A stretch of DNA of 64,000 bases, taken from assembly GCA_026023565.1 (NCBI GenBank), contig JAPETS010000039.1, forward strand, positions 1 through 64,000, in the 5' to 3' direction. Source of the stretch: Cirrosporium novae-zelandiae (Eukaryota). Below, one piece after another: positions 1 to 64,000 of this stretch (its first letter is position 1; every line of letters begins with the position of its first letter). The position numbers and the translations under genes are program-made. The notes under the pieces are model-generated. The model saw only the letters and a list, made by a program, of their open reading frames with translations. It did not search any database and was not told the origin of the DNA.

Positions 1-1048
1 TACAATCACGAAAGGCCGAGTACGAAAAAGGGCCGGGTACGACCACCCGCGCCGGCGAGGGTGGACGGCCTCCCGTGGCAGCTCGCGACCTCTCCCCTGG
101 ATGGCTCGCATCAGCAGCTCCAGGAGCTGTATTAACCTGATCATCAGAAGAGCCTCAATGATGACGACGAGGATGATCCTGGCAGTCGAACTCAGCTTTG
201 GCTTCATGGAAACAGCGCCAAGTTTTTTGTATGCAGGGACGAGTATAACGCACTCGTATCATGCATCATTCCTCGTCCATACCGCCGGCAATTGGCGACG
301 ACGACAGCCACAGACAGATGGCATCTGACCGCTTCTCCAGAAGAACATGGTGAAATTACAATCGGCATGACTCGATGAATTAGCCACATAGTTTTGTAGA
401 TATCGGAAATTATTTGACCAAAGAGAGAGAGGGTCAAGAGCTTGTAGGCAATAAGCTGAGACAGGAGAGAAAGACTATTTTCCTAGCTGTTGAAAGGTTT
501 GATATGGAGATAATCAACCACAGTAAGTTGTGTCATGATTCCAGTTTTTTTCAAGAGTGTAAAGACATGTCCATGCAACTAGTGCTAGTTACCTCGACAG
601 TAGTATTGCTTTATCATATCTTTCGGCTTCTTCGGCATCCTGGGTCTGTCTTTGTTTGTCATTTTGATTTTTCTCCAAATATTCTCGAAGGAATTTAGAG
701 TTGAGTTTGAGGCTATGTGTGTGGGAAAGATAAAAGAAATAATGTCAAACTGTCGGCTCATGGTCATACAGGACCACAGCCACATCATGTGTTTATCAGG
801 AAAACTCGGAAAATGGGACACAACCTTTCTACGTAACATTCCTCCAAGGGGCTTCCTAAGGCTTTCTAGGGCCTGACTTGAGCCTGGCGTGCCAGGGTTT
901 AGAAGGGCACTGTACCATGCATCGGCCCCGCAGATCGCCGCATCTCGGCATTGGTTCCACTCACCAATTCAATCCTAATTCAGGTCAAGTTCGCCCAGAC
1001 TTTGCCAGCCTCTGCTAAACTCTGACAAACTCATCGTTTCTTATCCAG

Positions 1049-1092
1049 AAATCCCAGGCAAATCCCAAGCAAATCCCAAGCAAATCCCAGGC
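1049..1092. repeat. Short tandem repeat of a 10-mer (AAATCCCARG/C), ~4 copies
   Basis: aaatcccaggc aaatcccaagc aaatcccaagc aaatcccaggc read directly (unit 10-11 nt). Confidence 0.7.
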
Positions 1093-1492
1093 ACTCCCAT
1101 GGCAATCCTCCATCATCATATCCACTTCGTTCCTAAGGGGTTGGAAGGGGTTTTTGCTGTTGCATATTTAGACATGCTCGAATTTTCACCGCTCACTGCC
1201 GAGCAAAAAAAGTTTGCAGTCCAGTTGTCGAGTCAACTGCTGCCCATTGCGCAGACAATGGAGATAATTAATAATGAACCTATTTCTTTCTTTTGTTTTA
1301 CTACAAGATACACAGCTTGCTCACATTCCCAGGGTCGATATCTCTTATCTAGGTACCTCATGTTTGGTCGAACAACCAATACCGAAGCTCTCCTCTATCA
1401 GCCTTCCTATCCTCGAAGCTCTACTTTCGAACGTATAGCTGACCCTTTTCTTGGCTTGCCCAAAGTAGCTGCGAGATTTTCAGCTACCACCC

Positions 1493-2497
1493 ATGGCATT
1501 CTATGCTACCTACGAGTATGAAAGTGAATTCAATAACCGCCAGCTATCATCACGATTCTCCTCTTCGGACACTTTGGTTGAGATGGGCCGGAACACAGGT
1601 GTCATTTCCAAGGTACTAGAGAAAGATGAATCTTTCATGGCAAAGAAAATGGGCAAAATGAGGCTAAATAAGCGTGGGAAACGATACAATTATCCATCTG
1701 ATTGTGAGGAATCCATCAGCTCCGACGACGATGATATGCTTGCGATTCGCGGCTCAAAGTCTCTGGCTTCCTCCTCTCTTATTCTTGATATGCTGCCCCC
1801 TGAGGTTCGCCTTATCATATACGAAAAGGTCCTTAATGCTAGGGATGATGGTGAAGAGGAGGCCGATGACACAGGCTCAGAATCTGTGTTTGCTGTCTAC
1901 TATGATACGGGAATGATTGATACGATAGTTGCCCATAGAGCTGCCAGGCTCTCCGCAGTCTGCAAGGCATTCCACGAGGAATTATGGACACACTATTTGC
2001 GGCAAACCAAATTCTGGTTCACTCCAGCTTCCCTAGTTAGATTCCTCCTGAAGGGTCTAAACCCAAAAAATGCAGACCTTCCTCGAACCATGAAAATCGA
2101 TCTTTACCCAACAACACATCAAAGAGGGAAGTTGAACTTGCGTGTGGCGTGTGCATGCTTGAAAGATCCACTGAACAATACTGCATTTAACGACACACAC
2201 TGCCAATCATGTCCAAAGCATAACCGTTCGGCCGCACCTCCGCCTTTACATCCGAGCCTAGCTTCATACCCCCCATTAAGCCCTCAGACCTTGATTCTAA
2301 ACATGTCACTCACCGAACATAGTGATCTTGAAGAGATTCTATTCGTGCTGAATGCCTTTAGAGGGCTCTTCAAGAATGTGGAAACCTATAACTTCAATAT
2401 CAAGGGTCATCAGCATAAGCATTTCAAGACGGTACAACAGCACGTGGAAAGGATGCGTTTGTGCACAAGAAAGCGTGGGACGCCTCCAGCTTTATGA
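1493..2497 (+). CDS. Hypothetical protein with F-box-like motif (334 aa)
   Basis: Long intronless ORF. The motif LILDMLPPEVRLIIYEKVL resembles the fungal F-box-like L..LP.E+R..IY..+L signature. Confidence 0.6.
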   Translation: MAFYATYEYESEFNNRQLSSRFSSSDTLVEMGRNTGVISKVLEKDESFMAKKMGKMRLNKRGKRYNYPSDCEESISSDDDDMLAIRGSKSLASSSLILDMLPPEVRLIIYEKVLNARDDGEEEADDTGSESVFAVYYDTGMIDTIVAHRAARLSAVCKAFHEELWTHYLRQTKFWFTPASLVRFLLKGLNPKNADLPRTMKIDLYPTTHQRGKLNLRVACACLKDPLNNTAFNDTHCQSCPKHNRSAAPPPLHPSLASYPPLSPQTLILNMSLTEHSDLEEILFVLNAFRGLFKNVETYNFNIKGHQHKHFKTVQQHVERMRLCTRKRGTPPAL

Positions 2498-3740
2498 TTA
2501 ATGGGGGCTTAATTCTGAAGTCTTTCCCTTGACATCTTATTCTTTTAGCCAAAAGGAGAGTTGAGACCCGAGATGAAACTTACTACGTTCATATTCATGC
2601 ACCAAGCGCCAGACACCAACAATCAGGGTCAAGAAAATCTTATCATAAAGCCCACCCACCTCAGCCAGACAAGTCCACCGGCGTCGACCTCAATCGCATA
2701 GACCTCGGAATACTTAAGCTAGAAACTACATTCTAATTTTTTCGAGGATTGGAGACTTTTCTTTTCTATTCTTTATTTTCTACTTCTTTCTAAATCGTTA
2801 TCTTCAACTACTTAGCGGACATCACGATTCTCAGAATAGCTTCGTTATCATCAGGTTCTTATTGTCGCGCTAGATACCCCATTGTACCGCTTGTCATTTC
2901 ATGGATTGCATACATACCCGAGGCGTTCTTTTTCTTCAAAGACCAAGATTCTTTCTAGAGACGTGAGGGATACGGGTGTCTTGATTAAAGACAAGCCTAT
3001 TGGTTGCTGCTAGGAATAGACAGGCCCTGGACAGGGGGCGAGGTATTAGACATCCCGGACTCAAAGTCCCAAGAGATATAGAAATGTCTTCATTCTTCAA
3101 ATGCAAGAGTCTATCTATAGACTATATGTATGCATTGAAGAGGGAAAGGAGATAAAAAAAACATAATTCAATTAGCAATCTCTACTCTATTACCAAAACA
3201 TCCATCTATCCATAACGCACTCATGGAAACAAAGCATATCTAGCCCAGTCTAACCTAATCCCATCTAATCCAGTCCACTTTAATTCAGAAAATACCTATC
3301 TGTCTACCTGCCTACCGCCTACTTAATCTTCCTCGACTAAAGAGAGAGCTATTGCTGTTTATGGAAGCGAGTTAATATAACACCTTCAGGTTTTTTTTAA
3401 AGAAACTAACAATAGGAATACCACTTATATAATGGGAGCATCCGAGTAGCCTTCATGGTATTCCGGCATACGAAGCCTCGGCAAGGCGTTTGCCCTCAAG
3501 CGTATCATACCGTAAGTGCTTTGACGCGCGGTACCATCTTTGATAATAAAGAATGTTGCTTGGTTATTTAACAGTCACCAGAACCTCCCCAGAATCGACG
3601 GGTTGTCCCTAAATCCAAGGTCTTAGCCTCCCATCCACAACAGGAAAGACATCGAGAAATGCAATGAAGAAACATACAAGCATATAAACGTTCTCCGAGA
3701 CTTCTTTGCTTTTTCCCACAAATATGAAATAGTGTTGTTG

Positions 3741-5040
3741 ATAGACCAGACCGTCTATTTGGTCTGGTCTATTCCCCTTCGCTGACTATTACCTTCAGCC
3801 AAAGTCTTCTACATTATTCAACTTACATTACTACCCGATTCTATCCGAAAACATTCCGATATTTAAATATCGTTGTTTTTGTCTTTAATTGGAACAACAC
3901 CTTGCATCATATTTCTATTCCAAAAAGTTATGTTACCAAGGCCCCTAGATTTTCGTTAATCCCCCTTATTTTCCTTATTCCCATCTTCTCTCCGACTCTT
4001 TCCTTTTACCTTCAACCTATTGAAAATCAAGTAAGGCCTTCTCTATTCATTACGTTATATTCTTACTAACCTCTATAGAAGTATTTTCATAGATGAAGTA
4101 TCGTCGCTCTTTTCAAAATCACTTTATTCCATGCCATGGAGGGCGTCGACGAAGGAGGCATCGAGCAAGAGCGAGAGGAATTCGAGCTTTATCTATCCAC
4201 CCTACCAGCGAGCCAGAAACGTCATTATGCAAGAAATAGGATTCATATTTTGGCAAGATCCGCAAAGGGGGTCTTAACAAAGCAGCTACATTGATAGAGC
4301 GCTTTCCTTCCATGTCATTCTGGAAAGAGGAATATTCTCATTATGACGAGTACTATCGGACATTTGATGCCGAGTCTCTAGAATTGATCAAAAGCGAAGG
4401 TACAGAATCCAAAAAAGTACATGCTCTAAGGACGATGCAGCAAAATTGGAACCAAGATAAAGATGCCCTCGAGGCGACGTTTTACCTAGAAGGAAACGGA
4501 TCTTTATCTATACAAATCTACCAAAATATTGCAAGTCTTTCGAAAACGACATCCTAGGAAGAATCAAAGCATACATTATTGGCTAAGATGAACGCTGGGG
4601 CTAATAAAATGCATAGCCGTCAAGGGCAATCAAGATTAAAACATTTGTTTCCTTCAAACTTTAAGCCTGTCTATACCGATTTAGATTTTGGCGATGTGCC
4701 TGGCCCTTCCCATAGGAGGAAAAGAAACCGTTTTAGAAATGTTTTATTTGATATTCTATCCTCCTCTGAATCTGGGAGCTAATGTTTAGGGAATAAGAAT
4801 GGGTTTTCCGGTGATATTGACAATGATGATTCTACTGAGGCGGCACGAGAACTTCCAGATTCTCTATCAAACGACTTTTTTTCCTGAGAATGTCGAGCCC
4901 TTCAACGCAGATGCTTTTGGTACTGAGCCAGAAAGTTTCTAGTTACCCATTAACCAGACATCGTCAATGGATGTTAGTAATACGCAGGGTTAGGAATAGA
5001 CCAGACCGACCAGGGAAGAGAAAATAGACAGACCGTCTAG
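3741..5040. mobile_element. Probable decayed non-autonomous DNA transposon with inverted TAGACCAGACC terminal motifs
   Basis: Left end: hairpin ATAGACCAGACC-gtctattt-GGTCTGGTCTAT (3741-3772). Right end: GGAATAGACCAGACC (4993-5007), the reverse complement of 3761-3775, followed by AAATAGACAGACCGTCTA. A stop-interrupted reading frame lies between them. Confidence 0.5.
4093..4890 (+). pseudogene. Interrupted reading frame inside the putative element
   Basis: One frame joins ORF-track pieces 4291-4557 and 4579-4782, broken by TAG 4237-4239, TAG 4555-4557 and TAA 4780-4782. An intron-like GTAAGG...CTAAC...TAG lies upstream (4031-4078). No family recognised. Confidence 0.4.
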
Positions 5041-5582
5041 TCACATGATGTAACAGGGCTTTGATTGGTCAGTTAATGATTATTATATAACATATAAATC
5101 AAAGTTTTGGCAGAAGCTTTTGGTGTTGACTTTCATCTTTCCTCCCTTGCCCCATTAGACTAAATAGTATTCTACTACTCATTGTCCTTAATTCTCCGGC
5201 TCTTCCCAATTATAATATAAAATCGTAAGATAAAAGGAAAGCCAAAAAAAACGACGTGGGATTATTTAAACTATCTAATCCGCTCAGGATAATTACTTGT
5301 GTAGATGTGAATGGATGGATGGATACATAATGTTTGAAATGGTAGGGATAAGATATATAGATATATAGCCTAGGCTGCGCTGGATCGTAACATATTATTA
5401 TTATTATTATTATTATCATCGCTGTTGCTAGATCCTCCTCAACTTTAGACCTATAATCTAGTATATACATAAATATCGCATATTTCCAATACATGTTAAA
5501 ACCCTTTAACCTCCCTCCTTCCCTAGCTCAAAAAAAAAATACATAATCCTCCTCCTCCCATTCCGTTTTACCGCGGCAACGT

Positions 5583-6389
5583 CTATATAGCCCTCAAGCT
5601 CTCCCTATACCCACAAAACAAGCTCTTAAAGTCCCCCATCCCGACATTAGTAACCTGTCTCCACTCCTGCAACTCAGTCTCGCTCGCACCCCCATGCTGG
5701 CTGCGCCGCCTGAGGGCCATTTCTACCTGCTGACCCGTCCACCCTCTCCCGCACAGGCCGTAAATGATATCGAGGAGGCTGCAGGCCCATAGCGAGAGGG
5801 CGATAGCGAAGAGGAAGAAGCCGGTTATGATTGTGGCGATGCAGATGGGAATGAGTTTAATGGAGAGAAGGTGGTAGAGGGTGGCGAGGCTGTAGCCGTA
5901 GAGGATTAAGAAGCATGCGGAGAGGAGAAATGTGGTACAGATGTGGTCGTGATAGTCGAGGGGGGTATGCTTGGGCCGGCAGGAAACGAGATCCTGGGTT
6001 ATGTAGAGGGTTATTTTAGAGGTGAAGACGAAGAAGCCGATTATCGAGGCTATGATTGTTAGTGCGCAGGGACCGTGGGCCCAGTCATATTCGGTGGTGA
6101 GGAGGAGCATCGCCGGGTACCGTTCACGGAGTTGGAGGGCTATGTCGATTACGAAGAGGAGATTCAGGACCAGGAGCGTGACGAGCGTGACGAAGTGATT
6201 GCCGAGGAAGGCCCAGATGGCCACGTTGGACTTGGGGTGCGCCGAGAGGTCCGCGAGGGACCAGCTGCGGAGCCATCTTCGTATCACGTATATAGATAGA
6301 ATTATTAAGGTGAGCCATACTTCGATGAAGATCGTTTGGAATGGCATTAGGGAGTTGGAGAGGGCGCGGACAAGGGCTGGGAGAGCCAT
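5583..6389 (-). CDS. Hypothetical multi-pass membrane protein (268 aa)
   Basis: Intronless ORF with ~5 hydrophobic segments (e.g. IFIEVWLTLIILSIYVI, FVTLVTLLVLNLLFVIDIAL, LTIIASIIGFFVFT). Confidence 0.6.
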   Translation of the reverse strand: MALPALVRALSNSLMPFQTIFIEVWLTLIILSIYVIRRWLRSWSLADLSAHPKSNVAIWAFLGNHFVTLVTLLVLNLLFVIDIALQLRERYPAMLLLTTEYDWAHGPCALTIIASIIGFFVFTSKITLYITQDLVSCRPKHTPLDYHDHICTTFLLSACFLILYGYSLATLYHLLSIKLIPICIATIITGFFLFAIALSLWACSLLDIIYGLCGRGWTGQQVEMALRRRSQHGGASETELQEWRQVTNVGMGDFKSLFCGYRESLRAI

Positions 6390-6907
6390 ATCTCCTTGGA
6401 GGCTGTGTCATCTGGGGTCGAGGTCGTGGCGGGCATGGTAAATGAGGTGAGGGGTTGGGGATTAGCTGGATGTGTGGTTGGTATTTGGTATGGTGTTTTA
6501 TTGTAGCTACAGTAGCTCTTTATATAGATGAAGAGGGGATAAGAGGGTATATAAGTAAAGTCGCTGGTTTGTTGTACAGTACAAGATGCTGAAATGTATA
6601 GAGACTTAAATAGAGAAGCTCGGGGTGCTGAAATATGAAAAGAAAAGGCCGATTTTGAACTCAACTAGAACCAGGTGTGTTGGCTTGTAGGGCGCTATTG
6701 CCTCGCCCAGATCTCAACCCGGCGACTCTAAGTATACTTTCTGTTAATTGAACTTGTAGAACAGGACGGAACATAGAGGGGCATAATAAAATCATCACTG
6801 TTGTATTGGAATATGAATACAAATACCTTACTTTTCACCCATAAAAGACCCTAAATCCGTTAGTGTCCTATGTATTTCATCAAGACATACCATAGCATCA
6901 TGCACAT

Positions 6908-7795
6908 TCAGTCATCATGAGGATACACTACTACGTCCCCAGCTTGCTTTCCCATCTTCAACAGTCTATTCCTCATTGCTTCCGCTCTCACCTTTATATC
7001 GCCATCAAGTTCGGAAAAGTCGCTTTTCTCAATCCACTCCCTTATTCCATGTTGGAGTAGATTCCTCGCCCTTCCAGCTCCTCCATCTGTGCCAGTACTC
7101 CCCACACTCCCATGTAATGTCATTCTCTTCTTTCCCGCCTTGTAGACCCCTCGATGCAATATATTGTTATTATAGAATATAGCATCTCCAGGCTGTAATT
7201 TTACAACTTTCATCCCAAGCATATTCTTCTCGAATGGCTCTGCATTGCGTTCCTCTTCTGTGCGTGGCCGTAGATGGCTTCCTGGAACAACAACCAAACT
7301 TTCATCTTCATGCAAAGCAATGTTGTACTGTGAATGTACCTTTGGTATCGCTAACCTCTCCAACTCTTCCTCCGTTGTAGCTGTGTTGGAAATCGAGTCT
7401 CTATGCCAGCGTAACTCAAAATCTTTTTCTACACCAACTAACATGTTGAATAATTCCATCATGAGGTCATCGTCTCCACACCGGAGGAGCTGTTTCACAA
7501 CATCTAGAATCTCATTGCTGAAATATAGCTTCGCAAAAAGCTCATGATTGGGGAGATCAGGGTGCAGGAGATGCTGGACACCCCAGATGCCGTCGGATGA
7601 AGGGGTCGAGGGCCAGGGTGGGAATTGCTTAGGGAGAGTTCTGATATAAGGCCATTTGCTAGTACGTGCAAGTGAGGTGACAGCCGAGGAGGCAGTGCAA
7701 AGTGAGGACAGGAGTGGTTGGGGGATAAGAGAGGGGATTAGGACGAAGCCGTCCTTGTTAAGTGAGGAAAGGAGAGGAGATTCTGAAGACGACAT
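6908..7795 (-). CDS. Phytanoyl-CoA dioxygenase (PhyH)-family Fe(II)/2-oxoglutarate dioxygenase (~295 aa)
   Basis: Motifs DGFVLIP, WHRD (HxD), VVPGSH and PGDAIFYNNNILHRG (distal His). Start set at ATG 7795 (MSSSESP) rather than the ORF-track non-ATG start. Confidence 0.85.
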   Translation of the reverse strand: MSSSESPLLSSLNKDGFVLIPSLIPQPLLSSLCTASSAVTSLARTSKWPYIRTLPKQFPPWPSTPSSDGIWGVQHLLHPDLPNHELFAKLYFSNEILDVVKQLLRCGDDDLMMELFNMLVGVEKDFELRWHRDSISNTATTEEELERLAIPKVHSQYNIALHEDESLVVVPGSHLRPRTEEERNAEPFEKNMLGMKVVKLQPGDAIFYNNNILHRGVYKAGKKRMTLHGSVGSTGTDGGAGRARNLLQHGIREWIEKSDFSELDGDIKVRAEAMRNRLLKMGKQAGDVVVYPHDD

Positions 7796-8665
7796 GATTG
7801 TTGATGCAAAATTCAATTGATGGCAATGTATGAGGGACTTGGTAATAACTACAAAGTAATAAGCTTTAAGATAAAGCTTGCTTATCAGCCTCGGCAAAAC
7901 CCGCATTTGCAAACAGAGCAAACAACTAGCTCCCCACTAGCGTCCTTCTAACTCTATAAATTTCGCTCCCCTTCCCACTTCTTCCTCTTCTTTTTCTTTT
8001 CTTCTTCATACTTACCTTGAGTCGAAAACCGCAATCAAAAAGGCGGTTCTTCAAAGGCAAAACCCTGCATTGCACAGCGCGGTGGTGATGCCTTTCGAGT
8101 AGTCTTCGGGCTCCTCGGACTCGTAATTTTTGATGGCTGTCCTCAATAGGGATTCTTTTCATTGATGGTCTCGCTTTATGTGGGAGTTTGAAGAAGAGAT
8201 GACATGTGTAGGTTCGGCGCTATTGCTACTGAGGGGCTATCAAATTCTATTTTTCCCTTGTAAGGCCGTTATTGCTTGATATACTTTCTGTAGTTGGCTT
8301 GCAATAGAAGATCTCAAGTAAAGGAGAGCGAACAAGGAGGACACCTTCAATGATCGATAACCTCGTCAAGGGAGCTTACAACGGTATTTCAGGATGCTTA
8401 CTCGATAACATTCAAGAAAATTGAAGAAATTAAGGATCTGTATATTTGTATAGATGTAAGAGCTAGGTGATGAGCTTGCTCTGGTGCAAACAAAGCAAAA
8501 TGTATCTAATCATCCAATGAATAGACCCGTGAGGGCTCAAAACAGTCACAAATCCTATCCCCGCCCTCAATTTCTTGCCCCGCCCCGCCATTCACAACAA
8601 TTCCCAATTCGCTAAGTCACCCTAGATCTGTCATTCCCTCCATACCATATTGATGCTCTCTTTAG

Positions 8666-11009
8666 ATGCAAAAGCTTTTTCTCCCTACGAAGCTTCAATT
8701 TTCTCCGTATCTTAGGATTTTGAAACCCACATTAAAACTTCGAACGTTTGCAGCAACAGCCTTCCACCACCGATTTCAGCCTGTTAAACCAAAAGAAATT
8801 AAGCCAGCCATCATGGCGGATATCAAGACAAGAACCGGCCAGCCATTGGATAGGGCAACCTTGGATTCTTTACTGCGAAGGCGCATGTTTTATACGCCCT
8901 CATTCGAAATATATCAGGGTGTTTCGGGCTTGTATGATTATGGCCCTCCTGGCTGTGCGCTACTGAACAATATTGTGGATTTATGGAGGAAGCACTTTGT
9001 ATTAGAAGAAGATATGTTAGGTATATTCACTAGAGGCTGCTTAAACGACCTTTGCTAATATAATATCCACAGAGGTCGACTGTACAGCCCTCACACCACA
9101 TGAAGTCTTGAAGACGAGCGGTCACGTTGATAAGTTTGCGGATTGGATGTGTAAAGGTGAGCTAACTTCTCAGATCATGCCAATCAAGGTAAACTGACCA
9201 TTGAACTTGTAAAGATCCTAAGACCGGGGAAATCTTTAGAGCCGACCACTTGGTTGAAGAAGTCTTAGAGGCACGTCTGAAAGGAGATAAAGAAGCCCGA
9301 GGCCATAAAGTTGAGGTAGATGAGGAAAAGGAAGCAAAGAAAAAGAAGAAGTTCAAGCATAAACAAGAGGCAGTCAAACTAGATGATGCTTTGGTAAAGG
9401 AATACGAAGGAGTGCTTGCCAAGGTTTGTCCACTAACGACTATTCAATCAAGGATATCTAACCTCTATGACAGATTGATAATTATGGCGGTCCCGAACTT
9501 GGAGATCTGATAAAAAAATACAACATAAAAAATCCAGCTCCTCCTCACAATGAACTTCTTCCTCCCGTCTCCTTCAATCTGATGTTTCAAACGAGCATAG
9601 GTAGATTTCCTATATTGCGTTTTTAGTCCTATGGCTCTGACATTATAATTACAGGTCCCAGCGGCCAGCTACCTGGCTACCTCCGTCCAGAAACTGCGCA
9701 AGGTCAATTCCTTAATTTCCAAAAGCTTTTGGAATTCAACCAAAATTCTATGCCTTTTGCCTCCGCTTCAATTGGCAAGTCCTTTAGAAATGAAATCTCT
9801 CCACGAAGTGGCCTACTACGTGTACGGGAATTTCTTATGGCGGAGATTGAACACTTTGTGGACCCCGAGGGCGGCAAGAGGCACCCGCGATTCCACGAAG
9901 TTGAAAACATCAAGCTTTCCCTTCTTCCACGGGAAACACAACTTAAGGGTTCTACGGCTATAGAGACAAAGACCATCGGGCAAGCCGTGGCGGACCATAC
10001 AATTGATAATGAAACTTTAGGCTACTTCATCGGCCGAATCCAGCTTTTCCTTGAGGCTCTCGGCGTTGACCATTCAAAACTACGCTTCCGACAACACATG
10101 AAGAACGAAATGGCGCATTATGCTACTGACTGCTGGGATGCTGAACTCTTTACCTCATTCGGTTGGATTGAATGCGTTGGCTGTGCTGACAGATCTGCCT
10201 ACGACTTGACTGTACATGCTAAGAAGACTGGTGCCCCGTTGTGTGTGCGCCAGACCCGCGATGAGCCTCTCCGCATTGAAGAATTCCAGATTGACTTGGA
10301 CAAGAAGAAATTCGGCCCCAAGTTCAAGAAGGACGGGAAAGCCGTTGAAGCCGCTGTTATGGCGCTATCACAGGAAATGCGGGAGAAGCTATCCCTAGAT
10401 CTAAAAAATTCTGGAAAGATGGAAGTCGATGTCCTTACCGTTGGTGACGGCAAAGTAACCCTTGAGAAGGACATTATTAACATTGAGAAGCGCACAAGAG
10501 TTGAGAATGTGAGAGAATACACTCCAAACGTGATAGAGCCCTCGTTTGGGATTGGACGTATTCTGTATAGTCTCATTGAGCACGTTTACTGGTCGCGCGA
10601 GGGAGATGAGGCTCGTGGTGTTCTTTCATTCCCCCCCATCTTAGCGCCGACCAAGGTTCTTCTTGTTCCCCTCTCTGGCCACAAAGATTTCGTCCCCATT
10701 GTAAAATCGCTCACTAGTACTTTGCGGAAAATGCGTGTCGCCTTCCGTGTTGACGATTCATCGGCCAGCATCGGTAAACGTTACTCTCGAAATGATGAAC
10801 TTGGTACCCCACTTGGTATTACCGTGGATTTCCAGAGTGTCAAGGACAACACAGTGACGCTAAGAGAACGTGATTCTACCAAGCAGGTGAGGGGCAGCGT
10901 GGAAGAGATTTGTCAAGCGATTAGAAATATTGTTGAGGGCATGGAGATATGGAACGAGGTGAGGAGCAGGATGCAAGAGTTTGTTAGTCAGGACCTTGAA
11001 GAAAAGTAA
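8666..11009 (+). CDS. GRS1: Glycyl-tRNA synthetase (eukaryotic alpha2 type), 5 exons
   Basis: Exons 8666-9020, 9073-9156, 9215-9423, 9474-9600, 9655-11009. Motifs [53 protein letters not shown] and anticodon-domain [13 protein letters not shown]. Confidence 0.97.
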
Positions 11010-12423
11010 ACACCCAATCGCATCAGAGGAAAATAGCATTACCAAGAAGCCGTGAAGCTCGTTTAACGACGGAGAGAGAAATATAGGGGCGGTCAACTAG
11101 ATTCTAGATAGGTGCATGCTGCATGGTATGTTGTAGGACAATGAGAAAGAAAAGGACCGAATGAGTTCAGTAATTTGGATTACCTTACTACAACAACTCT
11201 ACAACATCAATAAGGAACTTGGAAGAGCACGGTCTCAAAGAGCCAAACAGAATAATCATTAGCTGAAAAATGTGCTTTGAAGTACAAAGCACATGGTACT
11301 CAAACGTATCGTCAACTGGCATAGGGGCTATACAACCAACCTATCACTAATCTGCCTAAGTAGGTACTCGATATAAATTAGGATAGGAACTAGAACAATA
11401 TTCTAGCCAAGCTTTATTGAGTCATGTCTGGTTTATGGGCCCCTAGTCCTTAGCGTCGACAGAAGGGAGCTTCCAAACTTGTTTCCAAGATCCGAAGGGT
11501 GGAGTGAAAGATCTCTAAAGAACATAGACAGTATGGTCCTCCGTCGCCGGCTTGCGCCATCATGCCATAGTCCAACGGGTTCAAAGTTGAAAATATTTCC
11601 GAAAAACCCCAAATACCTTTGTCTATTCATGGACAATTCGGACAATTTTCGCAAAAATATGGGTTCTTCAGAATTCAAGCTACGTCTGAGATTGCGGGGG
11701 GGTTATGATGATGATAGAGCCGACTGGTGGAAGAAGGATGGGAAGGACTATCTAGGGAGCTTCGTTGACACACGGAGAACTGAAGAGGCTTGTTCGTAAA
11801 TAGCGAAAACTAAAAATACTTGTTTGGGGTCGTATGGATTAGTTTCGTATTAGTACCATTGATACCAGTAATGCTTGGCATACCCGGAGGTTACAAGCAC
11901 CGATGCGGGACTCTGCTTGCAATGCTTTGAATTTTGGTAGTTTAAACCGCACATAATTTTCAAAAATGATGTAGTTTTGTCCTCCCCGATAACAGCAATG
12001 TGAAAATTCCAAATATTTAGATTTTCTTTTGAAATAATATATGGTGGCGAAATGCGAGTTGAATTAGTAGCCTAGAGCTTCCGCCAGCATTTAGAATTTC
12101 GATATTCCCACTGCCGAAAAGTCGCTTAGTTAGAATGAATGACATTACTGCCAAGGTATTTCTAGGTTTATCGTACTGAATATCGACGGGTTATACATTA
12201 CCGTCACTAGTTTTGAAACGTTGGTTTAATATCGATTTCGTTACCGATGCTCCACCATTCTTGAGCTTTACCCCACACAGTATCAGTTCCGGAAAGCATT
12301 CAGTGTTCTGCAATGCTACCGTACGCCCCCAATATTTGGAGCTTCCTCATGATTTCAATTTATATCCCGTTAAACAAATTGCATATGCTACCTGGTGTCG
12401 TGGTATTAATATCTGAACTTTTG

Positions 12424-12430
12424 TATATAA
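12424..12430 (+). promoter_or_regulatory. TATA box upstream of pectinesterase gene
   Basis: TATATAA about 65 nt before ATG 12494, followed by a CT-rich leader. Confidence 0.5.
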
Positions 12431-12493
12431 AGATGTCTGGATGACCTTCAGCTTCTTCACCTCCATCGGCCAAGAATTCCCCTTCTCTTTACC

Positions 12494-13604
12494 ATGTATT
12501 CCATCTTAACCATTCTGTCCCTGGTGGGCTACGCCCTAGCGACCGGCAGAACCACTGCTCCTTCTGGTGCTATCACCGTCGCAAAGTCTGGTGGTGACTA
12601 TGATACGGTATGTCTGCTATTCCAGCGTTTATAGCTGTACCACCCGGAATTTGAGTTAATTAGATTTGGGATAGATCCAATCAGCCATTGACTCTTTGAG
12701 CACGAGCTCGACGACGGCCCAGAAGGTCTTCATTAAGAGTGGCACCTACAAGGAGCAGGTCGTGATTCCCTCTCGTGCTGCCAAGTTGACCATCTATGGC
12801 TACACCACTGACATCAGCGATTATTCGGAAAACGTGGTGACCATCACCCATAGCTCTAGTTTGCTTTCGGGAGCGGCTGATGACGATCACACGGGTAAGA
12901 ATTCTAAAATTTAGCTAAACATTACCCGAACTGACAAAGACATAGGAACCGTGAGAGTCCAAAAGGGAGCTACATATGTCAAGATATACAACATCAACAT
13001 TGTCAACTCCTATGGCAAGGGATCTCAGGCTATTGCTCTCAGTGCATATGGAGACTACTTCGGCTGCTATGCTTGCCAGCTGAAGGGATACCAAGACACG
13101 CTTCTCGCACAAAATGGATACCAGGTTTACGGAAGCTGCTACATTGAGGGGGCCATTGACTTTATATTTGGACAACACGCTCGAGCTTGGATTGATAGCA
13201 GTGATATTCGGGTTTCCGCTGGCGGTGGTGCTATTACCGCCAATGGGCGTTCCAGTTCCAGCGATACGTCATACTATGTCATCCACAAAAGCTCTGTTGC
13301 CAAAACTACCAGTGGCAGTGTTTCATCAGGAACCTGCTATCTCGGCCGTCCTTGGACCGAATATGCCAGGGTTGTTGTCCAAAAGACTGTTCTTTCCGGT
13401 ATCATTAACAGCGCCGGATGGGAGGAATGGTCTACTTCGACACCAAACACAGACGACGTCTTATTTGGCGAATATGGCAACACTGGAGATGGTGCATCTG
13501 GCACCAGAGCTAGCTTTGCGACCACACTGTCTTCTGCAGTCTCGATTTCGTCGATTCTGGGATCTAGTTACTCTAGCTGGGTCGATACTGATTATTTGGC
13601 ATAA
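12494..13604 (+). CDS. Secreted pectin methylesterase (CE8), 3 exons
   Basis: Exons 12494-12607, 12675-12894, 12946-13604. Signal peptide MYSILTILSLVGYALA. Motifs IQSAID, GTYKEQV, QAIAL, GYQDTL, DFIFG and LGRPW. Confidence 0.95.
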
Positions 13605-14229
13605 ACAGCTGGAAATCTCTGGATGAGCTTACACATTAGATTCAACCTGTAAATAGTTGAAACAATATTAGCTAAAATGTGCGAAATACATTGAAAATTT
13701 GTGAATATTCAGCGATTGGTCTCACTCGGGTAAATGTTGTAGCGTAGAGGGGTTTATATAAGCTCTTCTAACTTGGTTGATCGAAAGGAGCCAAGATGGT
13801 AAAAGCATTGGGAGTTAAAGCTCGACGTTACGGTTTCAAGCACTATTTGAGTAGGCATTCATTCCCAACGTTGATTGATGCATAAACGAGGCTGTCACAG
13901 ACCACGTGAGCCTTATTTGATAATTGTTGCTCACTGGGATTTATGTGTCTTGGCTATACTTTTGTATTAAAATAGAATGCCTGTCTTGGCCTCCATTTGG
14001 ATTTTCTTTCCTACAAGGGACGAAGGATCAAACCTAAAGTGCGGCTGAATTATCTCCAATAGTTCTACCGCCCTCTTCGCATTGCGCCACCATGATTAAG
14101 ATACCCCAATCCCCCGACTGGTGGAGTAAACATACCAGTCGGAGGATCATTGACAAATAAATACTTTGCATATTTAGACAATTAGGAATCTCGCAGATGT
14201 CGGCTCACTGTGCACTTGTCAGAAACACA

Positions 14230-15968
14230 ATGGCTACAACCACCATCACAATTCCTCCAAGGGTGTCCCCGAATGTGAAGGTTCAGCGAGACCTGCCTTC
14301 TCCCAAGAAGGAATTGCCCTATAAGCAGCGTGAGAACCAAGCAAAGATTGTCTTCAACAAGGTAACATCGCTGTGTTCAAAATAAGGAATTGGTGTTAAC
14401 TATCGAGCGATATAGACCATTGCGGGGCATTACCGGAATCGCGAAAACGGTTATTCCAACGTTGGATCGCTGTTGATCACCTGGGAAAATGATGACATGA
14501 ACACTCGGGGCGAGGTCAGTATTTGAATTTAGAACATGGTACATTGTACTAATTACAATTTACAATTCTGTAGGTTAAAGCCCTGCAGTCAATTCTTAGA
14601 GATAAATTTCATTACGCGACCGATGCCTTTCAAATTCCCTCTCGACGGTCTGAAACTGCACTAGTCAAAAAGGTCTCTGATTTCGTGAATGCATACGATG
14701 ATAGTGACAACCTCATAATACTTTATTATGGTGGTCACGGCTACGTTGATGAGGAATACGATGGAACAGAGGTTCTAAAGATATCAGCTAGAGAGGAGGG
14801 TAACGGGGACATTGGAGATCCGGGTGCCTTTTTTCATGATGTTCTCAATCTTCTAAAGCGCACACATTCCGACGTGCTACTCATAGTGGACTGTTGCTTT
14901 GCTGCTAGGGCCTTCACCAACCAGGAGTTGGGTCGTCGCAAATTTGAGCTTCTAACGTCGTCGCCTGCAAACATGCAGAGTTACTCTCCAAATTCAGATA
15001 AATCCTTCACCACCCTATTGATCAAAGTCCTTGAATCCCTGTTCCAGAATGAAACGTACCAACATGGGTTTCCTACCTCCGTTCTTTATCGGCGGATATA
15101 CCATCATCCTGATGCAGATTTGGATATAAAGCCCATGCTATTTGACCAGTCTCAGTTCGATTATGGCAAGATATGGCTTCGACCCCAAGTCTCAGTCGCA
15201 TACAACGCACCACTGAACAAGCCTCCTGTCTCGTTGGATCTTAGATTGAACATCAATCTGACGAAGAGTGACGAGAAGCTTGTTGGGTTGGCTATGAATG
15301 AGCTGGCAACAGCCTTGAAATATCTACCCCATGTGCATAGCATTGACTTTCAGGAATTACATGCTGGTGACGAGACAGTTCAGAAGTTCCAGGAGGGCAT
15401 ACAAAAGGTTACGCGAATCAAGAAGGTGGTTAAAAGACTGCGGAAAGTAGCTAGAGAGGCACAGCTTAGGAGGGAGTCAGAGAAAGGAGGCCCCGGTCTG
15501 AAGCGTCCTCCGAGCTTCTATGAGGTTATGGAAAGACAAGAATCATCCGCTCAAGATTGGACAGGCTCTTTTGCAAAATTCAGTGATGGAAGTACAATGG
15601 GGGTCAAAAGAAGCCCCGGGCAAGGCCGTAGGGGGTCCGAACAGGCGAAGAGAACACAAGCCCCTATACATATTCGACGTTCTTCGACCGCCATGGCCTC
15701 GTTTTCATGGCCAATCGAAGATCGTCCGTGCAGGAAAGACATTATCTTTCGTGGCAGGCGATTGAATGACCTGCTCAACGCGTATCTCGAAGATGGGGAT
15801 GGTTCTCTTGAGGTTGAACGAGCGAAATACGAGTTAGCTTTGCTACCCCTCGCCCAGAGGAGATTGATCCGGATGAAAGAGGAACTACTGTGGTGGGTGC
15901 TATCGTTAAGCTTGTCGTATGGTATTATCTATATATTTATACCATACATCAAGATGAGTCAACGATGA
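14230..15968 (+). CDS. Caspase-like (peptidase C14 / clan CD) protein with C-terminal transmembrane anchor (~541 aa), 3 exons
   Basis: Exons 14230-14361, 14416-14514, 14574-15968 splice in frame. Motifs: YSNVGSLLITWENDD, catalytic-His LIILYYGGHG, catalytic-Cys VLLIVDCCFAA, and SFTTLL. Terminal hydrophobic helix LLWWVLSLSLSYGIIYIFIPYI. Confidence 0.8.
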
Positions 15969-17350
15969 TCTATATATAATATTTGGAAGATTTCTGTTAT
16001 GGCTTTGTTTGAGATACCCTATGCTACCTGTGGAAAAAAGATTGTTCGTCTTGGACTTGTTTGCAATGTTATGGCTGTGAGATATATAGCTAATTATACG
16101 ATATACAAATGTATCATGTTCGGTCTCGATTGACCATGCAATAAAGAAGACGTTGCAAAGTGTAGGAGTTTGTGCCGAAGGCGGAGTTGTACAAGACTCG
16201 CTGTCCGATTCCTAAAATAATAGAATGACTAGCAGGTCGCCGGTGAAGGAGGAGTTTGATTGGTTGAAAAATGGCCCCCACGATGAGGCTGCAGGAAAAG
16301 CATCGTTGGGCCTTAGCAATCACGCAGCGAAGGAGGGGCAGCTGCAGCCTTTTCTTTCAGAGGCTCGTTCGATAAGCATGAACTTGGCCGCTTTGCTTCG
16401 CTTTGCTTTGCTTTGCTTTGCCATTTTTCTACATAAAAAGAACCAACTGTTCTCAACTCACCAGAAACAGTTCCTGTAGGTGCTTTCGTTTTGACGTGGC
16501 CCAACCAAGAGCAAAATGTCAGAAGAAAACCAGGTAAGGCCAGTGTGTGATTCCTGGAGGATTGGCATTCCATTCGCTTTTTCTGACGGTAGCCAACACC
16601 CTGGTTAGACTCAACCTACCGACGAATCGATACCTGAAAATTCAGGCCCGGACTGGCGGTCACATATTTCGAGGAAGAAGGATAAAAATGCTGCCAATGT
16701 AAGTCAATCAGGTAACCGGTTATTATATAGTTCAAGGTTATAAGATGCTGATGGAAAACATGGCAGTACGTAACACTCTACAACAAAGGAGACCAGGTCT
16801 GGCTGAAAGGTGCGCGATCGCTCCAAGGCCCCTACACCATCTCAGCGGTTCACGGTGACCGGACCTATCAATTGGTGGATGATTATGGAATGATTTGCAA
16901 AGATGGAGTGAGAGAAAAGGATCTGAAGCTTCGATGACTTGATCTGGAAGCTGGTTCGGGAGTAATTGATTGATTGATTGATTATCTGCTTTTACGAGGG
17001 GATCTAAGGGTTCATGCGCAATCATTGGGGGGCAGAACCCGGTGGTGGTACAAATTGATTGAGACAGAGTTTGCCCGAGTCTGTTCATCGGTGAATGTAT
17101 TTGAGAGGATGATTTCCAATCGATGTTTAGTGTTTTGGGGGCAATGTTTGATGGTGTAGAATATTGAGGCGCAAGGCAGATCGAAGTGGGAGTAGAGAAA
17201 AATAGTCAGCTGAAATGTCTGGATTAACCTGGCCACAATCTTATTAAGTGGATGCTATGGTGGTGGTGGAGGTAGTGGTGGTGCCGAGTGAGAGGGCACA
17301 GCCTCATGGATAGCTGGACTTGTAGGTCCCGATGGCCGATGAAGGATGTC

Positions 17351-17390
17351 TCATGCCGCCTCATGCCGCCTCATGCCGCCTCATACAGCC
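17351..17390. repeat. Tandem 10-mer TCATGCCGCC x3 plus a degenerate copy
   Basis: Read directly, ~150 nt upstream of the DUF6594-type gene. Confidence 0.8.
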
Positions 17391-17540
17391 TCTTGCATAA
17401 GCCTCTTGCAATGCCTATACGATCTGCTGTTCTTCGGAACTAGAATATATCCTCTTTAGATATCTAGAAGTCTTGTCAGTCTATTACAGTCATTCAGCAG
17501 GAAAAAAATACAATTTAATTATTTGCTGATTCGACTTTGA

Positions 17541-19311
17541 ATGATGGATTCTGCATCTCCCATCCCGTCCACACCAAGACCTACTACCGCCCACACTACC
17601 CAAGATGCCGTCATTTCAATTGATAACATCGACCTGGAAAAGGGTTCATCCCCATATACTCCATCATCCCCAGATGGTAGTACCACACTCGCCGATCCAG
17701 ATGAACCAAGAAGTAAGCCTTGAAATTTGTTGCTTACCACTTTTTGTCTGACCTCTTCCAAGGTCCAAAAAGCATAACCCGTCAATTCACCGATCGTTTG
17801 AAAAAAATATCTCCCTCTGCTAGTTTTCCTATCTCTATCAAAGAAAAGTTCACACCTGCAAAATATGATGAAAATGATGAAAATATCCAAAGAAGTAAGT
17901 ATTCTTTTGACTGGAAGCTATGATTGGTGAACAATTCCTGACTCTCTGATCCAGTTGATTTCCATCCGCAAGGATACCCACGCCTGGCTGCGTTCATTAA
18001 CAGCGATGAAAATTTCATGATGTGCCGACGTTTTGGCTTTTTACATACCCGTGTATTATTATATCGACAGGACGAGCTCCGAGAGCTCGAGGACCAGCTT
18101 ATCTGTCTGGATCAGGAAGACTTTGAAGAGAATCCCAAGCTGCTACAATCGAGAGCACTCGATGATGCACAAGAAGGATCATTCCGAAGAGGCCTGATAC
18201 AGACAATTGATGATAAGCTCAAGGAATATGGTACGACCACTACTTATCCTCACTACAGACTTCTCTAACAGGCCTGGAAGACGAACTCGTAACGAGATGT
18301 AGAGAATTTGCAACTCTCAAACGAACGACTAATCGTAATTACAACAGTCTTCGTGACTGGATGTTCAACGAGAAGCCTCTCTCAGAAGAAGAGAGCGAAT
18401 TCGTCAATTGCGACGAGGATTTCATTGCTCTCGCAGAGCCCGAAGAAGGTGGTTGGTTCGACGGTTTCATCGAGGACATGCTGAGCAAAGTCCCTTGTAA
18501 ATTCACACGCGTAAGCTTTTCTCTTCAAATGCTTTTTTAGTTTATATATTTGAAGTAGTTTTTTTAACTCTAGTTTTCTAGCTCCTCTTCACATCCGCGG
18601 CCCAACGCAAAAAATCAGCCGATCCATATGTCCACTACTACGCCAAATCCCGCATCGACGTCCTCGTCCGCCTCTTCATTTGCGTCATTGCGGTTGCCCT
18701 CCTCATGGCCCCAGTAGCCGTCCTCTACATCGGCGAGCTCGGCAACCGAGACGTCCTGAAAATCATCGTTATCTTACTGTTCACGCTCATCTTTTGCGTT
18801 GCGTTATGCGTGTGTACGAAGGCGAAACGGCATGAAGTTTTTGGGGCAACTGCTGCGTAGGACTCCCCTCCCCCCTCCTTTCCCCTTTTGTATTTTTATT
18901 TATTTCTACTTGTCCTTGATTTCGAGAAAGTTGTGGTTGTCTCCTCTAGCAGGACTGTAGGATACGGGTTTTACCCGGGGCTTTTTGTACGGCACTTCAC
19001 TTCATGTATCACGTACTCCATGTACTCAGCCACCTGTTACTTAATTTGTACTACTACTCCGAAGAACTACCATGGGCGACAGTACCTACTGTATTCTGCA
19101 CACACACCGCCCGATTGTCAAAAGTGGTGTATATTAAACTGTCTACGAACAAACCAAGAAATAACTATATTCGCCTCGCGGCTTTTCAGACATGATCTTT
19201 CAAACATCTTTTTTTTGTCTATTTATGAGAGATTTATAATTAGACACCGGCTAACATAACCCTATCAGATACACCGCCGTTCTTGTTGTCTTTTTGGGGA
19301 ATTTGTCATGA
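17541..19311 (+). CDS. DUF6594-type fungal membrane protein, 6 exons
   Basis: Exons 17541-17712, 17763-17894, 17955-18230, 18281-18510, 18582-18856, 19269-19311. Family signature GYPRLAAFINSDENFMMCRRFGFLHTRVLLYRQDELRELE, then C-terminal TM helices ending AKRHEVFGATAAYTAVLVVFLGN. Confidence 0.85.
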
Positions 19312-19749
19312 TACCAGCGCCTCAGGCACCGGCGACCCTCAGGCACCATCACTGAAGGGTTTTCTCTGCCTGAGTCGACAGACAGGCAAGCAAGCCTCAG
19401 ACACTAATTCACAAGGCTATCTAGCCTAGCTGCAAGCTAGCTACTACCCGACAAGGCAAAGCAAGCCTTGGGGTGTAAGGCCTGAGAAAACGGTCATTTT
19501 ATGAATATGAATTAAACAAGGGTAGGCAGGCAGACTTCTCTCGGTCCTGCTCGAGCCCACAAAGAGGCCAGCTGAGAGTTTCAACCTAGCCTGAGTAGAT
19601 TGAGTGCACATGTTAGCTTACCATTTATTCACTGAGTTCGAGCGACCTGCGTGGAGTGGACTTGATGAAGGACGTGTTCCATGAATAACGATTCCCATGA
19701 ATTTCATGAATTTTTTTCGAATTAACAAAAGGAGTGCACTTGGAGAAAA

Positions 19750-21750
19750 GTGATACTTTCTGTATATACATGTCTGTCTGTCTTGTATTCATTCATTCTT
19801 CAACTAACTTTAGCTTTTGGTAGGCACATCTGCCTAGGTAATAGTAATAGTTAGACAGGGCTGAATATAAAAGCAGCAAGCGCGTCAATACAGACAGTAC
19901 AGTATAAATATAAATATAATAAAAAATAACTAAAATTAGACCAACAGGGTACAGTAAGTAGTAAGTAGTACTACCGAAACCAAATAAGAAGAAGAAATAT
20001 GATATTTATATGTATGCTAGTGACGCAAAAGTAATGAATGATGATGATGATAATAGCTTTTCGAAAATGCTTCCTTCCTTCCTTTCTGTAGGTAAAGAGA
20101 CAACAAAAAACAAAAAAAAAAGTCGAAACGCTTAGGTTAGGTTATTTGATAAATTAGGTTAGATGGGTAAGGTAGTTGTTCTTCTGTATATTTAGGTAGG
20201 CAGGTAGGTACTTTAGGTAGAGAATGGACTCAGTGACAAACACAAGGCTTTAATAGGGGATGCTTTGGGCTACCTATGGGGGGAATAGGATATATGGGAT
20301 ATGGGATATGGGGATGATTGGTCCTTAGCTTAAACTTATAAGTCAACGTTCTATTATCTACTCATCATATCTATTTCCAGCTATGTTATGCTATTTATAT
20401 CTATTCATACATAAAGTAACCGTGTTCCCTTGTTCCTTAAGAAGAAGAATGAAAGGAAAGGAAGGGAAATGAAAAGGAAAGGGGGATGGATAGCTTGTGG
20501 ATACTTGTGGATAACTTGTGGATTTTGTAGATTGGCTATATAGATTTGGAATGGGGAGAGGGAGGTATAGGAGGTGTTGTTGGTATGGATTGGAGGAGGT
20601 AATGGAGGAGGGGGAGGTATGTATAATTATACAATATTATACGAATAAAATAAAATACCGTTCGTCCATCCGTCCATTTTATTCTTTTCTTTTATTTCCT
20701 CTATCATTATTATTATCATATCAGTTATTACAGTAAATAAATATTTGGTTAATAATAGCATTAAGATATAGGTAGGTAGATAGGTAGGTAGGTCTACCTA
20801 TTCTCTTCTTTTTCTTTTTTCTTTTCTCTCTTCATCTTTCTATCACTCCCTTCCTTCCTCTCACACCATCCAATCCAATTCAATCCCAACCTCCCCCCCC
20901 CCTCTCCTCTTTCTAGCCATGGGGCATTGTCGTTGTCATTGTCATTGTCATCAATATGGACACCCCCTGCCTACCCAGCTTTTTTAAAATCGAACCCCTC
21001 TCCCCCCTTTCACGACTAATCAACCAACCAAACCAACTAGTTCCAAAGTAAAGTAAAGTAAAGTAGTTAAGTTGGTTTTTGGGGAGGAGGGGGGGGAGGT
21101 ATATAGGCAGACAGATAGTGATTCGAAATGAATAGAAGTAAAAAAAAAAAAAAGAGAAAGAACTTTACTAGACCAGAAACGAAAAAAGTATAAATAACTT
21201 GAAAGGGAAAGTAGAAATGAAGAAATGAAGAGTTAGGTGGTTTTTGGAAATTTATGGTATATGAATGGATGAATGGGTATGTATCCGGGGGAGGTTTTCA
21301 GGGGGTAGAATGAAAAATAAAAAAAATATAATAGGCGATAACGATAGGGATATAGATGATCTAAAGATCCCTCCCTTCTTCTCTCACCTTTTTGGGGGGG
21401 GTTGGATTGGATTGGGATTTTCTTGAGAGATTAATGAATCATTTGCGGAATTATGGGATTCTGGAATCTGGATCTGGATTTGGGGGTCTGGGGAGTTTTT
21501 TTGGGGGGGGGGTATTTGTTGGTTATGGAGAATGGAGAATGGAGAGTGAAGGCGAAAGGGAGGGGAAGGGATTGAGACGAAAATATGGTATCTGGAGTAA
21601 GAATGCAAAAAAACAAGCCTGGCACAAGTAAGGGATTTATGAGAGGAAGATGCTAGGGTTCTAGTTCTAATTTAGTTCTGGGTTTGATTGATTGAATTAT
21701 TGATTTTTGGTATAAAAAGAAAAAGAAGAACTGCCTAATTATTTATTCGC
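19750..21750. repeat. AT-rich low-complexity intergenic block with microsatellites (TAGG, AAAGT, GGGATAT, homopolymer runs)
   Basis: Many short simple repeats and poly-A/G/C runs; no credible ORF. Confidence 0.7.
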
Positions 21751-21850
21751 CTTCACCTCCCTCTGCAGTCTCGTAATCCCAGCGCCGCCTTGGCTGGCGC
21801 GCGTACTGTAACTTAACTAACAACCAAACTTTGTGATTCTCTTCAACTCT

Positions 21851-22924
21851 CTAACGAGCCACACCAATCTCACTCTCATCATTCCCCCCACCCATCCCCG
21901 CCTCCTCAATCTCTCTCCCCATCTGCTCCAAAAATGCAATCGCCTTCGGAAAGAACCCATACATCCAATAATCCTTCAAGTAGTTGCTTTGCCTCGTAAG
22001 GTACAACCAGACGTTGGCACGCTTCCAAGTATGTCTCGCCCGGTCGCCATCGCGGTTCCAGAGGTGCCCCTGCACCTTCCAGTCATTGCCCTGCTTGGTC
22101 CACACAGCGTCCAAAAGCTTCGTGAGTAGTTCGTCGGCGGGGCCATCTGACACGCGCGTCGTGATTGTCTGGCGCAAGTGCTGGAAGTCCAGAGCCATGT
22201 GCTCGTACTCTGTGGGACGGAGGGAGGTGGTCATGTCGGGCTGGTAGGACATTAGTGCCAACTGCATGAGGAGGTCGATGGCTTGTTCGAGGCCGTTGGG
22301 GGGTAAGGTGGAGAGTGCGGTGATTAGGGGTAGGTGGAAGGCTGCTTCGGCGCTGAAGGTGGGGGGTTCGATGCGGGGACGCAGCTCGTCGTGGGTGTGG
22401 GCGTGGAGGAGGTCTTTGTAGGTGTGGAAGATCTCGTCGGAGATGTGGGCGTGTTTGGAGGTTGCTGTTGGGGGGTGGGTTAGCTTTGTGTTGGAGTTGG
22501 GTTTGGGTTGGGTTTTTGGTGCTAAGGGGGAGGGGAGGTGAGGTGAGAGTAAAAGGGGGGTGAAAAAAAAAAGAAATAAGATTTGATTTCTTCTGGACTT
22601 ACTGATTTCGGTTTCACTGGCCTCCAGATTCGACTTGAGCTCCTCGTTTTTTGCTCTGAGCACCGTGTTTTCGGCGTTGAGGTCCGCCATCTGGTGCTCG
22701 AGGTCTCTGTTTCTCTGTTCAAGGTAAGACATTATTAGGGAAGGTGGCTCTTCACGTCTTTCTTCGTGGGTTTGGAGAAGCTGAGGTGAGGTTGGTTGAG
22801 GAGGTTGTGCTCCTGTTGAGTTGGTGATGGTGGTAGATCGGCGGCGTCGGAATGAAAAGGTTCTCCCTGGGAGATTGGTGAGAGAGTGGGGAAGGTTCAG
22901 AGAGAACCGGCGTGAGAGAGGCAT
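21851..22924 (-). CDS. Hypothetical protein with N-terminal coiled coil (~311 aa), 2 exons
   Basis: The ORF reads through an in-frame 138-nt intron (22602-22465, GTAAGT...GCTAAC...CAG). Heptad segment LEQRNRDLEHQMADLNAENTVLRAKNEELKSNLE. Confidence 0.6.
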   Translation of the reverse strand: MPLSRRFSLNLPHSLTNLPGRTFSFRRRRSTTITNSTGAQPPQPTSPQLLQTHEERREEPPSLIMSYLEQRNRDLEHQMADLNAENTVLRAKNEELKSNLEASETEISKSRRNQILFLFFFTPLLLSPHLPSPLAPKTQPKPNSNTKLTHPPTATSKHAHISDEIFHTYKDLLHAHTHDELRPRIEPPTFSAEAAFHLPLITALSTLPPNGLEQAIDLLMQLALMSYQPDMTTSLRPTEYEHMALDFQHLRQTITTRVSDGPADELLTKLLDAVWTKQGNDWKVQGHLWNRDGDRARHTWKRANVWLYLTRQSNYLKDYWMYGFFPKAIAFLEQMGREIEEAGMGGGNDESEIGVAR

Positions 22925-24406
22925 TTTATGGTGTCGCCGAGAATGCGGCTGAGTAGGGGGGCGGCTGGTGTCGAGATATGTTTTGTGGATGGGTACCAGG
23001 AGCGGGGCGGCGACAATAGCGGAGAGTGTTGTCGAGAGGAGTGAGGGGCGTACGCTGCGAAGGTATTGTTAGTCAACGAGAGAATGGAAGGATTGGGCAA
23101 CGATACCACCAATGTGCCAAGCCAAGGCTAGAATAGGGAAGAAGATGCTTACAGTTTGTGCTTGGGAATATTTTGAAGAAAAGAGATAGCACTCGGAAGA
23201 CACCGTCTGGTAGAGGTTGCAAATCTACATGATGAGAAACTTGTGTACCATAATTCATGCCTAAGGGGAGTCTCCAATGCGGCCCATACAAGTCCATTCT
23301 AGTGAACATCAGGACCTACCTCAAGCTTATCCCTGGCAATTGATTCCATATCTTTACTAATTCTACCGTTGCCGTACAATGGTATATAGAGTTGACCTCA
23401 AGACAGGGCCGACTTTTCTATGGCCCCTATACATCTTTTAATTTTGTTGGAAGATGGGTTGGCTATGCTCTTGTGATATCTTTTGAACTCCAACGAAATA
23501 CCGGACCTTTTCTTGTGCAGCAGTGGGCTTCTTTTACTCTCACCCTATACGCCAAGTGATTATGCTGTTCCATCATATATGAACGGGCTTAACGGTCTCA
23601 AACAATGAGCCCAAAGAGTACTTTGCTGCTGGAACCCGAACCAAAAGCTATGCACTTCGTCGTTTGGTTTCGTCAAGTCTTTGATATAGCTCTTTAAGAA
23701 AGAATACACAATCTTAAGCGGAAGTCGAGAACACCGCTGTGTCTAGGACTAGGACTAAAGACGGCTTTGGCGTCTACGTTAGTCGTGGTTTAAAGGAAAC
23801 AAGACCATTGCAGCATATAAGGAAGAAAGGGATAAAGGACCGAGGCAAGGAGCCCTGTTAATAAGCCTGTGGATTGTCTTAGCCCTATCCAATATGAACA
23901 TAATCTTTTGATGTTGCCAACCAACCAAGCATTGAGAGTTTTAAAGGAAAGATTTTTTTTTTAAAAATGATAATAAAACGCATGGCTAATGAAAGATGTG
24001 ACAAACAAAGCAAAATGTCAAGTGAGGGAATCCTGTCTCTCCTGCAAATATATATGCCTTGTAAGGCTATCATGGTAGTTGTCTATTTAATGAACGGCGC
24101 AGCACCAATCGTTGCCTCAGAGCTGAAAGACATGGGGTCAAGTTTGAAGGCAGATTGACAAATGATGCTAGTATACTGTACAGTACCAGGCAATAAGCAG
24201 TATCCATCGATCCCTTTAAGGCAGTGCCTTTGGAGAAATGGATATTAGCGTGGTTTTGTTCGAGGATGAAGTTCATAGTCTATATATCTATGGTCCAATT
24301 AACCATAACCAAATAGATAACCAAATAACCCGACTATTCCCAATTTGCCATGACTAACATATATTAGTCTAGCGTTCTCGGGTCAAATCACAACCGAGCA
24401 CGTGCC

Positions 24407-24440
24407 AAAGTACCTACCTAGGTACCTAGGTAGGTACTTT
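24407..24440. repeat. Perfect 34-bp palindrome
   Basis: AAAGTACCTACCTAGGT|ACCTAGGTAGGTACTTT is its own reverse complement. Confidence 0.9.
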
Positions 24441-25169
24441 ATCACAAAAGAGTAGGCCAGAGAGGTTTCCTTTAGCAACTCTGAGGCAATGAAACTATCA
24501 TTCCCTAAACTTCGAGGAATCCGTCTTTTCCCATGATACTTTCATATTCAACATGGTCGTACAATCTCTTTCCAAGTTCGAATCCTTGCAGATCATTTGT
24601 AACTTCAGGAATCATTGCCAGTTAATCCCCTATGCTATTCCTTAGATTTCAGGCCAAGCTTGAACATTTAGGAGAACAACCAGAAGGATTAGATCTTAGC
24701 CATATGATTCTACGATGCTGAAAGACTATTCAGGAAATTCAAAGTTGAAATATTCCTAGACATCCCTTAGCGAGGCAATGACATTCCAGCCTTTCACTGT
24801 CTCGAATGTTGAAAGCCGCAAGACTCAACCACCCCTCTATCTTTGCTGCAAGGTAGCCGTCATTATGCAGGGATACATCATTCCAAACATATTATTAACT
24901 AAACTTGAGCGCAAAACGCCTAATCACCCTGGCGTGGCACAGGCGGCGTGGATGCTCAAGTGGTGTCTGCGTTGGCTCATCTCTTCCTGAATCTTGTAGC
25001 TGAGCATAGCATCACAGAGAATTCACCAGAAATATATTGTCCCATAGATAGGCACTCACTTTTTTTCGAGCTTTATCAATCGAATGTCACCTACAAGCAA
25101 CTTATTCATTTTCTAACAACCACAATTTATAGCTTACCGCAGCATCACCTCTGATATCTGAAATACAAC

Positions 25170-28100
25170 ATGGCTCATGCATCACGTCCCTTTCCTTCCA
25201 ACGGGCCCTCTCCCCGTTCTGCTAGGTTAACACGTTACCTTGACCAAATATTGTCCGGGAGATATGCCATAAAGACCCCTGCCAACGGTAATTTATTCCT
25301 GGAAGCAATATGCGATAAGGATGATCGAAAAATTTGTATCGAAAAGGTACTTGCAAGTGCAACAGGATTATCGTCTCTCAAAGAATCCTTCCGGCTAGAT
25401 TTATCTGACTCATTCCTTAACGGGCATGCGATGAAGTTTATTCGGTACCTCCAAGAACCAGGATTGAAACGTTTATGCAATGGACAGTTTCTACAACAGA
25501 TTATACTTCAGATTGTGGAACCACCAACGTTCTGGAACGCTTTAATCCAAGCCCACAAAAAAAGGGTTCTGGAGGAAAGCACCATTCAATGCTTTGCTTG
25601 GCTTTTGCTTGAACTTCTATCCCTACCTCGTGATCAAAGTATCGCATATCAAGAGATTGCAAATGCTGTGACTGAGGACAAGTCTTTACTCGACTCTTCT
25701 TCCCATGAGATTCGTATCCTGGGACAAAGAATCCATAATTCTTTACTCGTTCTCGCTTGCCCTTCTGCAAAGAATGGCCAAGACGCCCCCGGCGGTCGAC
25801 ATGATAATGATCATGTTGATTATCGTGAGATCTCGATATTGCCTACCGCTGATGAGCTTGCATCCAAAGAGAAGCCATTCATCCGTCGCGCAACCGAAAT
25901 AGCAGATTCCGATGACAATGATCGAGCCGCTTTGCATCTAGACAATCAGTTTCGTCTCCTACGTGAAGATATGCTGGAGGAACTACGCACAGATCTTCAT
26001 ATTGCCCGTGGTCTCAAAAAAGGCTTTCGGAGATCCTTGGTCATCAAAGGGCTTTCGCTGCATGGTGTCGATTGTGGGATCCCAGACTGGAGGAAGCCCT
26101 GTGGTCTGACATTTCAATGCAAGACTGATTTGGCTCAGCTTGCTCACTTGGAACCAAAGAAGCGAAGATCCTATCTCACTGAAAATAAGAGATTTCTTAA
26201 AGATCAATCCGTGGCATGCCTTCTCACAGACCAGAAAGATATAATAGCATTTGCAATAATTAGCCGAAATGAAGATCTCCTAGCACGACGACCCCCGGTC
26301 ATAGTCCTGCAGTTCTCAACGGAGCCTGCATTCTTAAAAGCCCTTATAGCTTCTCATACGTACACGGATATTCAACTATTACAGGTTGATACACCATTAT
26401 TCGCGTATGAGCCTGTGCTCAAATGCCTCCAAGAGAAGAAGGAACTGCAACTATCAGAAGAACTGCTCTTCTTCGACTCCAATCAGCGGTTACAGAACAA
26501 TTCTAATCATCTACTTACCATAATCGAAGGCATAAGGGCCAACCCTACCCAGGATTTAAAGCGGCTGCTAGGTGCCAAATGCCGTATCAATCTAGATGCT
26601 TCTCAGGTTGAATCTCTCCTAGCCGGTTTAACCCAGAGAGTAGCCCTAATACAGGGACCACCAGGTCAGTTATTCCATTGTTGTTGTGGTATATGCATGC
26701 TCACCTGAATAGGGACTGGCAAGTCGTTCATCGGGGCACTGTTGACTAAGGTTCTACACAATGCATCCTCGGACAAGATCTTGGTTGTGTGTTATACTAA
26801 TCACGCTCTAGACCAATTTCTTGAGGATCTTTTAGATATAGGGATACCAGCTACTGACATTGTCCGGTTAGGATCCAAGTCTACCCCCAAGACACTGCAA
26901 TTAACGCTTAGGGCACAAAATTCCAGGTCTAGAACTGGGCGAGATGCGTGGCAAATAATTGATAGGCTTAAGGTAGAGACAGGAGCCATGGAACAACAGC
27001 TCAGCAACGCCATCAATCAATATCAGAACCTTCGTGTCACACCAGATGAAATTCTCCAGTACTTGGAATTTCCGCCTGAAGATCCCGTGTTTTACAAAGC
27101 ACTCACTGTCGCCCAGCCTGAAGATGAGATGACCATGGTCGGAAAACGTGGCAAGGCTATCGGTAGTGACTATCTTCTAGACCGTTGGAATGCCGGAAAG
27201 GATGCTGGTGCACTTAAAAGGTTTCTTCCAGATACTGCCGTCCGTGTTTGGAGAATGTCGGTATCTCTTAGGAGAAGTCGTATGGCAGCTTGGAAACATG
27301 CCATACTAGAGGAACGTACATCCCGGATATATTCTCTCGCGATGGACTATAATAAATTGCAAAAGAGGCTGAGCGACATGCTTAACGAAAGATCTGCTCA
27401 AACGATTAGGGGCAGGCGAATCATTGGTTGCACTACAACTGCAGCAGCCAAATATTCCAGCGAGCTCCAAGCGGCATCACCTGATGTGGTTCTCGTGGAA
27501 GAGGCTGGAGAAATTCTTGAGAGTCATGTCTTGACAGCTATGGGAAGAGATACGAAACAGCTCATCCTTATAGGTGACCATAAACAACTACGGCCAAAGG
27601 TCAATAGCTATGAGTTAACAGTGGAGAAGGGGAGTGGATTCGATCTTAATCGATCCCTCTTTGAGCGTCTTGTCCATGGAAAATTATCCCACAACACCCT
27701 TTCCGAGCAGCACCGCATGTGCCCAGAGATTTCTGCACTGGTCCGTTGTCTTACATATCCCGAATTACGGGATGCAAAGTCAACTATGAATCGGCTACCC
27801 CTTCTTGGGTTTCAGGATAAGCTAGTTTTCTTTAACCATGAACAGCCAGAAGACGAATTGTTTGACCTAGTAGAAGTGAGGGATAAAACTTCCAAGACTA
27901 GTAAGACAAACAAGTTTGAAGTGGAGATGGTCTTGAAATGCGTCCGCTACCTAGGGCAGCAAGGTTATGGAACCGACAAGCTTGTAATACTGACACCATA
28001 TCTAGGGCAATTGCGACTCCTTAAAGAAACGTTGAGTAAAGACCATGATCCGGTACTTAACGATCTTGATTCTTATGATTTGGTTCGCGCTGGATTGCTT

Positions 28101-31100
28101 CCGAGCGCAAGTGCAAAGTTAAATAGACAACCTATCCGAATATCTACCATAGGTACGATTCTGATATCATTTGCCGCCGTCCCGCTAATAATTTCTTAGA
28201 CAACTACCAGGGCGAGGAAAGCGACATCGTAATCGCATCTCTAACTCGGAGTAATTCAACTGCAGACATCGGATTTATGGCGGCACCTGAGAGATTAAAT
28301 GTGTTGATTTCAAGAGCAAGAAATGCTTTAATTATGATCGGAAATGCACAAACGTTCCTCAACGCACGGAAAGGCAAAGATACTTGGGTACCTTTCTTTG
28401 ATGTCCTCCGTAAGGATGGCCACGTTTATGATGGGTTCCCTATAAAGTGTGAGAGACACCCTGGGAAGGCCTGGATTCTCCGTTGCCCTGAAGATTTCGA
28501 TTTGCAATGCCCTGATGGTGGGTGTTCGGAGCCTTGGTGAGTCTCTAATATGCATTCATTAGAGTGTTGCTTATTGTGTTATAGTGGTACTAAATTGCCA
28601 TGTGACATCCACAATTGCCCCCAGCGCTGTCATCGACTCAAAGATCATTCAAAAATGACGTGCTATCAATTCATCAAAGAAAAATGTGAAAAGGGACACA
28701 AATATACGTGGCAGTGCGTGCGCAAACGGCCTACAAAGTGTCCTAAATGTGAAGTCGAGGAAATGATTCTACTAAAAAAGCTACAAAGAGACGCAGAATT
28801 GGAGGCAAAACGGCAGGCAGCTCAAGAGGCTTATGCAAGAGAAATCGCGAAAATGGATGAAAAAATTGAAAAGCAACGCCAGATTTCGAAGGATTACTCC
28901 GATGCCGAGAATAGAAAAAAAATGTTAAAGCAGAAGGAGAAAGACCTCGCTGCTGCCCAGTCACTTACAAGTCGAATCGTCTCTAGCATGTTCTCCCCAA
29001 AGTCTTCAACTCCTTCGACAACTCAAGAATCACCCCACATGATGGGATCGCAAGGCGGTTCTACAAGCACAATCCCAAGTTCTACCCTGCATCAACCACA
29101 GCTTCATGTCCAGTCTAAATCAGCTGCTAAAGATGAATGGGATGACCAAAAGAAATTCGAAGGTGTGGCTAACGATGCACTTGATTCATTGATGGAGATG
29201 ATCGGTTTAGAAGATGTTAAATTAAAATTTCTCAATATCAAAGCAAAGGTTGACACAGCATTACGACAACAATCAGATTTAAAAAGTGAACGTTTTGGCG
29301 CAGCATTGCTAGGGAATCCTGGAACAGGTATATTTGTGATCAATTTACAACAAGTCAAGCCAAACCAGGCTTCAGACGCCCAGTTTTGCCTCGAGACCTT
29401 CCAGGCATTTATCCCACAAATATGGTTCTTCGTTGAGAGCCAGCATTTGGCTTGGGCTCGTGTGATGCTCGGAAGGCTACGAGGCAATACTAAGCGTCTC
29501 AAATCTGGCTTAGGTTGATTCGTTGAAAGATTTCCTGGCTGAGCTTTAGAACGCAGACTGATTTCTTACAGGAAAGACTACCGTAGCGAGATTGTATGCC
29601 AAGTTCCTGACTTCTTTTGGAGTAATCCCAGGCGACGAATTCATTGAAACCACTGGATCTCGGTTGGCTAATGAACGAGTTGACGGTGCTAAGAAATGTA
29701 TCGAAAATCTCATCAAAGCCGGCGGAGGCGCTCTCTTCATAGACGAGGCATATCAACTTGTTGCCAGCCATAACCATGGGGGAGCTCAGGTTCTCGACTT
29801 TCTCCTTGCTGAGATTGAGAATCAAACAGGAAAAATTGTCGTTATATTGGCTGGCTACAACAAGCAAATGGAAGCTTTCTTTGAGCACAATCCTGGAATT
29901 CCAAGTCGCATTCCCCACTCTTTAAAATTTGCAGATTATGATGATACCGAGCTGTTGCAAATACTGTGCCGTCTGATATCCAAGAAATACCGAGGACGAA
30001 TGAAGGTCGAGGATAGTTTCGACGGGCTCTATCTTCGTATTGCAGCACGCCGTATCGGTCGGGGAAGAGGCCGAGAAGGGTTTGGAAACGCCCGAGCGGT
30101 GGAAAATGCATTTTCTAGAATCCAGGATCGACAAGCAGATCGTCTACGCCAAGAGCGCAAGCAGGGCAAGAAACCAGATGACTTTTTCTTCACAAAAGAG
30201 GACATAATTGGTCCAGAGCCATCCAAAGCCGTCGAGACAAATTCATCATGGGTAGAGCTCCAGGGACTTATAGGGCTCAAAGACGTGAAGGAGTCAGTTC
30301 GATGCTTTCTCGATCGCATACAGCAGAATTATCGTCGGGAATTAGAAGAGAAGCCGATAATAGATTGTTCGCTCAACAAAGTGTTTCTTGGGAATCCTGG
30401 TACCGGAAAAACAACAGTGGCGAAGCTTTATGGGCAAATACTGGCGGATCTTGGCCTTTTAAGCAATGGAGAAGGTAAGTGTGATATCTTGACTGGTCAC
30501 CTAGCACTCCTCTGTCCCCCACGTCTGACAAAACATCCAGTTATCGTCAAGAACCCGGCAGACTTTGTCGGAAGTGTACTAGGCCAGTCTGAAAGTAATA
30601 CTAAAGCTATCCTAGCTTCAACGATAGGTAAGGTGTTGATAATAGATGAAGCATATATGCTCTCTGGTGGATTTGGTGGAGATAAAAATCAAGGCGATCC
30701 ATATAAAACCGCTGTCATAGACACAATTGTTGCAGAAGTCCAGAGTGTCGCTGGTGATGATCAGTGTGTTCTTCTCCTTGGATACCGCGATCAAATGGAA
30801 AATATGTTTCAATCGGTCAACCCTGGACTGTCACGCCGGTTCCCCCTTGACTCTGCATTCGATTTCGAGGATTTCGAGGACGGTGAACTTGCGCAAATCC
30901 TAGACCTAAAGTTGAAAAAGCAGGGATTCTCTACCACAGAAAAGGGAAAGGATGTGGCGCTAGAGGTCCTGCGAAGAGCACGCGTCCGACCGAATTTTGG
31001 AAATGCTGGTGAAGTTGATATCCTTCTTGACAGGGCTAAGGCAGTTCATCAAAAAAGGCTTTCTAAACAACTTACTCGTGACCTTGATACTCTCGAACCG

Positions 31101-32540
31101 GGAGATTTTGACGAGGACTTTGATCGAGGGACTCGAGCAGCAACGAATTGCCGACAGTTGTTCAAAGGAGTTGTTGGTTGCGAGGGGGTGATTGCAAAAC
31201 TGGAAGGCTATCAACGTATAGCTCAGAACATGAAAAAACGGAATCTTGATCCAAAAGAGCAAATTCCATTTAACTTTCTCTTCAAGGGCCCTCCAGGTAA
31301 GATTTCCATTTTATCTATATTCTAGTGTCCTAACATCAACTGGCTAGGGACCGGGAAAACTACAACTGCTCGGAAGATGGGAAAGGTATTTTACGATATG
31401 GGATTTTTATCTAGCGCAAAAGTCGAGGATTGCTCTGCCACAGATCTCATCGGACAATATGTTGGACAAACGGGTCCAAAGGTTCTCAAGCAATTGGATA
31501 AAGCACTCGGAAGGGTGCTGTTCATTGACGAAGCCTACCGCCTTGGGGACGGTGGATTTGCAACCGAGGCCATGAACGAGCTTGTTGATAGTCTTACGAA
31601 ACCCAAATACGCCAAGAAATTGATCACCATTCTGGCAGGTTATGATGCTGACATGAATCGCTTAATGTCTATCAATCCCGGGCTGACGAGCCGATTTCCA
31701 GAGTCTATTATTTTTGAAAGCCTTGCCTCTTCAGATGCGCTAAAGCTACTCTCCCTAACATTAAAGAAAAGTAAAGTGGATACTACAATTTTGCAAGATA
31801 CCTCGAGTCCCCTCTATACAAGCTTGCTGGGTCTTTTGGATGAGTTGTCTGGCCTTCCATCCTGGGGCAACGCTCGAGATGTTCAAACTCTCTCCAAGGA
31901 GATTTATGCATCCCTGATCAGCGCAGAAGTCGATTCGACAACAGCCTTGACGCTAGATTCGGAAACGCTTCTAGAATCAACCAAAGCCATGCTAGCAGAA
32001 AGAAAATCCCGAATCACGAACTTGCCTCCAAGCCTACCACTCACTGGCAACCTACCGACTCTATCCTTAACACCGAACCCTCCTCAGACTCCAGCATACC
32101 AAACCAGCACGACCATCACCAAAAATATAAACAACAAACCTCCAACCCCACTCCTAGAACAAGTAAAAACAGCCGCTAAGCACGAAAGCTCCTCCAAAGA
32201 AGCCGAAAGGGACGCCGAAGTATCCGATGAGATCTGGGAAGCTCTTCAGAGGGACAAGGCTGCCGCCGAGAGGCGACTGCAAGAAGAATACGAGGAGACG
32301 CTGCTAAAAGCCGAACAGCTCCGCCAGGCCAAGGAAGCTGAGGCTCGAAAGAAGGCGCTGGAGGAACTCGAAAGGATACGAAGGGAAGCAGAGGAGAAAA
32401 GACGCAAGGAAGCCCTGGCGCAAGAGAAGCTTAGGAACATGGGCGTCTGTGTGCAGGGGTTTCAGTGGATCAAGCAAGGTTCTGGATATCGCTGTGCTGG
32501 TGGAGCTCACTATATCTCGAATGATAGATTGGGGATTTGA
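25170..32540 (+). CDS. ZNFX1-like SF1 (Upf1/NAM7-type) helicase fused to NF-X1-like Cys/His region and three CbbX/SpoVK-type AAA+ domains (~2288 aa), 7 exons
   Basis: Exons 25170-26664, 26713-28152, 28200-28536, 28585-29327, 29572-30474, 30541-31296, 31348-32540 total 6867 nt in frame. ZNFX1-like HLDNQFRLLRED. Helicase motifs IQGPPGTGKS, TNHALD, VEEAGE, IGDHKQLRP, SLFERL, QHRM, LTPYLGQ, DNYQGEE, RLNVLISRA. Three AAA modules: GNPGTGKT/FIDEAY, GNPGTGKT/IIDEAY, GPPGTGKT/FIDEAY. Confidence 0.92.
29348..29525. repeat. Imperfect inverted repeat (55-bp arms) inside intron 4 of the helicase-AAA gene
   Basis: Arm 29348-29402 against the reverse complement of 29471-29525 gives 41/55 identities by hand alignment. 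Confidence 0.8.
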
Positions 32541-32599
32541 GCGCGGTGCTGTGGTGTTATCTTCAGTCTTGGGAGTCGATCAGGGGATTTGTTCTTTCT

Positions 32600-34420
32600 A
32601 GTAAAATGTGTTCAGCAGAATACCCCGAGACAAAAAAACAAAAAAAAACGATACTATTAGAAAGGCAAACCTGTTAACACTCTTACCCTAACTAAGCCAA
32701 AAGAAACGTGGGATATATTAACCTGCCTGCACCGTAACAAAACCATAATTACCATATAAAATATATTCCCCCAAACTCCTATTTTATATAACTATAACTA
32801 TAATTTTTACTTACTCCCTCTAACATCAGCTAGCTAGCTTGCTTGCTTGGGAATATGCTATATTCTGAGTATCTAATGTATATATATACATATATATGTA
32901 ATCATGTATAGTATAGTATCTGGGCGTGGCGTGGAATGCCTAAGGCCCTGAGGTGCTTGGGGGGGTTATACACACACATATATATAATCTGTTTGGCTAT
33001 ACTATTCTATTCCTTACACATCCAATCCAATCCAATCCAATCCATCTCTATCTCCAAGGTCCGGGCATATACATAGTATCTAATTATTTGCATCCATCCA
33101 TATCCAATACAAATAAGTAAATATAAATATAAACTTAACCATGATAGTCTATATCTATATAGGGGGTAAATATCAAATAAGCAACGCTCAAACAAACTTC
33201 AAAAAAAAAGCCAAAGCAAAGAAAGAGAAGAGACTTGCTAATATAGACATAGGGGATGGGGTGGGAATATAGATATATATATATAATCATGAAATGGAAT
33301 GAAAACTCCTCTTTTTATTTTTATTTAATCAATAAACGAACGACACCTCTCCCTCCCTAACCCTCTACCAAGTATCTAAACCTCGACCTGATCTATCTTC
33401 TGGCCCCACACCCCTAGATTATTAGTAAATAACCTCCCCACTCCATCATCGGCCCCGTCCATGGTCCATGGTCCATCCAAGATCCAGATGAAATCAATCC
33501 CGAAACAACGCCCCCTTATTTTCCATTTTCCGTTTCCCATGGATGAATGGATGGCTAATAAATATGGAATTGATCCCACGGCCACGGTCACGGTCATGGA
33601 CTGCATTTCAATCAATTCCACCCTATCGCAATTTCGAGGACTCTCTCTTCTGGATATGTCCTTCCGCGGCTCAGTGCAGCGTAGCTGGGAGGGCTAATCT
33701 AGGTATAACTAGCTAGCAAGATTCCCCTTTCAACGTACGTCACTAATTAACCATATTTTCATGTTGGACTATCTAGATAAACGGGGTCTGGTCCGGTCCG
33801 GTCCTGCTTGCTCGCGCTTATCCATTCATCCATTCATTCGAGGAGAAGGCTAGGTAGGTGGGCAAGGAAGAGTTCTTGGATTGGATTGGTGGTGGATCGT
33901 GTATGGCTGTTTTCTAGATAGATGGATAGATAGATCTTGGATATTGGATAGTGGTGGTATATCTAAACTAGACTAAGGGGGGTTTCGTAGTGGCTGATGA
34001 ATTGGGTGTTAAGATCCATCCATCCATCCTAGGGTCGTCGAGTCGAACAAGTTTTGTTTGATCTGTGTGGATGGATGGATGAATGGCATGGCATGATTTG
34101 GGTGATGTCATGGATTGGAAGATATGGTAATTAAGGAACTAAGAAACTGAAGCACTAATACTGTAACCTAGTGAGAGAGAGAGTTGAAGAGATGGAAGAA
34201 ATATATATATAGTCGCTATTATTTACTACTGGATATGTATGTATGTGCTTAGTTTTTATATTTTAACGTATGTACATGTACTATACTTACTTGTAGAGAA
34301 GCTAGATCTATTAGATGAATAGTAGGTAGGTATCTATGAACTTTATAATATGATGGTAATGGGACTTTTTGTGGATAGAGCATCGGTTGGTGGTTGGTTG
34401 GTGGTTGGATTGTCCCGTAT
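32600..34420. repeat. Low-complexity intergenic block (TA, TCCAA, GGAT, GGTT microsatellites)
   Basis: Simple repeats read directly; no credible ORF. Confidence 0.65.
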
Positions 34421-34427
34421 GTGCTGC

Positions 34428-34490
34428 AATAGTTAGTAGCGAAGGGAATATACTAGACTAAATAGACGGTCTGATCTATTCCTTTCCCTG
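34428..34490 (-). mobile_element. Solo diverged copy of the terminal motif at 3741-3790
   Basis: AATAGTTAGTAGCGAAGGGAATATACTAGACTAAATAGACGGTCTGATCTAT aligns to the reverse complement of 3741-3790, AATAGTCAGCGAAGGGGAATAGACCAGACCAAATAGACGGTCTGGTCTAT. Confidence 0.65.
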
Positions 34491-34821
34491 ATAGTTAATC
34501 TCTAACCTATTATTGGCCTTTGTTCCAATACAGAGCTGAAACTTGGAGCTTTGGCGGAAAAGAAAAAAAACCCTTTAGTTAAAAAAATTTAAAATGATTA
34601 GCTTAACTAGATTAATAAATAGCATGGGCGAAAAAAGAAAAAAAGGCCAAAATGGCTTTTCAAGAAAAGAAGAAATCATCCATATCACTTTTTTATCTTC
34701 CATCACTGTTTTTCATACTTGTGCCAAATGCCATCATCATAAAAGTAGCCATTCCAGTTTACCGCTCCCTCCAAGCCTTTCTAGCTAACTGGTAACCCAT
34801 TTTCTCATCCATGTTAATCCC

Positions 34822-35227
34822 TTAGACAGGACAAAATCCATAATTCCAGACTTCATTGCAAAGCAGCGATGGCGGCCCATAGTGATTATCGCAAAGCGTA
34901 TCGCAGGGTGTGTTGGGAGGAACGAAAACAAGGAACTCATAATTGGGCATCGGAAGACGGAACTGTAACGGGCGATTGACAGGCCAAGGAAAGCCCCCGG
35001 CGCCCTGACCGCCCTGACCGCTAGCACTAGCATCAACATCTCGTTCGGAGATGCTATTCTCATCACGACGGAAGTACCAGCCGTGGTGCGCTTTGTAGCC
35101 CGCTCGGCAGGCGCAGTGGTATTTATGGCCGGTTGAGATGCATGACGTTGTGATGTGACAGTGGTTTTGGCCTGGGTAGGGGGAGCAAGTTTCGCAAACT
35201 GAGGGAGGCGGTGGTGGCGGTGGCGGC

Positions 35228-35261
<34 letters not shown>

Positions 35262-35420
35262 GATGACCAGCAAGATCGCGAGGGCCTGTATTGCCTACAT
35301 ATCTTCAGCTTGATGTGCTTTATTTAATTTCGATTCAGAAGACTTACCTTCCGGTAAACCGGTAACAAGAGGCACGTAGATGAACAAGGCACCCAAGAGG
35401 AGAGCTTTGAGAACACTCAT
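34822..35420 (-). CDS. Small secreted Cys-rich protein with 20-Pro tract (181 aa), 2 exons; not in ORF track
   Basis: Exons 35420-35348 and 35294-34822, 53-nt GTAAGT...TAG intron. Signal peptide MSVLKALLLGALFIYVPLVTG, then P20, then a 10-Cys domain VCETCSPYPGQNHCHITTSCISTGHKYHCACRAGYKA...QFRLPMPNYEFLVFVPPNTPCDTLCDN...LCNEV...FCPV. Confidence 0.88.
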
Positions 35421-35908
35421 TTTCCCCGATATCTTTTCTAATGATTAAATGAACTTTGCGAAAGATAGTGTCAGTGTTGTTTGGGGAAGAGCTGGTGATG
35501 AAAAGATGTGACTGTTGGCTGGTGGCATTCATTTTTATATATGGGACGCCAAGCCAATTCCATTCCAAGCATCGAATGTTTATGTCAATCTCTTCGTATG
35601 AGCTGGTGCAGATCGTCAACAAATTCCGTAAGGAAACGTATTATTCTAGATCAAGCAAGGCTTAAGAAAAGAAATAGGTCTTGTCAACATAAATTTTGGC
35701 GTGGAATGTACCATAGAAGAGGAACAATGAGTATCACACCTACAAGAGATTAAGCTCTAAGGCGTTTAGGAATGCTATTGAAAGAGTTGGTAAATAGTCA
35801 ATGAAAATTTCTTGCAAGAACTCAGGCACATGGGGATTAAAACAAATTATTCTGTTGATTGTTATGTAGGAAGAATATGCAAATATTTCAACCGGGTATG
35901 ATAACTCA

Positions 35909-38598
35909 TCATCTCATAATATAGTTGGCTTTTACGCATTTGGGATTCCACAGGTCTTCATCGTCTATTTCCCAAGGAGGAGGATGGCCATATGGTGGTC
36001 CATCTGGTTTATCATAAGGGAGTCTATGTGAATGTCCATTAGCTGCTTTCCTGTAGGGATCTCTGTAAGGAGACGGCGGAGGGCCCCTTGGCATGTCCAT
36101 ATGTATTAATGGCCACATCGGAATGTAGCATTTTTCCTACATAAAGCTATTAGTTTACTGAAAGTTAGAATGAGAATGCTACTTACATCCCATTCGCAAC
36201 GTTCCTCGCATCTTACCCATTCCTGGGCCCAGCCAAGCCAGGCCATCAATTCCTCAACCTCGTTGAGCCAGTCTTTTGCCTCAGGAAGTATGTCGGCACA
36301 GGTATGAGCTGCTGTAATCGGAGAGTTAGTAATAACGAATCATAAAAGTATGGATATTCGACGTGCATTAGGCTTTGTTATGGCAAATAAAACGGTACAC
36401 CAGCGAATAAAAATGAGAAATTCACCTACCAGTTGGATGATTGGATGAGTAAAGTCCATTCCACATTCGTTCAACCGCAAATCCTACATCTATAATCATT
36501 GTGCAAATACCTCCAAGAGTTTCTTCAAATGCAGATATGAGAACGCGTTCTTCAAAGCCCAGAGCAATATCCTGATCAGAGGCTAGCAATCGAGTGTGCT
36601 GATATCGACATCGAGAATATGTTTCTTGGCCAAAAGATGAGGATCGTGTCCATAAGTTTGGAGAATTTTGACTTTGGGGATATTCCAGGAATGGTAAAAG
36701 AAAACTGTGCATTTGAGACCTAACGTTTGATAACCACTGTCGACAAGCCGTATTATTTTGGTTTGTCAAGGAATCAGTGTCGTTTAAGCTTAGCTGAAGT
36801 ATCACGAGGCTGTTTGCATGGCGTTGAACGATCTCATCCGCCAAGTTACTCCAATCAATACCAGTACAGGGTTGCCTGGCTATCTGTGATGAGTTTGAGA
36901 AGCCCAAGTTTGTTAGTGCTCGTTTCGCTGCATCATTCATCAAGGAAGCGTCTGACTGGGAGATTCCGGTTAGACGATGCTGTCGTCGGCGTCGTGTCAA
37001 TGCCTGAAGTGCTATTTTCCTGTTTCTGGAATCCGTAGGACTGTTCCAGAAGCCAAATTTCGTAAGGTTTAGTCGTCGTTGCTCTTCTTCTGACCGCACA
37101 AGCTCCTGGCTTTGAAAAATAGAATTGTAATAGCTTAAGATACCGCACGTTAGAAGCTGTATCCGAGACTCACCAATGGTAGACCCTTCACCAGAAGGGC
37201 CATACCGCCAAGTGGCGCTAATAAACCAACCCCAACCTTGAGATGACAGAAAAGGCTCTCTGTCTGTATCTCCCCTCCAATTTGGGGGTCTAGCAGGATT
37301 TTCTGGATCAATTGAATGGTCCGGATTTGGAGTTTCGCTAGGTAGAGGGTAATATGACTTTGACGCACGGTGCATTAGATCCTGAAAGTATGTAAGCTTC
37401 TAAAAAGGTTCTTAAAAAGAATAAAATCCAGTGTTCGCAATAAACCAAACGAGGGCAAGTGGCTTGAGGATGTCTTATGTCTAGAACATCTTCCTCAGAC
37501 TGCACATCTCAACTTGATCGAGGGGTTGTCAAGAATGGTGGAAACACTGGTGTAAATGTACTGTATAACTATCCACTTATCGACAGCTGTATTAACGAAC
37601 CATCAGGGGAAGTAATAGTTCAAAATGATCCCGGGAAGCTATTCTGGTGAGCACAATCTACATCTAGATTGCTTATTGTAGAGGTCTCTCGGAAAAATGA
37701 AGCTTGACACGTTTTTGTTGAAAGTTTTTGGGGGGGTTAGTAGGTCAGAAGAATGAATACCAGACAAGTATAATTCTTGAGATGGCAACTCGGTTTCCAG
37801 ACAGGCCAGGTTTGGTTTATTGCGGACACTGCTTCAATGACTAGTTTGACTTACCTGATGAGGTACTTCATACGTACGACTCAATTCACTTTCGTCATCT
37901 TGAAGAAGTGGAGCAGTAACATTGAGATGGGATATTAATCGAATCGAAGGGCTTGTAAAATTGCACCAAATCATCTCGAACCCGGCGTTCATTCGTATGA
38001 TTCCTTCAATTCCCCATCCTAAGCCACCAAACCCATTATCTTTAACCCAGTTACAGAGACCCATGGCGCGATCATATTCGTCCCCCAAACCTCTCCATTG
38101 GCCATCGTGCGGCGAACCGGTAGTATTGCCATATAAAAAGACCATTTGAGAATCCATGGCCCCCGCTCCCATTAGAGCAGCAGATTCACCATCAAAATAC
38201 AGGCACCCAACTGGCCGCGTGGTTTGATATATCAACATATGAGAGTTTCGAGTTGATCCCATTATACCATAAGCCATCTCGATATCAAATGAAAACCACT
38301 CTGGGCTTGGGGGTAAACCTTCATCTTGGCGGCCATGGTAGAAATTTGTGAATGACCGGATCTCACAAGGGGCAATGGTGTGGCCATTTGGAAAAAATGT
38401 ATTCGGCCATTGTTGTAGAAGGCCACGAACCGACGCAAAGATATGTGGTGCTGATGAGGAATAATTAAAATGGTATACTGAGGACGGAGGTGTAGCAATG
38501 GAAGGCTGGAGAACTTCTTGTTGATCAGTAAAAGATCTAGCTGCGACAGTAACCCATATTAGCAGCCATATAAATGCCAAATTGCTAATCAATCCCAT
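35909..38598 (-). CDS. Secreted hypothetical protein (~682 aa), 4 exons
   Basis: Exons 38598-37855, 37381-36430, 36311-36187, 36136-35909 splice in frame (2049 nt). Signal peptide MGLISNLAFIWLLIWVTVAA. Motifs LYFDGESAA, GIEGIIRMNAGFEMIWCNF, LMAWLGW, KCYIPMWP. Confidence 0.8.
37429..37831. mobile_element. 403-bp MITE-like element with 22-bp TIRs, inside an intron
   Basis: Left CAGTGTTCGCAATAAACCAAAC (37429-37450) and right GTTTGGTTTATTGCGGACACTG (37810-37831) match at 21/22. No clean target-site duplication. Confidence 0.75.
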
Positions 38599-39251
38599 GA
38601 TTGAAAGGTAGTTGAGGGTCTTAAGCTCTATTCCAAATCTCTCTCAAATCATTTACTGATGAACTAAACAAGACAAACAACAATTGTCATGCTCTAAAAG
38701 ATAACAATAGGTCGAAGAACATTTTAATATAACTATCAATATATAAAGTACAGTAACAATATCGAAGTGAAAGTGATCATCCTTACCTTATCAGCCCAGC
38801 ACTGATAAAAATTGACGCGTCACCTACTTCTGGTAACCAGCACTAGCGCAACTGGCGTCTAAGTTTAATTCAAGCTCCACCTCGGAATTACTATACTGTC
38901 ACAACCGTGTATTTACTAGAGCAAACTAGTATTATAAAAAACAATCATACATCATACATTATCATTCCGGTTGACAGTAGCTTGTCTACAGTATTCACGT
39001 CGTACAATCATTAATGACTATTAAATTTCTCACTTATAACAAACCTGCTACTCAGGGTGATCGTAAAAAGCTACATCAGTAGCTAATTTCTTTCTACAGC
39101 GAGGAAGCCCTGTTTAAACCCCCGACCGGTGCTCCAAAGCTCCAATTGCTTGACCTGCCCCGTATAATTTAATATCGTAATTGGAATTTCTCTTTCCATT
39201 TCATCCTCGTGTGCAAATACATGCAGTCAATCACGGCATTACCCATCCGCA

Positions 39252-40378
39252 TCATGCTTCGCCAAAAAGCCTAGCTGTTATATCCCCAATATATGCTTCC
39301 TCCAACTCGTAGTCCTCTGGGAGGATGATTAGTGATATGTGCTTGGGTAATGCAATGAAACTAGGGAAGAACTCACGGCCGTTCATTCTATCAATACCGA
39401 AGAAGTTGAATGCCTCGACTACTCGTTCAATATCGAAACCCATGCTTACAAATCTGTCGATAAGCTCTCTGTTGTACCCATCGTAACTATATGAAAAGGC
39501 AACGTCAGGTATGATCTTTGCGTAAACACAGTACCTCCAACAAGCGAGAGTTCAAATCAGGTTTAACATAAAGGAACGAGTTACAAGATTAGAACCAAAC
39601 CCTGGACTTGAAGCATAATTAACTAAAGATGTGAAGAATACGTACGCTGCCATGTGTACTGTCGAATCCTGTTCTACTTCCGACGGTATCGGAAATTTCT
39701 CAGTTGTGGGCCCACCGCTGCCCCCTCCCTCATCCTTTTTAGGAGCTCCCGCATATCGCACCGCCCAATCCCTAGCCATTCGATTAAATTCTTCCGGTTC
39801 ATTTATCATCATCTTGGCAACTACAGCATCTTGCGGATCTTTTGGTTCTGGGGTACTTAGAAGTGATTGGAGAGACAGCAGCGCCGACTTGATCGTAAGA
39901 ACCGGCGACCACTGTGTGCTGAGGGTATCAAGGCAGATCATACCCTACAAATCTTGGGTTAGATATCCATTTCACATAATAGCCAGGAGCACAATGAATA
40001 TTGATCCCATGACCAATTATGCGCCGAGCCTCGAGTAAATGAACAACTCCGTACATGCATAGTCTTGATTTGTATGCCACCGGCGCCCCGAGGTGTTTGG
40101 CTGGGGGAGTAAGTACTCACAGTCACGCTGCTGACATTTGGATGCCACACCTGGTTATCGAACCTCATTACTGGTGGACGAAAAGGATATTCATTTGGGA
40201 TTTTGATATCAACTTTGTATGTGCCACCCTCGTAAGGAGTTCCAGGAGGTCCCAAGAAAGAGCCTTTGAGGTGGGTCAAGTCCTCATCGTTTATTGGGGC
40301 GGCAAAGACCTTGGAGGTAGAGTCGGCTTGAATATCGGCCAGTTCCTTTGCGATACGACGAGAACGGTTGGAAGCCAT
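39252..40378 (-). CDS. UBC1: Ubiquitin-conjugating enzyme E2, Ubc1/E2-25K type with C-terminal UBA-like domain (~243 aa), 4 exons
   Basis: Exons 40378-40121, 39944-39646, 39486-39377, 39316-39252. Motifs RRIAKEL, GPPGTPYEGG, YPFRPP, WHPNVSS, catalytic ICLDTL, PEPKDPQDA and UBA-like FVSMGFD. Confidence 0.93.
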
Positions 40379-41188
40379 GGTAGAAGGGCGAGGAATATGA
40401 ATTCAAGTGGAACAAGAGTGTTAAAAATGAGGCGACTCGATGAGGCTCAAATATGGTTCGGGGATGAATAAGGCTATGGGAAGTTCCGGTAAGGCAGCAA
40501 TCTAGAAGGATCTAAAGAACAGGTAGGGGTTAAGTTGACGGATATAACGGTATGGAAGCCACAGCGGAGAAATGGTATGCTATCGAGGGTTTCTAGATGG
40601 GCAAGAATCGAGGTCGAGGTCAAGAAATGAAGAGTCGAAAGGGCAGGAAGCAATGATGCATATAATAGATGGTCAGATGCAATTAGCGAGAGAACGAAGG
40701 ACTAAAGTAATATTTGTTTGTTCGCTATGTGTGACAAGCAAACAAGTAAAAGATTTCGTACAATGCAAGTATTGCAAACTAGAAGTCAACGTGTCGTAGA
40801 CTCGATGGTTGAAAGTTGTTTGAAGTATTGAATGCTTGTTGGATCGTCTTTGACTTTGTACCTTATCGCATCATCGTGATTGCCATTTAGCGCCGACCCA
40901 AATGTAAAGTCTGGGGCCAGAAATGCCCAACCTAAGGCCAAAATACAGACGCCGGATGCCGAACACCAGACGCCAAACGCCAAACCACAGGCGCTCTACC
41001 GCCCACCCGTCGATGCTTGACGTTGCCATATTTGCCTAGAGCTCCAATTTACTGAAAGCCCAGCTGCTTGTAGAGCTGACAAAAACACTTCATTCATCCC
41101 ATCTCATCGCCCCCATCTACACCATCCCTTCAAAGAAGTCCCAACTTGATTGAATTTCGCCCTTACTTGTCCTTGGACGGCTTTTATT

Positions 41189-42815
41189 ATGGTAAGATTA
41201 AGCTATCATTACTCCCGTCATTGATTACAATTATCATACTGTCCAGAGGGTCTCCCGGCGAGTACATTTACTAACAAGTAACATAGGGCCAAAACGCCTC
41301 CAATTTAGGTGGTAATCAACCCGGCGACGGGAAAGGTGACAAAGACAAGAAGGTATGGTCTCTTTACATTGATACTTTGAAACTATACTAATTATTCGTC
41401 ATCTATAGAAGGACAAGCCTAAATATGAGCCTCCTCCACAGCCCACAACCCGTATCGGCCGTAGAAAGAGAAAGGCAGCTGGACCAAATGCCTCCGCCAA
41501 ACTCCCTGCCATTTATCCCACTTCTCGCTGCAAGCTCCGATACCTTCGAATGCAACGTATACACGATCATCTACTATTAGAAGAAGAATATGTTGAAAAT
41601 CAAGAACGCATACGGAAGGCCAAGGCTGTTAGTGAATCAGCTCCAGCGTCAGCGGGTGGTGATTCCGATGCACTTGATCGAAATGCCGATGAACGAGGAC
41701 GCGTTGATGATATGCGTGGGAGCCCTATGGGTGTTGGTAACTTGGAGGAGATGATTGATGATGACCATGCTATCGTCTCTAGCGCAACCGGGCCTGAATA
41801 TTATGTGTCGATCATGTCCTTTGTCGATAAGGACCTACTTGAACCCGGTTCTAGTATTCTGTTACATCATAAATCCGTCTCGGTGGTTGGTGTTCTCACA
41901 GATGATGCTGACCCCCTGGTATCGGTGATGAAGCTTGATAAAGCACCTACCGAATCATACGCAGATATTGGTGGTCTTGAATCTCAGATCCAGGAAGTAC
42001 GAGAAGCTGTAGAACTGCCTCTTCTACACCCTGAACTTTATGAGGAAATGGGTATTAAACCGCCTAAGGGTGTTATTCTTTACGGTGGACCCGGGACGGG
42101 AAAGACTCTTCTTGCAAAGGCTGTTGCAAACCAAACAAGCGCAACCTTCCTTCGTATTGTCGGCAGCGAACTGATCCAGAAATATCTTGGTGATGGACCT
42201 AGGCTTGTTAGACAAATATTCCAAGTAGCTGCTGAACATGCCCCATCTATCGTTTTCATTGATGAAATAGACGCCATTGGTACGAAACGATACGAATCAA
42301 CGTCAGGTGGAGAAAGAGAAGTCCAGCGAACTATGTTGGAACTCTTGAATCAACTGGACGGTTTCGACGACCGAGGTGATGTCAAGGTTATCATGGCGAC
42401 AAACAAGATTGAAACCCTAGATCCTGCTCTCATCCGACCTGGCCGAATTGATCGCAAGATCTTGTTTGAAAATCCCGACCGTAAGCACACCCCTACTTAT
42501 CCCTACCTTATATTCCCCTCCCCCCTCCCTCCTCCCCCAGCTAACCCACTCCCCACAACCACAGAAAACACAAAACGAAAAATTTTCGCCCTCCACACTT
42601 CGAAAATGTCCCTAAACGCCGACGTCGACCTTGACGAATTCGTTGCCCTCAAAGACGACCTCTCTGGCGCCGACATCAAAGCAATCTGCTCAGAAGCCGG
42701 CTTGCGCGCGCTCCGTGAACGGCGTATGCGCGTGCAAATGGCGGATTTCCGGGCCGCGAGAGAAAGCGTCATGAAGACGAAGAGTGAGGGTGAGCCGGAG
42801 GGCCTATATTTGTAG
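41189..42815 (+). CDS. RPT2: 26S proteasome regulatory ATPase subunit 4 / Rpt2 (~463 aa), 4 exons
   Basis: Exons 41189-41191 (ATG only), 41287-41352, 41409-42480, 42565-42815. MGQ start, [16 protein letters not shown], Walker [25 protein letters not shown], and C-terminal HbYX GLYL. Confidence 0.97.
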
Positions 42816-43818
42816 GCGGAAGGCCGGCTTCAGTTGACGTCGATTAAACTGCGAGCGAAGGGTGTAGAAGGTGGTAGAGTATGGGAATGGGGTTGTATAA
42901 TATAGGTTATGTTAGGGGCTCTTAGGAATCAGGAGGCCTAAAGGAGGAGGGGGATGTCTCTTTCTAGGCGTCCGTCCTCTTCTGAACAGTAACCAATCCA
43001 TCCATTAGCAACAAGAAATACGAAACGTTGAAGAAACACCACAATAACTATTGAAAGGAATCCCAATAAATAACAACGTGAATCTGAATTCCGATTTCCA
43101 CACATATACCGTACATACCCATCCATCCATCCCATATACCCACCCCCCTTCCTCCAAAGTTAGCCCCCCCCTAAAAAAATTTAACACATGAAAAACAAAA
43201 TTCCATCATCTACGGACATGTACAACGTCCCATACACCATACACCATACATATTAATATTATAATATATCAAACCCGGACCCGACTTTAAAAATTTAAAA
43301 ACCTCTCAACCCAAGACCATTCATTCCCTTCCACTTCCCTTTCCAAAAATAAAACGCAAATTTCCCTTTTCCTCTTCATCCTAATAATAGCACGCGCATA
43401 ACGCGCCCTCTCTCACGCACACCCACCTCAGGTGAAATAAGCATAACCGAATGGGCCAGCTGGCAAGTAAAGTCCGTCCGTATCGAATCAAGGAACTTTG
43501 AGTACTTGGCACAAAAGCTTGGTCAGGGAAATTATATTTTGGGGGGGGGGGGGGATGGAATTGGTGAGAGAGAGAGAGAAGATGGGAAGGGCTTGGGTGA
43601 TTAATGGAAGGAAGGAACGGAATAGGGAAGGGGAAGGGGCTGACACATTATACATATATATATATATAGATGTATATGTAAGGTGGTCGGGAGGATGGGG
43701 GGAGGTCAGCGAGGATTATTTGATTTCTTTGGTTTCTGGGATCGGATGGATGGGTGGATGGATAGGAGTGTTTTCGGTTGGTCAACAACAAATCCTACCA
43801 TCTCTTTCTTTCTTTCCA

Positions 43819-46074
43819 TCATACCACAGCACTCAACTTACCACCCTTCCCATTCCACTCCTCCCCCTCCTCTTGGAAAAGCAACATCCCCCTCACCCGT
43901 TCCATAACTCCCAAAAAGGCCTCCTTCTCCATCTCAGTCGTGAACTCAATCCTCGCACCGGAAATATATTTGTGACCTTTTTTTTTTTCCTTTTTCTTTT
44001 TTTCAGCTGTTGTTGTTGTGGTTGTTAATAGTGATGATGATGATTTGATAGCAGCAGAAAGAGGAGGACTTCCTGGATCGGTTGCAAGGCTAGGCCTTCG
44101 ACTCGCGCCGAGACCGCCTGGGGGGAGGGCACCACCCTTGGGTGCAAGGGGAATACTTAGCCCGCGAATCCGGACCCATTTATCACCGTCGTCTTTGATC
44201 TTGACGGGGTTTTGCATCGAGTTAACGTAAAAGGCCATATACCCATCTCTGAACTGTGCCGAGTAATGCAGCATAGCAAGCACGTTCCCGGAGTCCTGAT
44301 CCTGCCACAATCTCAGGTTTTCCAATCCGCAGAGCTGTTCTTGGAAGGAAAATGTGTTTTCGATTTTGTTGTCCCAGGTGCGAAGGGTTTTGTTGGTTTT
44401 GACAGAAAGAATAAGTGTTTTGCCCATGAGGGCGTTTTGGAAGAGGGTTGCCGAGTGTTGGTTGTGGAAGACGTAGTTAACCCAGGATGTGGAGTGGATG
44501 TGGAGTGGTTTGGCGTCAATGACCGTGTCGTGGAAGGTAAGGTTCGTGGGGACGCGAATGGAGACTTTTTCTGTGTTGCCCCAGACTGTGTAGGGGATTA
44601 TTTCCTGGTTTTCGCCTAACTCTTGCTGGACACGTGCCTTGCGGTCCTCGCTGAGGGTCCAGATGGAAGTGCTGAAGCGGACGCTTCCGTTAGAAAGCTT
44701 CTGACGATTTGTCGAGATAAAGACCCGAGAGGAGCCAGCGGCTTCGACCATTTTAAGGCCGCCCGGTTCGTCTTCATCTGGCTGTGTGTATTCTACTGTC
44801 TTGGCTGTGACTTCACATAGAATGGCCGTGTCCATAAAGACTGCCTTCTCAAAGGCAGACTGCTCGGCATCTGTAGTTGTATTCCCGGAAATCATGGCGG
44901 GGCTTGGGTCAGCTGGAGTGATCTCGTCGGTGTTGAAATTGAGATGAGACATGGCTTCTGTAGGCTGTATCTCATTAATAGGGATTATAGGAGGTGGGAG
45001 AACCAGGTCAGGAGATTCGGGGCCTTCATAACCGGATGCTTCAGAAAGGCGATGAATTAAAAAACCAGCAGGAGATCTCCCAGAGCTTTTGGAGCCAAAG
45101 TGGTTGGAAGACGTTCGTCGCTTTTGTGTGGGCTCATATTTCGGAAGGTAATCTCCCCATCTGCTAAACCCCTCTGGTGGCGGAAATAACCCAGATTCGC
45201 GATGGTCGTATAACGAATCACGAGAACCAGCACTACGGCATGAGGGAGCTGTAGAATTTCTAGAAGGATATGAATAAGTTGAAACACTGGACCCCATGAG
45301 CTCTGGTGTTTGCGCTGGGGAATCATACCGTTTAGTTAGAGTTGGTGACGTCGGAGATACTAATTGTTCAGAGGGTAGGGAGTTTATTCGACTTTTTGGT
45401 GTCACTGCTAGCGGTGTCTCCCGAGGTGGTGTATAGCTTGTAGTCCTTAACGGCCATTGTGACTTCCCAGAACCTTCAGTAGCAGCAATGTTCATCATGA
45501 GCATGTGAATTTCATCAATCTTGCACCCAATATCACCACCAAGGCTTTCGTGGATATCATCAACTTTATTAGCCATTGGTCCAATGGTCTTTTCAAGTCG
45601 AGATAGAGATTTGCTCTGCAAGGCTTGTATGGTCAAAGAAATAGAGGTTGTGTGCATCTGTAGCATGCTTCTCAATGCTTCAATGTTTCCCCCTTCTGAT
45701 GTCCACAAAATAGTTTTCCAATTTCGGATAAGAACTCTTTTCCACGATCGTTGTACAGTCAGACCATCTTCGGTACGCTTTATTTCTTGATACTGGTTGA
45801 CAAACGAGGTGAGGTTATCTAAACTCTGGTGACATGAACCGACAATTTTATCGTAACCCTCCCTTGTTCTCGAGTCGGCTTGGGCAAGAAGACTATCATC
45901 ACCGTCAAGGGCCTCAGCAAGGCTAGTTAAGGCCTTTGTTAAACTGTTGAGCTCATTTTCAATTTCTTGAAACTCGGTAGGAGCCCCAGTTCGACCCGAG
46001 GTAAAGGCACATCCTATCTTCCAAGCAATTGTTGACAGCATCAAGATGTCTCCAATCGAAGGGACACCTGCCAT
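43819..46074 (-). CDS. Hypothetical protein (751 aa): HeLo-like/SesA-like N-terminal helical domain, disordered middle, beta-rich C-terminal domain
   Basis: Intronless ORF. The N-terminus SIGDILMLSTIAWKIG...APTEFQEIENELNSLTKAL resembles fungal STAND N-terminal domains. No P-loop found. Confidence 0.75.
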   Translation of the reverse strand: MAGVPSIGDILMLSTIAWKIGCAFTSGRTGAPTEFQEIENELNSLTKALTSLAEALDGDDSLLAQADSRTREGYDKIVGSCHQSLDNLTSFVNQYQEIKRTEDGLTVQRSWKRVLIRNWKTILWTSEGGNIEALRSMLQMHTTSISLTIQALQSKSLSRLEKTIGPMANKVDDIHESLGGDIGCKIDEIHMLMMNIAATEGSGKSQWPLRTTSYTPPRETPLAVTPKSRINSLPSEQLVSPTSPTLTKRYDSPAQTPELMGSSVSTYSYPSRNSTAPSCRSAGSRDSLYDHRESGLFPPPEGFSRWGDYLPKYEPTQKRRTSSNHFGSKSSGRSPAGFLIHRLSEASGYEGPESPDLVLPPPIIPINEIQPTEAMSHLNFNTDEITPADPSPAMISGNTTTDAEQSAFEKAVFMDTAILCEVTAKTVEYTQPDEDEPGGLKMVEAAGSSRVFISTNRQKLSNGSVRFSTSIWTLSEDRKARVQQELGENQEIIPYTVWGNTEKVSIRVPTNLTFHDTVIDAKPLHIHSTSWVNYVFHNQHSATLFQNALMGKTLILSVKTNKTLRTWDNKIENTFSFQEQLCGLENLRLWQDQDSGNVLAMLHYSAQFRDGYMAFYVNSMQNPVKIKDDGDKWVRIRGLSIPLAPKGGALPPGGLGASRRPSLATDPGSPPLSAAIKSSSSLLTTTTTTAEKKKKEKKKGHKYISGARIEFTTEMEKEAFLGVMERVRGMLLFQEEGEEWNGKGGKLSAVV

Positions 46075-47481
46075 TTTGAATGGCGGCTATAGACGTGGTA
46101 ATTAGAGTTTTCGAATATGAGAACGACCAAAAGAACAAAGATATCCTTGTATAATTCTTTTATAAGTCGAGTAATATGGTCAATCAAACCCCGAATTAGG
46201 AAGTGATCGGAGAATCTGAAAAAAAGGCTGCAACTAGTAGTTCATAAGTGGGTGCAAGACGGGCACTTCAAATGGTCAGAGCTCCCAGAGCCTCCTTCAG
46301 TCTGTCATACAGAGCCAAGAGTTTCAAGGGCGAGATAACAGCGATGGACAGATAGATAGGACTTAGCTATCAGTATTCAACGTTCATAAAGTTTGGGTTG
46401 CAAAACTTCACTTAAATGTCATATTAAATGGGAGGTTCAAGAGCAAAAACAAACAGGAGCTTAAGGACATGCGGGGATGAGCACGACAGATAGCTCATTT
46501 TCATCCCTCGATCTCAAGCCTCAAATGCCTCACTCCTCGACTAGGAAGCTTACGAGCCCATATCGGAAGATATTGAACCGTGCAGCACGGCAGTGGCATT
46601 GATTCCTAGATCGTAGCTACCCACCATCATCCTTCAAAAACGACTTAATAGGTTCTTTGTGTTTGGCTTGTCCAGTAAGAGACGAGTTTGGGTAACATAG
46701 ACCCTATGGGGCACCCTGTCGCAAGGTAATAGGATGAGCTTTCCCTAGGCTATGTACCTCGTTTATTGACATTATTGGGAATACAAGAGACTGTCGAGGA
46801 TTCAAGGACATCAAGGCAATCAAGAAGACCTAGACATAGCAGTTTTTGTGTCATCAAGGTTGGATGTTAGTGGAGCCAATTGCTGTTGAGAGTTTAGGAA
46901 CGTGCCGGCCAGGGGGTTTAAACTAGCTGTCACCAGTTCACGTGCTAACTGTTGACCTAACCGTCCACGTACCGTCAATAGTCTATTCTAAAAGCATTTA
47001 AGCATTTTGACTCCCCTTAACTCGACATTTAGTGCATCTTTAATTACAGTATTCAAGATCCTTGGAAGTGCAACCCAATAAGCTTGAATCAGGGCAAAGA
47101 TATATATTCACATTGAATAATTATTAGGGCATGGAAGCCTATCCTATGGCCAGGGTCATGTATGTTGTGGTTCTTGTTCGTAGTAATCGTCCTAAAGTAT
47201 CCCATCATGAGAATTGAGAAACTCCTATCTTCCCAAATAATGCATTGGTGCACATGCATGCCCTGAGATATATACCCAGACCGACGCTATGCCCCATCAA
47301 TTGATTCAAAGTCGGCTTTTTTCATCGCCAAAAGCAACCCGCTGTCCCACTAGCCAGACAACTCCTGTACGAATATGATAAAAACCAAAATTTAACTTAG
47401 TTCTTAGACTCCGTCCTCCGATTATCTTTACTTGAACGTCTCCCCGAAATTTCAGATACAAATGCAATTATCAATCGAAGA

Positions 47482-49647
47482 TTAACCTGCAACTTCACCG
47501 TTTGGATTTTCTCCATTTGCGCGAGCCCCACTTGCATATCTCTGCATAAAGGTGACATAGTCATACTTTGGCAGGTCCCTATCCTCTTGAAGATCCGGTC
47601 CTTTGTGTTCTGGCATGGTTTCTAATAGTTCCTCAATGATTTCATCTGGAATGAGTGAATGCCGTAGGTCGAGCTCAGTGACATATGGCTAAGAAAATGT
47701 TAGTTTTGCTTGTCCAAGGACCCATTCCAGCCGAGATATTGTTTTACGAAACTTACCTTCCCATCAGCCACCTCGCAGAAACTCTGGAACACTTGCTCCG
47801 CTGTATTTTGATCTTCCGTTACATCGACCATGAACCGAATAAACTGTTCAAAAGTAACATGGTCTCTGCTTTCGCTTGTTTCCAGGAACTTTTCGTGCAT
47901 TTCTTCTTCGTCGTAGACTAAGCCCAGACTCGCAAGTGCAGCGGAAAACTCAAGTTCTTGAAGAGAGTTACTACCATCACGGTCAAAGTGCCTAAATACA
48001 GATTCAAACTCTTCTAGTTGAATGGGGGTTAGATTTGTCATGTCTCGAGCGACCATCTGATTTTCTAAGAAAGCGTGCTTTTTTGCCACGTTCGTCTTTA
48101 CTAACCCCAGTTCATATTCCAATTCATCGTAGGTATATGTCGTAAAGTCATTTTCTTCAATGTTGGCTTCACGGCATTGATCATCGACATCGGCAATTGT
48201 ATCGAGATATGCTTCGAGCGGGGGAAGATTTTCCTTAAGTCGTTGAACATGGCGTAGCTGATCTTCAACGTCACCTTCCAAACCTGAAATGGCAAGTGAA
48301 AGGGTATTGAGAGTAAGTGCAAAGTCGTTCGCCTTATCAGCAAATGACCGTCTCAAGGCATTCTTAATGCTAGAAGGTATCAGCCATGGCGGTCTAGACG
48401 ATTGTGCTGTACTTACTCTCGGATTGTTTCATTGATGACTTGACTTCGATTTCGTTCCGCTGCCATCAAGTCCGCCCATACCTGATCCAAGGTTTCCAGG
48501 CTCAGCTCCGGTGGAGGTTCATATGGTCTGAGGCGATACGTATTCAGCTTAGTTTTGACATTCCCTAGCAAGGCCGCCAGATCTGCTTTCTCAGCAACCC
48601 ATTTGCGTTTCTCATGTCGTCTATAAGCGGAAAACTTAGCTGCTTGTTCCTTAGCATCACTATATGTGCCTTTGAATTCAGCTTCGTCCCATGCTTTTCG
48701 TTGAGCAGCAATCTGTCTCAACAACTCCTTCATTCTTTTTTCAAAATTATTCTGCATCTCCCAGGCCCCTTGCATGCTGGACACAAACTTCTCGACTCTC
48801 CGACCTGCATTTTCGACCCGCTCCATCTGGGAAAAGGCATGGAACCAATATGCAATGTAAGTCATCAAAGATCTTTCGTCTGGTTTTGCAACATCACAGA
48901 CATCTTCTACATCAAGAAGGTCAGGTATTCCAATTTCTTTGGATGCGAGATCGAAGGCCAATTGCATATTCCCTCGGTGGTCATTCTTATCCAAGGTATC
49001 ATAATCAATAAGATCAGGACGATGTATATCGAGCAATGCGCAGAATGCCAGGCCATCATTCCAACTTTGAGAGAAGTCTCGGATTTCAACTTCGTCATAG
49101 CAAGCGGTTTTTCTCTGACACCACAGCAGAAGACCTTCCTTTGCAGTCAAACCCTCTTCGTTGATGTCGCTGATTGTAAACCTCAGAATCAATGTCCATA
49201 TCAGTCCCAATATAATTCTTCTATTTCCATCGACGACATCTTCCGCTCCAATATTGGTCATCTGAATGCCCCGCGACTTGATAAAATCCAAACTCTTGTT
49301 GACATTTTCAAACCGTTGAACCCGAAGTTTCGGTTTGGAGGCATATCGACCAAGGGACTCGTTTCCGAGGACTTCAAGTAGATGGATGAGGATAACCTAG
49401 TGGTAGGTCAATATGCGGCCAAAGTTTGACCTCGCGGGAAGCTTACACCGTCTGAAAGGTCCTTGACGAGGTCATTCACTGCAACTTTCCGTATTTTGAT
49501 TTTATTATTGAGCCTACACACGTATGAGCACCGGAAGGGATTCCAGTAAAATAATGCTAAATAGTTAAGGGTAATTGGATGCAGTGCCTACCATTTAGTA
49601 AAGGTCTTTTGTTGCAGAGCCACCCATCTCTCATCTAGCAAAGCCAT
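47482..49647 (-). CDS. Alpha-actinin (Ain1-like; ~640 aa), 5 exons
   Basis: Exons 49647-49592, 49513-49447, 49396-48417, 48369-47757, 47688-47482. CH1 QQKTFTKW, CH2 LLLWCQRKT...WNDGLAF...PDERS, spectrin-like repeats, EF-hand FDRDGSNSLQELEF. Confidence 0.95.
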
Positions 49648-50225
49648 GGTCTAAATAAAGGCTCTCTCATGAGCTAAGGTTTGATGCAAAGGCACACACA
49701 ATAAATATCATTCAACACAAAAGAGTATACCCGAAACACCGGAAAGCAGAAGATAGAAGAAGATCTTTTGGCCTTTGGGTAGTGGGTGGTGGGTTTGGTG
49801 CTGTGCTGATTTTGGCCGAACTTGTTGCTTCTTTAAGGGGTAAGCCTCCAACGTCAACAAACCGGGGCTATTTGGAAACCACAGTGACCAATCGCAATGA
49901 CCAACGGAGCCCGCCCTTTGCTTCGAAAGGAATGGCAAGCCCTTGAAAACTCCACACCATTAATCAAACAACTCATCAGACATTCACTAACTACATATTC
50001 TATTTCGATCTTGTTTATTCCGTCACGTTTCCAAGACACTTTCAAGATCCAGCGCCATCTACTTTCTAGAACGAAACAAGGAATGTTTATAATGTATCTT
50101 TCATTCTTCTATTACAGATCTATTTTCCATCTAGGAAAAACAAACCACTCGCTGATTTCCGAAACCCTTAAAACCAATTCATTACTCATAACGCATATGT
50201 CTGGTCTCCAAGCCATAGCAATTAA

Positions 50226-51131
50226 CTAGTTCTTCACGGCCTCAACGATAGCCCCGTCGGCTCCTTCGTCTAGCGCATCCAACTTCTCCATGTCCAACTC
50301 GGTGATTTCAAAGCCGAACACGTCAGCATTCTCCGCGATTCGTTCTGGGTGTTCACTCTTTGGCAATGGTACCCATCCTTTCTGCAGAGAATATCGGATC
50401 AGGATTTGTGCGGTGGTGACGGAATATTTCTTAGCGAGAGCCACAAGGGTTGGATCTTTGGCTTTTTGGTTGCGGACCAGCGGACAATATGCTTCAACAA
50501 TAATTCCATTGTTCATGCAATAATCGACAATCTCACGTTGCTGGCACCATGGATGAAGCTATTTGGTCTTACATCAATATGCAGGGACATGCTAGTTTCA
50601 AGGTCCAAATCTTACCTCGATCTGATTGACATGTGGTGGCCAAATTTTGGCATAGTTTTTCATTTCCTCGATATGTTGGATACCATAATTACTCACTCCA
50701 ATACTTCGAACCTTTCCTTCGTCGACCAGCTGCTCCAAGGCCAGCCATGCCTCCTTACGATGCGCCTTGCCACCTGAAGGGGTGTGAATTAAAAATAAAT
50801 CCACATAGCCACCTTCATCAATCTTCCAGACACTGTCGACACAGGTTTGATATGTAGCTGCAGGCGATCCAGTGGCTTGCATAATCTTGGTGGTGATGAA
50901 GACCTTTTGGCGCGGAATATGCGATTTGTGGACAGCCTCACCAACCTCCCTTTCATTGGAATATAATTCAGCAGAGTCGATATGACGGTAGCCATGTTTT
51001 AGGGCAGCGAGAGTAGCCGAGGCACAAACATCGCCGGTAGCTTTGTAGACGCCAAACCCAAGACGAGGGATTTTGACAGGGGAATTGGGGAGATGGAGGA
51101 CATCGTTGATGGTGAGCTTCTTGATCGACAT
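50226..51131 (-). CDS. Aldo-keto reductase (~282 aa), 2 exons
   Basis: Exons 51131-50616 and 50558-50226. Motifs LGFGVY, GYRHIDSAELY, FITTK, DLFLIH, IGVSNY, NQIELHP, AYCPL, PLPKS...RIAEN. Confidence 0.93.
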
Positions 51132-54100
51132 GATGTTGGATTGATGAAATGTTGGAAAGTAGCTAGTTCAAGGTAGAGGCAATGGGAGTACAAGATATTA
51201 AAGTAGATCCGGTAGTACTACTAGCTCTGTAAAAGTAGATGAATGGAAAAGTTGGGGACAACAGGCCCTTGTTAAAGGGAATTGCTGGAACCAATTGACA
51301 TTTTTCAGGGGAAGCAATTATGAGATCTAGACCGTCAAAAAATTTCTCTTCTTCGTGCTCTTGCCGCTTGGTGAGTGGGGAGGTTGTATTTTAGCAGATG
51401 AACGATGGATGGATATCTAGCTGTTCTGGAGCAGGCGGGGTAATTGGGTTCTGTGGTTTATCCTTGTATAATCATGCCGACGAGGGTCGTTGATACGTAT
51501 GTGCCACATTCTAATTTTTACTATGACTAACTCCACAAACAGAATAATCTTGTCACCAAACAGGAATTAGTCAATTAACCTACTGCATTCTGAGCCCATT
51601 AGTTTTACTATTGAAAACCTTTTTATATGAAATCGCATGACTCTATAGAGGTCGTGAGCATCTATACTGGCTATTGTTGTAAAATGGAGAAAATAAGAGA
51701 TAACAGATACACAACACAGAACACAGTCGAGCTCCCATTTGCTGCCTGGTGCTGCCTGGTCCTTGATGTCTGGACTCCAACGTATCTACGCGCTATCTAC
51801 CTTGGTATCTAGGTAATTATGTAACCTCCTCCATCCAATGTCATTTCGTCATTTCTTTTTGTTTTGATGATAAGCATGGAGATTCGATAGCTATGGCATC
51901 AATGTACAATCACTACAGCTTTTCTATGTCTAGCTCTGCTAAATTTCTCTTCTCTTGGTTTAGCTTCATCTCATTGAACTGTTCAGTGTTATTAATTGCT
52001 TATATCTTGAACCACTCCTCTAATGTCTTCGTATCCCTTTTTGATAAATTACATGAAAATCTATCTCTTGAAACGACTACTAATCCCAGCTCCAATCATA
52101 TTTCTGTCTCAGATTAACTTGTCACCCTCGAAGACCCTGAAAACATGTTCCCCTCGTTTGTTTTCAATTAGAAACAATTTCATTGCTTATACTCACTAAA
52201 TTTTTTCCACTTTAACTGGATTCCCAAACTTAATTTTGTTGTCCTACTACCCATAGACGCTCGATGACGTGGACGACAACTATTGGCGATATCTTCTTTC
52301 TTCTCATGAAGTAGGCTATCGCTTTCAACTCGAATATAACGGATAGTGGAGCTCATCATGCAACTAGGGTGGCCCCAGATGACTGGGAGAAATCTTGAAG
52401 ATAGTTCATTTGCGACTGCAGCTCTGTTGAAATGCATCCACCGATTTCCCCTGCTTATAAGTATAATCTGCCCTGACACGCCCATTACTTTAATTACCAG
52501 CAAAAAATTTGACCCTGGTCCTTGAGAAGATGTTATTACGACGTATCATCTATTGAATGATGTCTTGGTTTCGGCAATTGATAAATACTGTCCGGGAACA
52601 TTGCTTTTTTCATCAAGGAAAGCTTCAGCCATGGTACCTAAGAATTGAAAGATACGGTACTTACAGGCTGATAGAATAGACTTTAAAGCTCAGGGGGATA
52701 CTCGGCTACCAAAAGGAATGTTTGTCCTATGCCCTATAGTCAAATTTAATTAGGGGAAATAGGAAAGGGGATGTTCTACAACTGCAGGTAGAAGCGATTT
52801 GTAGTGTGGACATGGTAGGCATAACATCTCAATACGGCAAGTCTCGATAATGATAAAAAAAGAGCATGAAGATGTTGTAGAGTTGGATTCCGTTACTCCT
52901 TGCAGATGCGAAACACCCTGCCGAGACGAGTCTCAAAAATTTGGACTGAGAATTTACAGTTCATGGTTGCAGGGCAGTTGAGAAGATTGCGAAATATGTC
53001 GAGTCCCATGATACTTTTGAGAAAACCGGAATGGTGTGGTAGAGAAAACCCGCAAACTCAAAGTTATGCGGAAATTCGTGGAGAAGTATGGAGAATGTGA
53101 ACTTACTGGCGTCGCAGATGGAGGAATACCCTTGTTTGCTATGAACATGTTCAGTTCCATGCTTTAGACTTTGCTGTTCTGTCAATCCACAGAATTTTTC
53201 CTACGGATACAACGAGTCTATTTGGTGCTCACCCTCGGCATATAATCCATTTTTTTATGATCGATCCTGTCTATACCACTTTGTCCGGACCGTTATCGGT
53301 TTCGTTTCCTAGTCTTGTATCCCTGAATGCCTACGGGGGAAAGTGATACTGAGTACTTTACACTCTCCTGGATATCCAAACAATGGGAATCTGGGGTTTG
53401 TGAGAGGTATTGGTATTAATTGATGTTGAGTTGTTAGTCAAGTAATGTCTTGGGCGCTTTACCAGATTTGGGCGAAGTTTCTCAAAAGGGTTGATGGTGG
53501 ACGTGGCGGCTAAAGCGGCCATAGAGGTTACTCTTGCATTCGGGGAAACCGGGTTCGAAGTGAAGAGTTAAAAAACTCCAGTCTTCCATGTCCTAAATTC
53601 CAGTACCGCAACTTGGCGGAGTAACGTTCAATTTTTTTAACAATCTGGGACTGTATTGAAACGTTCCCAGCAGACTTGAACCAGCTTTCTAGCCTTCAGT
53701 TGTTACATGCTACAAAGAACTCGCTCGGTCTGTGAAAGAAGGCCTATTGTCAATCTCATGTAAACGGAAAAAGCAGCAACCAGAGGAGAAAGCATAGGTT
53801 GTTTAATATGAACAGTAAAGTCGGCGGACAATAAGCTGACAGAGAAAATATGAGGCTGATTGTAAGGCGGGATGCTTTGAGAGTTGGAAGTTAATACGGA
53901 AGACAGAAAGGTCATCCCCGGTCAATGATAGCTACTCGCAAATTGAGAAGGTGGTATGATTTAGCAAAGTGATCGGCTTCGTTTCAAGGCATGACGGTCG
54001 TTGGGGCAGGTAATTCTCAAGATTGTTTAAACTAGGGGAGACGCATAGCCTACATCCGAGCCTTGGTGAGTAAAGACTAAATAATATTCCATGACTGGAG

Positions 54101-57100
54101 AATTTGTAGAAGTAAATACCTAGGTAAATACCTAGGTAAGTAGGTAGATATTGTAATCCCACCGGACGGCCATGATGGAGTTGCAATCTCCGATGCCGGG
54201 AAAGATATCAAACTCTAACAAATCCAAACAAAAAAAAAACATCTCCACGACGATAAAAACATGGTGGAGCAAAATATTCTTTCCATTACTAATATCCTAT
54301 GCCACCATCGAAGCTTTGCAGCATGCATTTGAAGTTCTTGGACAAATAGGAATGTCGCCTTTTCATGCTTTTGGGTTTTGTTTGACATGTTCGTGCGAGA
54401 ATGTTATTGTTCCTAGGATTGTATTTGCTTTTGCTTAATCCTCTTTACTGCTATGGAGCCTTTTATTATTTACTTCTTTCATCTCAAGAAACCTTGACTA
54501 GCGGACCCGTCTCATTCTCGCGAAGCTGCACGGCTCTTGCAGAGCTCCATTATGGATATCTATCCTCAGGTCCAACTTTCGCTTCAGTAGGATTCGTGAT
54601 AATACTCTTCTATTGGTAACTATTATCCGGTCTCTATCAACAACGGCCCAGAACCGTCTGTATTGATGGTTCTTCCGTGTTTATTGCTTTTCTCATGATT
54701 CCCGAGCCGATGCAAACCAAGATATTTCTCGTCTCGCCCACTCGCATTTCTTTTTATGAATGCCGATTTGGCCCCAACAATGGACCGCGAGCAAAGTTGA
54801 ATATACTATGTCAACTTAAACCGGTTTCGGTGCCAAAGAGGAGACCAGGGTACCCAGAAACTACATGCCGAGCCTACTCGGAAAGACTTGTCTTTGCAAC
54901 TGCGTCTCCTATAGTACACTAGAATAGGCCGCTATCATTGCTATCATCAACGCGACATACGCCGAGGAAGTTTGCGAGATTCCAGACCTTTTGCGCAAAC
55001 TACAGCTAGAAAATGAGAGTCCGAAGCAAAAGATTGATGGCAGGTGTTTGCAGTAGTGTTCAGTCTACGACACTACTTGATCCCTATAATTGCTTCATTC
55101 CTATTACCCCATGACTATTATACCGACCTTCCAAATCTTAAACCCTTCCTAACTAGCTCTAAAGGTAAAAGACAGATTCCAATCGTTTTGAATCCCATCA
55201 ATCTACAAACTTATTCGGAATCTGGTGTTATTGCTTTGGCGTTCTTGCTGATGCTGACTCTCCTTGGCCCCCAAAGCCTATCTAGAGCCAGGTATGCCAG
55301 GCACGCCAGGGTCTAGAAAAAAAAAACAAATTAGACCCCCCGAAAGTAAAAGAAGAGGCTTAAAAGATACTACTGAGTTGGTATTCCCTCTCTCAGATGA
55401 TAACGAAACTAACCAGACTCTAGATTCCATTAGAACCGGAAGCGATGGCTCGAAAGGATGGAGAAAAAAGGTGGGGGTTTTCCTAGGCTTGGATAATGAA
55501 TCATGATAAAAAAAACCTCATATGAACCATGGTTGCTTTTTGAGGGGTGGCGTTGACGGCCAAGGTCCAAGCACTTTCAGCTTGAATGCTCGGCAGTCCG
55601 ACCATAGTATTTGGCCTAGGGCAGCCCGTGACACCCAACCCTATCGGGGCAAGAAACCCCCGACCTTAGGGGTCAGCCACCGAACAACGTCAAAAGACAT
55701 TCACCACCCCTACATACTTTGTAGCACATTCAACAATTGGAAGGACCGATTCCAGCATGAAGAACCTTTGGGCTTTGATGTTGTCCTCAACCTCTATGGC
55801 GATAAGCAGAACCAACAGCAAAGATAGCCCGACAGCACAAAATACAAAGTACAAAATAACCCAAAATGTTATATCTTAAACACTTTCAGGCTAAACGCCA
55901 TACAAAACAAGGAAGCGATGCAAAGTCAATTGAAAAAGCTCGGATGGGTTCGTCCTTTGATGGAATTTGACTTTTTCAATGGTTTTCAATGGCACCCGTC
56001 ATTATGCGTCATGTACAAACCTTGCCGGTCTCAATAACTCTCCCACCAATTCAACAATTTTTCCTTTGATCCAAACTCGAAAATTCCCCCTCAGGCCAAC
56101 ATGCCCCAGCGTAATATAAGCCTTTCTCCACACTTTTCATCAAAAAGAAATTAATTCTCTTCTATCATTTAAGTCTGGTAGTCCGCAAAAGCCCTGTTTA
56201 TGCCTCGGTCTATCATGCATACCATATCCGCGTTTCGGCTCCGCGACGCTACTCGAGAATGGGAGAAGGAAACCAATGGGACGGAATTTAATACCAAAAT
56301 GGAATCCAGAAAGTCAAGAGGATACGTACAAACACCCCTGCGGAAAACCCAGCTTTGGAATGGGGTCTTTTACAAGGCCCCGAAGCCTGCTGCTATCGTG
56401 GTGAAGCAGGGGTAACTTCCAACGAGATGTTTCTTTGGTGGTAATGGAGATGAGCTTTATATGTGGGTGATGGGGGGCATCTATGAAAGAGCAATCGAAC
56501 AATGCACGTGATGGGGTTTACTTTTATGGATAACGAATATGCTTATATTAAGCATGTCTTGTTAACTGGCCACTATATCAAGCAAAAGGGACGACCTACA
56601 TCCAAAGACCCTTCTTTGAACGAATACAGTCCCCCCATCGCGAGCATATTTACACGGTAAGACTCTCAATAATAATTTAACAATCCACCCTTCTCTTCAA
56701 AATGCTCCCACTAACTCTTATACTAGATACCCTCCCTCCATCTCCCTAGAGGAATAACCCCCCCCCACAGCAACCAAGACTACACCCAAAATCACCGAAC
56801 CCCCCGATCTCAGAAATCGGAAGTCCAGTAAGGCACATTAAACACACCGAGAGAACTAAAACATATCACCCCAACTGCTCTACCGTACTACCAAATAAGC
56901 AAGCAAGCAAACACATCCAAAATACCAATTGATCCAGTCCACCTATTCTCCCTACGGGTAAGGAACTTATTACGAAGTGCATATTTGTTAGCCAAAGGTC
57001 CTAAGAGAAAGCTGTCTTGCCTTATCTACCTACACACAATGCACCTATTTCCACGCCTGCCTATATTCTCTATACCGTATAGACAAGATCGGCACTTCTC

Positions 57101-57407
57101 AGACTCCCCAAAAGATATATATAATATACCACCCATCCCTCATCCCCATCCTTATATCCGTCTCTAATATCTGTTTCTCCCGACCCAGTCCGAATGAAAC
57201 AAAAGGGTTTATTCCATTTGTTGTAACCCAGGAGAAGAGGACCTAGAGGAAAGAAAAGAAACAAAAATATTTTTTTTGGTTATATTTAGGGGGATTCAGA
57301 TGTACATGTATAAAAATGCTTTTGGTTATATATCCATCTACCCCATACGTGCGTGTGTTACAGTAAGAGGAAAGGAAGGAAAGGTGAAAACAAAGAAAAG
57401 GAAGCAA

Positions 57408-57465
57408 AGAAAACGAAAAAGAAAACGAAAAAGAAAACGAAAAAGAAAACGAAAGAAAAAGAAAA
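57408..57465. repeat. Purine-rich tandem repeat (AGAAAACGAAAA)n
   Basis: About 4 copies of the 12-mer read directly. Confidence 0.8.
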
Positions 57466-58342
57466 ATATAAACCAAGTTCTTAAAATCAAATCAAATCAA
57501 TCTGATAATTTTATTCACGTTTTTTGAGGTTCCTATCCCCCTCCTTTTTTTGCTTCTATCCCTTCTCTCCCTTCATGTATATATATATATATATCCATGG
57601 CTAGCTAGCTAGCTAGCTTAACCCCTACTTCCCCACTCTAACCTAGGTACAGTACTTACTCACCGTATCACCTATCCCATCCATCCCCATCCCCCTACTT
57701 TACTTCCTTTATATAAAACCCAGCTGCTTCAAAAAAAAAAAAGGAAAGGAAAGGAAAGGAAAGAGAAATTATATAGTTAGTTAGGTAGGAGAGGTAGGAG
57801 TTAGGTGGGTAGGTAGGTAGGTGGGTGGGTTCTATTGATATAGATATTAATATGGATATGGATAGGTGTCCTAGATTGAGGGTTTTATTGGGAGAGAAGA
57901 GAAGAGGAGAGGAGAGTATTGAATTTCTTTTTAAGAAAACGAAATAATAATATTTAATGCAATACAATCCAAAAAAGCTCCCCCCAAAATCCCCTATAGA
58001 AATTTCCACTTCCATAAAAATTCTTTTTTTTAATTACTATAGTTAACGAAGTAGTAAGCTAGTTAAGTATAAACAAGATAATACAAATGGGGCTAGAAAT
58101 ACGTGGGGGGGGGGGGAAGGGTAATAATAGTGGGGTTGTTCGGTTCGTACTGTGTAAATGAAAATGTAAATGTGGGAAGGGCGCGCGCGTGTGTGTGTGT
58201 GGTTCCATTCATCCAAATTTAATGTAATACAAATACCAACCATCCCGATTCGATTTGATAAACCCATCAAACAAGCTAAATGAATTAATTAAAAGGAGAG
58301 AAAAACATTGCCTCCTTACCCCAGCCATTCATTCACAGATTT

Positions 58343-59188
58343 TTAGAGCCCAATATTCGACACAACGCCTCTGGCCATGCCCGTAGCATCGGATTTCCTA
58401 CCTATGTCTCCTCCTCCTACTTCGAACCCTAGCGGCGACTTGGGAGTAGTGAGCTTTCGCTCGCGGCTGTGGATGGTTTGGATGTCAGTAGTGGTTTGTC
58501 TTCGTTGTTGCTGGGGGGATCTTGGTCTTGGTTGTTTTTGGTTTTGTTGGTTTTGTTGTTGCTGTTGTTGTGCTCCCTTTTTCTCTCCTCCTCCGTCTTC
58601 ATTCTTCTGGTCCCCTAATGGAGTTCCATTCAACCCCCCCGAAAATTGTTTTTTTAGCGAATCCCCCATCGGTTTATGGATCCCCGGCACGTCTTTCTGA
58701 TTAAACCACTTTAGGATATAATAAGTGCCCAGCCCCCACAACCAGACAAACGCCGCGGCCGTGGTGGTTAGAAATAACGTTGGTAGTAAAACGAGAAGTG
58801 CGATTCCGACGCAGAACGCCGTAAACAGCAGAGCGCCAAGCAAGCCGATGAGCAAGCCGGCGATGATACTGAAGACGAAGACGCCAATGGTCATGACGAT
58901 GAAGAGGGCGAGCGGGATTCCCGAGATGGCGATCTGGGAGAGGAGGAAGGAGGCCAGCTTGGGTTTTTCGGTTGCGAATTCTGTCAGTTTGGCGTAGAAT
59001 TCCTGGCGCTTGGAGGGGGGGAAGAAGCGGTCCAGGATTGATTGGCCCGTGTTCAGGAGGTTGTTCAGGCCGCCGTGGAGTGCGGATGTCATTAGCATTA
59101 GGTTGCTGCTGCCTACTTGGGAGGCGATGTTTGATGGGATGTTGGAGGCCGTTTCGGTCGCTGTGGTTGTCGCTGTTGCGGTTGCCAT
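58343..59188 (-). CDS. Promethin/LDAF1 (Ldo45-like) lipid-droplet protein (~281 aa)
   Basis: Long, almost uninterrupted hydrophobic stretch ASFLLSQIAISGIPLALFIVMTIG...LLVLLPTLFLTTTAAAFVWLWGLGTYYIL typical of the family. Start set at ATG 59188 (MATATA). Confidence 0.75.
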   Translation of the reverse strand: MATATATTTATETASNIPSNIASQVGSSNLMLMTSALHGGLNNLLNTGQSILDRFFPPSKRQEFYAKLTEFATEKPKLASFLLSQIAISGIPLALFIVMTIGVFVFSIIAGLLIGLLGALLFTAFCVGIALLVLLPTLFLTTTAAAFVWLWGLGTYYILKWFNQKDVPGIHKPMGDSLKKQFSGGLNGTPLGDQKNEDGGGEKKGAQQQQQQNQQNQKQPRPRSPQQQRRQTTTDIQTIHSRERKLTTPKSPLGFEVGGGDIGRKSDATGMARGVVSNIGL

Positions 59189-62100
59189 GATGGATAGATA
59201 GAAAGATGGTGGGTGAATTGGGTTGGGTTGGAAATGAGGATTGGATTTGATGTATGTGCCACCAAGTAATGAGGTAGAGTATCGGGTTATCTCTCTCTGT
59301 CTCTCTGTCTCTCTTTTTCTTTCTCTAGATGTAAGTTGCGACGAACGAACTTCGAGTTCCCTTGACGAAATACCCAATATATTGATATTCAACGAAAAAA
59401 AAGAAAAGCGACCACACAGTATCTCAAAACAGCTTGGGGAAAAAGAACACGGAAGAAATCCTGGAGGTCAAGAAAATGAAAGGAGGAATCTCATGATTCT
59501 GCAAAATAAGGTATTGAGAACAAATGTTGATGTTGGTGTTCATCCGATAATTAGAACATTTTCGATGCCTTTGATTGTTTTCTCCCCTCTGAAACCTGTT
59601 GCTGTGAAGGGATCTGCATGACGTTTGTTTACGCCACGGATTAAACAGAGGGTGATGCCACGACTTGGCAGGGATTCCTTCCTTCGGGACATGGGCTGGC
59701 GATGAACCAAAGGGCTACTGTAGCTATTGGAACTACCGTGCATTTACGTTGGTAATTTATATCGTACCAAGCATTTATACAAGTATGATAGCAATGACGT
59801 GTCGAGGAGTCATTTATCTTTTCACACAAGTTCCTCAAGAGTTTAAGTGGCATCACTTGTCAAGCTCTCATCCATGAGAAAAAAAAGACTTGACTAGAAT
59901 TCCTGGACAGGGAAGTCGGTTCCTCAGCCAATAATAAATCCTTTAACTGTCTCTCGCTTACTTTCCCACTAAATATTTTGGTTATAGTTCCAATTACGAG
60001 CCGTTTATTCAACCATCCCATCCAACCGATGGTGCATGCGCCCCATCCAAGGCGTCTCGATGGTCTAGTTGGTTATGACGGCGGTCTCATATTGAATTGA
60101 TCTGATCAAGCTTAGCTTTGAAAAATCCGCAGGTCGCCAGTTCGATCCTGGCTCGGGACAAGTTTTTTGCTCATGGTGTTCCTCTTGTACTGTGCGTAGT
60201 ACAAGGGGAATTGTTTTTAGCAAGGTTTGCTTGTGTGTCGGAGGTTAGAGGTGGCACAAGGGGTTGTCGAGGATGCATTTTTGAACCATTACAAAGATTT
60301 TCTGGCCATTTTCTTCTCTACATTAATTGATATTTTCAGTTATTAAACTATCCGTTACGACTCTTTCTTTGCTAATAAACAGCTAGATACCTAAGTATCT
60401 ATTACTTAATTAGTACGGACCTTTCAATTTCCCTACTTGGCTGGGAGAACCGCTCTCCAAAATGTCATCTCGCGATTTGGCTAAATTCAGAGCCGGCAGA
60501 CCATTGACAATACTCTCGTGGCTTTGGGCCTGACCACATTGCTTGACATGTTTCCATTCCACGACCCTTCCGATCATGTCCAACATAGAAGTCTATTAAT
60601 ACGGGCCTAGCTCCATAGTCGAGACTATTGACCTGTTGGAAGGCGGGTACGTACAAGGTATCACGAGCTCACTCAGGAGGAGTGCAAAATTGTGCGGCGA
60701 GGGGAGCGACGAATCGCTAATTAGGATGCAAAATGCATACACGAAAATATCTGTGTCATGCCAGTGTTGGATGCGATGCCTGAGCCGTGTTGAGAATGCT
60801 AGTCTTTCATCGATCTTGTACTGGTGGACAATGTGTATGTGTGTTTATGGTGAGAATTATTGCATGCCTTGTTGGTTGACAAAGATGCAGTGAAAACCCT
60901 CAGTTTCAGACTGGCAGCGAGCCTCTGATATATCAGTAATATCATGTGGAATGTGCTGGCTTGATGATGATGATGATGATGATTCATTTTATTGTCCACA
61001 TATCGCTTACGTGCTGTTTTGATAACGTTCTAGAATTTAGTCAAATGTCTACTAATTGACAAAACACAGCTCGCCGATAGTGCTTTTCAAGTGATCGAGG
61101 AACGTTTTAGTGATGGTATAAGCCACATTATTTTGGTCACTCACCATTGTTCTGGTCCTGTCGCTGGTCACACATGTTCTGCAAAATAATGTCTCAACTC
61201 TAGAAGAAAGGCTTGTTATTTCTGCTGCTTAAATGTCGGGGAGGTCTCCAGGTAAACCGAACAACTAACAAATCTTACATTAGTTATGCAACACTTTCCT
61301 GCCCATCTAGGCCTTTCTGTCAACTTGGGGGAATCATTCTGAACGGAATCAAGATACCTTTCACGCATTAGCTATGTTTGATGCAACCATGTGGACTTGG
61401 TAATTAATGAAAACAATTATCTAGCTTCTGGGCCTGAATGTTTTGGGAATAGAAATCAAGTAACTTGGCTCACGGTTGTGCGTTTTGACCAGAAATACCG
61501 ACATCAAAAGCTGATCCTTGAAGAAAATGAAAATCTAGAATGACCAATTCATCTACGACATGTTCGTGTTGCTCTTCCCTGGGGCCTATTGTCTAAGCTG
61601 TCGATCGTTGCAGAAAATAAAAGTATCCAATCCTTCATCAAGATCCTCTCCTCTATACAGGGAATACCCGATGCTCAGATGGAAGTTTATTGCTCTATTT
61701 ACATACTAATACGCACAAATTGCACTTGTCATTACAGACAAGCAAACGACCCTTCAATCTAATATCAATTCCAGCCTTAAGATTTAACTCAACAAACCCA
61801 TTGTTACTTTCGCCATGTTTCCCACGAACATGATTGAGCGAGAAGCCTTGGCTCCCTCTTCAGGTGGACGCCATCAAGGTTACGCCTTCAAGGTAACATT
61901 AAAATTTCTGCCTTAATTATAGATGGCTTTTACGCTGGGTCTTAGGATATTCTCTTGGACCTCCTGAACCCTTAGATGTGGTTATTACTGATTGTACACA
62001 TAAATATGGCTTGCAGGGGGCGGGAAACGATGGCTTACACCTTTACAACTTCCCCTCCGATTTCCACCCAGCGACAAAATCCGTGGTTGGTAAGGATCCC

Positions 62101-63574
62101 GATACCTCTAAAACGTAGCCACGAGCCTCGTGTTGAATCGATTTAGGACATGAAAATTATTGCATTTCTCCCAGGTCGGCTACAGCACGTTACCTTATGT
62201 GTTACTGGGTGTATCATAAATCTTGGTTGGCAAGATTCAGGAACGCCAGGTGGAAAGCTGCATTTGGCAGTGAAATTATTCAATTCTCAATTGTCATGGC
62301 GTGACTTGAGTTAAGCCTTGCGGAAGCATATTCTCCTAACAGGTCGATGAGGCATCTGTCTAAATATCGAATATTCAGACCGACGAATATGACCATAGTT
62401 GCTCCATTATATGGCATTCACTCTCACCTAACCCATAACAGAGCAGAACAACAGCATTCCTGTCTTCAAGATGCACTCGCGATACACTCACGATACACAG
62501 ATTTAATTCTTCTATCCAATGAGAGGCCTTACCGTTGTCGCTATGACTTGAATCGTGAAAATAGGCTTGAAATACTAGCGCAACTTACCGGGGCCCATGA
62601 CTGGAGAAGCTATCGTCAGTTGACTTGGAAGCCTAAGCCTTTTGCAGGAATCAACCCCAGTCCTACAGAAGATTAAACGCATGCAGATTAATTTAGAAAC
62701 ATTTTAGTTCCATCTGATGAATGAGAAAGAAGCAGATTGGTGGTAGTTGTTACACAACATGGCTGATTCTCCGTACAGAAAATTCAACCATTTTCGTCTT
62801 CAGCCACTTTAATACCCAAAGTTTCTCCAACGTGGTTAGAAAGACCATGGATATATAACGGAATCATGTTATCAAGTTCAAGGTTCCCCGCATCTTACTA
62901 TACTGCAGCCTCCCACCTTTGGGCCTCTTCGCAAACTTTTAAGATTTGTGGCTTTTGAAGAAAATCATCCTCACCAATAAAATTTCATTACCTTTTGCTT
63001 GTTCCATGTCGGCGATCAGGCTTACAGGATAACTATGGGGTTCTAGTTCTATCATATCATCTTCACAGCTACCATCTTACCAAAACAAGAGGTATGAGGC
63101 AATCATCATCTGCACAATCTTACTGTGCTAGTTCTGCCGTGCTCTTGATCGTGTCTCATTCATAGCATATGCATTTAACTTCCCATTTCAATTGTCTAGT
63201 TTATCGAGTATGCTAGCATTTAGATCCTTTCCGATATGATGTCCTTGATTTCAGATAATTATGTTTTTCAATATTCCTCCGCATTCGTCCTACACATAGC
63301 ATATTCATTACAACTTAGGTCCCTGACTAGCGCAGGGGATCACCTATCCCGCCATGAATTGTTATTACTCCCGAAATTCAATACCGAAGATGTCTTGCTG
63401 TAATGTTGAATCGAGCAAGTTGTACTACATTTTGTAGTTCTAATCCTCTTTCCACTATTCTATAGCACTGGGTGGATCGGTTCCGCCAGTATTCCATGGC
63501 TACGGACACTCCGATCCCTTCAGTTTTCTTCTTCGTGCCCATCTCATCATGATTCTCAGTCTAGGGAAAGGAAG

Positions 63575-63580
63575 TATAAA
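63575..63580 (+). promoter_or_regulatory. Candidate TATA box
   Basis: TATAAA about 130 nt upstream of ATG 63707. Confidence 0.45.
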
Positions 63581-63706
63581 GCTTGGTCTATCTCCCATGG
63601 TTCTCACTCTCCTCATCGGATCATCCATCATCTCCACCATCCATAGCCAGGACAAGATTCATTCCCAAATTTTATCAGAACTTTATTTGTTCTTTATACC
63701 ATTAAG

Positions 63707-64000
63707 ATGTTCTCTCTCAACGTCCTTCCAATCGCCTTTTTGGGTTTGAGGTAGTCCTTACATCTTCTCCCTTGCATTCCAAGGGGCTAACACGCTAGCA
63801 GCCTTGTCTCCGCCAACCCGATCCCTGAGGCCCAACCAGGTGAAACCTACAGCGCTTACTTGGGCTCCACAACCGGAAGCAGCTGGGGAACAACCTCATC
63901 TGGCTGTGGCGCGGCTACTGTGACCATCCCCACTACAATCTTTTCAACGGTCACCCCAGAATCTTCCCCGATCAGCGGTCTTCAGACCTGCTCGGGATCG
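63707..64000 (+). CDS. 5' part of a secreted Ser/Thr-rich protein, truncated by the window end; not in ORF track
   Basis: Exon 63707-63750, intron 63751-63798 (GTAGTC...GCTAAC...TAG), exon 63799 onward. Translates to MFSLNVLPIAFLGLSSLVSANPIPEAQPGETYSAYLGSTTGSSWG... Confidence 0.75.

What the first reader, a model, noticed from the sequence alone, without database searches (positions are those of the whole stretch)
25170..32540. Giant ZNFX1-like helicase fused to three tandem CbbX-type AAA+ motors: candidate fungal RNA-sensing defence machine
Seen: five separate ORF-track entries splice into one ~2288-aa protein. Its order is: helical N-terminus, ZNFX1-like segment (YREISILPTADEL, HLDNQFRLLRED), complete SF1 helicase, Cys/His-rich region, coiled coil, three AAA+ modules with intact Walker A/B, coiled coil, and a small Cys/His tail. 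Established: ZNFX1-family helicases act in RNA silencing and antiviral sensing (animal ZNFX1, S. pombe Hrr1, Neurospora SAD-3). CbbX/SpoVK/EccA AAA+ proteins are normally separate hexameric remodellers. Inference: RNA binding by the helicase could switch on a 2x3 pseudo-hexameric unfoldase, loosely like a ZNFX1/RNF213 hybrid. Similar fungal proteins probably exist as automated annotations, but I know of no functional description.
Basis: partly seen in the sequence, partly recalled or inferred. Interest (0 to 1): 0.8.

Follow-up and report, generated by a model that had tools for sequence, protein, structure and literature searches.

The report
ZNFX1-type helicase fused to triple AAA+
This fungal gene joins an RNA helicase related to the animal antiviral sensor ZNFX1 to three ATP-driven motor modules in one 2,288-residue protein, a widespread but unstudied design that probably lets RNA binding switch on mechanical work.

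Summary
One + strand gene (25170-32540, seven exons, six GT-AG introns) gives a 2,288-aa protein. Homologues support all six junctions and correct the deposited 2,372-aa model at two introns. The fusion needs no splice call, because exon 4 alone runs from the zinc-finger region into the AAA1 Walker A.

The helicase is ZNFX1-type: 165 bits to ZNFX1 against 50 to UPF1, collinear over about 880 residues, with the same deviant motif II. The three ATPase modules are CbbX/SpoVK-type (CbbX Z 25). All have invariant Walker A/B, but each differs consistently from the other two.

The family is large. Eighty-six of the 120 best hits are 2,200 aa or longer, from Pezizomycotina and Agaricomycetes. It also occurs in Rozella, Atractiella and a chrysophyte alga. 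Some unnamed relatives carry a PARP domain instead of the AAA+ modules.

Nine literature searches found no description. Function, RNA triggering and the 2x3 ring remain inference, and no RNA data were available. I class it as a new variant of a known kind, of moderate interest.

The parts
25170..32540 (+). Whole gene: ATG at 25170, stop codon ending at 32540. Seven exons: 25170-26664, 26713-28152, 28200-28536, 28585-29327, 29572-30474, 30541-31296, 31348-32540. Product 2,288 aa.
   Evidence: splice sites, clean translation; homologue support.
25170..25769 (+). N-terminal all-alpha domain (residues 1-200, about ten helices), possibly armadillo-like.
   Evidence: AF2 model of exon 1: pLDDT 89.6, helices H15-196. 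Only weak Foldseek matches to designed armadillo repeats, E about 0.1. No Pfam hit.
25788..25811 (+). Invariant motif P-G-G-R-H-D-N-D (residues 207-214) just before the ZNFX1-like segment; function unknown.
   Evidence: G208-D214 are identical in 41 of 41 aligned rows and P207 in 38 of 41. G208, R210, H211, N213 and D214 are invariant and the other three nearly invariant in the 55-row alignment A2.
25806..26663 (+). ZNFX1-like pre-helicase segment (residues 213-498), including a long helix and a beta-barrel (1B, residues about 291-405).
   Evidence: phmmer to ZNFX1 chain 9q9z_A residues 414-708, E 1.3e-9. Strands E291-405 in the model. Foldseek top hit is 9q9z, E 1.2e-7.
26640..28354 (+). SF1 helicase core (residues 491-1030). 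Walker A GPPGTGKS at 496-503 is split by intron 1. A large 1C insertion covers about residues 545-745. Motif II is V-E-E-A-G-E at 760-765 (27495-27512). Motif VI lies at about 1010-1022.
   Evidence: Pfam AAA_11 7.7e-22 and AAA_12 9.7e-19 / 6.7e-15. ZNFX1 2.3e-47 against UPF1 1.7e-12. Motif II aligned on ZNFX1 VEEAAE. Motif residues conserved in 40-41 of 41 rows.
28448..28750 (+). Cys/His-rich stalk (residues 1062-1146) with 17 conserved Cys/His positions, interrupted by intron 3.
   Evidence: Conservation 38-41 of 41 rows. Its first part aligns with ZNFX1 up to chain residue 1378. Pfam zf-NF-X1 not detected.
28760..29176 (+). Charged helical (coiled-coil-like) segment, residues 1150-1215, followed by a low-complexity Ser/Thr/Gln-rich linker, 1216-1288. 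This is the least conserved part.
   Evidence: Read from the sequence. Mean identity to homologues 0.29. Coiled-coil character not tested by a program.
29183..30191 (+). AAA+ module 1 (residues 1291-1545). Walker A 1334-1341 is split by the 244-nt intron 4. Walker B D1396-E1397; R1451; sensor-2 R1513; no aromatic pore loop.
   Evidence: Pfam AAA plus AAA_lid_6. NCBIfam SpoVK 1.6e-49, CbbX 1e-44. Conservation.
30249..31112 (+). AAA+ module 2 (residues 1565-1830). Walker A 1612-1619; Walker B D1675-E1676; R1738-R1739; sensor-2 position is Gly (G-N-A-G-E) in all rows. Interrupted by the in-frame 66-nt intron 5.
   Evidence: Pfam AAA_lid_6. NCBIfam CbbX 3.1e-24. Conservation, 41 of 41 rows for G1796.
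31155..31973 (+). AAA+ module 3 (residues 1845-2100). Walker A 1889-1896 is split by intron 6. Walker B D1952-E1953; R2007; sensor-2 R2068. It is the only module with a CbbX-like aromatic pore loop (Y1929-V-G).
   Evidence: Pfam AAA. NCBIfam SpoVK 9.4e-34. Conservation: Y1929 in 38 of 41 rows.
31974..32432 (+). Pro/Thr/Ser-rich linker (residues 2101-2185), then a long charged helical segment (2186-2253).
   Evidence: In the homologue model the equivalent linker has pLDDT below 50 and is followed by two helices of about 50 residues, H884-931 and H942-993.
32433..32537 (+). C-terminal conserved motif (residues 2254-2288): small beta structure plus helix, with C2259, W2265, C2274 and H2279 almost invariant.
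   Evidence: 40-41 of 41 rows. Strands E1002-1019 and a helix in the model, pLDDT about 90. No Pfam hit. Found only in family fragments.

Best explanation
This is one gene for a ZNFX1-family SF1 RNA helicase. The animal-type ubiquitin-ligase C-terminus is replaced by three tandem CbbX/SpoVK-type AAA+ modules and a family-specific Cys/His tail.

Most likely mechanism, all inferred: the front half binds and translocates on single-stranded RNA as ZNFX1 does, and may be autoinhibited by its large 1C insertion. RNA engagement would then license the AAA+ part. That part hydrolyses ATP at up to three distinct sites per chain and does mechanical work on a protein or RNA-protein partner, with AAA3 supplying the only canonical pore loop. 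The context would be RNA surveillance, silencing or antiviral defence. Oligomerisation, for example a dimer giving six modules, is plausible but unshown.

Shown here: the gene structure, the two homologies, the conservation of catalytic residues, and the wide distribution. Inferred: RNA activation, the substrate, the ring and the biological role.
For: Single gene:
- The spliced frame is clean.
- Exon 4 alone (28585-29327) runs from the Cys/His stalk into the AAA1 Walker A.
- 86 of the 120 best hits are 2,200 aa or longer.
- Unnamed relatives carry helicase plus AAA+ in one protein of 2,281-2,511 aa on contigs of 9-12 kb.

ZNFX1 type:
- 165 bits to ZNFX1 against 50 to UPF1.
- Collinear matches before and after the core.
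- Motif II is E-E-A, as described for ZNFX1 in preprint 10.1101/2025.10.14.682297 (section read; alignment).
- The best Foldseek hit of the exon-1 model is ZNFX1.

CbbX type:
- NCBIfam best hits are SpoVK, CbbX and EccA.
- CbbX Z 25.0, rmsd 4.2 over 282 residues, against the next hit at Z 16.7.

Catalytic competence and division of labour among modules:
- Walker A and B are invariant or nearly so in 41 rows.
- AAA2 always lacks the sensor-2 Arg.
- Only AAA3 keeps Y-V-G.

Sensor-plus-effector logic:
- Relatives of the same helicase carry a PARP catalytic domain instead (3 of 26 hand-picked representatives) or AAA+ modules (9 of 26).
- Animal ZNFX1 carries E3 ligase domains.
- The helicase also matches the Mokosh antiphage helicase MkoA, 6e-37.
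Against: - No expression, induction or phenotype data; no RNA run was listed.
- The AAA+ part is highly conserved (0.60-0.69 identity to the window protein across fungal classes), and the flanking genes are housekeeping. This fits a constitutive cellular role at least as well as defence.
- The model does not show a ring-like arrangement. Two-module alignments to stacked-ring ATPases have rmsd 6.5-18 Å and Z no higher than single-module matches.
- Only one of the three modules has an aromatic pore loop, which weakens a classical threading model.
- The Pfam ZNFX1-domain and zf-NF-X1 models do not hit.
Confidence: 0.5

Rival explanations
1. The molecule is the same, but its role is housekeeping RNA metabolism. 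Examples would be small-RNA or heterochromatin pathways like Hrr1 and SAD-3, mRNA or RNP quality control, or granule disassembly. On this reading it is not an immune or defence machine.
For: - Strong purifying selection on all catalytic motifs, and 0.57-0.69 identity in the helicase and AAA+ parts.
- Presence across Pezizomycotina and Agaricomycetes, plus Rozella, Atractiella and a chrysophyte.
- Monophyly of the ascomycete copies is not rejected (p-AU 0.243), which is compatible with old vertical descent.
- Neighbouring genes are ordinary.
- ZNFX-1, Hrr1 and SAD-3 are linked to RNA silencing (search listing; passages).
Against: - The gene tree departs from the species tree within Ascomycota. 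One clade for six Eurotiomycetes rows is rejected (p 5e-4), and Pleosporales without Orbiliomycetes is rejected (p 7.9e-19). These groups were chosen after seeing the tree.
- Some genomes hold two copies, for example two proteins on the same Crassisporium contig.
- Effector swapping (PARP, AAA+, E3) is more typical of conflict systems.
Confidence: 0.3
2. The three AAA+ modules are not an unfoldase. They act as a nucleotide-controlled switch or assembly platform, comparable to the AAA core of RNF213 that gates its E3 activity. They would control clustering of the helicase on RNA or the exposure of the C-terminal motif.
For: - Only AAA3 has an aromatic pore loop, and AAA1 has none.
- AAA2 lacks the sensor-2 Arg in 41 of 41 rows.
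- ZNFX1 itself works by RNA-driven changes of oligomeric state (abstract; passages).
- ATP binding to the AAA core activates RNF213 (abstract of PMC12075652 only, from the listing).
Against: - Walker B Asp-Glu and the arginine of the N-P-G-x-x-S-R motif are conserved in all three modules. This argues for hydrolysis rather than mere binding.
- The closest structural relative, CbbX, is a substrate-pulling remodeller (its function is recalled from the literature, not read here).
Confidence: 0.15
3. Annotation artefact: two adjacent genes, a helicase and a triple AAA+ ATPase, wrongly joined.
For: - Many database entries of 900-1,200 aa hold only the helicase half or only the AAA+ half.
- No RNA evidence could be obtained.
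Against: - The AAA-only entries start at positions 1339-1375 or 1115 of the window protein. These lie just after introns or at the first Met of an exon, so they are truncated gene calls.
- Exon 4 bridges both halves without a stop.
- Full-length forms dominate the hits.
Confidence: 0.03

Closest known systems
[quoted passage not shown]
   Same: - SF1 helicase with the same deviant E-E-A motif II and a large insertion between motifs I and II.
- Collinear similarity from the pre-helicase segment to the first Cys-rich element.
- An all-alpha N-terminal domain and a Cys/His stalk after the helicase.
   Different: - No RZ finger or Miz-type E3 module. The tail has 2 Cys and 1 His, against the four zinc ligands plus a catalytic Cys/His pair described for the RZ domain.
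- Three AAA+ modules are inserted in place of the E3 region.
- The Cys/His stalk is shorter.
- The Pfam ZNFX1-domain model does not hit.
CbbX, red-type Rubisco activase (PDB 3syk/3syl), with SpoVK and EccA
   Same: - Each module has the AAA plus AAA_lid_6 fold. CbbX is the best structural match: Z 25, 30% identity.
- AAA3 keeps the G-Q-Y-[IV]-G pore-loop type.
   Different: - Three non-identical modules sit in one chain, fused to a helicase.
- Scores are far below the NCBIfam equivalog cut-offs: 153 against 459 bits for CbbX.
- No Rubisco context.
- Two of the three modules lack the pore-loop Tyr.
S. pombe Hrr1 and Neurospora SAD-3 (RNAi helicases of the ZNFX1 family)
   Same: They are fungal members of the same helicase family. 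Hrr1 is named as the closest sequence relative of the ZNFX1 1C insertion (passage read).
   Different: From recall, they are about half the length and have no AAA+ modules. I could not fetch their sequences, so the relation to this protein was not measured.
RNF213 (mysterin)
   Same: A giant protein that combines AAA+ modules with an innate-immunity effector, and it shares the RZ finger with ZNFX1 (passages).
   Different: From recall, RNF213 has six dynein-like AAA units, no SF1 helicase, and RING and RZ E3 domains. Here the modules are CbbX-type and there is no E3 domain. This is an analogy only.
Mokosh antiphage helicase MkoA
   Same: The helicase core matches the PADLOC MkoA model at 6e-37.
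   Different: MkoA is bacterial and has no AAA+ triplet. The similarity reflects a shared Upf1-like helicase clade, not membership.

Membership tests
ZNFX1 family | Upf1-like SF1 helicase core (AAA_11 plus AAA_12) | tested here: met
   Pfam 7.7e-22 and 9.7e-19, with the end of AAA_12 at 6.7e-15 on exon 3.
ZNFX1 family | Closer to ZNFX1 than to UPF1, Aquarius, SEN1 or IGHMBP2 | tested here: met
   165.3 bits (2.3e-47) to 9q9z_A, against 50.3 bits for UPF1 and less for the others.
ZNFX1 family | Deviant motif II (E-E-A-A in ZNFX1 in place of D-E-x-x) | tested here: met
   V-E-E-A-G-E is aligned on V-E-E-A-A-E. E761, E762, A763 and G764 are in 41 of 41 rows. The feature is described in the preprint section read.
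ZNFX1 family | Pre-helicase segment with 1B barrel homologous to ZNFX1 | tested here: met
   phmmer E 1.3e-9 over residues 213-498. Foldseek 9q9z E 1.2e-7.
ZNFX1 family | Pfam 'ZNFX1 domain' PF25396 | tested here: not met
   No hit on exon 1 up to E 10. The model does hit an insect ZNFX1.
ZNFX1 family | N-terminal armadillo domain | tested here: inconclusive
   Confident all-alpha domain. Only weak matches to designed armadillo repeats, E about 0.1. The solved chain found does not include the ZNFX1 armadillo domain.
ZNFX1 family | NFX1-type zinc fingers after the helicase | tested here: inconclusive
   17 conserved Cys/His positions, and the first element aligns with ZNFX1. Pfam zf-NF-X1 gives no hit up to E 10.
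ZNFX1 family | C-terminal E3 module (Miz-like domain and RZ finger) | tested here: not met
   No Pfam hit on the tail. The tail has only C2259, C2274 and H2279 conserved, against six Cys/His positions described for the RZ domain.
CbbX/SpoVK/EccA clade of AAA+ | AAA core plus AAA_lid_6 | tested here: met
   Pfam: AAA plus AAA_lid_6 on exon 5, AAA_lid_6 on exon 6, AAA on exon 7. Introns cut the modules, so each exon sees only parts of them.
CbbX/SpoVK/EccA clade of AAA+ | Best family and fold match is CbbX/SpoVK/EccA | tested here: met
   These are the only three NCBIfam hits for each module. CbbX Z 25.0 against the next at 16.7.
CbbX/SpoVK/EccA clade of AAA+ | Equivalog of CbbX, SpoVK or EccA (NCBIfam cut-off) | tested here: not met
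   Best scores are 168 bits (SpoVK, cut-off 423) and 153 bits (CbbX, cut-off 459).
CbbX/SpoVK/EccA clade of AAA+ | Intact Walker A, Walker B and arginine of the N-P-G-x-x-S-R motif | tested here: met
   40-41 of 41 rows in all three modules.
CbbX/SpoVK/EccA clade of AAA+ | Ring (hexamer-like) assembly | not testable with these tools
   Two copies of the triplet exceed the size limit of the complex tool. The single-chain model gave no clear ring geometry.
Hrr1 / SAD-3 subfamily | Orthology to the RNAi helicases | not tested
   Their sequences could not be fetched by name with these tools.
RNF213-like | Dynein-like AAA units with RING and RZ E3 domains | tested here: not met
   The modules are CbbX-type, and no E3 domain was found.

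The most novel reading that the evidence does not exclude
ZNFX1-type helicases are an ancient eukaryotic RNA-sensing chassis with exchangeable effectors: ubiquitin ligase in animals, a PARP domain in some unnamed protists, and a triple CbbX-type AAA+ motor in fungi and at least one stramenopile. On this reading the fungal version is an undescribed cell-autonomous immune machine. On binding foreign (viral or transposon) RNA, it would relieve a ZNFX1-like autoinhibition and assemble six AAA+ modules from two chains. It would then mechanically strip or unfold the proteins of the foreign ribonucleoprotein.
Probability: 0.2. Interest if true: 0.8.

Novelty: new variant of a known kind. Interest (0 to 1): 0.55.

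Why it matters
Structural and biochemical papers of 2025-2026 (read) show ZNFX1 to be an autoinhibited RNA helicase coupled to ubiquitin-ligase effectors.

This gene shows that the same helicase chassis is coupled to a quite different effector, three specialised AAA+ modules. That version is conserved in hundreds of fungal proteins and in a chrysophyte alga. Unnamed relatives use PARP instead.

The family therefore gives a natural test of whether the helicase is a general RNA-gated switch. It also names a large, unstudied protein as a candidate for fungal RNA surveillance or antiviral defence.

Practical point: public gene models of this family are often wrong. This one keeps two introns, and many others are cut into halves at intron positions.

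Tried and rejected
RNA evidence: no RNA holder was listed for the gene. The only run holding it is a DNA run that may be the source.

Whole genome: none is held for this window.

Homodimer of the N-terminal domain: complex prediction on residues 10-205, two copies, returned no answer. This is no evidence either way.

Ring geometry:
- Foldseek and VIA-align on the 1,028-aa homologue model gave only single-module matches or poor two-module superpositions on p97, Rix7, NVL and Sec18.
- So neither a half-ring nor a stacked arrangement can be claimed.

C-terminal motif in other proteins:
- The Atlas gave no usable hit.
- The database search with residues 355-396 of exon 7 returned 20 of 20 hits that look like C-terminal fragments of this same family, 14 of them carrying AAA. 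Only proteins of 217-693 aa were searched.

Viral capture of the triplet:
- A scan of viral contigs returned 80 loci. Nearly all match a single CbbX-like module of about 270 aa; one (L019) matches about 466 aa.

Stand-alone AAA-triplet proteins in Hypocreales and others: rejected as truncated gene calls.

Literature:
- Searches found no paper on the fusion.
- One search was badly built: the virus terms alone satisfied it, so it says little.
- One search failed on term length.
- Supplements were not searched, so expression tables that list orthologues such as FGSG_02130 may exist unseen.

Basidiomycete copies nested inside Ascomycota, seen in the FastTree tree: not upheld. The AU test does not reject ascomycete monophyly (p 0.243).

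Full report
**1. The observation**

Between 25155 and 32540 the + strand carries six long stop-to-stop frames of 517, 496, 137, 325, 587 and 404 aa. I read the junction regions. I placed six GT-AG introns at 26665-26712, 28153-28199, 28537-28584, 29328-29571, 30475-30540 and 31297-31347. With ATG at 25170 and the stop ending at 32540, the spliced CDS is 6,867 nt and translates without a stop into 2,288 aa.

Pfam finds AAA_11 and AAA_12 on exons 2-3. It finds AAA and/or AAA_lid_6 on exons 5, 6 and 7. Four Walker A motifs lie at residues 496, 1334, 1612 and 1889.

**2. Is it one gene?**

Exon 4 (28585-29327) is uninterrupted. It encodes the end of the Cys/His stalk, the first helical segment, the linker and the start of AAA1 up to its Walker A. 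So the fusion of the helicase half with the AAA+ half does not depend on any splice prediction.

A database search with exon 1 found a protein 100% identical to it, P0001 (2,372 aa). Its source calls it a hypothetical protein of a metagenome-assembled Cirrosporium novae-zelandiae. That species belongs to Xylobotryomycetes, Pezizomycotina. P0001 differs from my model only by keeping 62 aa of intron 4, inside the AAA1 Walker A, and the 22 aa of intron 5.

I aligned the spliced protein with 40 of the 85 full-length homologues I held. In the 14 homologue rows printed:
- all 14 lack the intron-4 segment;
- 12 lack the intron-5 segment (P0008 has an insert of similar size, P0016 has two extra residues);
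- 13 have no insert at intron 1;
- junctions 2, 3 and 6 are gap-free where covered.

No RNA run was available, so the junctions rest on homology and consensus.

**3. The helicase half**

Against all sequences of solved structures:
- Exon 2 scores 165 bits (E 2.3e-47) with ZNFX1 (9q9z_A). UPF1 scores 50 bits, and Aquarius, SEN1-like proteins and IGHMBP2 score less.
- Residues 213-498 of exon 1 align with ZNFX1 chain residues 414-708 (E 1.3e-9).
- Exon 3 aligns with chain residues 1274-1378 (E 4.6e-13). This reaches past the helicase into the first Cys-rich element.

Motif II is V-E-E-A-G-E and aligns on V-E-E-A-A-E of ZNFX1. A deviant E-E-A-A motif II is reported as a ZNFX1 peculiarity in preprint 10.1101/2025.10.14.682297 (Results section read). 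The motif is invariant in 41 of 41 rows.

An AlphaFold2 model of exon 1, built with a 55-row alignment, has pLDDT 89.6 and pTM 0.79. It shows an all-alpha domain (helices between residues 15 and 196), a long helix and a beta-barrel. Its best Foldseek hit is the ZNFX1 helicase core (E 1.2e-7). SETX, Aquarius and IGHMBP2 follow, and designed armadillo repeats appear only weakly.

Other features of this half:
- The Pfam models 'ZNFX1 domain' and zf-NF-X1 give no hit up to E 10.
- An eight-residue motif, P-G-G-R-H-D-N-D (207-214), is conserved at 38-41 of 41 rows and has no known meaning.
- Inside the poorly conserved 1C insertion (0.36 identity) there is a conserved acidic-hydrophobic island around residues 612-665. 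It is a candidate counterpart of the acidic plug helix that autoinhibits ZNFX1. This is my inference and was not tested.
- After the helicase, 17 Cys/His positions between 1062 and 1146 are conserved in 38-41 of 41 rows.

**4. The AAA+ half**

Each module's only NCBIfam hits are SpoVK, CbbX and EccA, at E-values from 1e-17 to 1e-49. All are far below the equivalog cut-offs.

I modelled a 1,028-aa homologue fragment that covers AAA1 to the C-terminus (P0291, 57% identical to the window protein over that range), using a 61-row alignment. The model has pLDDT 85.6 and pTM 0.64. In a search that does not depend on Foldseek, CbbX stands out at Z 25.0, rmsd 4.2 Å over 282 residues and 30% identity. 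The next chain is at Z 16.7.

In 41 aligned rows, Walker A, the Walker B Asp-Glu and the arginine of the N-P-G-x-x-S-R motif are present in 40-41 rows in all three modules. The modules nevertheless differ in fixed ways:
- AAA2 has Gly in place of the sensor-2 Arg in 41 of 41 rows.
- The CbbX-like aromatic pore loop Y-V-G is kept only in AAA3 (Tyr in 38 of 41 rows).
- AAA2 has a conserved F-V-G nearby.
- AAA1 has no aromatic residue there.

Identity to the window protein is highest in this half: 0.65, 0.69 and 0.60 for the three modules. The corresponding values are 0.41-0.47 in the N-terminal 490 residues, 0.57 in the helicase and 0.26-0.29 in the linkers.

Relative module geometry could not be settled. 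Superpositions on two-ring ATPases have rmsd of 6.5-18 Å and Z no higher than single-module matches.

**5. The tail**

The last 35 residues are conserved: C2259, W2265, C2274 and H2279 in 40-41 of 41 rows. In the homologue model they form a small beta structure with a helix.

The tail has no Pfam match. It has too few ligands for the RZ finger as described in the preprint, which needs four zinc ligands plus a catalytic Cys/His pair. Within the limits of one search, it was found only in fragments of this family.

**6. Distribution**

- With exon 1, 585 proteins scored E <= 1e-3 among 7,999 scored candidates. Of the best 120, 86 are 2,200 aa or longer, 9 are 1,500-2,199 aa and 25 are shorter.
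- Where named, these come from Dothideomycetes, Eurotiomycetes, Lecanoromycetes, Leotiomycetes, Orbiliomycetes, Pezizomycetes, Geoglossomycetes and Agaricomycetes. The names are the sources' own; I recalled the class assignments.
- With exon 6, Sordariomycetes also appear.
- Entries holding only the AAA+ half start at window-protein positions 1339-1375 or 1115, just behind intron sites. They are truncated gene calls, not a separate architecture.
- A search of 1.84 billion cluster representatives with exon 2 gave 7,158 hits at E <= 1e-3 and 1,636 at E <= 1e-30.
- I hand-picked 26 long, more distant proteins from the 150 listed. Nine carry AAA+ modules, three carry a C-terminal PARP catalytic domain (one also has an N-terminal SAM domain), one has a CCCH finger, one is an insect ZNFX1, and twelve show only the helicase.
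- Names recovered for AAA-bearing ones include Chlorochromonas danica, a chrysophyte alga (2,266 aa), Rozella allomycis (partial), Atractiella rhizophila and Fusarium graminearum FGSG_02130 (2,259 aa).
- The PARP-bearing ones are unnamed.

**7. Gene tree**

A FastTree tree of 59 rows and an IQ-TREE quick tree of 50 rows by 1,128 conserved columns both show the ten basidiomycete rows as one clade. For the second tree I left out nine rows: P0024, P0027, P0038, P0043 and P0044 as near-duplicates, P0055, P0056 and P0157 as unnamed, and P0049 as gappy.

Inside Ascomycota the order of classes is not that of the species tree. AU tests gave:
- Ascomycete monophyly is not rejected (p 0.243).
- One clade for six Eurotiomycetes rows is rejected (p 5e-4).
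- One clade for ten Pleosporales-type rows that excludes the Orbiliomycetes is rejected (p 7.9e-19).
- One clade for twelve Dothideomycetes rows is rejected (p 1.6e-6).

I named these groups after seeing the tree, so the p-values overstate the case. The pattern points to old paralogues with differential loss, possibly with transfer into Orbiliomycetes. Two proteins of Crassisporium lie on one contig.

**8. Context**

The flanking frames encode ordinary proteins: a class II tRNA synthetase, a pectinesterase, a caspase-domain protein, a proteasomal ATPase, a fimbrin-like protein, an aldo-keto reductase and promethin. There is no sign of a defence island.

**9. Mechanism**

What is known for ZNFX1, from the abstracts and sections read:
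- It is an RNA helicase autoinhibited by a helix of the 1C insertion.
- It is released by single-stranded RNA.
- It changes oligomeric state on RNA binding.
- It carries E3 ligase domains that act on RNA-protein assemblies.

By homology, the fungal front half should bind and move on RNA in the same way. In place of the E3 domains, the back half offers three ATP-hydrolysing modules of the CbbX type. I recall CbbX as a ring-forming remodeller that pulls a substrate tail through its pore.

The fixed differences among the modules suggest a division of labour, with AAA3 the substrate-engaging one. I therefore favour an RNA-gated mechanical remodeller of RNA-protein complexes. Whether it serves defence or a housekeeping RNA pathway is open. 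Conservation and context favour housekeeping. Effector swapping, paralogy and the immune roles of the nearest relatives (ZNFX1, and the similarity to Mokosh MkoA at 6e-37) favour defence. The 2x3 ring is possible but untested.

**10. Novelty**

Nine full-text searches found no description of the fusion. Targeted look-ups in the two ZNFX1 structure papers found no mention of fungi or AAA+.

So the scan has met this family before. I confirmed the non-fungal occurrence only for a chrysophyte, and the occurrence in an early-diverging fungus only for Rozella.

The family is a new variant of a known kind: the chassis is known, the effector arrangement is undescribed, and the function is untested.

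Noticed in passing
window 29328-29571 and 30475-30540: The deposited protein model (P0001, 2,372 aa) reads through part of intron 4, which puts 62 aa inside the AAA1 Walker A. It also reads through all of the in-frame intron 5 (22 aa). Homologues lack both segments.
   Followed up: yes
window 26665-26712, 29328-29571, 31297-31347: Three of the six introns sit in phase 1 inside a glycine codon of a Walker A loop. Introns 1 (helicase, G499) and 6 (AAA3, G1892) are at the same position of G-P-P-G^T-G-K, although the two folds are unrelated. Intron 4 (AAA1, G1339) lies two codons further on. This may only reflect the AG|G splice-site preference.
   Followed up: partly
proteins P0203, P0223, P0228 (unnamed contigs of 5.8-7.7 kb): Relatives of the same helicase (39-42% identity to exon 2) end in a PARP catalytic domain instead of AAA+ modules. 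One also has an N-terminal SAM domain. Their organisms are unknown.
   Followed up: partly
proteins P0019, P0020, P0030 and other Orbiliomycetes rows: The Orbiliomycetes copies sit on short branches inside the Pleosporales copies. An AU test rejects keeping them outside (p 7.9e-19, group chosen post hoc). This suggests transfer or hidden paralogy.
   Followed up: partly
window 25788-25811: An invariant P-G-G-R-H-D-N-D motif lies between the N-terminal helical domain and the ZNFX1-like segment. It has no counterpart in the ZNFX1 alignment and no known function.
   Followed up: no
window 14574-15965 (+): A 464-aa open frame with a caspase (Peptidase_C14) domain, E 6e-6, lies about 9 kb upstream. 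It is probably a metacaspase-like gene, and no link to the finding was shown.
   Followed up: no
window 21851-23068 (-) and 22001-24000: A 405-aa open frame with no Pfam match lies in the window's most GC-rich and GC-skewed stretch (GC 0.495, skew 0.255).
   Followed up: no
loci L001-L080 (viral contigs): Many phage and giant-virus contigs encode single CbbX/SpoVK-like AAA+ modules, 26-43% identical to the fungal modules. One locus (L019) matches about 466 aa.
   Followed up: no
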